Made by a program: the position numbers and the translations under genes
The notes under the pieces: generated by a model
Told to the model about the DNA's origin: nothing
Databases searched by the model: none
What the model saw: only the letters and a program-made list of their open reading frames with translations
Origin: Octopus sinensis
Taxonomy: Eukaryota
DNA: 64,000 bases
Assembly: GCF_006345805.1 (NCBI RefSeq)
Contig: NC_043013.1
Span: 49,476,001 to 49,540,000 of the forward strand
Reading direction: 5' to 3'
In this document: piece by piece, positions 1 to 64,000 of the stretch
Layout of the letters: each line of letters begins with the position of its first letter
How positions within the stretch are numbered: the first letter of the stretch is position 1

Positions 1-149
1 TAAAGATGTGCACGACCACCCTTGGACGGTTTTGAATGACCTTAGAAAGTGCGAGCCCTCTAACTGAAAAATTGTGGATTTGTATAAAGGACATGCACAC
101 ACACACACACACACACACAGACATTTTGCCATTTATATATATATAGAGA
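1..149 (-). mobile_element. Non-autonomous Helitron family H1, 5' part (runs off window start)
   Basis: Near-identical to 38650-38796 and to the reverse complement of 54389-54535; ends in TATATATAGAGA, the reverse complement of the TCTCTATATATA 5' terminus. Confidence 0.75.
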
Positions 150-902
150 TATGAAATTAAATAAATGATAAAGGAACACGAAATTAAGCAATGCACTTCA
201 TAGTCTTACAGTTGTTTCTTTTATAAGATGATGCATCAGCACTCAGCCCTTTGTATTTTTATTTAAAAGCATTGCTTACCTGTCAAGGTAAGTAAAATTG
301 AGGACATAAAAGTGTGTCTTTTCTGCACATCTCCCTCCCCCACATCCCATCTTCATAACGCCCCCCACCCCCACCTTCCCCATCCACAGAAGCTGCTGCA
401 TATATTATTTCTTTTAACATTAATGTCTGCTTCTGTTGTAATTAAATCTATGATATTCAGAATTGGGGTTTTTTTTTATTGTTGTTGTTATCTTATCATT
501 GAGTCTATTTTTTTGAATTTGCTTTTGTTGGTCAATAGTAAGTTCTACAGTTTTCAAATCTTGAATTACGACTCAATTTCAAATTATCATAACAATGGTT
601 TCCAATTTCAGAATTTCCAATTTTTAAGTCCACTTCACATTCCTTTCCATTTCTATTTTTGTTTCTGTTGTCCTGGTTTGGTGTCTTTTTTTTTTTTGTT
701 CATTGTTGTGCACTCCTTGGGTTTGTGGTGTTTCGTTACTCCCTTTGTGTTGCACATGTTAGCTCTGTTGCAGTATTTTACAGTCTCAGTACTTCTATTG
801 TTGCTAAGTATTATGTGACCAATATTTGTGTTTTCATAACGTATTCTTTCTTTACAAATGTTCAATTTCAATTCCTGATTCATTTTTTTTTTCAAGAATT
901 TG

Positions 903-1082
903 GGCATAGGAGTGGCTATGTCATAAATAGCTTGCTTACCAACCACATGGTTCCGGGTTCTGTCCCACTGCATGGCACCTTGGGCAAGTGTCTTCTACTA
1001 TAGCCTTGGGCTGACCAAAGCCTTGTGAGTGGATTTGGTAGACGGAAACTGAAAGAAGCCCATTGTATATATGCATATATAT

Positions 1083-1133
<51 letters not shown>

Positions 1134-1318
1134 TGTGTCTGTGTTTGTCACCCAACATCGCTTGACAATGTTTACGTCCCCCGTAACTTAGCAGTTCAGC
1201 AAAAGAGACTGATAGAATAAGTACTAGGCTTACAAGGAGTAAGCGCTGGGGTCGATTTGCTTGACTAAAGGCGGTGCTCCAGCATGGCCACAGTCAAATG
1301 ACTGAAACAAGTAAAAGG
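903..1318 (+). mobile_element. SINE family A (tRNA-derived head, CORE-like centre, internal TA/TG microsatellite)
   Basis: A-box-like TGGCTATGTC, B-box-like GGTTCTGTCCC, ACCTTGGGCAAGTG (resembles the MIR CORE motif), tail GACTGAAACAAGTAAAAG; homologous to about 20 other copies in the window. Confidence 0.9.
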
Positions 1319-1984
1319 AAAATTTACTTTCCAAAACAATTATATTTTGGAGAATACTCGAATAAAAGTGTTCATGCCAATGATAATAGGAGAAACTTTA
1401 TTTGCTGTAACCCAGGGTGATGACCACACAAAAATAGAAATGAAAAAAATCCAGAAAATGTCAATAGTAGTTGATGTTGAGAAACTGGTAACTGTTGAAA
1501 GTCAAGTAGTATGAATAGATGAAGAGGTGGGCTGTCATGGTTATATGAAAGTAGCAAGATAAGAAAAGAATAAAACAGAGAATGTCAAAAGCTTCATGAA
1601 GTAGTAACAATAAAAATCCAGTATTATTGTAAACCTCATGTATTTTGATGGAAACAAAGGAAATTGGATACGCATGTAGTTGCAATCGTGAAATCAGTTC
1701 TGGAAGTGCACATGGTTTTCTATCAAAGAATCAAATGGTGTTGGAAGTTGGTTTCTTTCTGATGACTGCTGGGGGTCATTTCTGCTGCTGCAACAGCCAC
1801 AACCACCACTACTACTACAACTAATACTTAAGCCATCACAGCTACTTCTACTAGTGAGACAGATATAGTGACAACTAATACTGCTACTATACAAGTATAG
1901 TGAAGTGAATGTTAAATAGTAAAGATAACAATGTATGCATGCATGTGTATGTATATATATATATATAATGTATATATATATTTA

Positions 1985-2130
1985 CATCTAATATAGGATA
2001 AAAATTTTTCGAAAAAAATTTTATCAATGGCCAGCATATTAAAAGATACCTTTAAAGGTTAAATTTATAAACAACTTATAAACAAGGGCAAAAGAGAAAA
2101 ATTTCTAATGCCAAATATGCCGAAACTAGA
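1985..2130. repeat. Unclassified interspersed repeat (second copy 32897-33045)
   Basis: CTAATATAGGATA...ATCAATGGCCAGCATATT...TTCTAATGCCAAA(A)TATGCCGAAA occurs at both loci, each next to a (TA)n tract. Confidence 0.7.
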
Positions 2131-2619
2131 CAAATCGTCCATAACCGTATAATTCATCACTATAAGTTATATATATATATATATATATATATGTAACAAA
2201 TGATGGAGATGGAAAATGGAATATACAAGAAACTTCATTGCTCACAATGATCATTTCAATGCATCTTGCATCAACCTCTCATGGGTGGGATACTATACAA
2301 CTGGTTGTGGTACAACAGTGACATTGTGTTTAAGCCATTAGGCTTACACATACTTCACTAGCAGCATATTGTATTAAAAGCAAGCAAAATAAAGGTTATT
2401 TAACAAGACACCCCTTATAACATCACCTGAGGAGATGCATCAGAACCAGTTGTACGGTATTCCATCTGCAAAGGATCATTGCATGGTCCATCAAAACAAT
2501 CGTTGTGAGCAATAAAGTTTCTTATATCTTCCATTTTCCATCTTTATCATGAACACTGAGAAATTCCCAAGGCAAATCCAGTGACAATTGTATAAATAAT
2601 GTAGATGACATCAGGTAGC

Positions 2620-2917
2620 CATAGGCAGTGACCATTGGCTTAGCACCGCCTTGACTGGCTTCTGTGCCGGTAGCACATAAAAAGTACCAACCAATCATGG
2701 TCGCTGCCAGCCTCCCCTGGCACCTGTGCCAGTGGCATGTAAAAAGCACCCACTACACTCTCGGAGTGGTTGGCGTTAGGAAGGGCATCGAGCTGTAGAA
2801 ACACTGCCAGATCAGACTGGAGTCTGGTTTAGCCATCTGACTTCCCAGACCCCGGTCGAACCGTTCAACCCATGCTAGCACAGAAAACAGACGTTAAACG
2901 ATGATGATGATGATGAT
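2620..2917 (+). mobile_element. Family C retroelement (modular body, RTE-like (GAT)n tail), 5'-truncated
   Basis: GGCATGTAAAAAGCACCCACTACACTCTCGGAGTGGTTGGCGTTAGGAAGGGCATC...CCCATGCTAGCA...ACGTTAAACGATGATGATGAT; shared with the 10158, 24935 and 49863 copies. Confidence 0.85.
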
Positions 2918-3111
2918 ATATATTGATCATAGGTATTATTTTTCTCCAATTGATTCTGATGAAATTACTTCTGGTGCTATAATGTAAAATACCTTACATA
3001 ATACACATAACTAAATCATTGTTACCATTCATGTCTACAGACACCTGCAAGTTGATGAAACAATTGTAAACCATGGAATAAATGCAATGCCATAAATCCC
3101 ATTCTTTACTT

Positions 3112-3148
<37 letters not shown>

Positions 3149-3330
3149 TAGAGAGAAATCAAAATGAAAGATGGGAACAATTAACATAAAAGACAAATGA
3201 CAAATATAACATGGAAATTCTCTAATCAGCCATGGATGCCAGAATGTAAGCACAGTTTCAGTGCAATATTAGTTCCATCATAATTAGATTCTCACATTTC
3301 ATTTTTCTTCTTTTGTTTTGTATTTTTGCA

Positions 3331-3548
3331 TACTCTCTTTACTCTTTTATTTGTTTCTGTCATTTGACTGTGGCCATGCTGGAGCACCACCTTTAGTCGA
3401 GCAAATCGACCCCAGGACTTATTCTTTGTAAGCCTAGTACTTATTCTATCGGTCTTTTTTGTTGAACCGCTAAGTTACGGGGACATAGACACACCAGCAT
3501 CGGCTGTCAAGCGATGTTGGGAGGACAAACACAGACACACAAACACAC

Positions 3549-3587
<39 letters not shown>

Positions 3588-3757
3588 CATATATATGACG
3601 GGCTTCTTTCAGTCTCCGTCTACCAAATCCACTCACAAGGCTTTGGTTAGCCCAAGGCTATAGTAGAAGACACTTGTCCAAGGTGCCACACAGTGGGATT
3701 GAACCCAGAACCATGTGGTTCGTAAGCAAGCTACTTACCACACAGCCACTCCTACGC
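3331..3757 (-). mobile_element. SINE family A, full length
   Basis: Reverse complement of the family A consensus from the (TACTCTTT) tail to the CAGCCACTCCTACGC head. Confidence 0.92.
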
Positions 3758-3956
3758 ATGTTCAAAATTGCATTCATATTTTACAACAATCTTGAAATCA
3801 AAGTTTATATAGCAACTGTAACTATTCAGCACTAGTTTGAACTTCCTCACCAAAATTTTTTCTTTTGCCATACTTGTAACTTCATCTAAGTCACAAAGTT
3901 TATAAAACGGAAATATAAAAAAAGAACTTACTGCTATACCTTTGCAAATAGCTACT

Positions 3957-4110
3957 TAACCTTTTGGCACCAACCTGCATGAAACAGATCCTAGTTCTAT
4001 GATAGAAATTTCCTATTCAAAATTTCATGTCAATTTATGTTCCAAACACCCACTTAATAACATGAAGGCTATTTTACCAAATTCTCAATATTTTTTCGAG
4101 ATTAGTTGAA
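3957..4110. mobile_element. Old piggyBac-like MITE fragment related to 30896-31115
   Basis: Starts TTAACCTTT; CAATTTATGTTCCAAACAC...TTAAT...TATTTTACCAAATTCT matches the reverse complement of the 30896 element. Confidence 0.5.
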
Positions 4111-4114
4111 ATAA

Positions 4115-4800
4115 AGGCATAGTCACAGAACTCGAAGGATTTCTACTTAAACAATAATATTCACTCCTATTTATACGAAATGGTATAGAACATGAAAAAC
4201 AATACCTGTAGAATAACTTCAAGCAATCAAAAAATGTAGAACACATATAACTAAATTTTCTCATGATACATAATCCATGTAATCAGAATATTTTTAAAGT
4301 CATCAAACCAGACAAATAAATTAAGGATTTAAAAATCAATTGAATGATTGGTCAAATAGCAGCTGAAAAACTTGAAACAATTGTTGGCAAAGCAAAGTTT
4401 GATCTTAATGACAATGATAAAATCTTTGCAGATTTAAATACAATGATAGTCATTGTGGTATATGTTGATTTATATATGATTGTCATCATAGAATCTCAAA
4501 TACAGGGAAGATATTTACAAATGCAAAATGAATTGCAAAAAGCGGAAATCTGATTGACACTATTAAATGTCTAAATTGTAAAGAAATATATAGAGGCCAA
4601 TCTGGAAATTCATTATCAGAACACATACAAGTAGACTGCCAGTAAATTAGTGATCTCAATGTCAGAGACATCTTATTAAGTAGTCATTTGAAAACATACT
4701 GTAATAAGAATTTCTTTGATATTTCCATTTTATAAAACTTATGACTCAAGTGAAGCAAAAGCAAAGAAAAGAAATTCAAACCAATTCTGAATGGATACTA
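4115..4800 (+). pseudogene. Penelope-like element relic (RT thumb/linker plus GIY-YIG endonuclease)
   Basis: Hand translation across stops and frameshifts gives LEGFLLKQ*Y, FLMIHNPCNQNIF, KNLKQLLAK, CGIC*FI and GNLIDTIKCLNCKEIYRGQSGNSLSEHI (from 4562), matching the C-x2-C-x3-YIGQTG pattern of PLE GIY-YIG domains. Confidence 0.75.
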
Positions 4801-5444
4801 ATATTAATTTGAACTTAACTGGATTTGAAAATAACATTCACTCACAAACTGTTGCAATACTAAAAGCATTTTATAGGTTTTCTCCCCTTGACTACATAGC
4901 AATGTCATTTTAGTTATAATTGTTGTTGCTATGTAAATATTCTCTTAGAAAGATTTGCTGTTGCTATGTAAAAAATTATTGACGGTTACCATTAAACTTG
5001 AAAGTGTTTCTGAAAATGCAAAACTAAAAAAGAATGAAATGAGAAAATACTGCTAATATATTACTTATGTGCATAAACTACCCAGGGTTTCCTGGCCAAA
5101 ATTTTAATTTATTTTGCCATTTATCAAACTCGTTAAAACAATAAGATTGTTTAGTAATTGTGTTTGATGCAATCAACATCTGAATGAGCAAGTACATTTA
5201 GAAAATGACAGAGAGAAACACAAGTGAGATAATTAACTTCACAATAAATATATCCAATGCCTTACAAATATCAAAATTACATAAACCAACAATGGAGTGA
5301 TTTATGATGTGTCAGGTGGATTATCATTAATTTCCACCAAGATGTATTTTGTAAAACGCAGACATAAAGAAAAAGTCTTACTCCCAGAACCTACATGGTC
5401 ACTAGAGGTATTTAAGATTTTTAAATAACACGGTTTTTCAAGCA

Positions 5445-5810
5445 AACCACATGGTTCCGGGTTCAGTCCCACTGCGTGGCATCTTGGGCAAGTGTCTTCT
5501 GCTATAGCCCCGGGCCGACCAATGCCTTGTGAGTGGATTTGGTAGACGGAAACTGAAAGAAGCCTGTCGTATATATGTATATATATGTGTGTGTGTGTGT
5601 TTGTGTGTGTTTGTGTGTCTGTGTTTGTCCCCCTAGCATTGCTTGACAACCGATGCTGGGGTGTTTACATCCCTGTCACTTAGCGGTTCGGCAAAAGAGA
5701 CCGATAGAATACGTACTAGGCTTACAAAGAATAAGTCCCGGGGTCGATTTGCTCGACTAAAGGTGGTGCTCCAGCATGGCTGCAGTCAAATGACTGAAAC
5801 AAGTAAAAAA
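5445..5810 (+). mobile_element. SINE family A, 5'-truncated
   Basis: Begins at ACCACATGGTTCCGGGTTCAG and continues to the GAAACAAGTAAAAA tail. Confidence 0.9.
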
Positions 5811-6821
5811 AAAAAAACATTTTATTGACCCATTAATATAAGGTTTGGCCTAAAAAAGGATCTTCCATTTGATGCAGCTGTCCTTAAATTTCCAGATTAA
5901 TGCAGACAGAGTTGTTGCTTGTCTCTTCTAGGGATGTCTAAAGATTAAAAGATAGTTGTTGTACCTGGATTTAAATTATCCTTCCACAGATTTAATACAA
6001 AGCTTGGTCCCAACCATTGCCATAATTTGCTGAGACGGTGCTTCATAAGCAAATATATAATAACATAAATATGGAGATAAATCTAAATGTCCTGTAGGGA
6101 AGGCATGCAATATATCCTCTAGAAGGGATAAATTACAGGATTCAATACAAATGTAGAGTATTGTTTAATACATTATAATTGAAAGGCTCCAGTTTTCAGT
6201 ACTTAAAATTATTCATTTCCAATCATCAGCTGGTAAATAGAACCTGGTTTAATTTTGAAACATCCCATATATATATATATATCTAATATAATAAATGCAA
6301 AAACTAATTTCTGTGTGTCAGTGTGTCACGCTTAAACCCCCTCTCTCACTATTTGATGACACTCCTACGATTCCTCATGAAGGGGTGACAGTAATACTAG
6401 GCATAGAAATGGTGAGGGCGGTGGTGAAGACAGAGAGAGAGAGAGAGAGAGAGTAAGAAAAAAAAGAAAGAAAGAAAAAGAGAGGAAGAGAAAGAGAGAC
6501 AAAAAAATTTAGGGAGAGTTGATGATGTTTTATTAAAAGCAGTAGTGTTGATGGTGGCAGTGGGAGTAATAATAAAAGAGAGAGAGATAGAGTGGGTATG
6601 TCAGAGAAAGAAGATGATGTACAAATTTGTTTAACCATGTCTCTGACAGAAATTCCTATCACCAGCATACTGAACGCTATCATTTTTGTTTTATTTTTGC
6701 TTTCTTTAATACACACACACATAGACACACACACACACACCACACACACACACACATAAAATACACTTTAAAATAAAGTTTCCCCAAAATTAAACCTATC
6801 TAATATAATAAATGTGCACAA

Positions 6822-7009
6822 GGCCTCAAATTTTAGGGGAATGAATTAAGTCGATTACATCGATCCCAGTACATAACTGGTACCAACTTTATCAACCCCA
6901 AAAGTATCAAAGGTAAAGTCGACCTCAGCAGAATTTGAACTCAAAACCTAACGGCAGATGAAATACTGCTAAGCTTGGTGTGCTAATGCTTCTACCAGCT
7001 CACCGCCTT
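6822..7009 (-). mobile_element. SINE family B, older copy
   Basis: Reverse complement of the AAGGCGGTGAGCTGGTAGAA head and GAGGTCGACTTTACCTTT body; TAATATAATAAATGTG is repeated on both sides. Confidence 0.75.
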
Positions 7010-7029
7010 AATATAATATAATAATATAA

Positions 7030-7535
7030 AATAATATAATAAATGTGTAAGTCAGTGTGTCAGTGCATCACACTTTTTCAACTTTAATCCTAGATGCTGT
7101 AGCCCAATATATCATACTATTTTGGATTCAGGCTGACTCTGTGAGTAAATCAAATACATTCCTGGCCAAATCCGGACCCACAATCCTGAAATTTGGGATT
7201 CCCAAGTATTCATTGCCGTGATTTTTTTACCTGACTTTTTATGACAAATTTTTTTGCACAATAACAATTTTTATAATCTAAAAGTTAACTCCATGAGTAA
7301 ATTAAAAACATTCCAGGCCAATCTGGACCTGCAATCCTGAAATTTGGGATTCCCAAGTATTCATTACTGCGATTGTTTGTGGCAATTTTTTTTTTACATG
7401 TTTTTGGTGACAAATATGATTATCATTGGGATATAATTCTGGAGGAAGCAATTGCAACAAATTCTCCAAAACAAGTCTGAGATCTGTTTGCAGATCTTCC
7501 CATTCAGGATCAGTTACTTAAAAACTATATACTAG
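7030..7535 (+). mobile_element. Possible non-autonomous Helitron-like element with an internal ~150 bp-period direct repeat
   Basis: 5' TAATATAATAAATG..GTCAGTGTGTCA resembles the Helitron-like start at 6282; CAATCCTGAAATTTGGGATTCCCAAGTATTCATT occurs twice (about 7180 and 7331); ends ATACTAG. Confidence 0.4.
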
Positions 7536-7722
7536 CTTAAAAGCCACCTTAATGAGATTATATACATATGTACATTTTGTATGTACATGTATATATATAT
7601 ATATTTATTTATTTATTTACTTTATATTAAAATTTTTTTATGTATTGATTAAGTCTTTCCTTGTTTGATTTACAAAATAGTGGTTTTGTCTCTAATTAAT
7701 ATTATATATATATATATATAAT

Positions 7723-7754
<32 letters not shown>

Positions 7755-8662
7755 AATAGATAGGTTTAAGAGACAGTATCACCCTCAAGCAACTCAATCA
7801 TCATTGAATGACATTATTCACCATATGTACATATAAGACTAAATATTAAAATTATCAAAATTAATACCTACAATTCTTATTCCAAATTTTCAAAATTAGT
7901 ACCTTCAATTCTTATTACAAATCATATACTTTAGATTATCTAGACTATGCACGTTTCGTGACAACATATTCCTTGATATTCCTTAAATCTACAAATATAA
8001 AACTCACTTGCAGGAACTTTTTTTACAAATTAAAACATTCAATATAAATTTCTGAAGTAACTTACAGGAAACCTGCCTTTTGTTATTTCCCTTGGTAAAT
8101 TTATATCTCTAGATTTTATTCTCTAATTTCATTAGCATCTTTATGATTACATTTACTTTATTACTAAGAAAAAATTCATACACTACTTATACCATCATCC
8201 TCATCAGTTTAAGGTTTAATTCTTCTTCATTGACATGTCTTAAAATCTCAACGGTTATTCCTGTTCATACTGTAAGACAGCTTTGCAGTGAACTTTTTTT
8301 GTGAGTCACATTTCCTGTAATTTATGCCAAAACACTTCACTTTCTCCTTGGCCTGCCTCTACCTCTTCAACATTTATTTTAATCAGTTCTCTAAATCATC
8401 ACTGTTGTTCCTTTCGTGTAGGGGGTACACACATGTGTGTGTGCATGTGTATGTGCACATGTAGGCATGTAAGGGTACATAATTTTAATATTTAGTCCTA
8501 TATGTACATATGGTGGATAATGTATTCACACGATAACATAAAGAAAGGTGAGATTTTATTCATGGAAGATAGGGCTCCATGCCACACAGTGAAAAGGAAT
8601 CAAACAATGGTTGACTGAAAATGGGATCAAAAAGCTTCCTTGACTGAGCCAATCTCCTGATA

Positions 8663-9081
8663 TACTCTCTTTTACTCTTTTACTCTTTTACTTGTTTCAG
8701 TCATTTGACTGTAGCCATGCTGGAGCACCACCTTTAACGAACAACTCGACCCTGGGACTTATTCTTTTGTAAGTCCAGTACTTATTCTATCAGTCTCTTT
8801 TGCCGAACCGCTAAGTAACGGGGACACAAACACACCAGCATCGGTTGTCAAGCAATGTTAGGGGGACAAACACAGACACACAAACACACACACGCATATA
8901 TATATATATATATATACATATATACGACGAGCTTCTTTCAGTTTCCGTCTACCAAATCCACTCACAAGGCTTTGGTCGGCGTGAGGCTATAGTAGAAGAC
9001 ACTTGCCCAAGGTGCCATGCAGTGGGACTGAACCCGGAACCATGTGGTTGGTAAACAAGCTACTTACCACACAGCCACTCC
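8663..9081 (-). mobile_element. SINE family A, near full length
   Basis: Reverse-complement match to family A from tail to head. Confidence 0.92.
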
Positions 9082-9340
9082 ACCCAATTGAAAATCTTTG
9101 GAGCATACTAGATAGAACTATACGATAATCTCGACAGAAATCTAAATCTAAAGATGAATTGTTTCGATTGTTGCATGAAAAGTGCATGTGTATGTGTGTG
9201 TGTGTGTACAGATTATACAAATATACATACATATGTGCATGTGTGTTGGCCATGCAGTGTGCAAGACTATGATCCCCTTCAACTGAGTGGGCTACAATAG
9301 AGAAGGAGGCAGCTTTAAGCTAGGCTATGAGGGGTTAAAG

Positions 9341-9559
9341 CAGTGCTTTTCAAACTTTTTGCTGGAGCGGAACCCCAAGGAAACATTCCACTGGCTCGAG
9401 GAACCCCTGTGCAATAATTTAATAGTCTTATGCACACATATCTGCACAGGAGATTTAAAAATTACTGCCGATTTTAGCAATTTTGTAACTTCTTGCGGAA
9501 CCCCTGGACTGTACTGGCAGAACCCTAAGGTCCCGAGGAACCCTGGTTGAAAACCACTG
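9341..9559. mobile_element. hAT-type MITE
   Basis: TIRs CAGTGCTTTTCAAAC / GGTTGAAAACCACTG; exact 8-bp TSD GGTTAAAG at 9333-9340 and 9560-9567. Confidence 0.85.
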
Positions 9560-9939
9560 GGTTAAAGTATGAGAGAAGGAGCCAGCATAGAACAGGTTTC
9601 TTGCTACAAAGAAGGTGCAAAGAAGCGTAGTCCATAGTATCCGTAGGTATCCAGTTGATCATCTTCATTGATTCATCTCTTCAGGTGATATAATATTAGT
9701 GGACGAGCCACAGAGGGAGATTTTTCTCTTTTACCAGTATGAAGGTCAAACGAGTTATGTGGGTATTTCTGTGAATATTAGGAAGGGAGGAATAGAAAGT
9801 GATGGAAATAGAGGTGTTCCCAATAGAGGGAGGTGATGAGAATAGAGGAAGGTGAATCCTCATCATCTTCTACTACTCCCCATCAAATATACACAGAAAT
9901 ACCCTCAAAACTCATTTGATCTTCATACTGGTAAAAAGA

Positions 9940-10155
9940 GAAAAACATCCCTCTGTGGTTCATCCATTAATATTATATCATCTGAAGAAATGAATCAATG
10001 ATGATGATCAGTCGGATGCCCATGGAGACTTGGACTACACAGTAATCATCGCAGGAATATGGATTGGGATCTTAAAAGTCATGTGATTTATGGAAATGCA
10101 TGTAGCAATGCATTAAATGTTTATAAATTCCATCCTAGGATTATTGTTATGATTA
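9940..10155. repeat. Unclassified old repeat (second copy about 13715-13915)
   Basis: AAACATCCCTCTGTG(G/A)TTCATCCA...AAATG(A/G)ATCAATGATGATG...TGGA(C)TA...ATGTAGC(A/G)ATG...TTTATAAA(T/C)TCCATCCT is shared by the two loci. Confidence 0.65.
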
Positions 10156-10157
10156 TA

Positions 10158-10421
10158 TCATCATCATCATCATCATTCAGCGTCCGCTTTCCATGCTAGC
10201 ATGGGTTGGACGGTTCAACTGGGGTCTGGGAAGCCAGAAGGCTGCACCAGGCTCCAGTCTGATCTGGCAGTGTTTCTACGGCTGGATGCCCTTCCTAACG
10301 CCAACCACTCCATGAGTGTAGTGGGTGCTTTTTACGTGCCACCTGCACAGGTGCCAGACAAGGCTGGCAAATGGCCACGATCGGATGGTGCTTTTTACAT
10401 GCCACCAGCACAGGTGCCAGT

Positions 10422-10422
<1 letters not shown>
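10158..10422 (-). mobile_element. Family C retroelement, 5'-truncated
   Basis: (CAT)n then CGTCCGCTTTCCATGCTAGCATGGGTTGG...GGATGCCCTTCCTAACGCCAACCACTCC, with two TTTTTAC(G/A)TGCCACC modules. Confidence 0.85.
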
Positions 10423-10450
<28 letters not shown>

Positions 10451-10458
<8 letters not shown>

Positions 10459-10851
10459 CAGTGTTCATTTAAACACATAAGAGTTGCACTGACAGGACAC
10501 CTAACGTGCTAGAAGGAACAGTTAAAATCCAAACCACAGTTGGGTAATTTCAAAGAGAATGAAAAGTAAAAACATTTACCATATTTTGTTACCAGACATG
10601 TTCTATTTTGCCTCATAATTATATGTTAATCTTTGGCGTATCTGCTGATGAGAACTTTGCCTAGCAAATTATTTTATTTGCTAATTAAAGTTCAAAACCA
10701 TTGTCCGATAACAAAAATAAGGTAAATGTTTTATTTTTCATTCTCTTCGAAATTACCCCTAACCATGGTTTGGATTTTGACTGTTCCTTCTAGCATGTTA
10801 GGTGTCCTGTCAGGGCGCCTCTTATGTGTTTAAATGTACACTAATTTTATA
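10451..10851. mobile_element. Foldback/MITE-like element with ~148 bp imperfect terminal inverted repeats
   Basis: 10451-10598 is the reverse complement of 10702-10851 (e.g. GACAGGACACCTAAC / GTTAGGTGTCCTGTC); TA at both ends. Confidence 0.75.
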
Positions 10852-10940
10852 ACAATAATATATAGTCTATTGACTATTTTCTGCATACTAGGCCACTGGT
10901 AGAAGAATTTCTATAATTTTCCACCCTGTATATTTTTCAA

Positions 10941-10945
<5 letters not shown>

Positions 10946-11017
<72 letters not shown>
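10946..11017. repeat. (TA)n microsatellite
   Basis: Uninterrupted TA run of about 70 bp. Confidence 0.95.
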
Positions 11018-11028
<11 letters not shown>

Positions 11029-11229
11029 TTACACATTCAGGATGCCAGGAATATTTGAAAACACTTAATTATCATTATTTTACTTTTTCCTCTCTTCAAA
11101 TGAATTCAAAGGTTTCTATTTCTTTAGATCCCTTATGTCAGGTAAAATATGTAAAATACTAATACAAGAAATGTAAAGACAAGCATTCATTGTCGCCATA
11201 TGTGTGAAACACAGTAATTTAAAAATTAC

Positions 11230-11790
11230 CAGCTTTCAAAATGTTGCAAGATCTTTTGTACATAAAATCTAAAGGGAGTTGGAAACCCCCAGTGGGAATC
11301 TTTCAACTGTATCGAAAACATTAAAAAAAAAATCATTCTAAAGTTTTGGACATTATAAGAATGCCACAATTCATCAAAGGGCCATCACCAAAGAACTTCA
11401 GGTGTCAGACTGGAATGCCAGAACTGTGGTACATAAAGGTATTTGATAGACGTTGTACATTCTGAGGAGAAACCTATTCAGGTCTGCAAAGAAGAATCAC
11501 TTGATCTGTGATAAAAGATTACTGAGCAATGTTAAAAACCCTCATCAACATAACATGCTTTGGTTCTTCTCTGATGAGAAAAATCTCAACCATGACCAAA
11601 AGGTTTAACAGGAGAAATGACAGATGGTTATGTGCAGATCCTTCTGATATCCCTTGAGCAGTAGACACTAATTTTTTAGCAATTGTGATGGTTTTAAGAG
11701 TGATGAGTAATGGAAGTCATGCCATACCATCTCTCATTTTTGCATAGGGTCTTAGAAATAATGCTGCTGGATATGTTCGTCAAAGGAGTT
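11230..11790 (+). pseudogene. Tc1/mariner-superfamily transposase relic (maT/DD37D-like by motif)
   Basis: Frame from 11381: AITKELQVSDWNARTVVHK..LYILRRN..KRLLSNVKNPHQHNMLWFFSDEKNLNHDQKV, then after a frameshift RRNDRWLCADP..IVMVLRVMSNG and GLRNNAAGYV. Contains several stops; only the first catalytic D is visible. Confidence 0.75.
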
Positions 11791-13065
11791 GAGGATCCTG
11801 GAATATTTTGTTTATGGGGATATATTATCCAAGCAGGCACCAGTTCTGCACTATCATCAATTGATATTTCTGCTTATTATTCATGTGCTTGTGTACCAAT
11901 GTTTATGGTTGGTTTGTTTGATTATTCTTAGTACTTTACACTTCTGAAAATCTAGTTGTCCCAATTGAGGTTTCTTCTTTTCGATATAGGAGAAATATAT
12001 TTCTTCACTGCCCACAAGGAGCTAAACATAGAGGGGACAAACAAGGACAGACAAATGGATTAAGTCGGTTACATTGACCCCAGTGTGTGGAGAAATAATT
12101 AATAGTTTAAAGTGAAACAGAGAATACACATAAAATATTCACTTTTTAATCATTGTGAAGTCATAAGTTTTTTTTTTTTTTATATAGATATATAAATAAA
12201 TGTGTGTGTGTCTCTGTGTCTGTGTTTGTCATCCCTCCTATCACTCAACAACCATCCCCATAACTTAGTGGTTCAGCAAAAGTGATTGATAGAATAAGTA
12301 CAAGGCTTGAAAAAATGAGTACAGGGGTCTATTCATTCAACTAATATTCTTCAAGGCAATGCCCCAGCATGTCCTCAGTCGAATGACTGAAACAAGTACA
12401 AGATAAAAGATAAAATGTGATAAATGTGTGTGTGTGTGTGTGTATCATTGCTACTATGTTAAACTGTCGTATGTCCAAATTTGGCCAAATGCATTATTTT
12501 CAATATTTATTTTTGCTTGCAATAGGCAGTTTTTTTTTTGGCCAAACTATTGTATCTCCAGCTGCTTCAGATGCCAAGATATGAAAAATTGTCCAAGTGT
12601 AGTATAAATGGTTTTGCTATGTAATAGTGAAACTGGTTTTTTGTTTTCTGAAAAAGCAACATTTTGGACTTACAACACTTTTGCATAATAGCAACAATAT
12701 GTATATATATCATCATCATCATCATCACCATCAATTTAATGTTCAGTCTCTCATATTTGTATGGGTTGAATGGAGTTTTTTTAAACAGATTTTCTAAAGT
12801 TGTACACCCTTCCTGTTGCCAATCCTCACCATGCTACATAATATTTCCCCATGGGCTGGCATGTTCTTACAGAATGGGTCAACCATTTTACAACTGTCAC
12901 ACAGTATATAAATTATCTTTTATAAAACTGTTATTTAAATTTATAACTGTTCCAACTCATAATAAATTCATTTTCAATCATGAGATATTATCATCGGATA
13001 TTATCAGCTAGTTTCTCATGGAAGACGTATATAAATGAATACACCACATACAGTTTTTATACATA

Positions 13066-13462
13066 TCTTTATATATAAAAGTCAAGTTGTGTGTCTGTCT
13101 CCTACAATTTAGATTCCTAACTACTCCCACATTTTGCGATGCAGTTTAACCAAAAGCGGGTATCTTATAGTCGTGATTCATATCGAGCCCTTCTGGGTAT
13201 TAGCACGCGTCTACGATGAGTCTACGATTTAAAAAAAATTTACCATCATTTTTTTCCATTTTAATGCATTTTTTTCGCTATTATATAAGGGAAGTAACTC
13301 TCTAAAAATGTCTACGATGAGTCAACGATTTAAAAAAAAATTTACCATAATTTTTTTTCCATTTTTAATGCATTTTTTGCTATTTTTTGGCTATAACTCT
13401 CTAAAAATGCTTATATAGTTATTTCCCTTACAAACCCGAGCAACGCCAGGCGATACTGCTAG
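13066..13462 (+). mobile_element. Non-autonomous Helitron family H2
   Basis: A|TC 5' end (TCTTTATATATAAAAG), subterminal hairpin CCCGAGCAACGCCAGG, CTAG|T 3' end, no TSD, internal ~100 bp-period direct repeat; near-identical to 16858-17250. Confidence 0.85.
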
Positions 13463-14072
13463 TTTTGTATAAATTTACCTCGTTTGATAGATGCTAGAAC
13501 CTCTGTTTCAAATGGAGAAATTTGAGCAGGTTGTTACTGAATTTTTTTGCCTTTTTATGTATCAAGAATCGTATTATCGATGGTATTTAAAAGAAAAACA
13601 AAACTATCATCCTGCTGTTTGTTTCTGCAGAATTAAGCGACATTTTCTGACAACAGAATCAGTTAAGAGATGGATTTGAAGGTATCTCTTCATTGTTAAT
13701 AATGGCCAGAAGGATAAACATCCCTCTGTGATTCATCCAATTCTACAGTATCGCCTAATGAAATGGATCAATGATGATGCCCACAGATAATATGGACTAT
13801 ACTGTACTAATCCCAAGGATACTGACTCTGATGTCAAAATCATCTGATCTGTGGAAATATATGTAGCGATGTATTAAATATTTATAAACTCCATCCTGGT
13901 ATTATTGTTGTTATTATTATATTTATCACACATTATATCGGTATAATTATATGATGCAACCCTGAAAATCATTAAACGGTAACCAGCATAATGAAATAGG
14001 AGCTTTATTTTGCATACCCCTAACATTACCTAAATGAATTTATAAGATATATATGAATATATGAATATATGA

Positions 14073-14132
<60 letters not shown>

Positions 14133-14662
14133 TATATGTATGTATATGTATGTATATGTATATATATACAGCAGACTTCTTTCAGTTTTCATCTACCAAA
14201 ACCCACTCACAAGGCTTTGGTTGGCCTAAGGCTGTAGTAGAAGACAGTTGCCCGAGATGCCACACAGGAGACTGAATCCGGAACCATGTGGTTGGAAAGC
14301 AAACTCCTTGCCACACAGTCATGCCTGCACCTAAATATATCTCATCATAATGCAAATACAATCATCAGTGATACCCAGGCTGTATTGGAGAAAGCAAGCT
14401 ACTGGATCTACTCAAAAAGAGATGATGAACAATAGCTAGAAGAATATTGAATGAAGTCTGTTGACGAGTTCATCTAGAAAGTGGGGCTTCTCAGTGAGGG
14501 CAGCCAATGCGTAATAATGCTGTTGAGAAGAAGGCCTCAAAATGGCGTGCATTTTCTCCTGACCTCATAACACTATAAGCCTGCTAATGTCTGGTATACA
14601 GAACTTTCAGAACTTTCAACTGGTAGCACTTGCATCAACAAGTTGTTTGCAAATAATTTATA

Positions 14663-14721
<59 letters not shown>

Positions 14722-16051
14722 CGGAGATGTACTTGCATAGCAAGTCAGCACAAAGTTTTGTCAGTGAACAGGTCGCGGCCTCAAAGCGACTAAAATATTT
14801 TGACAAATTAAATTTAAATGTTGAAGTGAATCTAACGGTTTTTGTGTGTTTCTTAAATGGCTCATAAACACCTTCCATGCTGCAACTGTTTATATATATA
14901 ATTTTTTTTCAGAATGAGATAAAAAACCAAGGCTGTGAAGTTTTTAGAACTTGCATAATCACTGAACCTGGAGCTTAACTATGGACTGTCCATAGCACTT
15001 ACTCAGCATTACCTGACACCTTTGGGTCTCCTTAACACCATTACCTCTCATAACCTATATATATATATATATATATACATATACACACACACATGTATAC
15101 ATTTATATATATGTATATACACTCATATACATACATACATGTAAATATATATACATATATAAAAGTATTTATATATATATATATATAGGTATATATATAG
15201 ATATATATACACATGTATTTCTATACATTTACAGAAACACAGTTATGTATGCATGCATGTATGTATGTATCATTAAGTTTAGACATTCCTATAATTACTG
15301 ATTTTACAAACTTCAAATATTATTGACTTTTTTTTTACATTTTCGATTAAAAATTGAAATCTATATAGCCAAGTACATTATTAAAAAAATAATGTTATTT
15401 GAATACAAAATTAAATCAGCTCTAAGTAAACTATTAAGTAAATGTTTTAGGTAGTCTCTCCATTTGTTAAGATATAATTCATACAAAATATAATCGAAAA
15501 ATAGTTTTAAAAAAGTCCGCAATAATAGCATTTTTACACTTACATTTCTGTAGAACTCAACACCCAAGTAAAAAACAGACAATATGAAAAGAGCAAACTG
15601 TTAGTATTTTCTTCTGTCACAAAACTCCAGCTACAGCTCAAATATTAAAACTGTTGGACTTCAAAATACACATAAATTGATGCTATAAAACTTTGTGTGC
15701 TACTAAGTGTGCTAATGAAAACTGGCTCTTTGGACAGGAAAGAACTACTTCTCTACGAACGATGGGAAGTATACAAAGGATTTGCTTATTAGTGAATTTC
15801 AAGTACCAAGTATTCCTACATATACGTTTAGTATGCATAAAATTATAAATCCCAATAGAATATGGATATTAGGTTAGCATTTCCATTATATTTGCTTTTT
15901 ACTATCTGCTGACTGACCATCTGTGTATGATGAACATCTATACAATAAAAACTTGGGAAAATTTGATTTCATTGTAATCAGAATTTTCTAGAAGTGTCTG
16001 AGTGCTCCTCTATCAAATAGGTTGATAGAACCTTGGAAATTCATTCACATA

Positions 16052-16216
16052 GGCGCAGGAGTGGCTGTGTGGTAAGTAGCTTGCTTACCAACCACATGGT
16101 TCCGGGTTCAGTCCCACTGCATGGCATCTTGGGCAAGTGTCTTCTGCTATAGCCCCGGGCCGACCAATGCCTTGTGAGTGGATTTGGTAGACGGAAACTG
16201 AAAGAAGCCTGCCGTA

Positions 16217-16285
<69 letters not shown>

Positions 16286-16504
16286 ATATGTTTGTGTGTC
16301 TGTGTTTGTCCCCCTAGCATTGCTTGACAACCGATGTTGGTGTGTTTACGTCCCCATCACTTAGCAGTTCAGCAAAAGAGACTGATAGAATAAGTACTGG
16401 GCTTACAAAGAATAAGTTCCAGGGTCGATTTTGCTCGACTAAAGGCGGTGCTCCAGCATGGCTGCAGTCAAATGACTGAAGCAAGTAAAAGAGTAAAGAG
16501 AGAG
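16052..16504 (+). mobile_element. SINE family A, full length
   Basis: GGCGCAGGAGTGGCTGTGTGG head, GGTTCAGTCCC B box, internal (TA)n, GTAAAAGAGTAAAGAG tail. Confidence 0.95.
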
Positions 16505-16857
16505 TATGGCACCACCACCACCACCACCACTATCACTATCATTGTCATCATCATTTACCATTCCTGCTCCATGCTGGCATGGGTTGGACTAGATTATAAA
16601 TATCTAAGACTATTAATATCTAACACTGACACAAGCCTGCGTATTTGGACTGGTTCTGTCAATCAAATTAAGGCCAAGACATTTCTGGTTTTTCTAACAA
16701 ACCTGAAAGAGAGAAACAAGAAGTTGAGTTCAATACTAGAATTTTAAATAACTGGAAACTACCAAACTTCTCTCTGAACCCTTTCAACAGTTCATAAACT
16801 TCATTTCGTTGTTGCTTTTAGTATTGACTAATTTTACTTAACATACTCAATAGAAAA

Positions 16858-17250
16858 TCTTTATATATAAAAGTGAAGTTGTGTGTCTGTCTCCTACGAT
16901 TTAGATTCCTAACTACTCCCACATTTTGCGGTGCAGTTTAACCAAAAGCGGGTATCTTATAGTCGTGATTCATATCGAGCCCTTCTGGGTATTAGCGCGC
17001 GTCTACAATGAGTCTACGATTTAAAAAAAAATTTACCATCATTTTTTTCCATTTTAATGCATTTTTTCGCTATTAATAAGAGAAGTAACTCTCTAAAAAT
17101 GTCTACGATGAGTCAACGATTTAAAAAAAAATTACCATCATTTTTTTCCATTTTAATGCATTTTTTTGCTATTTTTGGCTATAACTCTCTAAAAATGCTT
17201 ATATAGTTATTTCCCTTACAAACCCGAGCAACGCCGGGCGATACTGCTAG
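16858..17250 (+). mobile_element. Non-autonomous Helitron family H2
   Basis: A|TC...CCCGAGCAACGCCGGGCGATACTGCTAG|T. Confidence 0.87.
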
Positions 17251-18211
17251 TATTTTATAAAAATGTATAAAAATTTCCATGAATGTCATCTTAGAAAAGA
17301 AAACAGTGAAATCCGAAGAAATTAATGATAATCTATGAAGAAGATTAAAAGTTTAACATCTGAAGACCACCCTTTACACTTTTGTTTTTTCTCACATGTA
17401 TATGAGCTTATTCAACTTTTGAATTGCTTATAGGATGTTAGAATTCTTGGAAAATATCGGTTTCAAATTTTGGCCTAAGGCCAACAAGTTTGAGGATGGG
17501 GTTAAGTCAATTACATTAACCCCAGCGCTCAGCTGGTACTTATTTTATCAATCTCAAAAGGATGAAAGGCAAGGATGACCTCAGCAGAATTTGAATTATT
17601 GGAAAATATTGAGTGTTGTATGACATTATAAAAGACAAATCTCAAATTACTGCAGCTAGAATTTCCTTTCCAAAAGAATACCATTCATACCATATTTTCA
17701 AAAGAAACCAAAGTTTTTACTGACCATTAAAACAGACAACAATATTTGTATATAGATATGTGTATGGTGTATATAAGGGGTTATGATCCAAACTATGTCC
17801 TTATGAAACATATCTGCACATTCATATTAATCCAATGTATATGTAGTGATGTTTTATTTTAAATGGAAAAACGCATAACAATTGGTTAGATCGACATGGA
17901 TACATTTTTAATTCCAGATTTTTCTGCAAAATAAGGATAGTTTATCCTGTTTATGCTATATTATTAGCATTATCCTGCATTTGAGAATAAAATTATTTCC
18001 GTATTTGTATATATATGCACATATATATGTGTGTGTGTGTATGTGTGTGTGTGTGTGTATACACAGACACACATGTATGTATGTATAGACATATATATAC
18101 ACATATGTATATACATACATATATATATACACATGGATATATTATACATACACATATGTACATATATACATATACATATATATATATATATATTTATACA
18201 TCCATATGTAA

Positions 18212-18443
18212 AGGCGGTGAGCTGGCAGAAACGTTAGCACGCTGGGCAAAATGCATAGCCATGTTTCGTCTGCCGTTACGTTCTGAGTTCAAATTCCGCC
18301 ATGGTCGACTTTGCCTTTCATCCTTTTGGGATTGATAAATTAAGTACCAGTTACACACTGGAGTCGATGTAATCGACTTAATCCGTTTGTCTGTCCTTGT
18401 TTGTCCCCTCTGTGTTTAGCCCCTTGTGGGCAGTACAGAAATA
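18212..18443 (+). mobile_element. SINE family B, full length
   Basis: AGGCGGTGAGCTGGCAGAA head, GAGTTCAAATTCC B box, GTCGACTTTGCCTTTCATCCTTT body, AGCCCCTTGTGGG..GAAATA tail. Confidence 0.9.
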
Positions 18444-18754
18444 TATACATACATATTTAAATGTGTGTGTTTATGTATATATATATATATATATATATCA
18501 AAGGAAAGGATGGATCAAAGGTCATTCCCAAGCCATAGCTTCATAAGGTCAGTTTTCTTGGTCTTGTGATGTATACATTCCTCCAATTGATTGGAAGTTG
18601 GTCCTTCATAGGATTACATACTTTCACTAGCAGGGGGGGAATGGAGCAACGTAAAGTTTTGCTCAGGAACACCAAGTACCACCAGGTTCAAGAATTGAAA
18701 CCACAATCTTTCAGTGATGAGTACAAGCCCTAGCTACTAGCCCTCAAGCCTCCA

Positions 18755-18766
18755 CACGCATGCACA

Positions 18767-18808
<42 letters not shown>

Positions 18809-18982
18809 TACACACACACACACACACAAATACACACACACGCGTGCACACACACACACACATGCACAAACACATGCACAAACACACACACATGCACAAA
18901 CACATGCACACACACAAACACACACACAAATACACACACACGCATAAATACACACACACATAAATACACACACAGATGCACA

Positions 18983-19013
<31 letters not shown>
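18755..19013. repeat. Compound (CA)n microsatellite
   Basis: CA runs with periodic AAAT/TG interruptions. Confidence 0.95.
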
Positions 19014-19016
<3 letters not shown>

Positions 19017-19505
19017 TATAACGTTATGTATGCAGGCACGTACATAGGTTGCAAAGTGAGAGATGTCTGACTGCTATTTGTAGCAGGTCAAGCAACTGTT
19101 TGTTTGTTTCTCCTTTTTCTTCTTGTTATCAACACTGATAAAAGTTCTCCAAACTTGTCCCCACCCATTTCTATGCCTAGGATTTATAAATATCACATGA
19201 ATGCATTTGAGTACTAATTGCATTAACTAGTTGGCTTGGCTTCAAGCTCTTGCTTGATGGGGCTGGGGGTCATTCCAAGTTAGTGATCCCAGAGGCGTCA
19301 TGAAGTGTAGTGCCAACTCGGTCCACCAGTGCTCTCCATCTCTGGCAGTCCTGTGTCAGACCTTCTGCATCCTCCAAGGTGACATGAATGCCCTGAAGAT
19401 CTTCCCCCAATCACATCCATTCATCTGGTGTGGGGCTTTCCTGAGGGTTTCTTCCAGCCTGCAGCTGCTGTGTTGAATGAAAATAATGCCGATTATTTAG
19501 TCATC

Positions 19506-19713
19506 CTTTTACTCTTTTACTTGTTTCAGTCATTTGACTGCGGCCATGCTGGAGCACCGCCTTTTAGTCGAGCAAATCAACACCGGGACTTATTCTTTGT
19601 AAGCCCAGTACTTATTCTATCGGTCTCTTTTGCCGAACTGCTAAGTGACGTAAACACACCAGCATCGGTTGTCAAGCAATGCTAGGGGGACAAACACAGA
19701 CACACAAACACAT

Positions 19714-19750
<37 letters not shown>

Positions 19751-19911
19751 CATATATACGACAGGCTTCTTTCAGTTTTCCGTCTACCAAATCCACTCAC
19801 AAGGCATTGGTCGGCCCGGGGCTATAGCAGAAGACACTTGCCCAAGGTGCCACGCAGTGGGACTGAACCCGGAACCATGTGGTTGGTTATCAAGCTACTT
19901 ACCACACAGCC
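19506..19911 (-). mobile_element. SINE family A
   Basis: Reverse-complement match from tail to head. Confidence 0.92.
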
Positions 19912-20043
19912 TTCTGAAATGTTGTGAACTTCATTTCATGTGCATTTGTCACATTAAACTTCTGTTTATATGACATTTAGTCAGGCATCTTTTGTTGTAC
20001 TAAGAACAGAGTACTGAGTTTATACCGAATTCATATATATTAA

Positions 20044-20246
20044 CCCTTTAGCATTTGAACCAGCTGGATCTGGCCCAAATATTCTACCTGTTTTTATGTT
20101 CAAACTGGTCAGATCTGGTCTCTCTTACATTTATTCTACAATGTTATTCTAAAAATAAGCAATCACATCATCAAAATCTTGAAGACATGAGATTAATGTG
20201 AACAAATAAGCTTTACATCTGATAAAATAATCTGAATGCTAAAGGG
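20044..20246. mobile_element. piggyBac-type MITE
   Basis: 12-bp TIR CCCTTTAGCATT / AATGCTAAAGGG; TTAA on the left, degenerate TCAG on the right. Confidence 0.7.
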
Positions 20247-20358
20247 TCAGGCAAAATCATTCTTAAGGGGCAGAAACTTTTTTTGTGCTCCACATTACTC
20301 TTTTAGAATTTAAGTTCTGCCAGCATAAGTAGTCGTTCACAGAACGTTTTCCACATAC

Positions 20359-20359
<1 letters not shown>

Positions 20360-20391
<32 letters not shown>

Positions 20392-20451
20392 TGTATGTAT
20401 GTATGTATGTATGTATTTATGTATGTATGTATGTATGTATGTATATGTGTG

Positions 20452-20484
<33 letters not shown>

Positions 20485-20515
20485 ATATGTATATATATAT
20501 ATATTTATGTATGTG

Positions 20516-20546
<31 letters not shown>

Positions 20547-20603
20547 ATGTGTGTGTGTATATATATATATGTATGTGTATATATATATATATATGTATGT
20601 GTG

Positions 20604-20636
<33 letters not shown>

Positions 20637-20645
20637 ACATACATA
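20360..20645. repeat. Compound (TATG)n/(TA)n/(TG)n microsatellite
   Basis: Directly visible; source of several spurious ORFs. Confidence 0.95.
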
Positions 20646-21889
20646 CAAACAAACAAATAACGGGCTTCTTTCAGTTTCTGTCTACCAAATTCACTCACAA
20701 GTCTTTGCTCAGCTCAAGGCTATTTTTGAAGAACACCTACCCAAGGTACCATACAGTGGTACTGAACCCTGTACCATGCAATTGGGAAGCAAGCTTCTTA
20801 TCATGCAGCCATGCCTGTGCCTTACAGCTAAAAACACCCATGTACCTATTTTGCATGAAGCCCTTCATCACTGAAAGGCCACTACATACATTGTACATTT
20901 GCTATTTGCATTTGTACACAGCATATAGTTCATACCATCTCTTTTTTCTACATGTCAAGTATAGGCACTTCATAGATGGCGGCAAAACTATTTTGTTTTT
21001 TCATACTTATTAAAACCTTCCTCTTTCCTATACTAACCTTCTGGCCTCTCAATTCCAAGCTTTGCTTCTATATTTTAAAGCCAAGTCATATCAATATAAA
21101 ATAATAACTAAAAACTCTCAAATTTATGGTTATGATAAAAATAGTTTTTGAAATATAAATATTATAAAAATAAAACTTAATGCAAAAGATATTTGGGCAG
21201 AATAATTTTAATCTGATTAAATTATTATATTGACATTTCCATTTCCTTTTACAAAGCCCTGCTATTCTTGATAAAACTAAATAGCATGAAAATATCTTAA
21301 AACACAGCATGTTGTTCTAACAATTGCCACTTCACAATTTAGTAAACACACCATCCTTTTACAAGTGCTCTTCACCAAGAGTATGCAATCTAAGATTTCA
21401 TATGTCTAATATAAGATTGCAAGAGGCAACATAAAAATAATACACTTAATGAAATCAGACGTTTATTAGTAAGTATATACATCCTTAAAATATATACAAC
21501 TGAGTGAACAGACTTTTACACACATTTTTTTCTACACTAGTGTCAATTATAAATTTGGATATGCCATTTTTAACAGCAACTAAATCACTATAAAGCTAAA
21601 TCAGTTTCATTTTTGATATCTAAAGGCAAGTGAACTTGCCTATAAAGCAGAGAAGCAGCATCCAAGCCTCCATTTAATCAAGACAAAATATCAATGAATA
21701 TTCTATAGAATTTGATCAATAGTCATCAGGAAAATTATTGGCCATATACCTAGAATAAAATCAATGACAAAAATTAACATCTTCCCCAAACATTAGAATA
21801 ATGATATATTCTCACAGAAATTGAATATGTATCCAGCTTTAGAAAATTTGAATGTTTACAAATACATTCTTGAGAATTATTAGTTTATA

Positions 21890-22052
21890 GGTGTAGGAGT
21901 GGCTGTGTGGTAAGTAGCTTGCTTATGAACCACATGGTTCTGAGTTCAGTCCCATTGCGTGGCACCTTGGGCAAGTGTCTTCTGCTATAGCCTCGGGCCA
22001 ACCAAAGCCTTGTGAGTGGATTTGGTAGACGGAAACTGAAAGAAGCCCGTCG

Positions 22053-22089
<37 letters not shown>

Positions 22090-22320
22090 ATGCGTGTGTA
22101 TATGTTTGTGTGTGTCTGTGTTTGTCCCCCCAACATCGCTTGACAACCGATGATGGTGTGTTTATGTCCCCATAACTTAGTGGTTCGGCAAAAGAGACCG
22201 ATAGAATAAGTACTAGGCTTACAAAGAATAAGTCCTGGGGTCGATTTGCTTTTACTAAAGGCGGTGCTCCAGCATGGCCACAGTCAAATGACTGAAACAA
22301 GTAAAAGAGAAAAAAGAGTA
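21890..22320 (+). mobile_element. SINE family A, full length
   Basis: Head GGTGTAGGAGTGGCTGTGTGG through tail GTAAAAGAG. Confidence 0.93.
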
Positions 22321-23162
22321 ATATGAAATGAATGCTGATACTACTTCTCACATATGAGGAAAATGGTAAACGAAAGTTAAAGAACTATATTACTTGTAAT
22401 TTGCACATTATGATTATCTAAACTATCTACAATAAAAGTATTTACAGAATTATTAATTTTGCTATTTATATTCATATAACAAAATAATCATACTACACAT
22501 TAAGGAGCATATGAATTAATTAGTTCTTCATAAAAAAAAAACCGGTATTTCTAAACTTGTTCTAAAACAATTTTTACTTCCAAGAGAGAACATAAAATGC
22601 TAAAGAATTACAATTCCAATTTAGATGAATATCATTCAGCTTCAGAGCAGTCAGAACCATGCATGCTGTCTTAGTTACCTCAGTGAATATCTTGAACAAT
22701 TCAGCACTTGAAATACTATATTTAAATGGCAACATATCAAATCTATTTCACCATGAAGTCTTAAAATCTTATAATTAATTTCAGAATATAAGGTTTTCAA
22801 ATTCATTCAAGACCTTAGTTAAAACATTGGTAAAGGCTCTTTTATGCCACAGATATTAATGCTTGTATAATAAATTCTATGAGATATAGATATAGGAGGA
22901 ATATGAGTCAGTCACAAACCACTTAACGTGGAACATTAGCTTGTGTGAGCTAGCAAAGCAGCTATGCTTTAAAAACATCAACCAAACATGCAGAAAAGCA
23001 ACTATATGTAATACAGATATGTAATATTAGAAAGTTGGGAAAAAATTACTTAGCAAGAAAAGGAGACATCAGAACTTCAGATATGGGTATAACGGCAATT
23101 AAAATGACACATGGTCAAAAACTGTTGATAAATCAACTTAGACTTCAGATATGGGTATATAT

Positions 23163-23564
23163 TCTTTTACTCTTTTACTTGCTTCAGTCATTTGACTGCG
23201 GCCATGCTGGAGCACCGCCTTTAGTCGAGCAAATCGACCCCAGGACTTATTCTTTGTAAGCCCAGTATTTATTCTATCAGTTTCTTTTGCTGAACTGCTA
23301 AGTGACGGGGACGTAAACACACCAGCATCGGTTGTCAAGCAATGCTAGGGGGACAAACACAAACATACACGCACACACATATATATATATATACATATAT
23401 ACGACAGGCTTCTTTCAGTTTCCATCTACCAAATCCACTCACAAGGCATTGGTCGGCCCGGGGCTATAGCAGAAGACACTTGCCCAAGTTGCCACGCAGT
23501 GGGACTGAACCCGGAACCATGTGGTTGGTTAGCAAGCTACTTACCACACAGCCACTCCTGCGCC
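23163..23564 (-). mobile_element. SINE family A, full length
   Basis: Reverse-complement match ending CAGCCACTCCTGCGCC. Confidence 0.93.
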
Positions 23565-24115
23565 TATGGCAATTAAAATGACACATGATCAAAAACTGTT
23601 GATAAATCAACTTGCAGATTTCTCATTCAAACTCTACCAGCATTTAAAAATGGATATTAGAACACTGATAATGAAGAGGGGGATGGAAACATATGTTTTC
23701 TCTCTCTCTGTTGCTTTTCTTGTTAAACTTTTCCTAATCTATTCGTGGTAACATTAGTGTGGTGGTCGTTTTTGAAAATTATGAAGACTGGTTACCATGT
23801 CGTTTAAAATAATATAATGATTTTAAGGGGGATATGGCTGCTATTCCTGGTAAGTCAACTATACATAGCTGCTTGTTTTATAGTAGTATAAATTTTAACT
23901 TGTGGAGTACATGATAAGAGTGCATGCAAGCATACATGCATGCACACGCACACACACACAGACACACATGCACACACACACATGCACACGCACACACACA
24001 CAAACACATGCACACACACACGCACACACGCACACACACACATGCACATAGGCCCCTGTATTTTACCATCAATGCATACATACATAACATTTGCATGTTA
24101 TATAGGAGTTATATA

Positions 24116-24280
24116 GGCGCAGGAGTGGCTGTGTGGTAAGTAGCTTGCTTACCAACCATATGGTTCTGGGTTCAGTCCCACTGCGTGGCACCTTGGGCAA
24201 GTGTCTTCTACTATAGCCTCAGGCTGACCAAAGCCTTGTAAGTGGATTTGGTAGACGGAAACTGAAAGAAGCCCGTCGTA

Positions 24281-24314
<34 letters not shown>

Positions 24315-24524
24315 CATGTGTTTGTGTGTCTGTGTTTGTCCCCCTAGCATTGCTTGACAACCGATGCTGGTGTGTTTATATCCCCGTCACTTAGCAGTTC
24401 GGCAAAAGAGACCGATAGAATAAGTACTAGGCTTACAAAAGAATAAGTCCCGGAGTCGAGTTGCTCGATTTAAGGTGGTGCTCCAGCATGGTCGCACTCA
24501 AATGACTGAAACAAGTAAAAGAGT
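24116..24524 (+). mobile_element. SINE family A, full length
   Basis: GGCGCAGGAG head to GTAAAAGAGTA tail. Confidence 0.93.
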
Positions 24525-24934
24525 ATATGATCACTCTGGATATGATCCTCCACAAATAACGATATATTCCTGTAATGCTTATTTCTTGTAATACAGTGTT
24601 TTCCTATTTCTCCCACATTTTTCATGAAGTCTGTTTGGGACCAGTGCAATACCATCCTCATATACGTTTACAGGCATTATTGTTTTGTAATAAATACATG
24701 ATTATTATTATTTAGGTAAGTAGTTGAAGAGCTACAAAACTTTTAAGATTTTAAATGAAATAATTAAGTTAATAGACATTTTCGTTATTGGTTTCAAATT
24801 TTAGCACAGGGCCAACAATTTTAGGGAAGAGGCTAAGTCGATTACACTGACCCCAGTGCTCAACTGCTTCTTATTTTATAGACCCTGAAAGGATGAAAAG
24901 CAAAGCTGACCACAACAGAATTTGAACTCAGAAC

Positions 24935-25303
24935 TCAAAATCAAAATCAAAATCGATCGACATCAATGGAAATTGTAGCTGTGATACCAGTGCCGGTGGC
25001 ACATAAGAGAACCATCTGAATGTGGCCGTTGCCAGCGCTGCCCCAACTGGCCTCCGTGCTGGTGGCACGTAAAAAGCACCAATCTGATCGTGGCCGTTGC
25101 CAGCCTTGCCTGGCACCTGTGCTGGTAGCACGTAAAAAGCACCCACTACACTCACGGAGTGGTTGGCGTTAGGAAGGGCATCAAGCTGTAGAAACACTGC
25201 CAAATCAGACTGGGCCTGGTGCAGCCTTCTGGCTTCCCAGACCCCAGTTAAACCGTCCAACCCATGCTAGCATGGAAAGCGGACGTTAAACAATGATGAG
25301 GAT
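24935..25303 (+). mobile_element. Family C retroelement, apparently full length, nested in an old family B SINE (about 24790-25377, minus strand)
   Basis: Starts with (TCAAAA)3, has three GTG(C)..G(T)GGCAC..AAAAAGCACC-type modules, ends ACGTTAAACAATGATGAGGAT; GAAC on both sides; family B sequence resumes afterwards. Confidence 0.82.
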
Positions 25304-26522
25304 GAACATAAGGGAGGATGAAATACCACTAAGCATTTTGCCTTATGTGCTAACGATTTTGCCAACTCGCTGCCTTAGAAATTTTCATTATTATTATTAG
25401 TAATAATAAGTTGATTGGAGAGACAGTAAGTTGTAGTATTTCTCTCTTCCCTTCTCCTTCCACTGACCACCACTGACCAGTAGCAGTCCTCTTGCCTTTC
25501 TTTTTTTTATCATCATCATCATCATCGTCATTTTAACATCCATGTCTGATGTTGGCATGGGTTGGATAGTTTGACAGGATCAAACAGGTCCCAAAACAGC
25601 ATCATGCTCCAATATCTACTTTGGCAGGGTTTCTGTGGCTAGGTACCCTAACCTAATACAAATTATTTACAGTGATTATCGAGTACTTTTTAATGGAACC
25701 AGTACTAGTGAGGTCACCAAACAGCGTGCAAGATTATGATCCCCCAAAACTTACTATGGCATTAAGAAAGAAAAGGGCCAGGCCAGAAGAAATATCTTAA
25801 TGAAGGTAGATCCACAGTTACTTGCATTGTATGGGAGTGGTCAGGGTATGGGAGAGGATGGGAGTGGTCAGGGTGGAGTTGGGGATGGGGTGTGAATGAG
25901 GACAGGAGAACAGGAAGGCCCGGGAGTTACAAGAGTGAAGTAGAAGGTGACAGCTGGAAGGTGATAGATGGGGAATGGCTTGGAGGGAAACAAGTGTTAA
26001 AGAATGATAAGTAGGGGAGTTATGAAATAGGGAAGAGCCGATGACAACTATAGAAACTGGGTGGGAATAGGGGGTGTCGAGTGATGACAAATGATACAGA
26101 AGTTGGGGGTTCCCCTAAGGAAAGGAGGTGGCTCATTGTACAGAAAAGGGATAAGGTGGGGGATGAAGAACTGCAGAATCATAATAGTAATAATAATAAT
26201 AATAATAAAGGAGGGATAAAATAATGGTCCCAGGTAGTAGTGAGAGGGATGAGTTGTGTCAGGAAAAAGATGAAGTATACAGTTCTGCTCACATTTAATT
26301 AGAGCAGCAGAATAATTCAGTTAAAGAGATGACTGGGGGGGGGGGGGTGGAATGTAGTGTGGAGGAAAGTGGGTGGGACAATTGTGTATACACACAAATA
26401 AACAAATGTATGTATGTATGTCAGTATTCAGTTTTATTTCAAGATTTCTTGCCAATAGAGAAAAAGCCGGTTTCTAACCTAGATCCAAGGCTCCTTCATT
26501 GGAATTTCAACATCTATCTATC

Positions 26523-26615
<93 letters not shown>

Positions 26616-26744
26616 ATGTATGTATGTATGTATTATGTATGTATGTATATTTAAGGTGCATTTCAGAAGTTTTGAAACTTTTACAGGAGAGACATTTATT
26701 AACTTTCTAAAAAGTACAAAACTCCACTTTCTTTCAAAGTAGTT

Positions 26745-27330
26745 GCAACACTGCAGCCATTTCATGAAGGCCCACAGAAGTCCTCACAAAGATATCCAAG
26801 ACCCTTGTCACAACCTCCTTCATCTTCTTTTTCAACTTCAACCAAAAAGACACAGGGAGTAAGGTCTGGACTGTAGGGAGGGTGAGGGATAGCTTTGATG
26901 CCCATCTCTGAAAAGAATTTGGATACTAGGATGGAACTGTAGACTGGTGAAAGTGTTTGACCTGAGTGGAAGAGTTCTAGCCGTTTGTGACCAAATGTCT
27001 CCTCCCACAAAACCTCCACAAAGTACTTTTTTTCTTTTTACCATCTGGCCATAGAGAACCTAATGGATGTAGATGATACACTTGCTGTCAAATAAAGGGG
27101 TCATCATGGGCTTCCTGGTGGACATGCTTCGTCTAGCCTTTAGCGCTTGGGAAAACTGATACTCAGCTCATACAAGTTAAGCCATTACCAGTCTGGAGCA
27201 CTTCATAAATTTCTGTAGCATTTTTGCCCAGTTTTTGCCACAAACCTTCATTGCAGAGTCAGCTTCCAATTTGTCTTTACATTCTGATTACATTCTGCAA
27301 ACTAATCAGTTGTGACAATTAGAGTTTAGT
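26745..27330 (-). pseudogene. Mariner transposase relic, internally deleted
   Basis: Minus-strand translation: KLGKNATEIYEVLQ (N-terminal HTH region), KPMMTPLFDSKCIIYIH..GQMV..KYFVEVL, and IPHPPYSPDLTPC (mariner YSPDL motif, about 26861-26884). Confidence 0.85.
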
Positions 27331-28849
27331 AAGGGTATATTCAAAGTGCTGTTGCAATCATCTTCAATCTGGAATAACAAAATTTGACAGGCCAGCTTAT
27401 TAGATGCATTTTAATGACATACTAAAACCACAATAAGCAAGGATGATTATAGCTATCTCTCCTAAAAATATCTCGAACATTCTAGAATGCCTCTCATATA
27501 TATATATATATATTATATATATATAATCAAAATAAGCAACACGATATCCAGAGGTGATGCAGTACGACCGTTTCAAGCATCACCTCTGGAAATCCTGTTG
27601 CTTAGTTTGATTTTATTCACCTTATTTTGAAATTGTACGGATAATACCACACTAATTTTTGGGCCTCAACTAAAGTACCTAATTCATACAATAGAGGACA
27701 ATAGAACATTTGGACAGGTAGACAATACAAAAGCAAACAAGAAAAACAATAAGAAGGACAGACAAAAAAGACAGGTCATTCGTGGCCTTCTTTCCTCAGT
27801 CAAGTTACCAGAAATCCTTACTGTTTTGGGCATTTACACTTGAGACAGTTTGATCTGGTTGCCCCCAAAAAGTCTAAATTAAGACCATTAGATCTTTTTT
27901 TGTAAGAAAGCTAGTGAATGTGTAGAGCAACAAAGCCAAAAACCAGAGAACATGGTACACAATTACAAACACAAACAACAAGAAAATAACAACAGGTGTC
28001 TTTCGACTGAGAACAAAACAAATATGTGTATGTGTACGAACAGTGTGCCTACAGAATCTTAGTTTGACTGAGGCAGGCAGGTTTTCTCAGGAACTGCATA
28101 TTGCCAGTTACACTGGTTCTTTGTCATTTCCTCTATGAGGTTCAAGTCCTGAAATGAACTTTAGACAAATCTCATGTCTTCCTGGATTGCTGTTTTCAAC
28201 AAGCTCTATCTACATGAGGTGAGTGGCACTTCATACAGTTGTCTTCATCTATGTACATCACATGTCCATACCAGTGTAGTCTTCTTTCTTGCACCCAACA
28301 TCTGACTCCTCTTAGGTCCAGTTTTCTTTCTACTTTACATTTCTATTTTGTCGTTCATGCACACTTACACTGCACATCCTGCAGAGTACACTAGCATCAT
28401 TTCTTTTCAATCTTCTCAAATCCTCTACATTCAAGGCTCGTGTCTCATCAGCATGCAGTAACAAAGCTCTAATACTATCTGCTCATCACACTGATTAAAA
28501 AGACTTTTGTTTCCAGCAATGGTGATGCTTATATCGTAGATAAACAAATAAGGGTTAGCATAGTAAGGGGCATTTGGCTGTAGAATACCACTTTAAGAAG
28601 ATTCATCCAATCCATATCAACATTGAAAAATGTGGACATAAAAGTGAATTAATGAGCAGGAACAGGGAGCATATGTGCTTGTGTATGGATATGTGCATGT
28701 GTGTGTGTGGATGTAAACCTAGCCACTTGGTTAAAGAGTTCACTTCATAACCATGAGGTAATTGAAATAATCCTACAGTATGGTATGTTGAGTAAGTGTG
28801 TTGTGTTACAGCCCCCATTTAACTCGAGTGTTTTGAGTGAAAATGTGGA

Positions 28850-29300
28850 AACAGAAACTGTCAAAGCCTATCCAATTAGCCATATCATCTGTAATTCAAA
28901 GGTACAAACCTTGTTGTACATACTGTCATGCTAATTATTCTGAGGATTACGTTAAGGATACGTGGAATACTCAGCCACTTACTCTAAAATTTAAAATCAA
29001 ACAGCTGGATGCAACTAGTAAGACGAACGGGGCGATAGTTGACAGGCGATGTGCGGTCACCTTTTTTGAACAGAGGGATAACACTGGCAGTTTTCCACTG
29101 TTCTGGAGTAACACCATTGTCAAGACAGAATTGAAAGAATAGTGAAAGTTGGTTTAGAAGAAAGTACCCACCGCGTTTGAGAAGTAGGTATGTAACACCA
29201 TCAAGACCAGGAGAGGCATAGTTGCATTTATTCTTAAGACAGGGATTCATTTAATTCTGGAAACTGTCCCCCAATTAACCCTCAATTTTAAAGTTAGCCG
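28850..29300 (-). pseudogene. LINE (CR1/Jockey-like) reverse transcriptase N-terminal relic
   Basis: ORF 28984-29250: SPGLDGV...PEQWKTASVIPLFKKGDRTSPVNYRPV.LTSC, the conserved pre-RT segment of APE-type LINEs. Confidence 0.85.
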
Positions 29301-29329
29301 TAATCAGTGTTGGTAAAATGAAAGGTAAG

Positions 29330-30590
29330 CCCAGTGAGATAATTGAAATGCTTTATTGGAAGCAGGCAGGTGTGAGTAAGAGGTAAGCTGGGGGCAAAGC
29401 CTCAACTGGACTCCTCACAGGTAAAGAACCCCATTACTGCTACCTACTTCTGTGTAGATAGCAGTAATAGGACAGTGGTGTGTCTATGCAATAAGGGAGA
29501 ATGTTCTATGACATGAGGACCAGAGGCATGGGATATTCTGGATTGCAAGACAGTGTACCAGAGAAAATAAGGGCATTGTAGGAGAGAAGCACTGCTGGGA
29601 TTCTGAAAAGAAAGAGGCAGAGTAGTTCTACTACAAAAAGCTATTAAATGTGGAGAGTGCATGGGAGAAGGAGTGTTTTCTTAATGTGAAACCAAAAGGG
29701 AGAGCTGACTTGAGGTGTTTCAGATTGCTGGACAGTGTATCAGATGTTGTGGGAGAGAAGTGTGTAAGGATGGATAAGGGTCTGCTTGCACTTAGGGACT
29801 CTGAAAAGAAAACAGCATGAAGTACTACTATGAAAGGTTATTAAATGTAGAGAATGAATGAGAGAAAGGAAGTTTCCTCTTTGTGGGCCCAGTAGAGGGA
29901 ACAGCTATCCTAGTGACAGATGTATGGTAGATAAAGCAATTAAGGATATGAAGAGAGAAAAGGCTCATTATCCTGTCAAGTATTGCCACAGAGATACTTA
30001 AAATATGTGGTAGAGTGGGATACAGCCTAGTCACCTGTTTAGTTAATCAGATTCTACAGGAATTTATCATTCCCATTGACTGATGTAGCAACATCACAGT
30101 CAGCTGTTTTAAGCTTAAGGAAATGCCTCAGTGAGAAGTAATTACAGAGGTTCAAATTGCTGGGCCAGGTTACGAAAGTTACTGAAAGGGTTATAGCTCA
30201 ACTAATTAGGAAGGGAGTTAGATCAGGTGAAATACAGCTTTGTTTTGAAACAAAGAGAACCACTACTGATGCTCTCTGTCTAGTAAGACAACTGCTTAAG
30301 GAGTATTCAGCCAAAAATAAACTGTTGTACTTGGCATTTGCCAACATGGTGAAAACCTTTGACAGGGTCCCTTCCGCCCTCATCTGGTGGCTGTTGCAGA
30401 AGCTAGTGGTAGATGATCAGCTGGAGAAAGCTGTCTAAGCCATGTACAGGAGTGCTGTCAGTAAGGTGAGAGTTGGTAATGAATGCCACATCGAATTTCG
30501 TGTGCAGATAGGAATTTACGTGTGGTTCCATTCTCAGTCCCCTCCTGCTTATCATTGTCATCCAGGCCATAACTGAAGAGTTTATGGCTA
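29330..30590 (+). pseudogene. RTE-clade LINE ORF relic(s)
   Basis: DVVGEKCVRMD, LLNVE, then LLGQVTKVTERVIAQLIR..TTDALCLVRQL..LYLAFANMVKTFDRVP..AMYRSAVSKVRVGNE (early RT domains); many stops. Confidence 0.88.
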
Positions 30591-30636
30591 ATTACTTATG
30601 ATCTCCTTAACTGCAGCTCTTGGTGGTCCAAATCAG

Positions 30637-30738
30637 ATATGCAATCTATGTGGGGGATCTTTCCAAAACATGCAATCTATGTGGGGGGTCTTTTCAAAAT
30701 ATGCAATCTATGTGGGGGGGGGGGGTCTTTTCAAAATA
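30637..30738. repeat. ~31 bp minisatellite, 3 copies
   Basis: ATGCAATCTATGTGGGGG..TCTTT(T/C)CAAAA repeated three times. Confidence 0.85.
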
Positions 30739-30895
30739 TTGTCTGGTTTAAAAAGCCACAGCAGATGCCACGATGGATCTAAAGTGTAGGTACAAGAGGT
30801 GATTAAACTTTGCATAAAGCATTTTCAAGCAAATAGAACTGTGGCAAGAAGTGGTAAACAATAAACAAGAATATATTATTGACTGATTTTTTTAA

Positions 30896-31115
30896 CCCTT
30901 TCGTTATTGTATTTATTTTGAGATGCTCTGTGTTTCTTTCAATTAAATTAAATATAACAAAGAATTTAGTAAAATAACTTGGTTATCATTAAGCTAGTGT
31001 TAGGAACATAAATTGTGACTAAGGTTTGGTGGAAGATTTTAATTCAAAACTTATGAAAACAAGACATTTGTACTCAGAGCCAGAGGCAGTTTCGGCCGGG
31101 TTTGTACTGAATGGG
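30896..31115. mobile_element. piggyBac-type MITE
   Basis: TTAA|CCCTTTCG...GAATGGG|TTAA; TTAA duplication at 30892-30895 and 31116-31119. Confidence 0.8.
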
Positions 31116-31832
31116 TTAAATGCGGTTGATGAAACATTAAGGATTAAAGTAAATGGTGGTGGGGTGAGGGAACAAACAAACTTATCTGAAAACTCAATAT
31201 AAATACACCCCCATAAGCCGGCCTTCCCCAGTGTTGCATGTTTTGTTTTCCATTTGTTTCTTTCATTGTTTGCAAAAACAAGTTCATATTCCATGTTTTC
31301 GTATTTTGTATTACATGTTGTTTTGGTATTTCATGTTTATTTTATGTTGTTTACCTTCCGTAGTGTCCTGTGCCCAAATATGCATATATAGACAAATATA
31401 TGTATGTATATATGTGTATATATGCATATATGGTTTAACCGCACCATCGGGTATTCAGTCCGATTATTTCTATGTCCCTGCACATGATACAGCCTTAAGC
31501 CTTAAGAAGAAAAATAAAAACACATTTATTGGTTACCGATGATGTTGACTTGTTCTTCTTTTCGGATTATGGCTGCTGTTGCTTAGTGAGTGGGATTGAC
31601 TCAGTGCACAGCCTTTCCTCACTTTTAAAATAAATCTTCTTGCACAGGCATTGCACGATAACAACATAGTTCATGATTGTTGATGGTGCTGTGAGTCTCA
31701 ACTGAATGGCCGGCTATAGCCTTAAAAAGCAAATAAAAGTCACATTCGATCACAGCACCAATAACAGTTAAGCTTCGTGCAATGGCCATACTCGATAACG
31801 AGGGGGCAGCCATCATATGCATATATATTTAT

Positions 31833-31876
<44 letters not shown>

Positions 31877-32000
31877 ATATATATAATATAATATATATAT
31901 ATAATTAATAAATTTTAGGGTAGCAAAAAATTCTAGAAAAATTTTCCGCTACCAGTGGTCAAGTGAGAGAGAAAAAATAGTCAATAGACTATATAATATA

Positions 32001-32172
32001 ATATGCATTCAAACATATAAGGGACGGCCATAATGGGACATCCGACTCACTAGAAAGAGCAGCCAACTCCAAACCACTAATAGTTGTAGAATTACAACTA
32101 TTTGTGGTTTGGAGTTTGGCTGCTCTTTCTAGTGAGTGGATGTCCTATTATGGTCGTCCCTTATATGTTTGA

Positions 32173-32180
<8 letters not shown>
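32001..32180. repeat. Near-perfect 180 bp palindrome (4-nt loop GAAT at 32089-32092)
   Basis: Arms such as AAGGGACGGCCATAATGGGACATCC / GGATGTCCTATTATGGTCGTCCCTT pair along the whole length with few mismatches. Confidence 0.92.
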
Positions 32181-32222
<42 letters not shown>

Positions 32223-32230
32223 ATGTGTGT

Positions 32231-32374
32231 GGAGGCGCAATGGCCCAGTGGTAAGGGCAGCGACTCGCGGTCGTAGGATTGCGGTTTCAATTCCCAGACC
32301 GGGTGTCGTGAGTGTATATTGAGCGAAAACACCAAAAAGCTCCACGAGGGTCCGGCAGGGGTGGTGGTGATCCC
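32231..32374 (+). mobile_element. SINE family D (tRNA-Arg-like head), 3'-truncated
   Basis: GGAGGCGCAATGGCCCAGTGGTAAGGGCAGCGACTCGCGG (TCG in the anticodon-loop position) and GGTTTCAATTCCC B box; homologous to the 48285 copy. Confidence 0.8.
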
Positions 32375-33060
32375 ATGTGTACATGTGGATGGCTGTGTGT
32401 GTGTGCATGTGTGTGTGTTTTGCTTGAGTATGTGTGTATATTCTCCGAAGCTGACACTGACGTAAAACATACACACCTGCAGCACAAGCTCATACACAGC
32501 ATACACTTGACTGAGTTACATTGTTTCACTTCTGCAGCCAACAGATACGTAAATACGGATACGCATACATTTGACATGTAAATAGCCTGTGATGTCAATC
32601 GCACACGTCTTTTCCCATATATAATACTAATGCACTCTCATCAGACACCCTCAGCCTAGAGGTTACCCTTTTTCAATTGTTTTTCATTTGCTTAATATTC
32701 TATAAGTTGATTTATATCTTAAACCAATAATTGATCAGCTATAAATACATTAAGCTATAAAATTTTTTATCCTGTCTATTGTAAATTAGTTATGTGAATA
32801 ACAGTAAACATGAAACGGTAGCCTCACTACTACAATAAAATTGTCTGTCTGTCTGTCTATTTTTCTATCTATCTATATATATATATATATATATATATCT
32901 AATATAGGATAGAATTTTTTTCGAAAAATTCTATCAATGGCCAGCATATTAAAAAAATACCTTTAATGGTTAAATTTATAAGCAATTTATAAGTAAGGGC
33001 AAAAGAAAAAAATTCTAATGCCAAAATATGCCGAAAAGAGACACTACGTCAATAATTATA

Positions 33061-33403
33061 GGCGCAGGAGTGGTTGTGTGGTAAGTAGCTTGTTTACCAA
33101 CCACATGGTTCCGGGTTCAGTCCCACTGCGTGGCACCTTGGGCAAGTGTCTTCTACTATAGCCTCAGGCTGACCAAAGCCTTGTGAGTGGATTTGGTAGA
33201 CGGAAACTGAAAGAAGCCCGTCGTATATATGTATATATATATGTATGTGTGTGTGTTTGTGTGTCTGTGTTTGTTCCCCTAGCATTGCTTGACAACCGAT
33301 GCTGGTGTGTTTATGTCCCCGTCACTTAGCAGTTCGGCAAAAAGAGACCGATAGAATAAGTACTGGGCTTACAAGGAATAAGTCCCGGGGTCGAGTTGCT
33401 CGA
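33061..33403 (+). mobile_element. SINE family A, 3'-truncated
   Basis: Head to GGGGTCGAGTTGCTCGA. Confidence 0.92.
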
Positions 33404-33811
33404 TTTTTTTTTAGTATCAGCACTAATAAGGTTACCCAGTAACTTCCAAGAGCAAAAAGGGTAGGAGATAGGGTGATCCCTACAAGCAAGGTGTTAGAGG
33501 CTAAAGTATAATAGGGAAGTAGAAACAGATTTACAGTATGTGGAGGAGGGTCATAGCTGCCCTGTATTTTACATGGGTTAATGAGGGAGCCTGCAGGAGT
33601 GGGGCTCGAACCTACAATGAGAATGAATAGAAGAGAGTGTGGTTACAATAGAATCAGGGAGAACGGTGAGTAAGGTTGTTAGAGTGTGGGAGGATAGTGA
33701 GGTAGATATAAACATGGTGTGGAAGGGGTCAGATGTATATAGGGAATGATGAATGGCAGGGGGTAAATGTGAGGGATGATGAGAATAGGTAAGTTTGTTC
33801 TTCATATAAAT

Positions 33812-33855
<44 letters not shown>

Positions 33856-33856
<1 letters not shown>

Positions 33857-34214
33857 CTCTTTTACTCTTTTACTTGTTTCAGTCATTTGACTGTGGCCAT
33901 GCTGGAGCACTGCCTTTAGTCGAGCCCAGAACCCCAGGACTTATTCTTTGTAAGCCTAGTACTTATTCTATCGGTTTATTTTACCGAACCGCTAAGTTGC
34001 GGGTACGTAAACACACCATCATTGGTTGTCAAACGATGTTGGGGGGACAAACACAAACACACAAACACATACATATATATATATATACATATATACGACG
34101 GGCTTCTTTCAGTTTCTGTCTACCAAATCCACTCACAAGGCTTTGGTCAGTCCGAGGCTATAGTAGAAGACACTTGCCCAAGGTGCCACGCAGTGGGACT
34201 GAACCCAGAACCAT
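33856..34214 (-). mobile_element. SINE family A, head-truncated
   Basis: Reverse-complement match from the tail to GAACCCAGAACCAT. Confidence 0.9.
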
Positions 34215-34399
34215 ACTGACTGGGAATAATACAGAGGAGTAGGAGTGATGACTTGCAATACAGAAGTGACAAAATGGTATGACAATAGTAACAGGTTTTA
34301 TTTTTATATCAGCAAATTACAGGCTTTTTCATTCCATCACTATGTGCTGCTTCTGCTAACCAATTCACTCATTCGTGTTACCAATACCTGCACTGTTAC

Positions 34400-35330
34400 A
34401 CAAAGTAGGGAGACTGAGTTAATAATATCTGACCTTGCATATACTATAAATAGTTATAACATAATATTCATTTGGTAAAAAGGAATGTGTAACAGATAAC
34501 TGATAAAGCATTAATAAATGCTGAAACAAGTTGGGTCAGTTTCTTTTTCAAGAACCATGTCTGCGAATGATTTTATGCTAATCACTCAAGCAGCCTTTCT
34601 CTAAATGTGTACCAAGATGTCAGGGGGTATGACAACAGCACTGTCCTAGAGGTGATTGTAAGTAAACTATGGTGGGTCTCATCTGGGATCTTTTCGGTTT
34701 GAACGGCAGTTTTTTCTAGCAGTGTCAAATGAAATTGTCACCCATAATTATGACCCTAGTATCGATCTATTGCATTTCAATCAATTTTAGGGTTAGGATT
34801 AGGAGTGGGGGAAAGGGTATCTTTTTTTCTTCACAAATGTAAATAAACCCAATCTGTTTCTTAAACGAGGGACATATTCATACGGCACAGAGTGTTTTTT
34901 TTACCTCAATAGATGTCAGTGATTGGTTGAAATTGCAGAAATTGAAGAAAAAAAAACAACAAATATCTTACAAACTATAGAATTTTCTCAATAAAGCCAA
35001 GAGAGAAAGATGTTTTATAAACACATTCTACCAGTATAGGAAGTTTAAAATTTTTTTAGTTACCAAGAAATTATGTTAAAAACTGCTGTTCAAACCGAAA
35101 GATCCCCCATCTGACCTTTGTAGAGAGTTTGTAGATGCTGTGGGGGGAAGTATTGTTTAGCTCTTGTGAGAAGTGTTAGTCATTGAGATGCAATCTTAAC
35201 AATGTTAAGGATATATGTTTGCCAGGAAAAATATTCAGTGATGATGACACCAAGCATTTGGAGCAATCATGAAGATTCTGGTTGTTAACAACTTTTGCAT
35301 AAATGAGGAGATAGGGTGCAACATAATTAT
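34400..35330 (-). pseudogene. Highly decayed LINE RT C-terminal relic (interrupted by a MITE)
   Basis: Minus-strand fragments such as LLIYAKVVNNQNLHDC loosely resemble the post-YADD region of CR1-like RTs. Confidence 0.35.
34685..35106. mobile_element. MITE with GGGATC termini and 6-bp TSD (copy 1)
   Basis: TIR GGGATCTTTTCGGTTTGAACGGCAGTTTT; flanks TCATCT / CCATCT (5 of 6 match). Confidence 0.85.
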
Positions 35331-35367
35331 GTCATTTTTCAGTTTTATTTCAAGATTTCTTGCCATA

Positions 35368-35532
35368 GACACAGGAGTGGCTGTGTGGTAAGTAGCTTGC
35401 TAACCAGCCACATGGTTCCGGGTTCAGTCCCACTGCGTAGCATCTTGGGCAAGTGTCTTCTGCTATAGCCCCGGGCCGACCAATGCCTTGTGAGTGGATT
35501 TGGTAGACGGAAACTGAAAGAAGCCTGTCGTA

Positions 35533-35575
<43 letters not shown>

Positions 35576-35797
35576 TTGTGTGTGTGTGTGTCTGTGTTTG
35601 TCCCCCTAGCATTGCTTGACAACCGATGCTGGTGTGTTTACGTCCCTGTCACTTATCGGTTCGACAAAAGAGACCGATAGAATAAGTACTGGGCTTACAA
35701 AGAATAAGTCCCGGGGTTGATTTGCTCGACTAAAGGCGGTGCTCCAGCATGGCCGCAGTCAAATGACTGAAACAAGTAAAAGAGTAAAAGAGTAAAG
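35368..35797 (+). mobile_element. SINE family A; its 3' half is tandemly duplicated at 36036-36244
   Basis: Full head-to-tail match to family A. Confidence 0.92.
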
Positions 35798-36470
35798 AGT
35801 ATTAGAGAAAGAACCATTTTCTAACCAAGATCCAAAGCTCCTTCGTTGAAATTCAACAACATCAAGAGGGTATATTTTTGCATGTATGAGTGTATATGTG
35901 CAGTACTTGGAGTCAATGCATGTGCAGATTTGCATGTCTTGTTTTATAATGGGAATATTCTCATGTAAGTGATAAACTTCAGAAAAGTTTTGCAAAGATT
36001 TACAGTTCCTCTGTGTGTGTGTGTGTGTGTGTGTGTCTGTGTTTGTCCCCCTAGCATTGCTTGACAACCGATGCTGGTGTGTTTACGTCCCTGTCACTTA
36101 TCGGTTCGACAAAAGAGACCGATAGAATAAGTACTGGGCTTACAAAGAATAAGTCCCGGGGTTGATTTGCTCGACTAAAGGCGGTGCTCCAGCATGGCCG
36201 CAGTCAAATGACTGAAACAAGTAAAAGAGTAAAAGAGTAAAGAGTATTAGAGAAAGAACCATTTTCTAACCAAGATCCAAAGCTCCTTCGTTGAAATTTC
36301 AACAACATCAAGAGGGTATATTTTTGCATGTATGAGTGTATATGTGCAGTACTTGGAGTCAATGCATGTGCAGATTTGCATGTCTTGTTTTATAATGGGA
36401 ATATTCTCATGTAAGTGATAAACTTCAGAAAAGTTTTGCAAAGATTTACAGTTCCTCTGTGTGTGTGTGT
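35591..36470. repeat. 445 bp tandem duplication bounded by (GT)n tracts
   Basis: 35591-36035 is repeated at 36036 to about 36470, with one visible 1-bp indel. Confidence 0.92.
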
Positions 36471-37946
36471 GGTGTGTGTGTGTGTGCGCGCACATGCGCA
36501 TACATGCAATTGTATGTATGTCTTGAGTATGACTTCTAACTGCATCCAGTAGTTGGACCCTGATACAAGAGTTCCAGGGGTTTTGAGGAGTGTGGAACCG
36601 CCTCTTAGCCACCTTTGTTCCCAGGTTTACTCTGATCTGGAGTAGTAGCACCTGTTTGGGTCCCAACTATGGGTTAACTAGCACATGAACCACAGGGAGT
36701 GAAGGACCCCTAGTTCTCAATAGAACTTCCTTCGAGAAGATAAACATGTCTAAATGTGAAGTGCCCTCAATTTCTGGTCGTTTCAATCTCTGTTGAAAAG
36801 TGGGTTCAGTGCTGTGCAACACTTTATCCATTCATATCAAATTTATGCACAGAAACTTCTTGGACTCTCAGAACGTGTGCAGGAATTTACTGAGTTTAGA
36901 AAATGGTCTAACTTGGCCACAAGCTAACTTCCACTATATGTATATGTGTGTGTACACATGTATGTACATATATATAATAAACCTTTACATAAATAAATAA
37001 CGTGCAATATACGAAGGGACGAACATAAAAGACAAACGGGTCATTCAAAGCCTTCGTTCTTCAGTCAGAAACTGATTCCTCATCGCAGATTTCGGCTGTT
37101 TAATTCTGAGATCTGCTCTGAATCAGCCAGCCACAGAAGGAAAGAATGCAACGCAACAGAGACGAACATGAAACGAAAAAATCTTTTTTGAAGACAGTAA
37201 CGTACATATATATATACATATCAATAATAAAGTGATTGTTTCTTATCAGGAACAAACTGTTTAATAGGACTGCTATAGAAGTGCTCAATTGAATGAGACA
37301 AATATATTAAACCATGGTTGCAGAACAAACAAATATAAGGTCATCCACCTAACATTTCATATCTCGAACATTTAATCACATAATGCCTTTTCTTTCACAT
37401 AGAATATACATGCATAAAATCACCAGACATTTGTACATTTCTGCATATGCTTTATACGCACTTTTTGACAAGTTGTGGTGCACCTGAGCACTGTATACAA
37501 TAATTTCATTATTATTATATATATGTATGTACATATTTATGCACATATATGTATATACGTATGTATATATAAGTATGTACATACATATATATACATATGT
37601 ATTCATGCTTGCACACCTAAAAGAACTAAAATGTGGCTGTAACGAAAACTGTATTGAATAATGTGGTCCTAGATCAAACTACATTTCCTGAGTTGTTTCA
37701 AATTTTCAATTTGCATAAAATACTTAAACTTCTAACAAGCAATATCATGCAATATCATGTTCACTGTTCTTTATATCCATGACTCCATTACACACATGTC
37801 TGAAATTCATGTGCATTTCGTATTGTACAGTAAACACAGCAACTTTGTATGTTAACTTGCATCATAATTTGTTTCCTAACAAGTTATAGTGACAAAAATA
37901 ATGCAAATTTCCTTTTCAAAGAAATGCATATAGATATAAAATGGAA

Positions 37947-38183
37947 AGGCGGCGGGCTGGCAGAAACGTTAGCACGCTGGGCGAAATGCGTAGCCGTATT
38001 TCGTCTGTAAATACATTCAGAGTTCAAATTCCGCCGAGGTCGACTTTGCCTTTCATCCTTTCGGGGTCGATAAATTAAGTACTAGTTACACACTGGGGTC
38101 GATGTAATCGACTTAATCCCTTTGTCTGTCCTAGTTTGCCCCCTCTGTGTTTAGCCCCTTGTGGGTAGTAAAGAAATAGGTAT
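37947..38183 (+). mobile_element. SINE family B, full length
   Basis: AGGCGGCGGGCTGGCAGAA head to GTAAAGAAATAGG tail. Confidence 0.9.
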
Positions 38184-38373
38184 AAAACAGAAAACTGGTA
38201 TGAGACTAGTTTCGGTATCTTTGCCACATGTTAACTGAGGTCTTTAAATAGTTGTTTTATGCATTTCCATGTTTTAAATGATTGTGAATAAATAGCTGTA
38301 TATGGGAAATTTAAATAATACCATGGAAGTAAACAATAATCACAGTGAAAGTGATTTTGTGAAAATATATACC

Positions 38374-38414
<41 letters not shown>

Positions 38415-38418
38415 TACA

Positions 38419-38796
38419 CTAGCACTATGACCCGGCAACGCCAGGTCATAGTGCTAGTGCATGCATATACAGCTGCGTGCGTGCACACATAAACGCAAGT
38501 ACTGTCCAAATCTCTGACCAATCACATACAGCTAGCTGGCATTCAATTGGCGTATCAAGTTTCAGGCATTTTGATTGGGTTTTGGATAGAAAATTCACAA
38601 AAACGTCACTTCTATTGATTTTTTAATGGCTTTGCTGGGTGACTGGGGAAATGTAAAGATGTGCACGACCACCCTTGGACGGTTTTCAATGACCATAGAA
38701 AGTGCGAGCCCTCTAACTGAAAAATTGTGGATTTGTATAAAGGACATGCACACACACACACACACACAGACATTTTGCCGTTTATATATATAGAGA
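38419..38796 (-). mobile_element. Non-autonomous Helitron family H1
   Basis: Reverse complement of 54389-54761; TC 5' end, CTAG 3' end, inserted between A and T. Confidence 0.82.
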
Positions 38797-38995
38797 TATT
38801 CATAGAAGTAGAAGTACTAGTAAGTCACACCCACTTTTCAATATGTTGGTTTCAGTCTTGACCAGTGCATAAGCCCCATGTTGCTTACAAGAAATACCGT
38901 TTACAGCATCACTTGTAGTTACATTTATGTAATAAATACATTTAGTTGAAATAATTCCAATGATAGCTAATACATTCTAGCCAAGTCCTGGAACT

Positions 38996-39319
38996 AAAGA
39001 CTCCGCCGGTTATGACGACGAGGGTCCCAGCTGATACGATCAACGGAACAGCTTGCTCGTGAAATTAACGTGCAAATGGCTGAGCATTCCCCAGACACGT
39101 GTACCCTTAACGTAGTTCTCGGGGATAATCAGCGTGACACAGAGAGTGACAAGGCTGACCCTTTGAAATACAAGTACAACTCATTTTTGCCAGCTGAGTG
39201 GACTGGAGCAACGTGAAATAAAGTGTCTTGCTCAAGGACACAACGCGTCGCCGGGAATCGAACTCACAACCTTACGATCATGAGCCGAATGCCCTAACCA
39301 CTAAGCCACGCGCCCTCAC
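38996..39319 (-). mobile_element. SINE family E (tRNA head, CORE-like centre)
   Basis: Minus strand GTGAGGGCGCGTGGCTTAGTGGTTAGG...GAGTTCGATTCCC, GTGTCCTTGAGCAAGACACT; 9-bp TSD CCTGGAACT at 38987-38995 and 39320-39328. Confidence 0.88.
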
Positions 39320-41148
39320 CCTGGAACTGTAGATATCATAGCAATGCTTTCCTTCAAATGTGTTCAGCACTTTTAAATTATCGTTACTTTTTGACTGAAA
39401 CAATACGTGCGCATAATGTGCGTTAGAATTACACACTAGAGAAGATTTGGTTGCCGTTTCTCAACCATATAGAGTCACCCTTGTTGTTTGAGGGAATGCA
39501 GTTTATTAAACATGGTCTTACTTCAAACAAGAAATGTAAGATAACTTTATTATATTTGAAGTTTATGTTAATCTATCTGGATGATTATCATATTAAATCT
39601 CGTGATAAGATTTAAAGACAAAAGACCAATTTTTACTTTTATATTGAATAACTGAGTAACTATTGGAATTCTCTCAACCAAAACCAAAAAGAAAAAATTG
39701 GAATAACATAAATTCTTAAATATGTTATTCCAATTATTCTTTTTCTTTTTACATTTATTTATCTTGGATTAAATTCAAACAGGATAAATTTTAAACTACA
39801 AAATCTAAAGTGCAGAAATAAAATGATGACCAAATTAAAACCAGATAATAAACCAAATTTAGATTTGATCCCTGTCATTGAAATTCGGTAATTCTTTTAA
39901 TAAATTGTAAGAAAAATATATAGACATAAAAACATAAATTATCTTAGAATATTATAATAGGGAACAAGCATTATCACATATAGAATAACAGAAAAAAATA
40001 CTTCATCATGATGATATCCATAAAGTTTAATATATAAATTCATTGCACCTGAATGTATGTACTAATTAACCAACTCCAAAAATGAGTCTTTTAAGGATAT
40101 TATTCTTTTAATTGTAAAAACTAGAAGAAGCTTATTAACAAGATGCTGGTAAAATAAAAACATATTTGATTTGGAAACTATAGGAATATCAAGGCACTTA
40201 AGTAATGATTGGAAATGACAAATATAAAGGATATGTTGCCATAGATTTGATTTAAAATTAAAATGCTAAGCATTACAAGTATAAACAACATAGTCAAATT
40301 AGTAAGCACTTTTATCTTGATATAAAAATAATTAGATATAGATAGTGATGATATAAACTAAGGAACAGAGGGTGAAACATTTCTAACAGAACAATAAAAT
40401 TTGCTTTAAAGGAAAATGAATAAAATACAATTTTCTCTGATTATCAAATCAATGTATAATCAAATCATCAATAATCAAATCGTTAAAAGGAAAAATATAT
40501 TTCTACCAAAATTTATACAAAATAAACTAAAGTAAGTTTTGTTCAATTATTTAAAAAAATGAAATTATAGTAGTTTTAAATAAGTTTTTTTTTTTTTCTG
40601 TTAAAACATGTGGTTTTAAATAAAATGAAAACATTGAATGCACTGCACTATTCATGATCAGCTGGGAAAGTAGTTTCAGTTTAAAAGAATAAATAAAAAA
40701 AGAATAGAATTTTTTTTTTTTGTTAACAATCAGATGTTATATCACAAGTTAGTTTAGTTCGTTACTATTTGTACTGCTATAACTAGCCTCAAATATATAC
40801 AATAATGTGTTTTGAAAGGAAATTTCAACGATTCATTCTTCTAATTTGCAAAAAGTTAAAAGTTGTAAAATTATATGAAATGAAAGAAGACTTATAGGTC
40901 ATTGATTACATTATTATTTTAACATATACCATAAAATTTACTCAAAGATTCAATTAATTAAAAGTATAAGAGCACAAGTTAAGTATAAAGTGTGTAATTA
41001 AGGCACACGTCTAATATTTTATCTAAATTAAAAAAAAAAAAATAGAAGTAATTAACTTTCAAGATTTGCATATTTCAAAGCTGCAGGTAAGACATGTTAT
41101 CTATTAGGATTTGTAATCGATATGAAAATGCTACCAGGTCTCACTTAC

Positions 41149-41187
41149 CTTTAAATAATGTGGAATAAAATAAATATGCAGTAGAAC
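41149..41187 (-). CDS. Candidate 39-nt coding exon (G)STAYLFYSTLFK, phase 1-1
   Basis: Acceptor GTTTTATGCAG and donor AAG|GTAAGTGAG; open in the phase left by the 41525-41594 candidate. No homology evidence. Confidence 0.4.
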
Positions 41188-41524
41188 CTGCATAAAACCT
41201 AATAAATTATGATTATCAACTTGAAGTTACATAATTAAGATGTTGAAACAACATATTATTTAAAGAATACCCTGGGTAGATAATGCTGCATTTCTGAACC
41301 ATTAAAAAAGTTTTTTTCCATAAATAATTTTCTAAATTTGAATTTGACAGTTATCATATTAATGGAAAGAACAGATAATAATAATGAACTTGCAGTAGTA
41401 AGATTTACAGGCAAGACTGCTGTGCATTGTATCACAAAGTGAGAGGAGCAAAGAGACCGAGGGAGTCGTGAAACGGGATGAGATGAGTTGAAGCAATCAA
41501 AAGTCAGGGGGGTAGTAGCATTAC

Positions 41525-41594
41525 CTTTACTTGTCTTAATGTAAAGTAATATCAATAACATCAAATAAAGACACATAAACCAAAAATTACAGCA
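41525..41594 (-). CDS. Candidate exon encoding signal-peptide-like MCLYLMLLILLYIKTSK(G) (ATG at 41576)
   Basis: Acceptor TTTTCTCGTGACACTTTATTCCGTAG and donor AAG|GTAATG; hydrophobic core; the other two frames contain stops. Confidence 0.4.
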
Positions 41595-42599
41595 CTACGG
41601 AATAAAGTGTCACGAGAAAACAATATTCATACGAAAAGTTACTACTAATTAAAAGATGAATAGCTAAATCAAAAATACCATGCTGTTTAGTTATATAAAG
41701 TTATTTAGAAAGTTTTAGTAATGTTATTAAGTTACCAACACATACATATATACATGCACACATATACACACATATACACACATGCACGCACACACACACA
41801 CACACATACACTCGTGTATATATTCATCTCTTGAAAAATAATGTCAATTGCCTCATATTTTATGATCGGAAATAGTCTGTTATAAATTGTTGTTTAGTCC
41901 TTTCAATTGAAGGATGAAGAAATTGGTCTCATAGCATTCATCCTTTTCTAAGAGTATCAGTAGCAGAACTGAAGAGAAATACCAGTAAGCAGGAATTTGA
42001 ACCTATCCACAAGTTTGGCTTGCTGGGAGCTTGCCTCCCACTCCACGCTGTATTTGCTTGCCCTCCCCACACACAAACAGATATGCACATATCTTTGAAG
42101 AATAATGAGGAGAGAAAAAAAAAATAATAATAAAGACACACCACGAAATCAAATATTTAAACCCATTAGAAAAAGCATTTTACATGCACCAAAAGTTTAT
42201 AAAATTACTGGTGCATGTTTTCAACGAATGTGCTATGCACTTCTTTAAACTTAGAGCATTCCCAGAATATCTCTATGTTTTACGTTTAAATGAAACCAAA
42301 CAGGCTCTGTCTAAAAACAGAAAGGGAAGCAAGGGCAAAGAAGAAGAGAGAATTGAGAATTTGGGGGTGGAGTTTGTGTGTGTGTGTGTGTCTGCATGCA
42401 ATAGAAGGGAAGAGAAATGAAAGAAAGCAACAGTAGTCAGAGAGTATCTCTTTTCAAGTTAGTATATAAATAGCAAGCAAAGATAACTCTAGTAGATTCA
42501 TATTTGTTTAGGTGATGTTTAGGTATTTATATACTATTTCTCCATTAAAACATAAATGAAATCCTAAAATACCTATCTGTGAAAATATCCATCAATAAT

Positions 42600-42965
42600 G
42601 TTTGTGTGTGTGCATGTGTGTGTGTGTGTGTGTACATAGAGAGACAGATAGACAGACAGAAAAAGAAAGAGACAGACAGACAGATAGACAGACAGAAAAA
42701 GAAAGAGAGAGAGAGACAGATAGACAGATACATGCATACATACACACACACATGTATATATATATATACACATACATATATACATATATATATATACACA
42801 CACATACATATATATATACACACACACATGCTCACATACACACACACACACACATATATATATACACATACATATATACACACACATACACACACACACG
42901 TTCACATACACACACACACGCTCACACACACACGCTCACACACACACGCTCACACACACTTACAT
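42600..42965. repeat. Compound (TG)/(AGAC)/(CA)/(TA) microsatellite block
   Basis: Directly visible. Confidence 0.95.
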
Positions 42966-43377
42966 ACAGCTTTTAGTTTTTACTCAGCAGAAAGTTGCAA
43001 AATTGACTCAAGTGCCAAGAGTTTCATGTACAGCACTTATCAAGTTGGGAACGAATTTCTATGTCGAGTGAATTACATTCTTTTCTGGAATGTTCAATTA
43101 AAGATTAACGCTAGCGATTTACATGGAAATTTAGAAATTTCACAAATCTGCTCGTTGAACAGGTAAGGCATACATACAGGTGAAATTTACACATACACAC
43201 ACATACACACACACACAATGACATGCACACATATATGCGTGAGTGGCTATGTCTAGGTGTGCATATGTGTGTGTGAATATGGGATGCATCACAGTACACT
43301 CAAAGTGGCATAAGTATGAAAATTGAATATATATGTACAAGCAAACATATTCAGGTATGAATGTATAAATAACCACA

Positions 43378-43590
43378 AAGGCGGTGAGCTAGCAGAGTCG
43401 TTAACATTTCCAGGTAAAATGCTTCGCGGCATTTTGTCCGTCTTTACGTTCTGAGTTCAAATTCTGTTGAGGTCGACTTTGATGATCGTCCTTTTGATAA
43501 AATAAGTACCAGTTAAATACTGGGGGTCAATGTAACTGACTTACCCACTCCTCCAAACTTGCTGGCCTTTTGCCAAAATTTGAAACCAAT
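43378..43590 (+). mobile_element. SINE family B-related, diverged
   Basis: AAGGCGGTGAGCTAGCAGAG...TTCTGAGTTCAAATTCTGTTGAGGTCGACTTT. Confidence 0.7.
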
Positions 43591-43619
43591 ATATAAAAAA
43601 AAACATAATATATCTAAAG

Positions 43620-43687
43620 AAATACAATTACATATGCATATCTTCCTACACACGTATATATACATGTATATATGTATATATGTATGA

Positions 43688-43729
<42 letters not shown>

Positions 43730-43825
43730 ACAATTTAGTAAATAAAATACATGCATACATACATACATATATGTACATACCTACATCTATATGTATATAT
43801 ACATGCATATATGAGTACAGGACAC

Positions 43826-43888
<63 letters not shown>

Positions 43889-44050
43889 TATTTATATAAA
43901 CATATATATATATATATATACATACACACACGCATATTTATATAAACATATATATATATATATACATACACACACGCATATTTATATAAACATATATGTA
44001 TACATACATACATACATACATACATATACATGCACACACACACACACACA
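43620..44050. repeat. Compound TA-rich microsatellite/minisatellite
   Basis: (TA)n tracts plus three copies of CATATTTATATAAACATATAT. Confidence 0.92.
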
Positions 44051-44089
44051 TACATAGGTATGGTTATAGGTACAAGCATGGGTATAAGC

Positions 44090-44360
44090 ATAAAGCATGG
44101 CTGTGTGCTTAAGAAGTTCACTTCAAACTACGTGGTTTCAGGTTCAGTCCTGCCGCATGGCACCATGGGTATATCTTCCACTGTGAGCATGGGCCAACCA
44201 AAGCCTTGTGGCAGACAAACTGAAAGTAGACTGCTGTATGTGTATGTATATGTGTATGTATGTGTGTGTGTGTGTGTGTGTGTATGTGTGTGTGTGTGTG
44301 TGTGTGTATGTGTGTGTGTATGTGAGTGTGTGTACGTGAGTCTTCTTGTCTTATGATGCT
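44090..44360 (+). mobile_element. Old, diverged SINE family A 5' half
   Basis: ATGGCTGTGTGCTTAAG..GGTTCAGTCC..GCATGGCACCATGGG..GGGCCAACCAAAGCCTTGTG followed by (TG)n. Confidence 0.65.
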
Positions 44361-44420
44361 GTGTGATAGCTGTTAGTACAAAATCTACTTCAACAAACAT
44401 CTGTACATACAATATATATA

Positions 44421-47400
44421 TGGCACCTTGGGCAAGTGTCTTCTACTAGAGCCTTGGGCCAACCAAAGCCTTGTGAGTAGATTTGGTAGACGGAAACTGA
44501 AAGAAACCCACCATAAATATATAAATAGGCATAGGAGTGGCTGCGTGGTAAGTAGCTTGCTTACCAACCACATGGTTCCGGGTTCAGTCCCACTGCATGG
44601 CACCTTCGGCAAGTGTCTTCTACTAGAGCCTTGGGCCAACCAAAGCCTTGTGAGTAGATTTGGTAGACGGAAACTGAAAGAAACCCACCATAAATATATA
44701 AATAGGCATAGGAGTGGCTGTGTGGTAAGTAGCTTGCTTACCAACCACATGGTTCCGGGTTCAGTCCCACTGCATGGCACCTTGGGCAAGTGTCTTCTAC
44801 TAGAGCCTTGGGCCAACCAAAGCCTTGTGAGTAGATTTGGTAGACGGAAACTGAAAGAAACCCACCATAAATATATAAATAGGCATAGGAGTGGCTGTGT
44901 GGTAAGTAGCTTGCTTACCAACCACATGGTTCCGGGTTCAGTCCCACTGCATGGCACCTTGGGCAAGTGTCTTCTACTAGAGCCTTGGGCCAACCAAAGC
45001 CTTGTGAGTAGATTTGGTAGACGGAAACTGAAAGAAACCCACCATAAATATATAAATAGGCATAGGAGTGGCTGTGTGGTAAGTAGCTTGCTTACCAACC
45101 ACATGGTTCCGGGTTCAGTCCCACTGCATGGCACCTTGGGCAAGTGTCTTCTACTAGAGCCTTGGGCCAACCAAAGCCTTGTGAGTAGATTTGGTAGACG
45201 GAAACTGAAAGAAAACCCATCATAAATATATAAATAGGCATAGGAGTGGCTGTGTGGTAAGTAGCTTGCTTACCAACCACATGGTTCCGGGTTCAGTCCC
45301 ACTGCATGGCACCTTGGGCAAGTGTCTTCTACTATAGCCTTGGGCCAACCAAAGCCTTGTGAGTGGATTTGGTAGACGGAAACTGAAAGAAAAACCCATC
45401 ATAAATATATAAATAGGCATAGGAGTGGCTGTGTGGTAAGTAGCTTGCTTACCAACCACATGGTTCCGGGTTCAGTCCCACTGCATGGCACCTTGGTCAA
45501 GTGTCTTCTACTATAGCCTTGGGCCAACCAAAGCCTTGTGAGTAGATTTGGTAGACGGAAACTGAAAGAAACCCACCATAAATATATAAATAGGCATAGG
45601 AGTGGCTGTGTGGTAAGTAGCTTGCTTACCAACCACATGGTTCCGGGTTCAGTCCCACTGCATGGCACCTTGGGCAAGTGTCTTCTACTAGAGCCTTGGG
45701 CCAACCAAGCCTTGTGAGTAGATTTGGTAGACGGAAACTGAAAGAAACCCATCATAAATATATAAATAGGCATAGGAGTGGCTGTGTGGTAAGTAGCTTG
45801 CTTACCAACCACATGGTTCCGGGTTCAGTCCCACTGCATGGCACCTTGGTCAAGTGTCTTCTACTATAGCCTTGGGCAACCAAAGCCTTGTGAGTAGATT
45901 TTGTAGACAGAAACTGAAAGAAACCATCATAAATATATAAATAGGCATAGGAGTGGCTGTGTGTGGTAAGTAGCTTGCTTACCAACCACATGGTTCCGGG
46001 TTCAGTCCCACTGCATGGCACCTTGGGCAAGTGTCTTCTACTAGAGCCTTGGGCCAACCAAAGCCTTGTGAGTAGATTTGGTAGACGGAAACTGAAAGAA
46101 ACCCACCATAAATATATAAATAGGCATAGGAGTGGCTGTGTGGTAAGTAGCTTGCTTACCAACCACATGGTTCCGGGTTCAGTCCCACTGCATGGCACCT
46201 TGGGCAAGTGTCTTCTACTATAGCCTTGGGCCAACCAAAGCCTTGTGAGTGGATTTGGTAGACGGAAACTGAAAGAAACCCATCATAATATATAAATAGG
46301 CATAGGAGTGGCTGTGTGGTAAGTAGCTTGCTTACCAACCACATGGTTCGGGTTCAGTCCCACTGCATGGCACCTTGGTCAAGTGTCTTCTACTATAGCC
46401 TTGGGCCAACCAAAGCCTTGTGAGTAGATTTGGTAGACGGAAACTGAAAGAAACCCACCATAAATATATAAATAGGCATAGGAGTGGCTGTGTGGTAAGT
46501 AGCTTGCTTACCAACCACATGGTTCCGGGTTCAGTCCCACTGCATGGCACCTTGGTCAAGTGTCTTCTACTAGAGCCTTGGGCCAACCAAAGCCTTGTGA
46601 GTAGATTTGGTAGACGGAAACTGAAAGAAACCCATCATAAATATATAAATAGGCATAGGAGTGGCTGTGTGGTAAGTAGCTTGCTTACCAACCACATGGT
46701 TCCGGGTTCAGTCCCACTGCATGGCACCTTGGTCAAGTGTCTTCTACTATAGCCTTGGGCCAACCAAAGCCTTGTGAGTAGATTTTGTAGACGGAAACTG
46801 AAAGAAACCCATCATAAATATATAAATAGGCATAGGAGTGGCTGTGTGGTAAGTAGCTTGCTTACCAACCACATGGTTCCGGGTTCAGTCCCACTGCATG
46901 GCACCTTGGGCAAGTGTCTTCTACTAGAGCCTTGGGCCAACCAAAGCCTTGTGAGTAGATTTGGTAGACGGAAACTGAAAGAAACCCACCATAAATATAT
47001 AAATAGGCATAGGAGTGGCTGTGTGGTAAGTAGCTTGCTTACCAACCACATGGTTCCGGGTTCAGTCCCACTGCATGGCACCTTCGGCAAGTGTCTTCTA
47101 CTAGAGCCTTGGCCAACCAAAGCCTTGTGAGTAGATTTGGTAGACGGAAACTGAAAGAAACCCACCATAAATATATAAATAGGCATAGGAGTGGCTGTGT
47201 GGTAAGTAGCTTGCTTACCAACCACATGGTTCCGGGTTCAGTCCCACTGCATGGCACCTTGGGCAAGTGTCTTCTACTAGAGCCTTGGCCAACCAAAGCC
47301 TTGTGAGTAGATTTGGTAGACGGAAACTGAAAGAAACCCACCATAAATATATAAATAGGCATAGGAGTGGCTGTGTGGTAAGTAGCTTGCTTACCAACCA

Positions 47401-48222
47401 CATGGTTCCGGGTTCAGTCCCACTGCATGGCACCTTGGGCAAGTGTCTTCTACTATAGCCTTGGGCCAACCAAAGCCTTGTGAGTAGATTTGGTAGATGG
47501 AAACTGAAAGAAACCCATCATAAATATATAAATAGGCATAGGAGTGGCTGTGTGGTAAGTAGCTTGCTTACCAACCACATGGTTCCGGGTTCAGTCCACT
47601 GCATGGCACCTTGGGCAAGTGTCTTCTACTATAGCCTTGGGCCAACCAAAGCCTTGTGAGTGGATTTGGTAGACGGAAACTGAAAGAAACCCATCATAAA
47701 TATATAAATAGGCATAGGAGTGGCTGTGTGGTAAGTAGCTTGCTTACCAACCACATGGTTCCGGGTTCAGTCCCACTGCATGGCACCTTGGGCAAGTGTC
47801 TTCTACTATAGCCTTGGGCCAACCAAAGCCTTGTGAGTAGATTTGGTAGACGGAAACTGAAAGAAACCCATCATAAATATATAAATAGGCATAGGAGTGG
47901 CTGTGTGGTAAGTAGCTTGCTTACCAACCACATGGTTCCGGGTTCAGTCCCACTGCATGGCACCTTGGGCAAGTGTCTTCTACTATAGCCTTGGGCCAAC
48001 CAAAGCCTTGTGAGTAGATTTGGTAGACGGAAACTGAAAGAACCCATCATAAATATATAAATAGGCATAGGAGTGGCTGTGTGGTAAGTAGCTTGCTTAC
48101 CAACCACATGGTTCCGGGTTCAGTCCCACTGCATGGCACCTTGGGCAAGTGTCTTCTACTATAGCCTTGGGCCAACCAAAGCCTTGTGAGTAGATTTGGT
48201 AGACAGAAACTGAAAGAAGCCC
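44421..48222 (+). repeat. SINE-derived tandem satellite: 21 complete ~177 bp units plus a partial first unit, each the tRNA-like head and CORE-like segment of SINE A
   Basis: Unit starts (GGCATAGGAG) at 44528, 44705, 44882, 45059, 45237, 45416, 45593, 45769, 45944, 46123, 46299, 46475, 46652, 46829, 47006, 47182, 47358, 47535, 47711, 47888 and 48064; period 175-179 bp. Confidence 0.97.
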
Positions 48223-48223
48223 G

Positions 48224-48279
<56 letters not shown>

Positions 48280-48284
48280 TACGT

Positions 48285-48580
48285 GGAGGCGCAATGGCGC
48301 AGTAGTTAGGGCAGCGGACTCGCGGTTGTAGGATCGCGGTTTCGATTGTGAGTGTTTATTGAGCGAAAACACCTAAAGCTCCACGAAGCTCCAGCAGGGG
48401 GTGGTGGCGATCCCTGCTGTACTCTTTCACCACAACTTTCTCTCACTCTTTCTTCTGTTGGCCTGCTCACTTAGCCACGGGGTGGCGTCATTTGGAGGCT
48501 AAAGCAATGCGAATCGCATTGTGACCAGCGATGTCTTGTAACATCTGATAGCTTGGTCAGTCACGGTTATCACGGTGATA
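48285..48580 (+). mobile_element. SINE family D (tRNA-Arg-like) inserted in the (TA)n of the terminal SINE A
   Basis: GGAGGCGCAATGGCGCAGTAGTTAGGGCAGCGGACTCGCGG head; tail GTCACGGTTATCACGGTGATA. Confidence 0.85.
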
Positions 48581-48803
48581 TATATATACACATATGTGTA
48601 TGTGTGTGTTTGTGTATTTGTGTTTGTCCCCCCCAGCATCACTTGACAACCGATGCTGGTGTGTTTACGCACCCATAACTTAGCAGTTCAGCAAAAAGAG
48701 ACCAATTGAATTAGTACTAGGCTGACAAAGAATAAGTCCTGGGGTTTATTTGCTCAACTAAAGGTGGTACTCCAGCATGGCCGCAGTCAAATGACTGAAA
48801 CAA
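48581..48803 (+). mobile_element. 3' half of the SINE A copy that ends the array
   Basis: TGTTTGTCCCCCCCAGCATCACTTGACAACCGATG...GCAGTCAAATGACTGAAACAA. Confidence 0.9.
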
Positions 48804-48967
48804 ATATATATATATATATATGAATATTAAGCAGAAACAACAGAGTGACTCAGGGGCAGAGAATTTCCTGCATTGGCACTTATCAAACACACAAAACCCT
48901 TGGCCATTGAGTCAGTCTGTTGCTTCTAAATATTAATAAATAATAAATAAACCTGGTAGCTTTCATT

Positions 48968-49043
<76 letters not shown>

Positions 49044-49183
49044 TACTTTATTGAAAAGCAGCAAAACTCTGAGTAACAGCTTTTGTGATATTTCTGGTAC
49101 TTTTCAAAAAAGTATATTACTCTACTTCTGGTATTTGTGCACTCTTTTTTCCACCTTGTTTCACGTTTATGAATTTACTCTGG

Positions 49184-49254
<71 letters not shown>

Positions 49255-49289
49255 ATATACATATATATATATACATATATATAAGTACT

Positions 49290-49590
49290 CTATCAGTTAT
49301 GACAATGAGGTTTCCAGTTGATCTGATTAACAGAACAGCCTGCTCATGAAATTAACATGCAAGTGGCTGAGCACTCCACAGACATGTGTACCCTTAAAGT
49401 AGTTCTTGGAGAGATTCAGCTTGACACACAAGTGTGACACGGCTGTCCCTTTGAAATACAGGTACAATTCATTTTTACCAGCTGATTGAACTGGAGCGAC
49501 ATGAAACAAAGTATCTTGCTGAAGGACACAATCCCTCTGTTTCCCGTACGTTATGCTTTGACAAGGGATTGTAAAGGGAGGACACTGCTT
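49290..49590 (-). mobile_element. SINE family E, older partial copy
   Basis: GAAATTAACATGCAAGTGGCTGAGCACTCC...CCCTTTGAAATACAGGTACAA matches 39060-39180. Confidence 0.75.
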
Positions 49591-49862
49591 GCACTGACAG
49601 TGACACTTAACAACTATCATGTTATATCAAGGCAAGAGACAGTAACATACACACACACACCACACACACACACACACATATATATCTGAATATAAATACA
49701 ATGAGCTTCTTTCAGTTTCTATCAACTAAATCCACTCCTGAGATTAAGTAGAAGACACCTGCCCAAGATGATATGGAGAGGTACTGAACCCAGAATCGTG
49801 TGGTAGGGAAATGTGTATGTATATATACACGTGTGAGTACACAGGTGTAAAACAAAGGTGTA

Positions 49863-50356
49863 ATCATCATCATCATCATCATCGTTTAACGTCTGCTTTC
49901 CATGCTAGCATGGGTTGGATGGTTTTGACTGAGGGCTGGCCAGCCAGATGGCTGCACCAGGCTCCAGTCTTAATCTGGCAGAGTTTCTACAGCTGGATGC
50001 CCTTCCTAACGCCAACCACTCCGAGAGTGTAGTGGGTGCTTTTTACGTGCCACTGGCACGGGGGGGGCCAGTCAGGCGATACTGGCAATGACCTCGCTCG
50101 AATCTTTTCACACGTGCCACCAGCACAGGTGCCAGTGAAGCAACGATCACGCTTGAATGGTGCTCTTTTACATGCCATGGGTACGGAAACCATTTGGCTG
50201 CTCTGGCAACGATCATGCTCGGATGGTGCTCTTGGCACCCTACTAGCACAGGCATAAGTGCCAGTAAGGCAATGCTGGTAACAATCACACTCATATGGTG
50301 CTCTCTGCACCCAACTAGCACAGATGCCAGTCATCGAAATGATTTTGATTTTGATT
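49863..50356 (-). mobile_element. Family C retroelement, full length with extra internal modules
   Basis: (CAT)n tail at the left, GATTTTGATTTTGATT (reverse complement of the AATCAA repeat head) at the right, about five AGCACC-type modules. Confidence 0.85.
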
Positions 50357-51254
50357 ATTCAAATATCAAAAGTAGAATAAGATAATATTGTATTAATGCT
50401 GAAAAGTCTCACAAACTTTTACTCAGAGTTTCCCATAATTAATCATCAGGCAGCCATGAGTACTGAGGACAATGCAATAATTCATAAGTATTTACATGTA
50501 TTTTTGATTATGTATAATGATGAATGCTAGGTATTTCCTCAGCTACGAACCAGATATGTGTGTGTATGTGTGTGTATGTGTGTGTGTGTACGCATGTCAA
50601 TCTGTATATGTAAACCATGTTCCTCTCTGTTTGCTATTAGGTAGCTATAACTGATTCTTGTAGCTATAACTGAGCCATTTGAATGTTCTTAGCTGCAGAC
50701 TTGAATTATATGGATTCAGAGCTGAACACTTGTATATTTACTATTATTACTTTCTCCTAATTCTCTTATCCTCCTCCACCTCTACCAACAGCACAGGTCT
50801 ACCTGTAATTCATGCAATACATCTATAGGCATGTGTCTATATGTAACATGTATATGTTTGTTTAGTTATGAATTTACCACCTAAATTTAACGTGTGCAAT
50901 GATTGAGGAGCTTGCACATAACAACAACCACAACCACAGAGTTGGTGGTATGTAGTGTGTATGATTTTAAGGGGAAAAAATACGTCGGCATATGCTAATG
51001 TTTATACATTTCTATGTATCTCTTTTACTTTTTTCAGTCATTAGACAGTGGCCATGCTGGAGCACTACCTTGAGAAATTTTAGTTGAATGGATTGACCCC
51101 GGTACTTATTAGTTTTTGAAGCCTGGTACTTATCCTATCAGTTGCTTTTGCCAAACTGCTAAGTTACAGGGACATAAAGAAGTTACGGGGACATAAATAC
51201 TGGCTGTTTAGCAGTGGTGGGGGACAAACACACACACAAACACACACACACACA

Positions 51255-51323
<69 letters not shown>

Positions 51324-52039
51324 ACACATACACACACACACACACAACATTGACTTCAAACGAATTGCTATACTAATTCGGATTATTCTGCGCAATAACA
51401 TCTTGAAATTGCTCCACGATGTTATCGTGCAGTGATTGTAAATAGTTGTGATATCTAGTTAAATCCTCATCAACTGATTCATCTTTCAAAGAATCAAGTT
51501 ATGGAAATTGATGGAAGTGATGTTTTGAGATGTTAGTCTTATACAGCACCAATTTCAAAATGAAGATAGTGATAAATAATTTACAATCAATGAGAGTTTT
51601 TTCTGTTTCCTTGCAATAACTTAATCAAATCATTTAATTTTGTGAATATATCACAAAGTGATACTTCAAGCGTGAAGGTTTCATTGCTTCATTGGTCAAT
51701 GTTTGATGGCAAAGAAGGCACATTGGTAACTGACAGTTCTAAGGAGAGGGAATAAATCCAAATGATAAATAATCACTACTGTACTGTCAACAAATTTTCT
51801 TGACTGGAGGCATCAGTAAAGTGAAATTGTGAAAACGAATTTCTACAGATGGCATCAGAAAGGTAGTATGGTATTCCTAAAGAGAAGTCAATAGAGCAGA
51901 GTCAGATGATGCATCTTTACTGGAGCAAATACGGAGCTAGTTCGTTTGGCTGCCAGCATTTCAAAAATTAAAGTTTATCGAAAATTTTAGAATTTGGCAC
52001 ATTAATGTACTTTTTCAAGCTAAATTGCTGGAGTTATTC

Positions 52040-52400
52040 AATTTTTTCCAATCATACTGGTCCTTTTCCATTTCTTTCATGAGGCTCAACACATTGAGAT
52101 CAGCCTTCACTACTTCATGCCACATCTTTCTGGATCTCTTTTTTCCACAAGTTCTATCCACTTTAAGCAATTGGCACTTCTTTTAAACAGCTATCTTTAA
52201 CCATACACATCACATGACCATAATAATATAGTTTGCTCTCTTGTACACTACGTCTGATTCCACTTATGCTCAATTTTTCTCTCAACACAGTTGCCCTTTG
52301 TCATACATTGCATATCCAACAGAGCATACAAGCTTCATTTCTTTCAAGTCATTGCTTGTCCTCTGCATTTAGAGCCAACATGTAGCATTGTTGTTCATAT
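52040..52400 (-). pseudogene. RTE LINE 3'-end relic
   Basis: Minus-strand YYGHVMCM..SC...KMWHEVVKADL resembles the RTE C-terminal WYGHV.RM...RP.K.W.EVV..DL motif. Confidence 0.6.
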
Positions 52401-53394
52401 ATACAAACATCAAGAGAGTGAGAGAGACAGAAAGACAGAGATCTTACATTACCAATAGAAGTAATAGTCTAGCAACTATACTTTCAGACCACCCACCTCC
52501 ACTTCTAATTAGGTCACTCAGGTAACAGAAGCTATCTAATACCTTATGAAACACCTACACATTTAAGAAAACCTAAATCTATTTTCCATGAATTCTTAGA
52601 GTTTGTTGCTCCTACGCATCTGCCACAAATGAAGTCTACTTTTCTCTGTTAACTTTCCTGATTCCACTGCACCTCTTATGTAGTCATAGCTTGCATTGAA
52701 TACATTTGATTTCAGTTTCTACCTAAACCTTTCCTAGATATCAAGCAGGGTCATTTCCTGAAAGAAGAAGAGTCCTGTCTGTTTATTAAGACTAAGGACT
52801 AAGAATCAAGCCCTGATAAATTTCTTGCTGTACCGATTCTTACCATACTTACAGTATTCCTGTACCAGGGTTGCATGACTCCACCACTAGCTTACTCAGA
52901 GACTTCTAGATTATAGAGCAAGGAACCCTGTTGAAGACTTTGTCTCTCTGCTGGGTCTACATTGGGAAGGTTCTCCTTTTTCCTATACATTCTTCACATC
53001 TGATAGCCTTTCGTAGCAACACTTTCACGCTTCTTTCTTTTCAGAACCATTAAGTGCAAGTGTACTATTATCTATTGGTACACACACCTCTCTCCCCCAC
53101 AACAACCCAATTGTCTCTGATCCCCTTCATACTGCAGAACATTCACAAACCCCTTCTTTACTGCTTCTCTCCTTGCTACTTGCTAGATACACTTGTCACT
53201 TAGATTCCCTTCTAGCTACCTGATATAATTCTCTCTGCCCCCATTCTTCCAGTCTTTTCAAGCCTGCCTCCTCTTCACAGGGGTGCTTACACACATGTAT
53301 ATATACCATGTGGTTCCTGCAGTATACATGTATATATACCATGTGGTTCCTGCAGTATGTGTGCATGCATGCATGCATGCATGTGAGAATGTAT

Positions 53395-54278
53395 ATGCAT
53401 GCTTATATTTCATTCTGTCTCCATTTGAGCAAATCAGTGTTGATGCTGACATTGTAATAAGTTGCTCTGTACTTTCAAAGTCTTGTGCAATAAAATACAT
53501 CCCTTTCTCAGAAAGCTGGCAAGAACTGATGCCAGTGGGAGCATCTGACTACAGAATCCTGTCTCAAATGGCTCTCTGCCCAGACCCATGCCAGCTTGGA
53601 AGATAAGATGCTAAAGGAATGAGTGGACAATTATACACATAGATGTACAAATGCATTTACACACACATATAGAAGAAGATTTTGATGTATTTTCAACTTT
53701 TTTCAGTATTTTTCATATATATAGGAGTGGCTGTGTGGTAAGAAGCTTGCTTCCCAACCACATGGTTCCAGGTTCTGTTCCACTGTGTGGCACCTTCAGC
53801 AAGTATCTTCCACTATATCCTCTGGCCAACCAAAGCCTTGGGATTGGATTTGGTAGACGGAAACTGAAAAAAGCCCATTTTATATATGTATATATATATA
53901 TGTATATATTGGTTGTCAAGTATTCGTGCGTCTGTGCTTTTCTCCTCACCATCACTTGACAACCAATGTTGGTGTGTTTATGAACTTAGCGGTTCAGTAA
54001 AAGAGACTGATAGAATAAGTACTAGGCTTACAAAGAATAAGCTCTGGGGTTGATTTGTTCAAATAAAGGATGTGCTCCAGCACATGGGTCTGGGCAGAGA
54101 GCCATTAGAGACAGGATTCTGTAGTCAGATGCTCCAACTGGCATCAGTTCTTACCAGCTTTCTGAGAAAGGGATGTATTTTATTGCACAAGACTTTGAAA
54201 GTACAGAGCAACTTATTACAATGTCAGCATCAACACTGATTTGCTCAAATGGAGACAGCATGAAATATAAGCATGCAT
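53395..54278. repeat. 196 bp inverted duplication (53395-53590 / 54083-54278) enclosing a truncated SINE A (53722-54082)
   Basis: The arms are reverse complements with 4 mismatches counted by eye. Confidence 0.92.
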
Positions 54279-54388
54279 GCATGCATTTCAGTTTTGGTCA
54301 CTGTTGAACCACTTAGTGATGGCATCAACATTCAAATTTGAATCTACAGATTCATATTTTAGACCTCTTAGTGTCAATATTCATAATA

Positions 54389-54761
54389 TCTCTCTATATA
54401 TATAAACGGCAAAATGTCTGTCTGTGTGTGTGTGTCCTTTATACAAATCCACAATTTTTCAGTTAGAGGGCTTGCACTTTCTATGGTCATTTAAAACCGT
54501 CCAATGGTGGTCGTGCACATCTTTACATTTCTCCAGTCATGCCGCAAAGCCATTAAAAAATCAATAGAAGTGACTTTTTTGTGAATTTTCTATCCAAAAC
54601 CCAATTAAAATGCCCGAAACTTGATACGCCAATTGAATGCTAAACTAGCTGTATGTGATTGGTCAGAGATTTGGACAGTACTTGCGTGTATGTGTGCACG
54701 CACGCAGCTGTATATGCATGCGCTAGCACTATGACCCGGCGTTGCCGGGCCATAGTGCTAG
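54389..54761 (+). mobile_element. Non-autonomous Helitron family H1
   Basis: A|TCTCTCTATATATATAAACGG 5' end; 3' palindrome CTAGCACTATGACCCGGC-GTT-GCCGGGCCATAGTGCTAG|T; no TSD. Confidence 0.85.
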
Positions 54762-55966
54762 TATAAGATTGTTTTACAAAGTACATTATTTTTGGCAAGA
54801 TTGATAAGTTTATATTTTGGTGAAAGTGCAAGTTATTTTAAGGACCTCAATGCTTTGAAGGTCTTTTTCTTTTTTTTTTTGTGAAGTATATACAAGATCT
54901 GTCTAAGATCTTGTGATTCCTTACTATGCATTATACATTGATTTGTATATGTTTTTGCTGATTGTTTTGTAGGTTATAAGATACTGTTGTATGTATCTTT
55001 GCTTTTCTTGTATAGTCTCTCGTTTTGTCTGCAAATATGAAGAGGTTTAAATATACAAACATATGAACGTTTGTATATTTATATATATATTTTTTAAGCT
55101 AAGTGTATTATTTTTTAACTCCTAGATTAACCCTCAAAGTACTATATATATTTGTGTGTGTGTGTGTGTGTCTGTGTGTGTGCATGCATGGTAACACTTT
55201 AATACCTCTGAGATTAATAAAATAATTAGCTACTGCATACTACAGTCTAATCTACTAAATTCACCCCCACTAAACCTACTTTTATATATGTGTGGTATTA
55301 AAATGAAACAATATCACAAATATTTATTTCGTTAGTCTCTTAGATATATAGATAATTAAGAAAGCTGGGAGAGTAAGAGGGGGGAAAAGACAGACAAGTG
55401 GAGTGGATGAAGAAGAAGAAACTAGAAGTGGGCCAAGACTTCAGAAATATGATACCATTTGTAAAAATAAATCAGTATTATTGCTGTAGTAAAATGTGAA
55501 TCTAAGAAAAACATATAAGTTAATGATTCTTGTGTATCAGTTATCTGAAGAATCTGTATTATTGAAGCTGATAGCAGAGGGAATGCTTCCAAACATCTTG
55601 AGCAGTCTCTTTACATCAAGGTCATTAGAAGAAAGGGGGAAAGGAGAAGATAAGGAGGAGAGAAGAGTAGGTGAAGAACAAAAAGTACAACAAACAAAAG
55701 GGGAAAGGAAAGAAATATTAGAGAAAGAAAAAAAAGTAAAGAAAAGACTAGAACTAATTTTTCATCGAGATTATGAAAGCCTAACTAGAGAAAATACTTG
55801 TGAAGTAACGAAAAAGGCTTCATTGGGCTTAGAAATCTCTTCTGTTGTTGTCCTTGTACTTATCCAAGGGAAATAACCGTCGGGTTTGCGTGAGCAGCAA
55901 CGAAATATTTGGAAATAAAAAGTAAAAAAAAAAGGGAAAAAAAGCAAATTAGCTTTGAAATATTTC

Positions 55967-56385
55967 GGGATCTTTTCGGCGGTTTGAATGGCAGTTTTTT
56001 CTAGCGATGTCATATGAAATTGTCACCCATAATTATGACCCTAGTAAGGATCTATTGCATTTCTATCTGTTTTAGGGTTAGGGGTAGGGGAAAGGGTATC
56101 TTTTTTTCTTCACAAATGTAAATAAACCCAATCTGTTTCTTAAACAAGGGACATATTCATACCGCACAGAATGTTTTTTTTACCTCAATAGACATCATTG
56201 ATTGGTTGAAATTTCAGAAATTGAAGAAAAGACAACAACAAATATCTTACAAACTATAGAATGTTCTCAATAAAGCCAAGAGAAAAAGAGGTTTTAGAAA
56301 CACATTCTACCAGTATACGAAGTTTAAAATTTTTTAGTTACCTAGGAATTATGTTAAAAACTGCCGGTCAAACCGAAAAGATCCC
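55967..56385. mobile_element. MITE with GGGATC termini and 6-bp TSD (copy 2)
   Basis: Exact TSD TATTTC at 55961-55966 and 56386-56391. Confidence 0.9.
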
Positions 56386-56838
56386 TATTTCGTCTCTCCC
56401 CAGGCCTACTTGATCTTATAAGATCATCACTTTTCCCGTTCATGTCACTGGTTTTTTGGGGTTTTTTGCTGACATATTTGCTTGCTTGTTTTATTTGTTT
56501 TTCTTTTTTATTCGCAACTTCATTACTATTTTTATTGCTAATGAAGAAGTGTGAAGATTCACTGGCAGCTCTTTTTGTTTATTTATTTTATGAAGTTGAT
56601 GAAGAAAAATCACTTCGTGGACATCAACAAATCATTTTTGCATTCAATTTTAGTAATATTAGATTAGATAAAACAATGGATATGTTTTGTCTTACAACTT
56701 TTGTTATTTAGTAAACTTTTATCACAGTAGTTTTCCAACGAAAAATTTTAAAAGTTTAAAAGATTACATCACAAAACTGATTATTAATTTTAGCATACTA
56801 TAAGGTATGGAGAGAGTCATTCTCTTTTAGTGCCTTGA

Positions 56839-57035
56839 CGAAATGCTTAGCGGTATTTCGTCTGCCGTTACGTTCTGAGTTCAAATTCCGCCGAGGTCGA
56901 CTTTGCCTTTCATCCTTTCGGGGTCGATAAATTAAGTACCAGTTACGCACTGGAGTCGATGTAATCGACTTAATCCCTTTGTCTGTCCTTGTTTGTCCTC
57001 TCTATGTTTAGCCCCTTGTGGGTAATAAAGAAATA
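56839..57035 (+). mobile_element. SINE family B, 5'-truncated
   Basis: CGAAATGCTTAGCGGTATTTCG...AGCCCCTTGTGGGTAATAAAGAAATA. Confidence 0.9.
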
Positions 57036-57227
57036 TATTATCTAACACACTCACCGGTAAAATTTCCACTTATTTCTTATTTTTATTTTCTAAACTTTTC
57101 GTTGCGTAAGGCACTAAAAGAAAATGACTCTCCCCAAACACAACAGAATATGCTTCAACACACGAACTCATATAAAGAATCTTGCAAACTAAATCCGAAA
57201 ACGAAATAAGGTATGGAATTAAATGAA

Positions 57228-57456
57228 TACTCTTTTTTACTCTTTTTACTTGTTTCAGTCATTTGACTGCGGCCATGCTGGAGCACCGCCTTTAGTTGAG
57301 CAAATCGACCCCGGGACTTATTCTTTGTAAGCCCAGTACTTATTCTATCGGTCTCTTTTGCTGAACCGCTAAGTTACGGGGACGTAAACACACCAGCATC
57401 GGTTGTCAAGCAATGCTAGGGGAACAAACACAGACACACAAACATATTCACACACA

Positions 57457-57489
<33 letters not shown>

Positions 57490-57651
57490 GACAGGCTTCT
57501 TTCAGTTTCCGTCTACCAAATCCACTCACGAGGCATTGGTCGGCCCGGGGCTATAGCAGAAGACACGTGCCCAAGATGCCACGCAGTGGGACTGAACCCA
57601 GAACCATGTGGTTGGTTAGCAAGCTACTTACCAAACAGCCACTCCTGCGCC
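57228..57651 (-). mobile_element. SINE family A, full length
   Basis: Reverse-complement match from tail to head. Confidence 0.93.
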
Positions 57652-58104
57652 TATACGTGAAATTATTATTTTTTTTAATCTTTTGGTGTAGACCTATAAC
57701 TTTCAGTTTGTGTGAACTGATGCCGCTGGTCCAAGCAAGATGAAAATTTCATTCAATTTTGAAATGATGTTATTGATTAAAAGGCAAAGCAAAGAAAATG
57801 GAAAAGGCAAATATTTGTCAAGAATTGCATTATTGTTAGGAATCTGAGAGCATAAACTCAATGGTCACATTTCTACTATTCGTGTTTATGTCTTTCAAGT
57901 AATGTGAGGTTTTTACAAGGCCCAAAGCATCAGAAGGACCAATTACCATGAGAAAACATGAAGTTGCTCACAATATTCAAAGAAAGATAAAAACGTTTCT
58001 AATGTAAGAGAATGGGGTTTGTTGACTAAGAACACAAGGGAGGCAACTCCAGTCATTTCTATCTTAGAGTTATGCCCCTTACCTTACTCTGCCTAAATAT
58101 TTTT

Positions 58105-58325
58105 GCTTGGGCTGGCAGAATAGTAAGCATGCCGGAAGTGTTTAGTCAGTCTTCACGCTCTCGGTTCAAAGCGCGTGGTTTGAAATTTGATTACATCGAC
58201 CTCAGTATTTATCTGGTACATATTACCAACCTCGAAAGGATGAAAGGCATAGTGGACCTAGCCAGAATTTGAACCGAGAGCATGAAGACTGGCGGAATAT
58301 CGCTAAACACTTCCGGCATGCTTAC
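58105..58325. mobile_element. Foldback SINE family B derivative
   Basis: The head segment 58123-58170 is mirrored at 58268-58325. Confidence 0.75.
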
Positions 58326-58398
58326 TTGAGGTAACAGTATTAATAAAATAGATGGGAAAAAAATATGTTTTTTTTTATTTTTTAAAACTACATATATA

Positions 58399-58440
<42 letters not shown>

Positions 58441-58689
58441 AATATACATATATATAAATGTGGTGAATCTTGGAGGCATGGTCAATGCTGCATATAAGTT
58501 GAGGGAAGTTTGGAGAGAGTAAAAGCTGATGGACAATACAGAAGCAGAACAACAATAATAATAATAATAATAATAATATAATAATAATAATAATAATAAT
58601 AATAAAGGACTCTCTCATCAAAGATGATGTATGAGTGTTCAGCTTTTGCCGAATAACCTGGCCACAAATGATTTGTTTATAGTGGTTAA

Positions 58690-59530
58690 ATGTTTGTGTT
58701 GTACATTTGCTCACTTTCTCTCCATCAAGTTGACATTGCCTGACCATTCCATCCACTTTAAGCAACTGGCACTTCTTTAGTCAACCGTCCTCATCGATAT
58801 GTATCACATGACCACAGCACTACAATCATTTCTCTTGTACACTACATTTCATGGATCTTTTCGGTTTGAACGGCAGATTTTAACATAATTCCTAGGTAAC
58901 TAAAAAATTTTAAACTTCGTATACTGGTAGAATGTGTTTATAAAACATCTTTTTCTCTTGGCTTTATTGAGAAAATTCTATAGTTTGTAAGATATTTTTC
59001 GTTCTTTTTCTGCAATTTAAACCAATCAATGACATCCATTGAGGTAAAAAAACATTCTGTGCAGTATGAATATGTCCCTCGTTTAAGAAACAGATTGGGT
59101 TTATTTACATTTGTGAAGAAAAAAATATACCCTTCCCCCCACCCCTAACCCTAAGCCTAAAACAGATAGAAATGCAATAGATCGATACTAGGGTCATAAT
59201 TATGGGTGACAATTTTATATGACACCGCTAGAAAAAAACTGTCGTTCAAACCAAAAAGATCCCATTTCATTCCTTTTATGTCCAATTTTTCTCTCAGCAC
59301 ATTTGCACTTTCTCACACTTACACATAGATATTGCACACCCAATAGAGCATGCAAGATTCATTCCGTTCCCACCCTTCGTATCTCCTCTGCATTTGGGGG
59401 CTCACATTTCATAATTATGTAGCATTGCTGTTCATACACTTCATACAATCTGCCTCCCACCCTGAATGAGAGACTTTTATTACTAATAGAGAAAAAAGCT
59501 CTCTGAACTTTCTACATCCTGTTCATATTC
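58690..59530 (-). pseudogene. RTE LINE 3' relic interrupted by MITE copy 3
   Basis: TCCATCCACTTTAAGCAACTGGCACTTCTT..CACATGACCA matches the 52155-52220 RTE relic; the homology continues after 59270. Confidence 0.6.
58852..59263. mobile_element. MITE with GGGATC termini and 6-bp TSD (copy 3, opposite orientation)
   Basis: Exact TSD ATTTCA at 58846-58851 and 59264-59269. Confidence 0.88.
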
Positions 59531-59553
59531 TAGCAACTATACTCTAAATCAAC

Positions 59554-59601
<48 letters not shown>

Positions 59602-59888
59602 TAAATCTATATATATAAATATATATATACTTTATTTAAATAAAGCATATTACTCTACCACTGGTATTTGAGTACTCTTTTTTCCACCTTGTTTCACATT
59701 TATGTGTTTACCCCGGTATATATATAGTGACTTTGTTATTGATGTGATATCCTTGGAATACACCACGGCGTCGACAAACTTTTGAACTTTTTGTAAAACT
59801 GTCCCTTTCGTTTTCACATTATTTTTTTCGAATTTTTCTTATATATTACTACACACATTTTTTTTCTCTCCTTGTGTTTTCTGTGTCC

Positions 59889-59924
59889 CTTTCTGTAGAA
59901 GAGCGTAGGCTCGAAACGTAAAAG
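59889..59924 (+). ncRNA. Degenerate minimal type I hammerhead ribozyme motif in a Penelope-like terminal repeat
   Basis: CUUU-CUGUAGA-A-GAGC(GUAG)GCUC-GAAAC-GUA-AAAG: correct helix I/II/III topology, but core A6 is U. Confidence 0.5.
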
Positions 59925-60407
59925 ATTTTTTCTATTCCTGAGCGCTATAAGATTTTAGATAGTAGCCAGCCTACCAGACAAGTGTGCAAGTTAAATGGCT
60001 TTCATATTCACCAGAAAATTGGATAAAAAAAACCTCATACTAATCATAATTAATAATCAACCACATATGATGCCCAGCCCTTCATTACCATAATGTCAGA
60101 CTTCTGGAATTCCCTCCTTGCTCATGTATTTCCTGCAGGTGTTGATCTGCAGCAGTTCAAGAGGAACATTAGTGGTTCCAGTTTCACTGGTCTCTCAAAT
60201 AGTTTGCAAAGGCCTTCAACGATGCACCTTTCTCAAGATAAAGCAAATAGCAAAAAATTTCAGTGCTAAAAATCATTTCGTACAACTAGAAATTTCCTTG
60301 CTTTTTCAAATATGCTTTCCAGCGAAAAAAAACATTCCACCAATTCCTATAACAGTTCATGCATAAATTAGACTGTTTGAAGTTTAGTAATTATTACATA
60401 ATATACT

Positions 60408-60574
60408 TATTTCTTTATTACCCACAAGGGGCTAAATATAGAGTGGACAAACAAGGACAGACATAGGTATTAAGTCGATTACATCGACCCCCAGTGCGTA
60501 ACTGGTACTTAATTTATCGACCCCGAAAGGATGAAAGGCAAAGTCGACCTCGGCGGAATTTGAACTCAGAACGT
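60408..60574 (-). mobile_element. SINE family B, head-truncated
   Basis: TATTTCTTTATTACCCACAAGGGGCT...CGGCGGAATTTGAACTCAGAACG. Confidence 0.88.
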
Positions 60575-61807
60575 AGATACTCAAACATACACACTGCAAT
60601 CTTCCTCCTAGAGAAAAATGAGTAACTTTTCAGTGGAAATTTTGTCAGTACCAACTGCATTGATTGAACACATTATTTTCCAGAAACGAGATGTCAGGGT
60701 CCAGTAAGTCTGTCACTATTGTGTTATTTGAAAGAATTGTAGTTCGAATATTATTTAAGGAAACACGAAGCACTTGCCAAGCACAAAATAACTGAGGAGC
60801 TGATCACACTTTATCGATTACAATATGCAAAGGGATCTAATCATTACAAAATATATATGATGAATATATTACCAAATAAATCTTCCTCTCCATCATGATT
60901 ATCTCTGTTATCATTGCTTTTCCTTTTTTCATGCTCGCATGAATTTAATAAGTTTTATGGTAGAATACCATCACTCATCTTAATCATTTGTCATCTCATC
61001 TACGATAGTTTGTGAAATTTAGTTATTGGTAATGCTTTGATATAGTGGTAATGGGAAAGAGCTAGTACAAAATTTTAGTACAAGACTTTTAAATATCTTA
61101 ATTCCTAGATAGCAAAAGACTGTACTTGACATCTTAAACAAGCACAACTCAACTTGAGGCAGCTTCTGGCATCTACAACATCTGAGAAGATTGGAAGAAG
61201 TAATATTAGATGTCGTTCACTGATTCTCAAAGTGCTACTTTGTAGAGCCAAAACATCTATACGGGAAAATTATGAGAAAAATAACTTTTACAAGACGAAA
61301 ATGAACATATGACAACGAAACTAAATCTGTAAAAAGACATTCATGCTTGTAACAATGACACGCATGAACAATATCTACGATGCAACATCAATTTTACCAG
61401 TATGACATTCTCTCTATATATTCAATCACATGGCCAGTGCAACTGAGAGTAACTATAACTCAATTACATAGATATGTCAAGAGCCTCAATGAAATGAAGA
61501 TGGATAGTCTCAGTGCTATTTCATAGAAGCTAATGTGGCAAAAATGGTATGGCTGGATAGTAAGGGGGAAAAGCTCCAAATAGATTAGAATAAATAATGG
61601 ATTCAAAATATTGATTGCTTCTTGAATGATTTGATATCCAAAAGTTGTTCAAGAGAAATATGGTTATAATCAGAGATAGTTCCAGGTGACTACCTGTATA
61701 TCATAATAGCTCTTTTTAATTAGTGCTTACAAAGGGCCAAATCAAGGACACTGACAACATGGCAAATTTTGACTCTAGTTTTCGCTTGAATGTGCATCAA
61801 CACATTC

Positions 61808-62167
61808 TATACTCTTTTACTTGTTTCAGTCAAGTGACTGTGGCCATGCTGGAGCACCGCCTTTAGTCGATCAAATCGACCATATTTTATCGGTCTCTTT
61901 TTTTGCCAAACCGCTAAGTTACGGGGATGTAAACACACCAGCATCGGTTGTCAAACACAGACACACAAACACACACATATATATATATATATATATACAT
62001 ATTTACAACGGGCTTCTTTCAGTTTCCATCTACCAAATCCACTCACATGGCTTTGGTCAGCCCGAGGCTATAGTAGAAGACACTTACCCAAGGTGCCATG
62101 CAGTGGGACTGAACCCAGAACCATGTGGTTCGTAAGTAAGCTACTTACCACACAGCCACTCCTACGA
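61808..62167 (-). mobile_element. SINE family A with internal deletions
   Basis: Tail-to-head match lacking the CCCAGGACTTATTCTTTGTAAG and GCAATGCTAGGGG segments. Confidence 0.88.
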
Positions 62168-62539
62168 CTATATTTATATGAACCATTAACCACATCTAAA
62201 TATAGTTTTTAAAATCAACATATGAAACATGGTTGTTTTAACCTTGATGACCTCTTTTCTTATGTTTATATTTCCAAAAACATATTTGAACATGATGTTT
62301 TAATATGGCTTTGGTAGTGATGGAAAAACCAACCTAAGCAAAAAAAAAGTAACTAAAAAAAGTAGTACAGTATCTTTTGGTAAAGTCAAGCTATAATAAC
62401 ATAAGACTTTTTTGTGAATAGTTCTATCAACTTCATTTTCCTGGAAATTTACATTGATAAAAATGGAAGATCCAAATGTTAGGGGTATTCTTATACTACA
62501 TAACGGAAGATATGGGTAACATGAAGTGAGATTCTCTAA

Positions 62540-62745
62540 GTTAACATCATCATCATCATCGTTTAACATCCACTCTCCATCCTGGCATGGGTTGGATGGT
62601 TTGACATGGAGTTGACCAGCCAGGAGCTGTTCAGACTCCAACTGTCCAATGGGGCATGGTTTCTATGGCTGGATGCCCCTCCTAATGCCAATCACTTAGC
62701 AGAGTGTGCTGAGTGCTTTTTAAGGGGCAATTGGCACCTGGAAGG
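62540..62745 (-). mobile_element. Older family C/RTE-tail element
   Basis: (CAT)nCGTTTAACATCC...GCATGGGTTGGATGGTTTGAC...GGATGCCCCTCCTAATGCCAA. Confidence 0.7.
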
Positions 62746-62879
62746 ACCAGCCTTTTCATAAAATATCAGCAAACAGTTATCTTTCACTCTTTTCCTCTGT
62801 CTTTCTCTCCTCTTCATGTGCCATATCTACAGGCATCAACAATCTGGGAGTTCATACCCTTCTGTCCCCACACAAGACT

Positions 62880-64000
62880 AATCTGTTGCAGGGCCTGTCT
62901 TTCTGAAGCCAACTAGTAAAGATAGCAAGTATGTTTCCTCTCTACTTTCCTCAGCTTCTCTATCTTTCTTTCAACCTCCTAGCTGTCGCTGAGGGCTCAA
63001 GATTTTACCTCTCGTATGGTCTCTAGTGAACTGAATCTGTTGTCTTCTTAATGTTGTTGACAGGCTTTCTGGTGGTCTTTGATATCTGTCTGTGTGGTAA
63101 GTAGCTTGCTTACCAACTACATGGTTCCAGGTCCAGTCCCATTGCGTGGCACCTTGGGCAAGTGTCTTCTACTATAGCCTCGGGCCGACCAAAGCCTTGT
63201 GAGTGGATTTGGTAGACGGAAACTGAAAGAAGCCCGTCATATATATGTGTATATATATATATATATATTATATATATATATATATATATGCGTGTGTGTG
63301 TTTGTGTGTCTGGGTTTGTCCCCCTAGCATTGCTTGACAACCGATGCTGGTGTGTTTATGTCCCCGTAACTTAGTGGTTCAGCAAACGAGACCGATAGAA
63401 TAAGTACTAGGCTTACAAAAGAATAAGTCCTGGGGTCGAGTTGCTCGACTAAAGGCGATGCTCCAGCACGGCCGCAGTCAAATGACTGAAACAAGTAAAA
63501 GAGTGAAAGAGAGAGTTTGCCTAGGACACCTTCAACACTTATTTAGGGAACTGCATCTCAGGACCACTGATAAGCTTTTATACTAGTTTGCTGTTGTTCT
63601 AGATCACACATAAGGATGGGTTCTATGAATGCCTCTTTTTTCCCACTTTCCTTGATAGCCATTTACTTGACTATAAATGCTTCATCTCATTGTAGGCAGC
63701 TTTAGCCTGGCAGTCCTTGACTTTATTTCTTAATTGTTCCTTCCATCTGATGTAAGAATGGCTCCCAAATGTTTAAAACTTATCAACTTGCTTCAAGGTT
63801 CTTCCCTAATTCTTGTATTGCAAACTGATGGTTATTTTCTTTGAGACTGTTGAGTTTCTTCCAGCTTGTCACAGAATACAGAACAACATATTTCATCATC
63901 ATTTTTTATGCTACTAGTTATGTCTCCCACTACACAAAACCACTTCCTTTGACATCCATCCATCATTCTTTCCACTGTCACTCTCTACTAACATTTTCCA
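62880..64000 (-). pseudogene. RTE LINE RT/C-terminal relic, interrupted by SINE A
   Basis: Minus-strand FKHLGAILTSDG..EIKSR (RT C-terminal FKYLG motif region) with further decayed C-terminal sequence at 62880-63088. Confidence 0.6.
63090..63515 (+). mobile_element. SINE family A, slightly 5'-truncated
   Basis: CTGTGTGGTAAGTAGC to GTAAAAGAGTGAAAGAG. Confidence 0.93.

What the first reader, a model, noticed from the sequence alone, without database searches (positions are those of the whole stretch)
44421..48222. 3.8 kb satellite built from the Pol III head of a SINE (about 21.6 x 177 bp)
Seen: each unit is the 5' ~150 bp of SINE A (A-box-like TGGCTGTGTGG, B-box-like GGTTCAGTCCC, CORE-like ACCTTGGGCAAGTG) plus an AT-rich linker (CATAAATATATAAATA). 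Units are almost identical, whereas dispersed copies are more diverged from each other. Diagnostic bases (GGCATAGG, GCATGG, AGCCTTGGG) match the copy at 903, i.e. one subfamily. Established: SINE-derived satellites are known in some vertebrates, and clustered B boxes bind TFIIIC and can act as chromatin boundaries. Inference: a recently amplified cephalopod SINE-satellite packing 21 Pol III promoters in a near nucleosome-length period; it could be an insulator, a Pol III RNA source or a nascent satellite family.
Basis: partly seen in the sequence, partly recalled or inferred. Interest (0 to 1): 0.8.

Follow-up and report, generated by a model that had tools for sequence, protein, structure and literature searches.

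The report
Tandem array of an octopus SINE head
One old copy of a common octopus retroposon (a SINE) has had its first 165 bases copied head-to-tail about 21 times into a 3.8 kb array; this kind of repeat is already known from reptiles and a limpet, and nothing here shows that it has a function.

Summary
Window 44420-48240 is a head-to-tail array of 21.6 units of about 177 bp. Units are 98.6% alike by substitutions, against 86.7% among dispersed copies.

Each unit is the whole 5' module of a composite SINE (about 162 bp, with box A-like, box B-like and CORE-like motifs) plus about 15 bp of that SINE's own internal (TA)n tract. The last unit runs on into the rest of the same SINE: (AT)n, a later SINE B insertion, (TG)n, then the 3' module at 48619-48806. 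So this is an internal amplification within one insertion.

The founder was old. Unit variants form two haplotypes, recombinants and a 5-unit block duplication, which fits unequal exchange.

The best reading is a neutral, locus-specific SINE-derived tandem repeat, seeded by misalignment of TA-rich tracts. The same anatomy is described for squamate SINE-derived satellites.

The Pol III, TFIIIC and insulator ideas remain untested. No box is canonical, and neither ARAGORN nor Rfam finds a tRNA-like match. I could not test whether other loci carry the array. This is a new member of a known kind, of modest interest.

The parts
44411..44419 (.). Short (AT)n tract in the unique left flank, directly abutting the array. 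It is the likely site of the microhomology at the left breakpoint.
   Evidence: Read directly from the sequence...ACAATATATAT|ATGGCACC. The left flank 44320-44425 has no significant similarity to the SINE 3' module (score 23 against a shuffle mean of 20).
44420..44527 (+). Leading partial unit (u00), covering unit positions about 70-177. It starts mid-head, after the box B-like motif, and carries the derived haplotype A (TAGAG + CACC).
44528..48063 (+). Twenty full units (u01-u20) of 175-179 bp. Each holds the SINE A head from its 5' end (GGCATAGG...), a box A-like motif at unit position 11, a box B-like motif at position 54, the CORE-like ACCTTGGGCAAGT, ...GAAACTGAAAGAAACCCA(C/T)C, and the 15-bp linker ATAAATATATAAATA.
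   Evidence: Variants form two haplotypes plus recombinants. Block u05-u09 matches u10-u14 with 2 substitution differences (permutation fraction 0.006).
48064..48225 (+). Terminal head (u21). Its 3' end keeps the ancestral GAAGCCCGTC and runs into the SINE's original internal microsatellite instead of a linker.
   Evidence: four private states at the 3' edge, equal to the consensus of dispersed copies.
48226..48282 (+). (AT)n part of the internal microsatellite of the parent SINE A.
   Evidence: Dispersed copies have (TA)n at the same position.
48283..48579 (+). Later insertion of an unrelated SINE (SINE B) into that microsatellite. It has many intact CpGs and is flanked by a 10-bp target-site duplication ATATATATAC (48273-48282 and 48580-48589).
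   Evidence: Read. Only one other, diverged copy is in the window.
48590..48618 (+). (TG)n-like remainder of the parent SINE's internal microsatellite.
   Evidence: same order (TA)n then (TG)n as in dispersed copies.
48619..48806 (+). 3' module ('module 2') of the parent SINE A, 87% identical to a younger copy and also CpG-decayed. Its usual (TAAAAGAG)n tail is replaced by (AT)n at 48804-48821.

Best explanation
**What it is.** A locus-specific, SINE-derived tandem repeat. One old insertion of a composite CORE-type SINE had its 5' module amplified in place to about 21 copies. The SINE's structure is: head of about 165 bp, internal (TA)n(TG)n microsatellite, 3' module of about 205 bp, short-repeat tail.

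**What the sequence shows directly.**
- The unit is the head from its very 5' end plus about 15 bp of the SINE's own (TA)n tract.
- The last unit is continuous with the rest of that SINE.
- The founder had already lost 6 of 8 CpGs.
- After the first duplication, the inner copy acquired a few private changes that were then spread through the array.
- The units form two haplotypes, recombinants and a multi-unit block duplication.

**How it most likely arose (inferred).**
- The first duplication came from misalignment between the TA-rich 5' end or target of the SINE (ATA...) and its internal (TA)n tract. This could be replication slippage or unequal sister-chromatid exchange.
- Growth and partial homogenisation followed by unequal exchange in registers of one to several units.
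- The left edge was later cut mid-unit by a small deletion at AT microhomology.

**Function.** The array is most likely selectively neutral. It holds about 18-21 box A/B-like promoter copies, but there is no evidence that they are used.
For: - Array anatomy.
- Composite SINE: in about 16 of 19 dispersed copies the head is followed by the 3' module in the same orientation across a microsatellite. The same 400-bp composite occurs in O. bimaculoides at L001:20068-20470.
- Continuity of the last unit with (AT)n, (TG)n and the 3' module at 48619-48806.
- Origin of the linker: it differs from the terminal unit's (AT)n by two T>A changes and aligns with the tail start of dispersed copies.
- Old founder: CpG transitions at 5 of the 10 head sites that differ from the consensus, plus further decayed CpGs in the tail start and the 3' module.
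- Units are 98.6% identical, against 86.7% among dispersed heads.
- Ordered variants and a 5-unit block duplication: permutation fraction 0.006.
- A two-copy analogue lies in the same window. 35569-36486 is a 445-bp x2.06 duplication of another SINE A's 3' module plus flank, bounded on both sides by (TG)n.
- The published pattern for SINE-derived satellites is a terminal unit extended to the SINE terminus, with origin by unequal recombination (PMC10702118). The flanking-short-repeat model for first duplications is in PMC6947457.
- No sign of coding or structured RNA: Pfam hits are all below the curated cut-offs, there are no Rfam hits, and the RNA fold z-score is +0.39.
Against: - The left end of the array is a derived-haplotype unit cut mid-head. 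A purely in-situ history predicts an ancestral full first unit next to the original 5' flank, so an extra event (a deletion) has to be assumed.
- The junction lies in low-complexity AT sequence, so the exact breakpoint and the microhomology cannot be proven.
- Only one assembly and one locus were visible. I could not show that the array is unique in the genome, or that the copy number is right.
- Neutrality is a default assumption, not a result.
Confidence: 0.72

Rival explanations
1. The array is a functional Pol III/TFIIIC element. Clustered B boxes recruit TFIIIC and act as a chromatin boundary, or the heads are transcribed as a Pol III RNA source.
For: - Of the 21 heads, 18 keep both box-like motifs with a constant 32-bp spacing.
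- Two of the eight consensus CpGs survive.
- TFIIIC binding to SINEs has been reported in mammals (PMC3744447, listed; not read in full).
Against: - No unit has a canonical A box (TRGCNNAGTGG) or B box (GGTTCRANNCC). Each box is one mismatch off, and the B box differs at the position equivalent to tRNA A58.
- No tRNA-like signal from ARAGORN or Rfam, even at E<=5 for younger heads.
- The box motifs are simply those of every dispersed copy, so their presence needs no selection.
- TTTT terminators occur in only 2 units, and after the last head not until 49081, so transcripts would run through many units.
- The founder was a decayed copy.
- The unit RNA has no unusual fold.
Confidence: 0.07
2. 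The array was not formed here. It is one copy of a pre-existing multi-unit element or satellite family that arrived at this site. One route is retrotransposition of a read-through multi-unit transcript, 5'-truncated as LINE-mediated copies often are. Another is re-integration of rolling-circle-amplified circular DNA.
For: - The whole structure is 5'-truncated at an arbitrary phase and 3'-complete. It has a partial unit at 44420 and the 3' module at 48619-48806, which is the shape of a truncated retrocopy.
- (AT)n lies at both outer ends, at 44411-44419 and 48804-48821, and could be a low-complexity target duplication.
- Very few TTTT runs lie inside.
Against: - A Pol III transcript of more than 4 kb would be unusual.
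- Two units do contain TTTT.
- The terminal unit keeps ancestral edge states while inner units are homogenised. That is the signature of in-situ array dynamics, although it could have been inherited from a master locus.
- The rolling-circle route predicts arbitrary phase at both ends, but the 3' end is in register with the parent SINE.
- Other SINE A copies show no clear target duplications to compare with.
- No second locus was found. The searches that could be run had little power.
Confidence: 0.1
3. The array is largely an assembly artefact. The real locus has one to a few heads, and the assembler inflated the copy number.
For: - Eleven of the 25 variable columns among units are 1-2-bp homopolymer length changes, typical of unpolished long-read consensus.
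- Copy number in tandem arrays is error-prone in assemblies.
Against: - The substitution variants are shared between units in an ordered way: two haplotypes, recombinants, and a 5-unit block with its own private differences. Random errors or simple over-expansion would not produce this.
- 3.8 kb is well within the length of a single long read.
- The terminal unit has distinct ancestral states.
Confidence: 0.05

Closest known systems
SINE-derived satellites (sSats) of squamate reptiles (Vassetzky, Kosushkin & Ryskov 2023, PMC10702118)
   Same: - Head-to-tail repeats of a portion of a tRNA-related SINE.
- A longer terminal unit that continues to the SINE terminus.
- Unit length in the 150-180 bp class.
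- Higher homogeneity within the array than among dispersed SINEs.
- Alternating or multi-unit patterns.
- Proposed origin by unequal recombination.
   Different: - A different phylum and an unrelated SINE family.
- Only one locus was seen here, whereas abundant sSats occupy many, often subtelomeric, loci of up to 1000 units.
- Here the unit is the complete 5' module, bounded by the SINE's own internal microsatellite.
PcH-sat of the limpet Patella caerulea (179-bp satellite with a 118-bp Nin-SINE-like segment; PMC11121367)
   Same: - A mollusc.
- A monomer of about 179 bp partly derived from a SINE.
- Monomers 91.6-99.8% alike.
   Different: - PcH-sat is a true high-copy pericentromeric satellite, about 10% of the genome.
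- Its parent SINE is inferred from another species.
- The octopus array is 3.8 kb and still embedded in its parent SINE.
Amphibian Pol III/tRNA-like tandem families (newt PolIII/TAN, Xenopus satellite I/OAX, Rana/polIII, Hydromantes Hy/polIII), as summarised in PMC10702118
   Same: Tandem repeats whose units carry tRNA-like Pol III promoter boxes. At least the newt family can be transcribed in vitro.
   Different: - Those are abundant genome-wide families whose derivation from a SINE is considered unproven.
- Here the SINE parent is unambiguous, but abundance and transcription are unknown.
Minisatellites and tandem duplications born inside SINEs through flanking short repeats (Alu- and B1-derived minisatellites; Haber & Louis model, reviewed in PMC6947457)
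   Same: The first duplication arises by slippage or unequal exchange between short repeats that flank the future unit. Expansion by unequal crossing-over follows.
   Different: - The unit here is much longer (177 bp against tens of bp).
- The flanking repeats here are the SINE's own (TA)n tract and its TA-rich 5' end.
CORE-SINEs (MIR/Ther-1, octopus OR1)
   Same: - The head carries box A/B-like motifs.
- It is followed by ACCTTGGGCAAGT, identical to the MIR core stretch printed in PMC6344866.
- OR1 of octopus is listed as a CORE-SINE in PMC4824008.
   Different: - I could not compare with the OR1 sequence itself.
- The element here has an internal microsatellite and a 205-bp 3' module.

Membership tests
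SINE-derived satellite (sSat, sensu PMC10702118) | Head-to-tail tandem repeats | tested here: met
   TRF: period 177, 21.6 copies, 98% matches. All units are on the + strand.
SINE-derived satellite (sSat, sensu PMC10702118) | Unit derived from a portion of a dispersed SINE of the same genome | tested here: met
   The unit aligns over its full length to about 19 dispersed SINE A heads at 78-94% identity. The full SINE is longer: head + microsatellite + 3' module.
SINE-derived satellite (sSat, sensu PMC10702118) | Terminal unit extended to a SINE terminus | tested here: met
   The last head (48064-48225) continues into (AT)n/(TG)n and the 3' module at 48619-48806.
SINE-derived satellite (sSat, sensu PMC10702118) | Several loci with homogeneous units between loci; preference for subtelomeric regions | not testable with these tools
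   - No octopus genome could be searched.
- The junction pattern is absent from metagenome contigs.
- Protein-space searches with array ORFs found only single-unit SINE matches. These searches have little power.
Classical satellite DNA | Long arrays (hundreds to thousands of units) at several heterochromatic loci | tested here: not met
   The locus seen is 3.8 kb with 21.6 units, flanked by ordinary SINE- and microsatellite-rich sequence. Other loci could not be examined.
tRNA-derived SINE head (type 2 Pol III promoter) | A box TRGCNNAGTGG and B box GGTTCRANNCC at tRNA-like spacing | tested here: inconclusive
   TGGCTGTGTGG sits at unit position 11 and GGTTCAGTCCC at position 54, with a 32-bp spacer. 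Each is one mismatch from the consensus, and no unit is canonical. The consensus strings come from my own knowledge.
tRNA-derived SINE head (type 2 Pol III promoter) | Recognisable tRNA-like sequence and structure | tested here: not met
   - ARAGORN finds 0 genes in the window.
- Rfam gives no tRNA match in the array at E<=1, in younger heads at E<=5, or anywhere at gathering score.
CORE-SINE superfamily | Conserved CORE domain after the head | tested here: inconclusive
   There is a 13-base identity (ACCTTGGGCAAGT), with similar flanks, to the MIR core oligo in PMC6344866. No full CORE consensus or OR1 sequence was available to align.
TFIIIC-bound boundary element (ETC-like / B-box cluster) | TFIIIC occupancy and boundary activity | not testable with these tools
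   This needs ChIP, CUT&Tag or reporter assays. Sequence shows only B box-like motifs, one mismatch off consensus.
Multimeric SINEs formed by repeated insertion of full elements (e.g. Dip/B1 multimers cited in PMC10702118) | Each unit is a complete SINE with its own 3' region and tail | tested here: not met
   Inner units lack the (TG)n tract, the 3' module and the tail. Only the last unit is followed by them.

The most novel reading that the evidence does not exclude
The array is one locus of an octopus-wide family of SINE-head satellites. Its roughly 20 phased box A/B promoters are occupied by TFIIIC or Pol III, making it a chromatin boundary or a source of multi-unit Pol III transcripts in a SINE-rich cephalopod genome.
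Probability: 0.06. Interest if true: 0.6.

Novelty: new member of a known kind. Interest (0 to 1): 0.3.

Why it matters
SINE-derived tandem arrays were systematically described only in 2023, in squamates. The authors of that study left open whether they exist elsewhere (PMC10702118). In molluscs, one limpet satellite has been linked to a SINE (PMC11121367).

This octopus locus is a clean, early-stage example in which the parent SINE is still attached. That makes the birth of such an array readable: the unit boundaries lie at the SINE's own (TA)n tract, the founder was old, and growth went by multi-unit exchange. A two-copy analogue lies 9 kb away.

It suggests that SINEs carrying internal microsatellites, which are very dense in octopus genomes, are natural seeds for tandem repeats. 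Beyond that, it is an ordinary by-product of repeat dynamics unless Pol III or TFIIIC occupancy is shown.

Tried and rejected
1. **tRNA origin of the head.** ARAGORN and Rfam gave no tRNA match, at gathering score and at E<=1 or E<=5. The only hits were spurious miRNA-family matches to the microsatellites.
2. **Coding potential.** 177 = 3 x 59, so ORFs of 261-265 aa run through the first units on both strands. Pfam hits are all below the curated cut-offs. The + frame is open only because of the derived TAGAG variant; TATAG gives a stop.
3. **Finding other arrays through protein space.**
   - The search for homologous proteins with the + ORF gave one O. bimaculoides protein covering one unit.
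   - The HMMER scan of 1.84 billion representatives with the - ORF gave 28 weak hits, and all the SINE-derived ones match a single unit.
   - The only two-stretch hit, P0002, is an unrelated repeat protein.
   - These searches say nothing firm about uniqueness.
4. **Exact junction search in metagenome contigs.** No match. This was expected, because the collection is not an octopus genome.
5. **Array-wide higher-order repeat.** The TRF 353-bp row scores no better than the 177-bp row. The shift-5 similarity is local rather than array-wide (permutation p=0.09 array-wide, 0.006 for the best 5-unit block).
6. **Left flank as a remnant of the 3' module of the older upstream SINE (44098-44333).** The alignment is no better than shuffles.
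7. **Structured RNA.** The fold z-score is +0.39.
8. **Literature on cephalopod satellites.** Nothing relevant turned up in the searchable library.
Full report
**1. The observation**

Tandem Repeats Finder reports a single strong array at window 44420-48240: period 177, 21.6 copies, 98% matches, score 7247. Splitting on the motif GGCATAGG gives 21 full heads, from 44528 to 48064, spaced 175-179 bp apart. A leading partial unit begins at ATGGCACC, position 44420.

- TGGCTGTGTGG in 19 units.
- GGTTCAGTCCC in 20 units.
- Both with a constant 32-bp spacer in 18 units.
- CCTTGGGCAAGT in 15 units.

The array has 46.5% G+C, against 36.5% for the window, and about 2 CpG per unit.

**2. What the unit is**

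BLAST of one unit against the window finds about 19 dispersed copies on both strands, at 78-94% identity. In a flank-extended alignment, homology starts at (ATA)GGCGCAGG and runs to GAAAGAAGCCCGTCGTATATAT. After that every copy continues into a (TA)n(TG)n microsatellite.

A second conserved block of about 205 bp (GTCTGTGTTTGTCCCCC...GTCAAATGACTGAAACAAGTAAAAGAGTAAAAGA) follows that microsatellite, in the same orientation, in about 16 of the 19 copies. It ends in a short (TAAAAGAG)n-type tail.

The same 400-bp composite is present at L001:20068-20470 on Octopus bimaculoides chromosome CM046623.1. I reached that locus through the only protein-database hit of an array ORF. So SINE A is a composite element of head, internal microsatellite, 3' module and tail. 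The window comes from O. bimaculoides or a close relative.

The AT-rich linker ATAAATATATAAATA is the first 15 bp or so of the SINE's own (TA)n tract. It differs by two T>A changes from the (AT)n that follows the terminal unit.

**3. The array is still attached to its parent SINE**

The last head (48064-48225) ends in the ancestral GAAGCCCGTC. It is followed by these features, in order:
- (AT)n at 48226-48282.
- An unrelated SINE B at 48283-48579, flanked by a 10-bp target duplication ATATATATAC.
- A (TG)n-like stretch at 48590-48618.
- A well-preserved 3' module at 48619-48806.

Apart from the SINE B insertion, this is the normal SINE A layout. The array is thus an internal amplification of the head of one insertion. 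It is neither a cluster of separate insertions nor a free-standing satellite block. Inner units lack the (TG)n tract, the 3' module and the tail, which excludes a multimer built by repeated full-length insertions.

**4. Age and history**

Compared with the consensus of dispersed heads, the unit differs at ten head sites. Five of these are CpG transitions:
- GGCG>GGCA
- GCGTGG>GCATGG
- CTCGGG>CTTGGG
- GCCGACC>GCCAACC
- CCCGTC>CCCATC

A sixth CpG is lost at the start of the tail. In all, six of eight consensus CpGs are gone. The 3' module of the same element shows the same kind of decay. The founder was therefore an old copy when amplification began.

Each CpG change is shared with 2-6 other dispersed copies in varying combinations. 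Copy c903 shares 5 of the 10 states, c44098 and c53721 share 4, and c3582, c14155 and c20662 share 3. Three non-CpG changes are private to the array.

Units are 98.6% identical by substitutions, against 86.7% among dispersed heads. So the expansion, or the last homogenisation, is recent relative to the insertion.

The terminal unit keeps ancestral states (GAAG, CCCGTC) that all inner units have lost. This is the usual edge effect in arrays that evolve by unequal exchange. It also implies that some time passed between the first duplication and the main expansion.

**5. Internal order**

Of the 25 variable alignment columns, 11 are 1-2-bp homopolymer length changes. These look like long-read consensus errors. 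The substitutions are ordered:
- Haplotype A (TAGAG + CACC, both derived) occupies u00-u03, u09 and u14-u16.
- Haplotype B (TATAG + CATC) occupies u05, u10, u13 and u17-u20.
- Both recombinant classes exist.
- Rarer variants recur at fixed offsets.

Block u05-u09 matches u10-u14 with only two substitution differences over 885 bp. Only 0.6% of random unit orders contain a 5-unit block pair that similar. There is no array-wide higher-order repeat. This pattern fits unequal exchange in multi-unit register. It argues against a gross assembly artefact, though the exact copy number remains unverified.

**6. Mechanism**

Shown directly: the unit boundaries coincide with the SINE's 5' end, which begins ATAGG and usually sits in a TA-rich target, and with its internal (TA)n tract.

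Inferred: the first duplication arose by misalignment of these two TA-rich tracts, through slippage or unequal sister-chromatid exchange. Further unequal exchange expanded and homogenised the array. This is the flanking-short-repeat model reviewed in PMC6947457, and the unequal-recombination origin proposed for squamate sSats.

A two-copy analogue lies in the same window. Region 35569-36486 is a 445-bp x2.06 duplication at 98-99% identity. It consists of another SINE A's (TG)n tract, 3' module and 240 bp of flank, bounded on both sides by (TG)n.

The awkward point is the left edge. The array begins mid-head with a derived-haplotype unit, directly after a short (AT)n tract in unique flank. I explain this by a later small deletion at AT microhomology. 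The alternative is that the whole structure is a 5'-truncated retrocopy of a master array, or a re-integrated rolling-circle product. I keep that as a rival at about 10%.

**7. Function**

Nothing here supports a function.
- The box A-like and box B-like motifs are those of every dispersed copy. Each is one mismatch from the canonical consensus, and no unit is canonical (the consensus strings are from my own knowledge).
- ARAGORN and Rfam see no tRNA-like element in the array or in younger heads.
- TTTT occurs in only two units, and after the last head not until 49081. Any Pol III transcript would therefore run through several units.
- The unit RNA has no unusual stability (z = +0.39).
- The ORFs opened by the 3 x 59 period have no credible Pfam match.
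- The 177-bp period is simply head plus linker. It falls in the common 150-180 bp satellite class, as does the 179-bp limpet PcH-sat.

TFIIIC binding, insulation and Pol III transcription remain possible, but they cannot be tested here.

**8. Comparison with what is known**

The closest described kind is the SINE-derived satellite of squamates (PMC10702118). These are tandem repeats of part of a SINE, with a terminal unit extended to the SINE terminus, and with greater homogeneity in arrays than among dispersed copies. Three of the defining features are met here. The multi-locus and chromosomal features could not be tested.

In molluscs, PcH-sat of Patella links a true satellite to a Nin-SINE. 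My searches found no cephalopod report.

The SINE itself looks like a CORE-SINE. It shares ACCTTGGGCAAGT with the MIR core oligo in PMC6344866, and octopus OR1 is listed as a CORE-SINE in PMC4824008. I could not align it to OR1.

**9. Verdict**

The subfamily and functional readings are weak or untested. This is a new member of a known kind: a young, single-locus, SINE-derived tandem array in an octopus, still embedded in its parent element. Interest is modest (0.3). It is a clear illustration of how SINEs with internal microsatellites seed tandem repeats. Whether it is a satellite family, and whether its promoters are used, needs a whole-genome search, spanning reads and occupancy data.

Noticed in passing
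window 35569-36486: A 445-bp x2.06 tandem duplication (98-99% identity). It consists of the (TG)n tract and 3' module of another SINE A copy plus 240 bp of unique flank, bounded on both sides by (TG)n. It looks like a two-copy 'seed' of the same microsatellite-bounded duplication process.
   Followed up: partly
window 23079-23615: A SINE A on the - strand (23160-23567) lies between two copies of a ~46-bp direct repeat, GGCAATTAAAATGACACATG(G/A)TCAAAAACTGTTGATAAATCAACTT (23095-23140 and 23569-23615). ACTTCAGATATGGGTATA is also repeated. The layout resembles a filled site and an empty site side by side, or an unusually long target duplication.
   Followed up: no
window 24900-25300 (also 2654-2907, 10167-10421, 49876-50136, 62553-62722): A third repeat family (…GTGCYGGTGGCACGTAAAAAGCACC…), with five copies. 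The copy at 24986-25143 carries an extra internal 63-bp tandem repeat (x2.5). This is another small internal duplication in the 5' part of a SINE-like element.
   Followed up: partly
window 48283-48579: SINE B has many intact CpGs and a 10-bp target duplication ATATATATAC (48273-48282 and 48580-48589). It inserted into the internal microsatellite of the parent SINE A. Only one other, diverged copy is in the window (32229-32382, 79%).
   Followed up: partly
window 44528-48063: Eleven of the 25 variable columns among array units are 1-2-bp homopolymer length changes (AAA/AAAA, CC/C, GGG/GG). This suggests residual long-read consensus errors, so exact unit lengths should not be trusted.
   Followed up: partly
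whole window: SINE A is very dense, at about 20 copies in 64 kb. Its internal (TA)n(TG)n tract accounts for many of the window's microsatellites. No protein-coding ORF with a Pfam match was found among the long ORFs tested, and no Rfam family reaches its gathering score.
   Followed up: partly
L001:10001-14721 (O. bimaculoides CM046623.1): The annotated protein LOC106871914 (P0001, 273 aa) contains a stretch 81% identical to the array's + strand ORF. It is therefore SINE-A-head-derived, and reflects either exonisation or an annotation artefact.
   Followed up: no
window 44098-44333: An older, 79%-identical SINE A head with a long (TG)n tract lies about 90 bp upstream of the array. It has no recognisable 3' module. 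It is not part of the array.
   Followed up: partly
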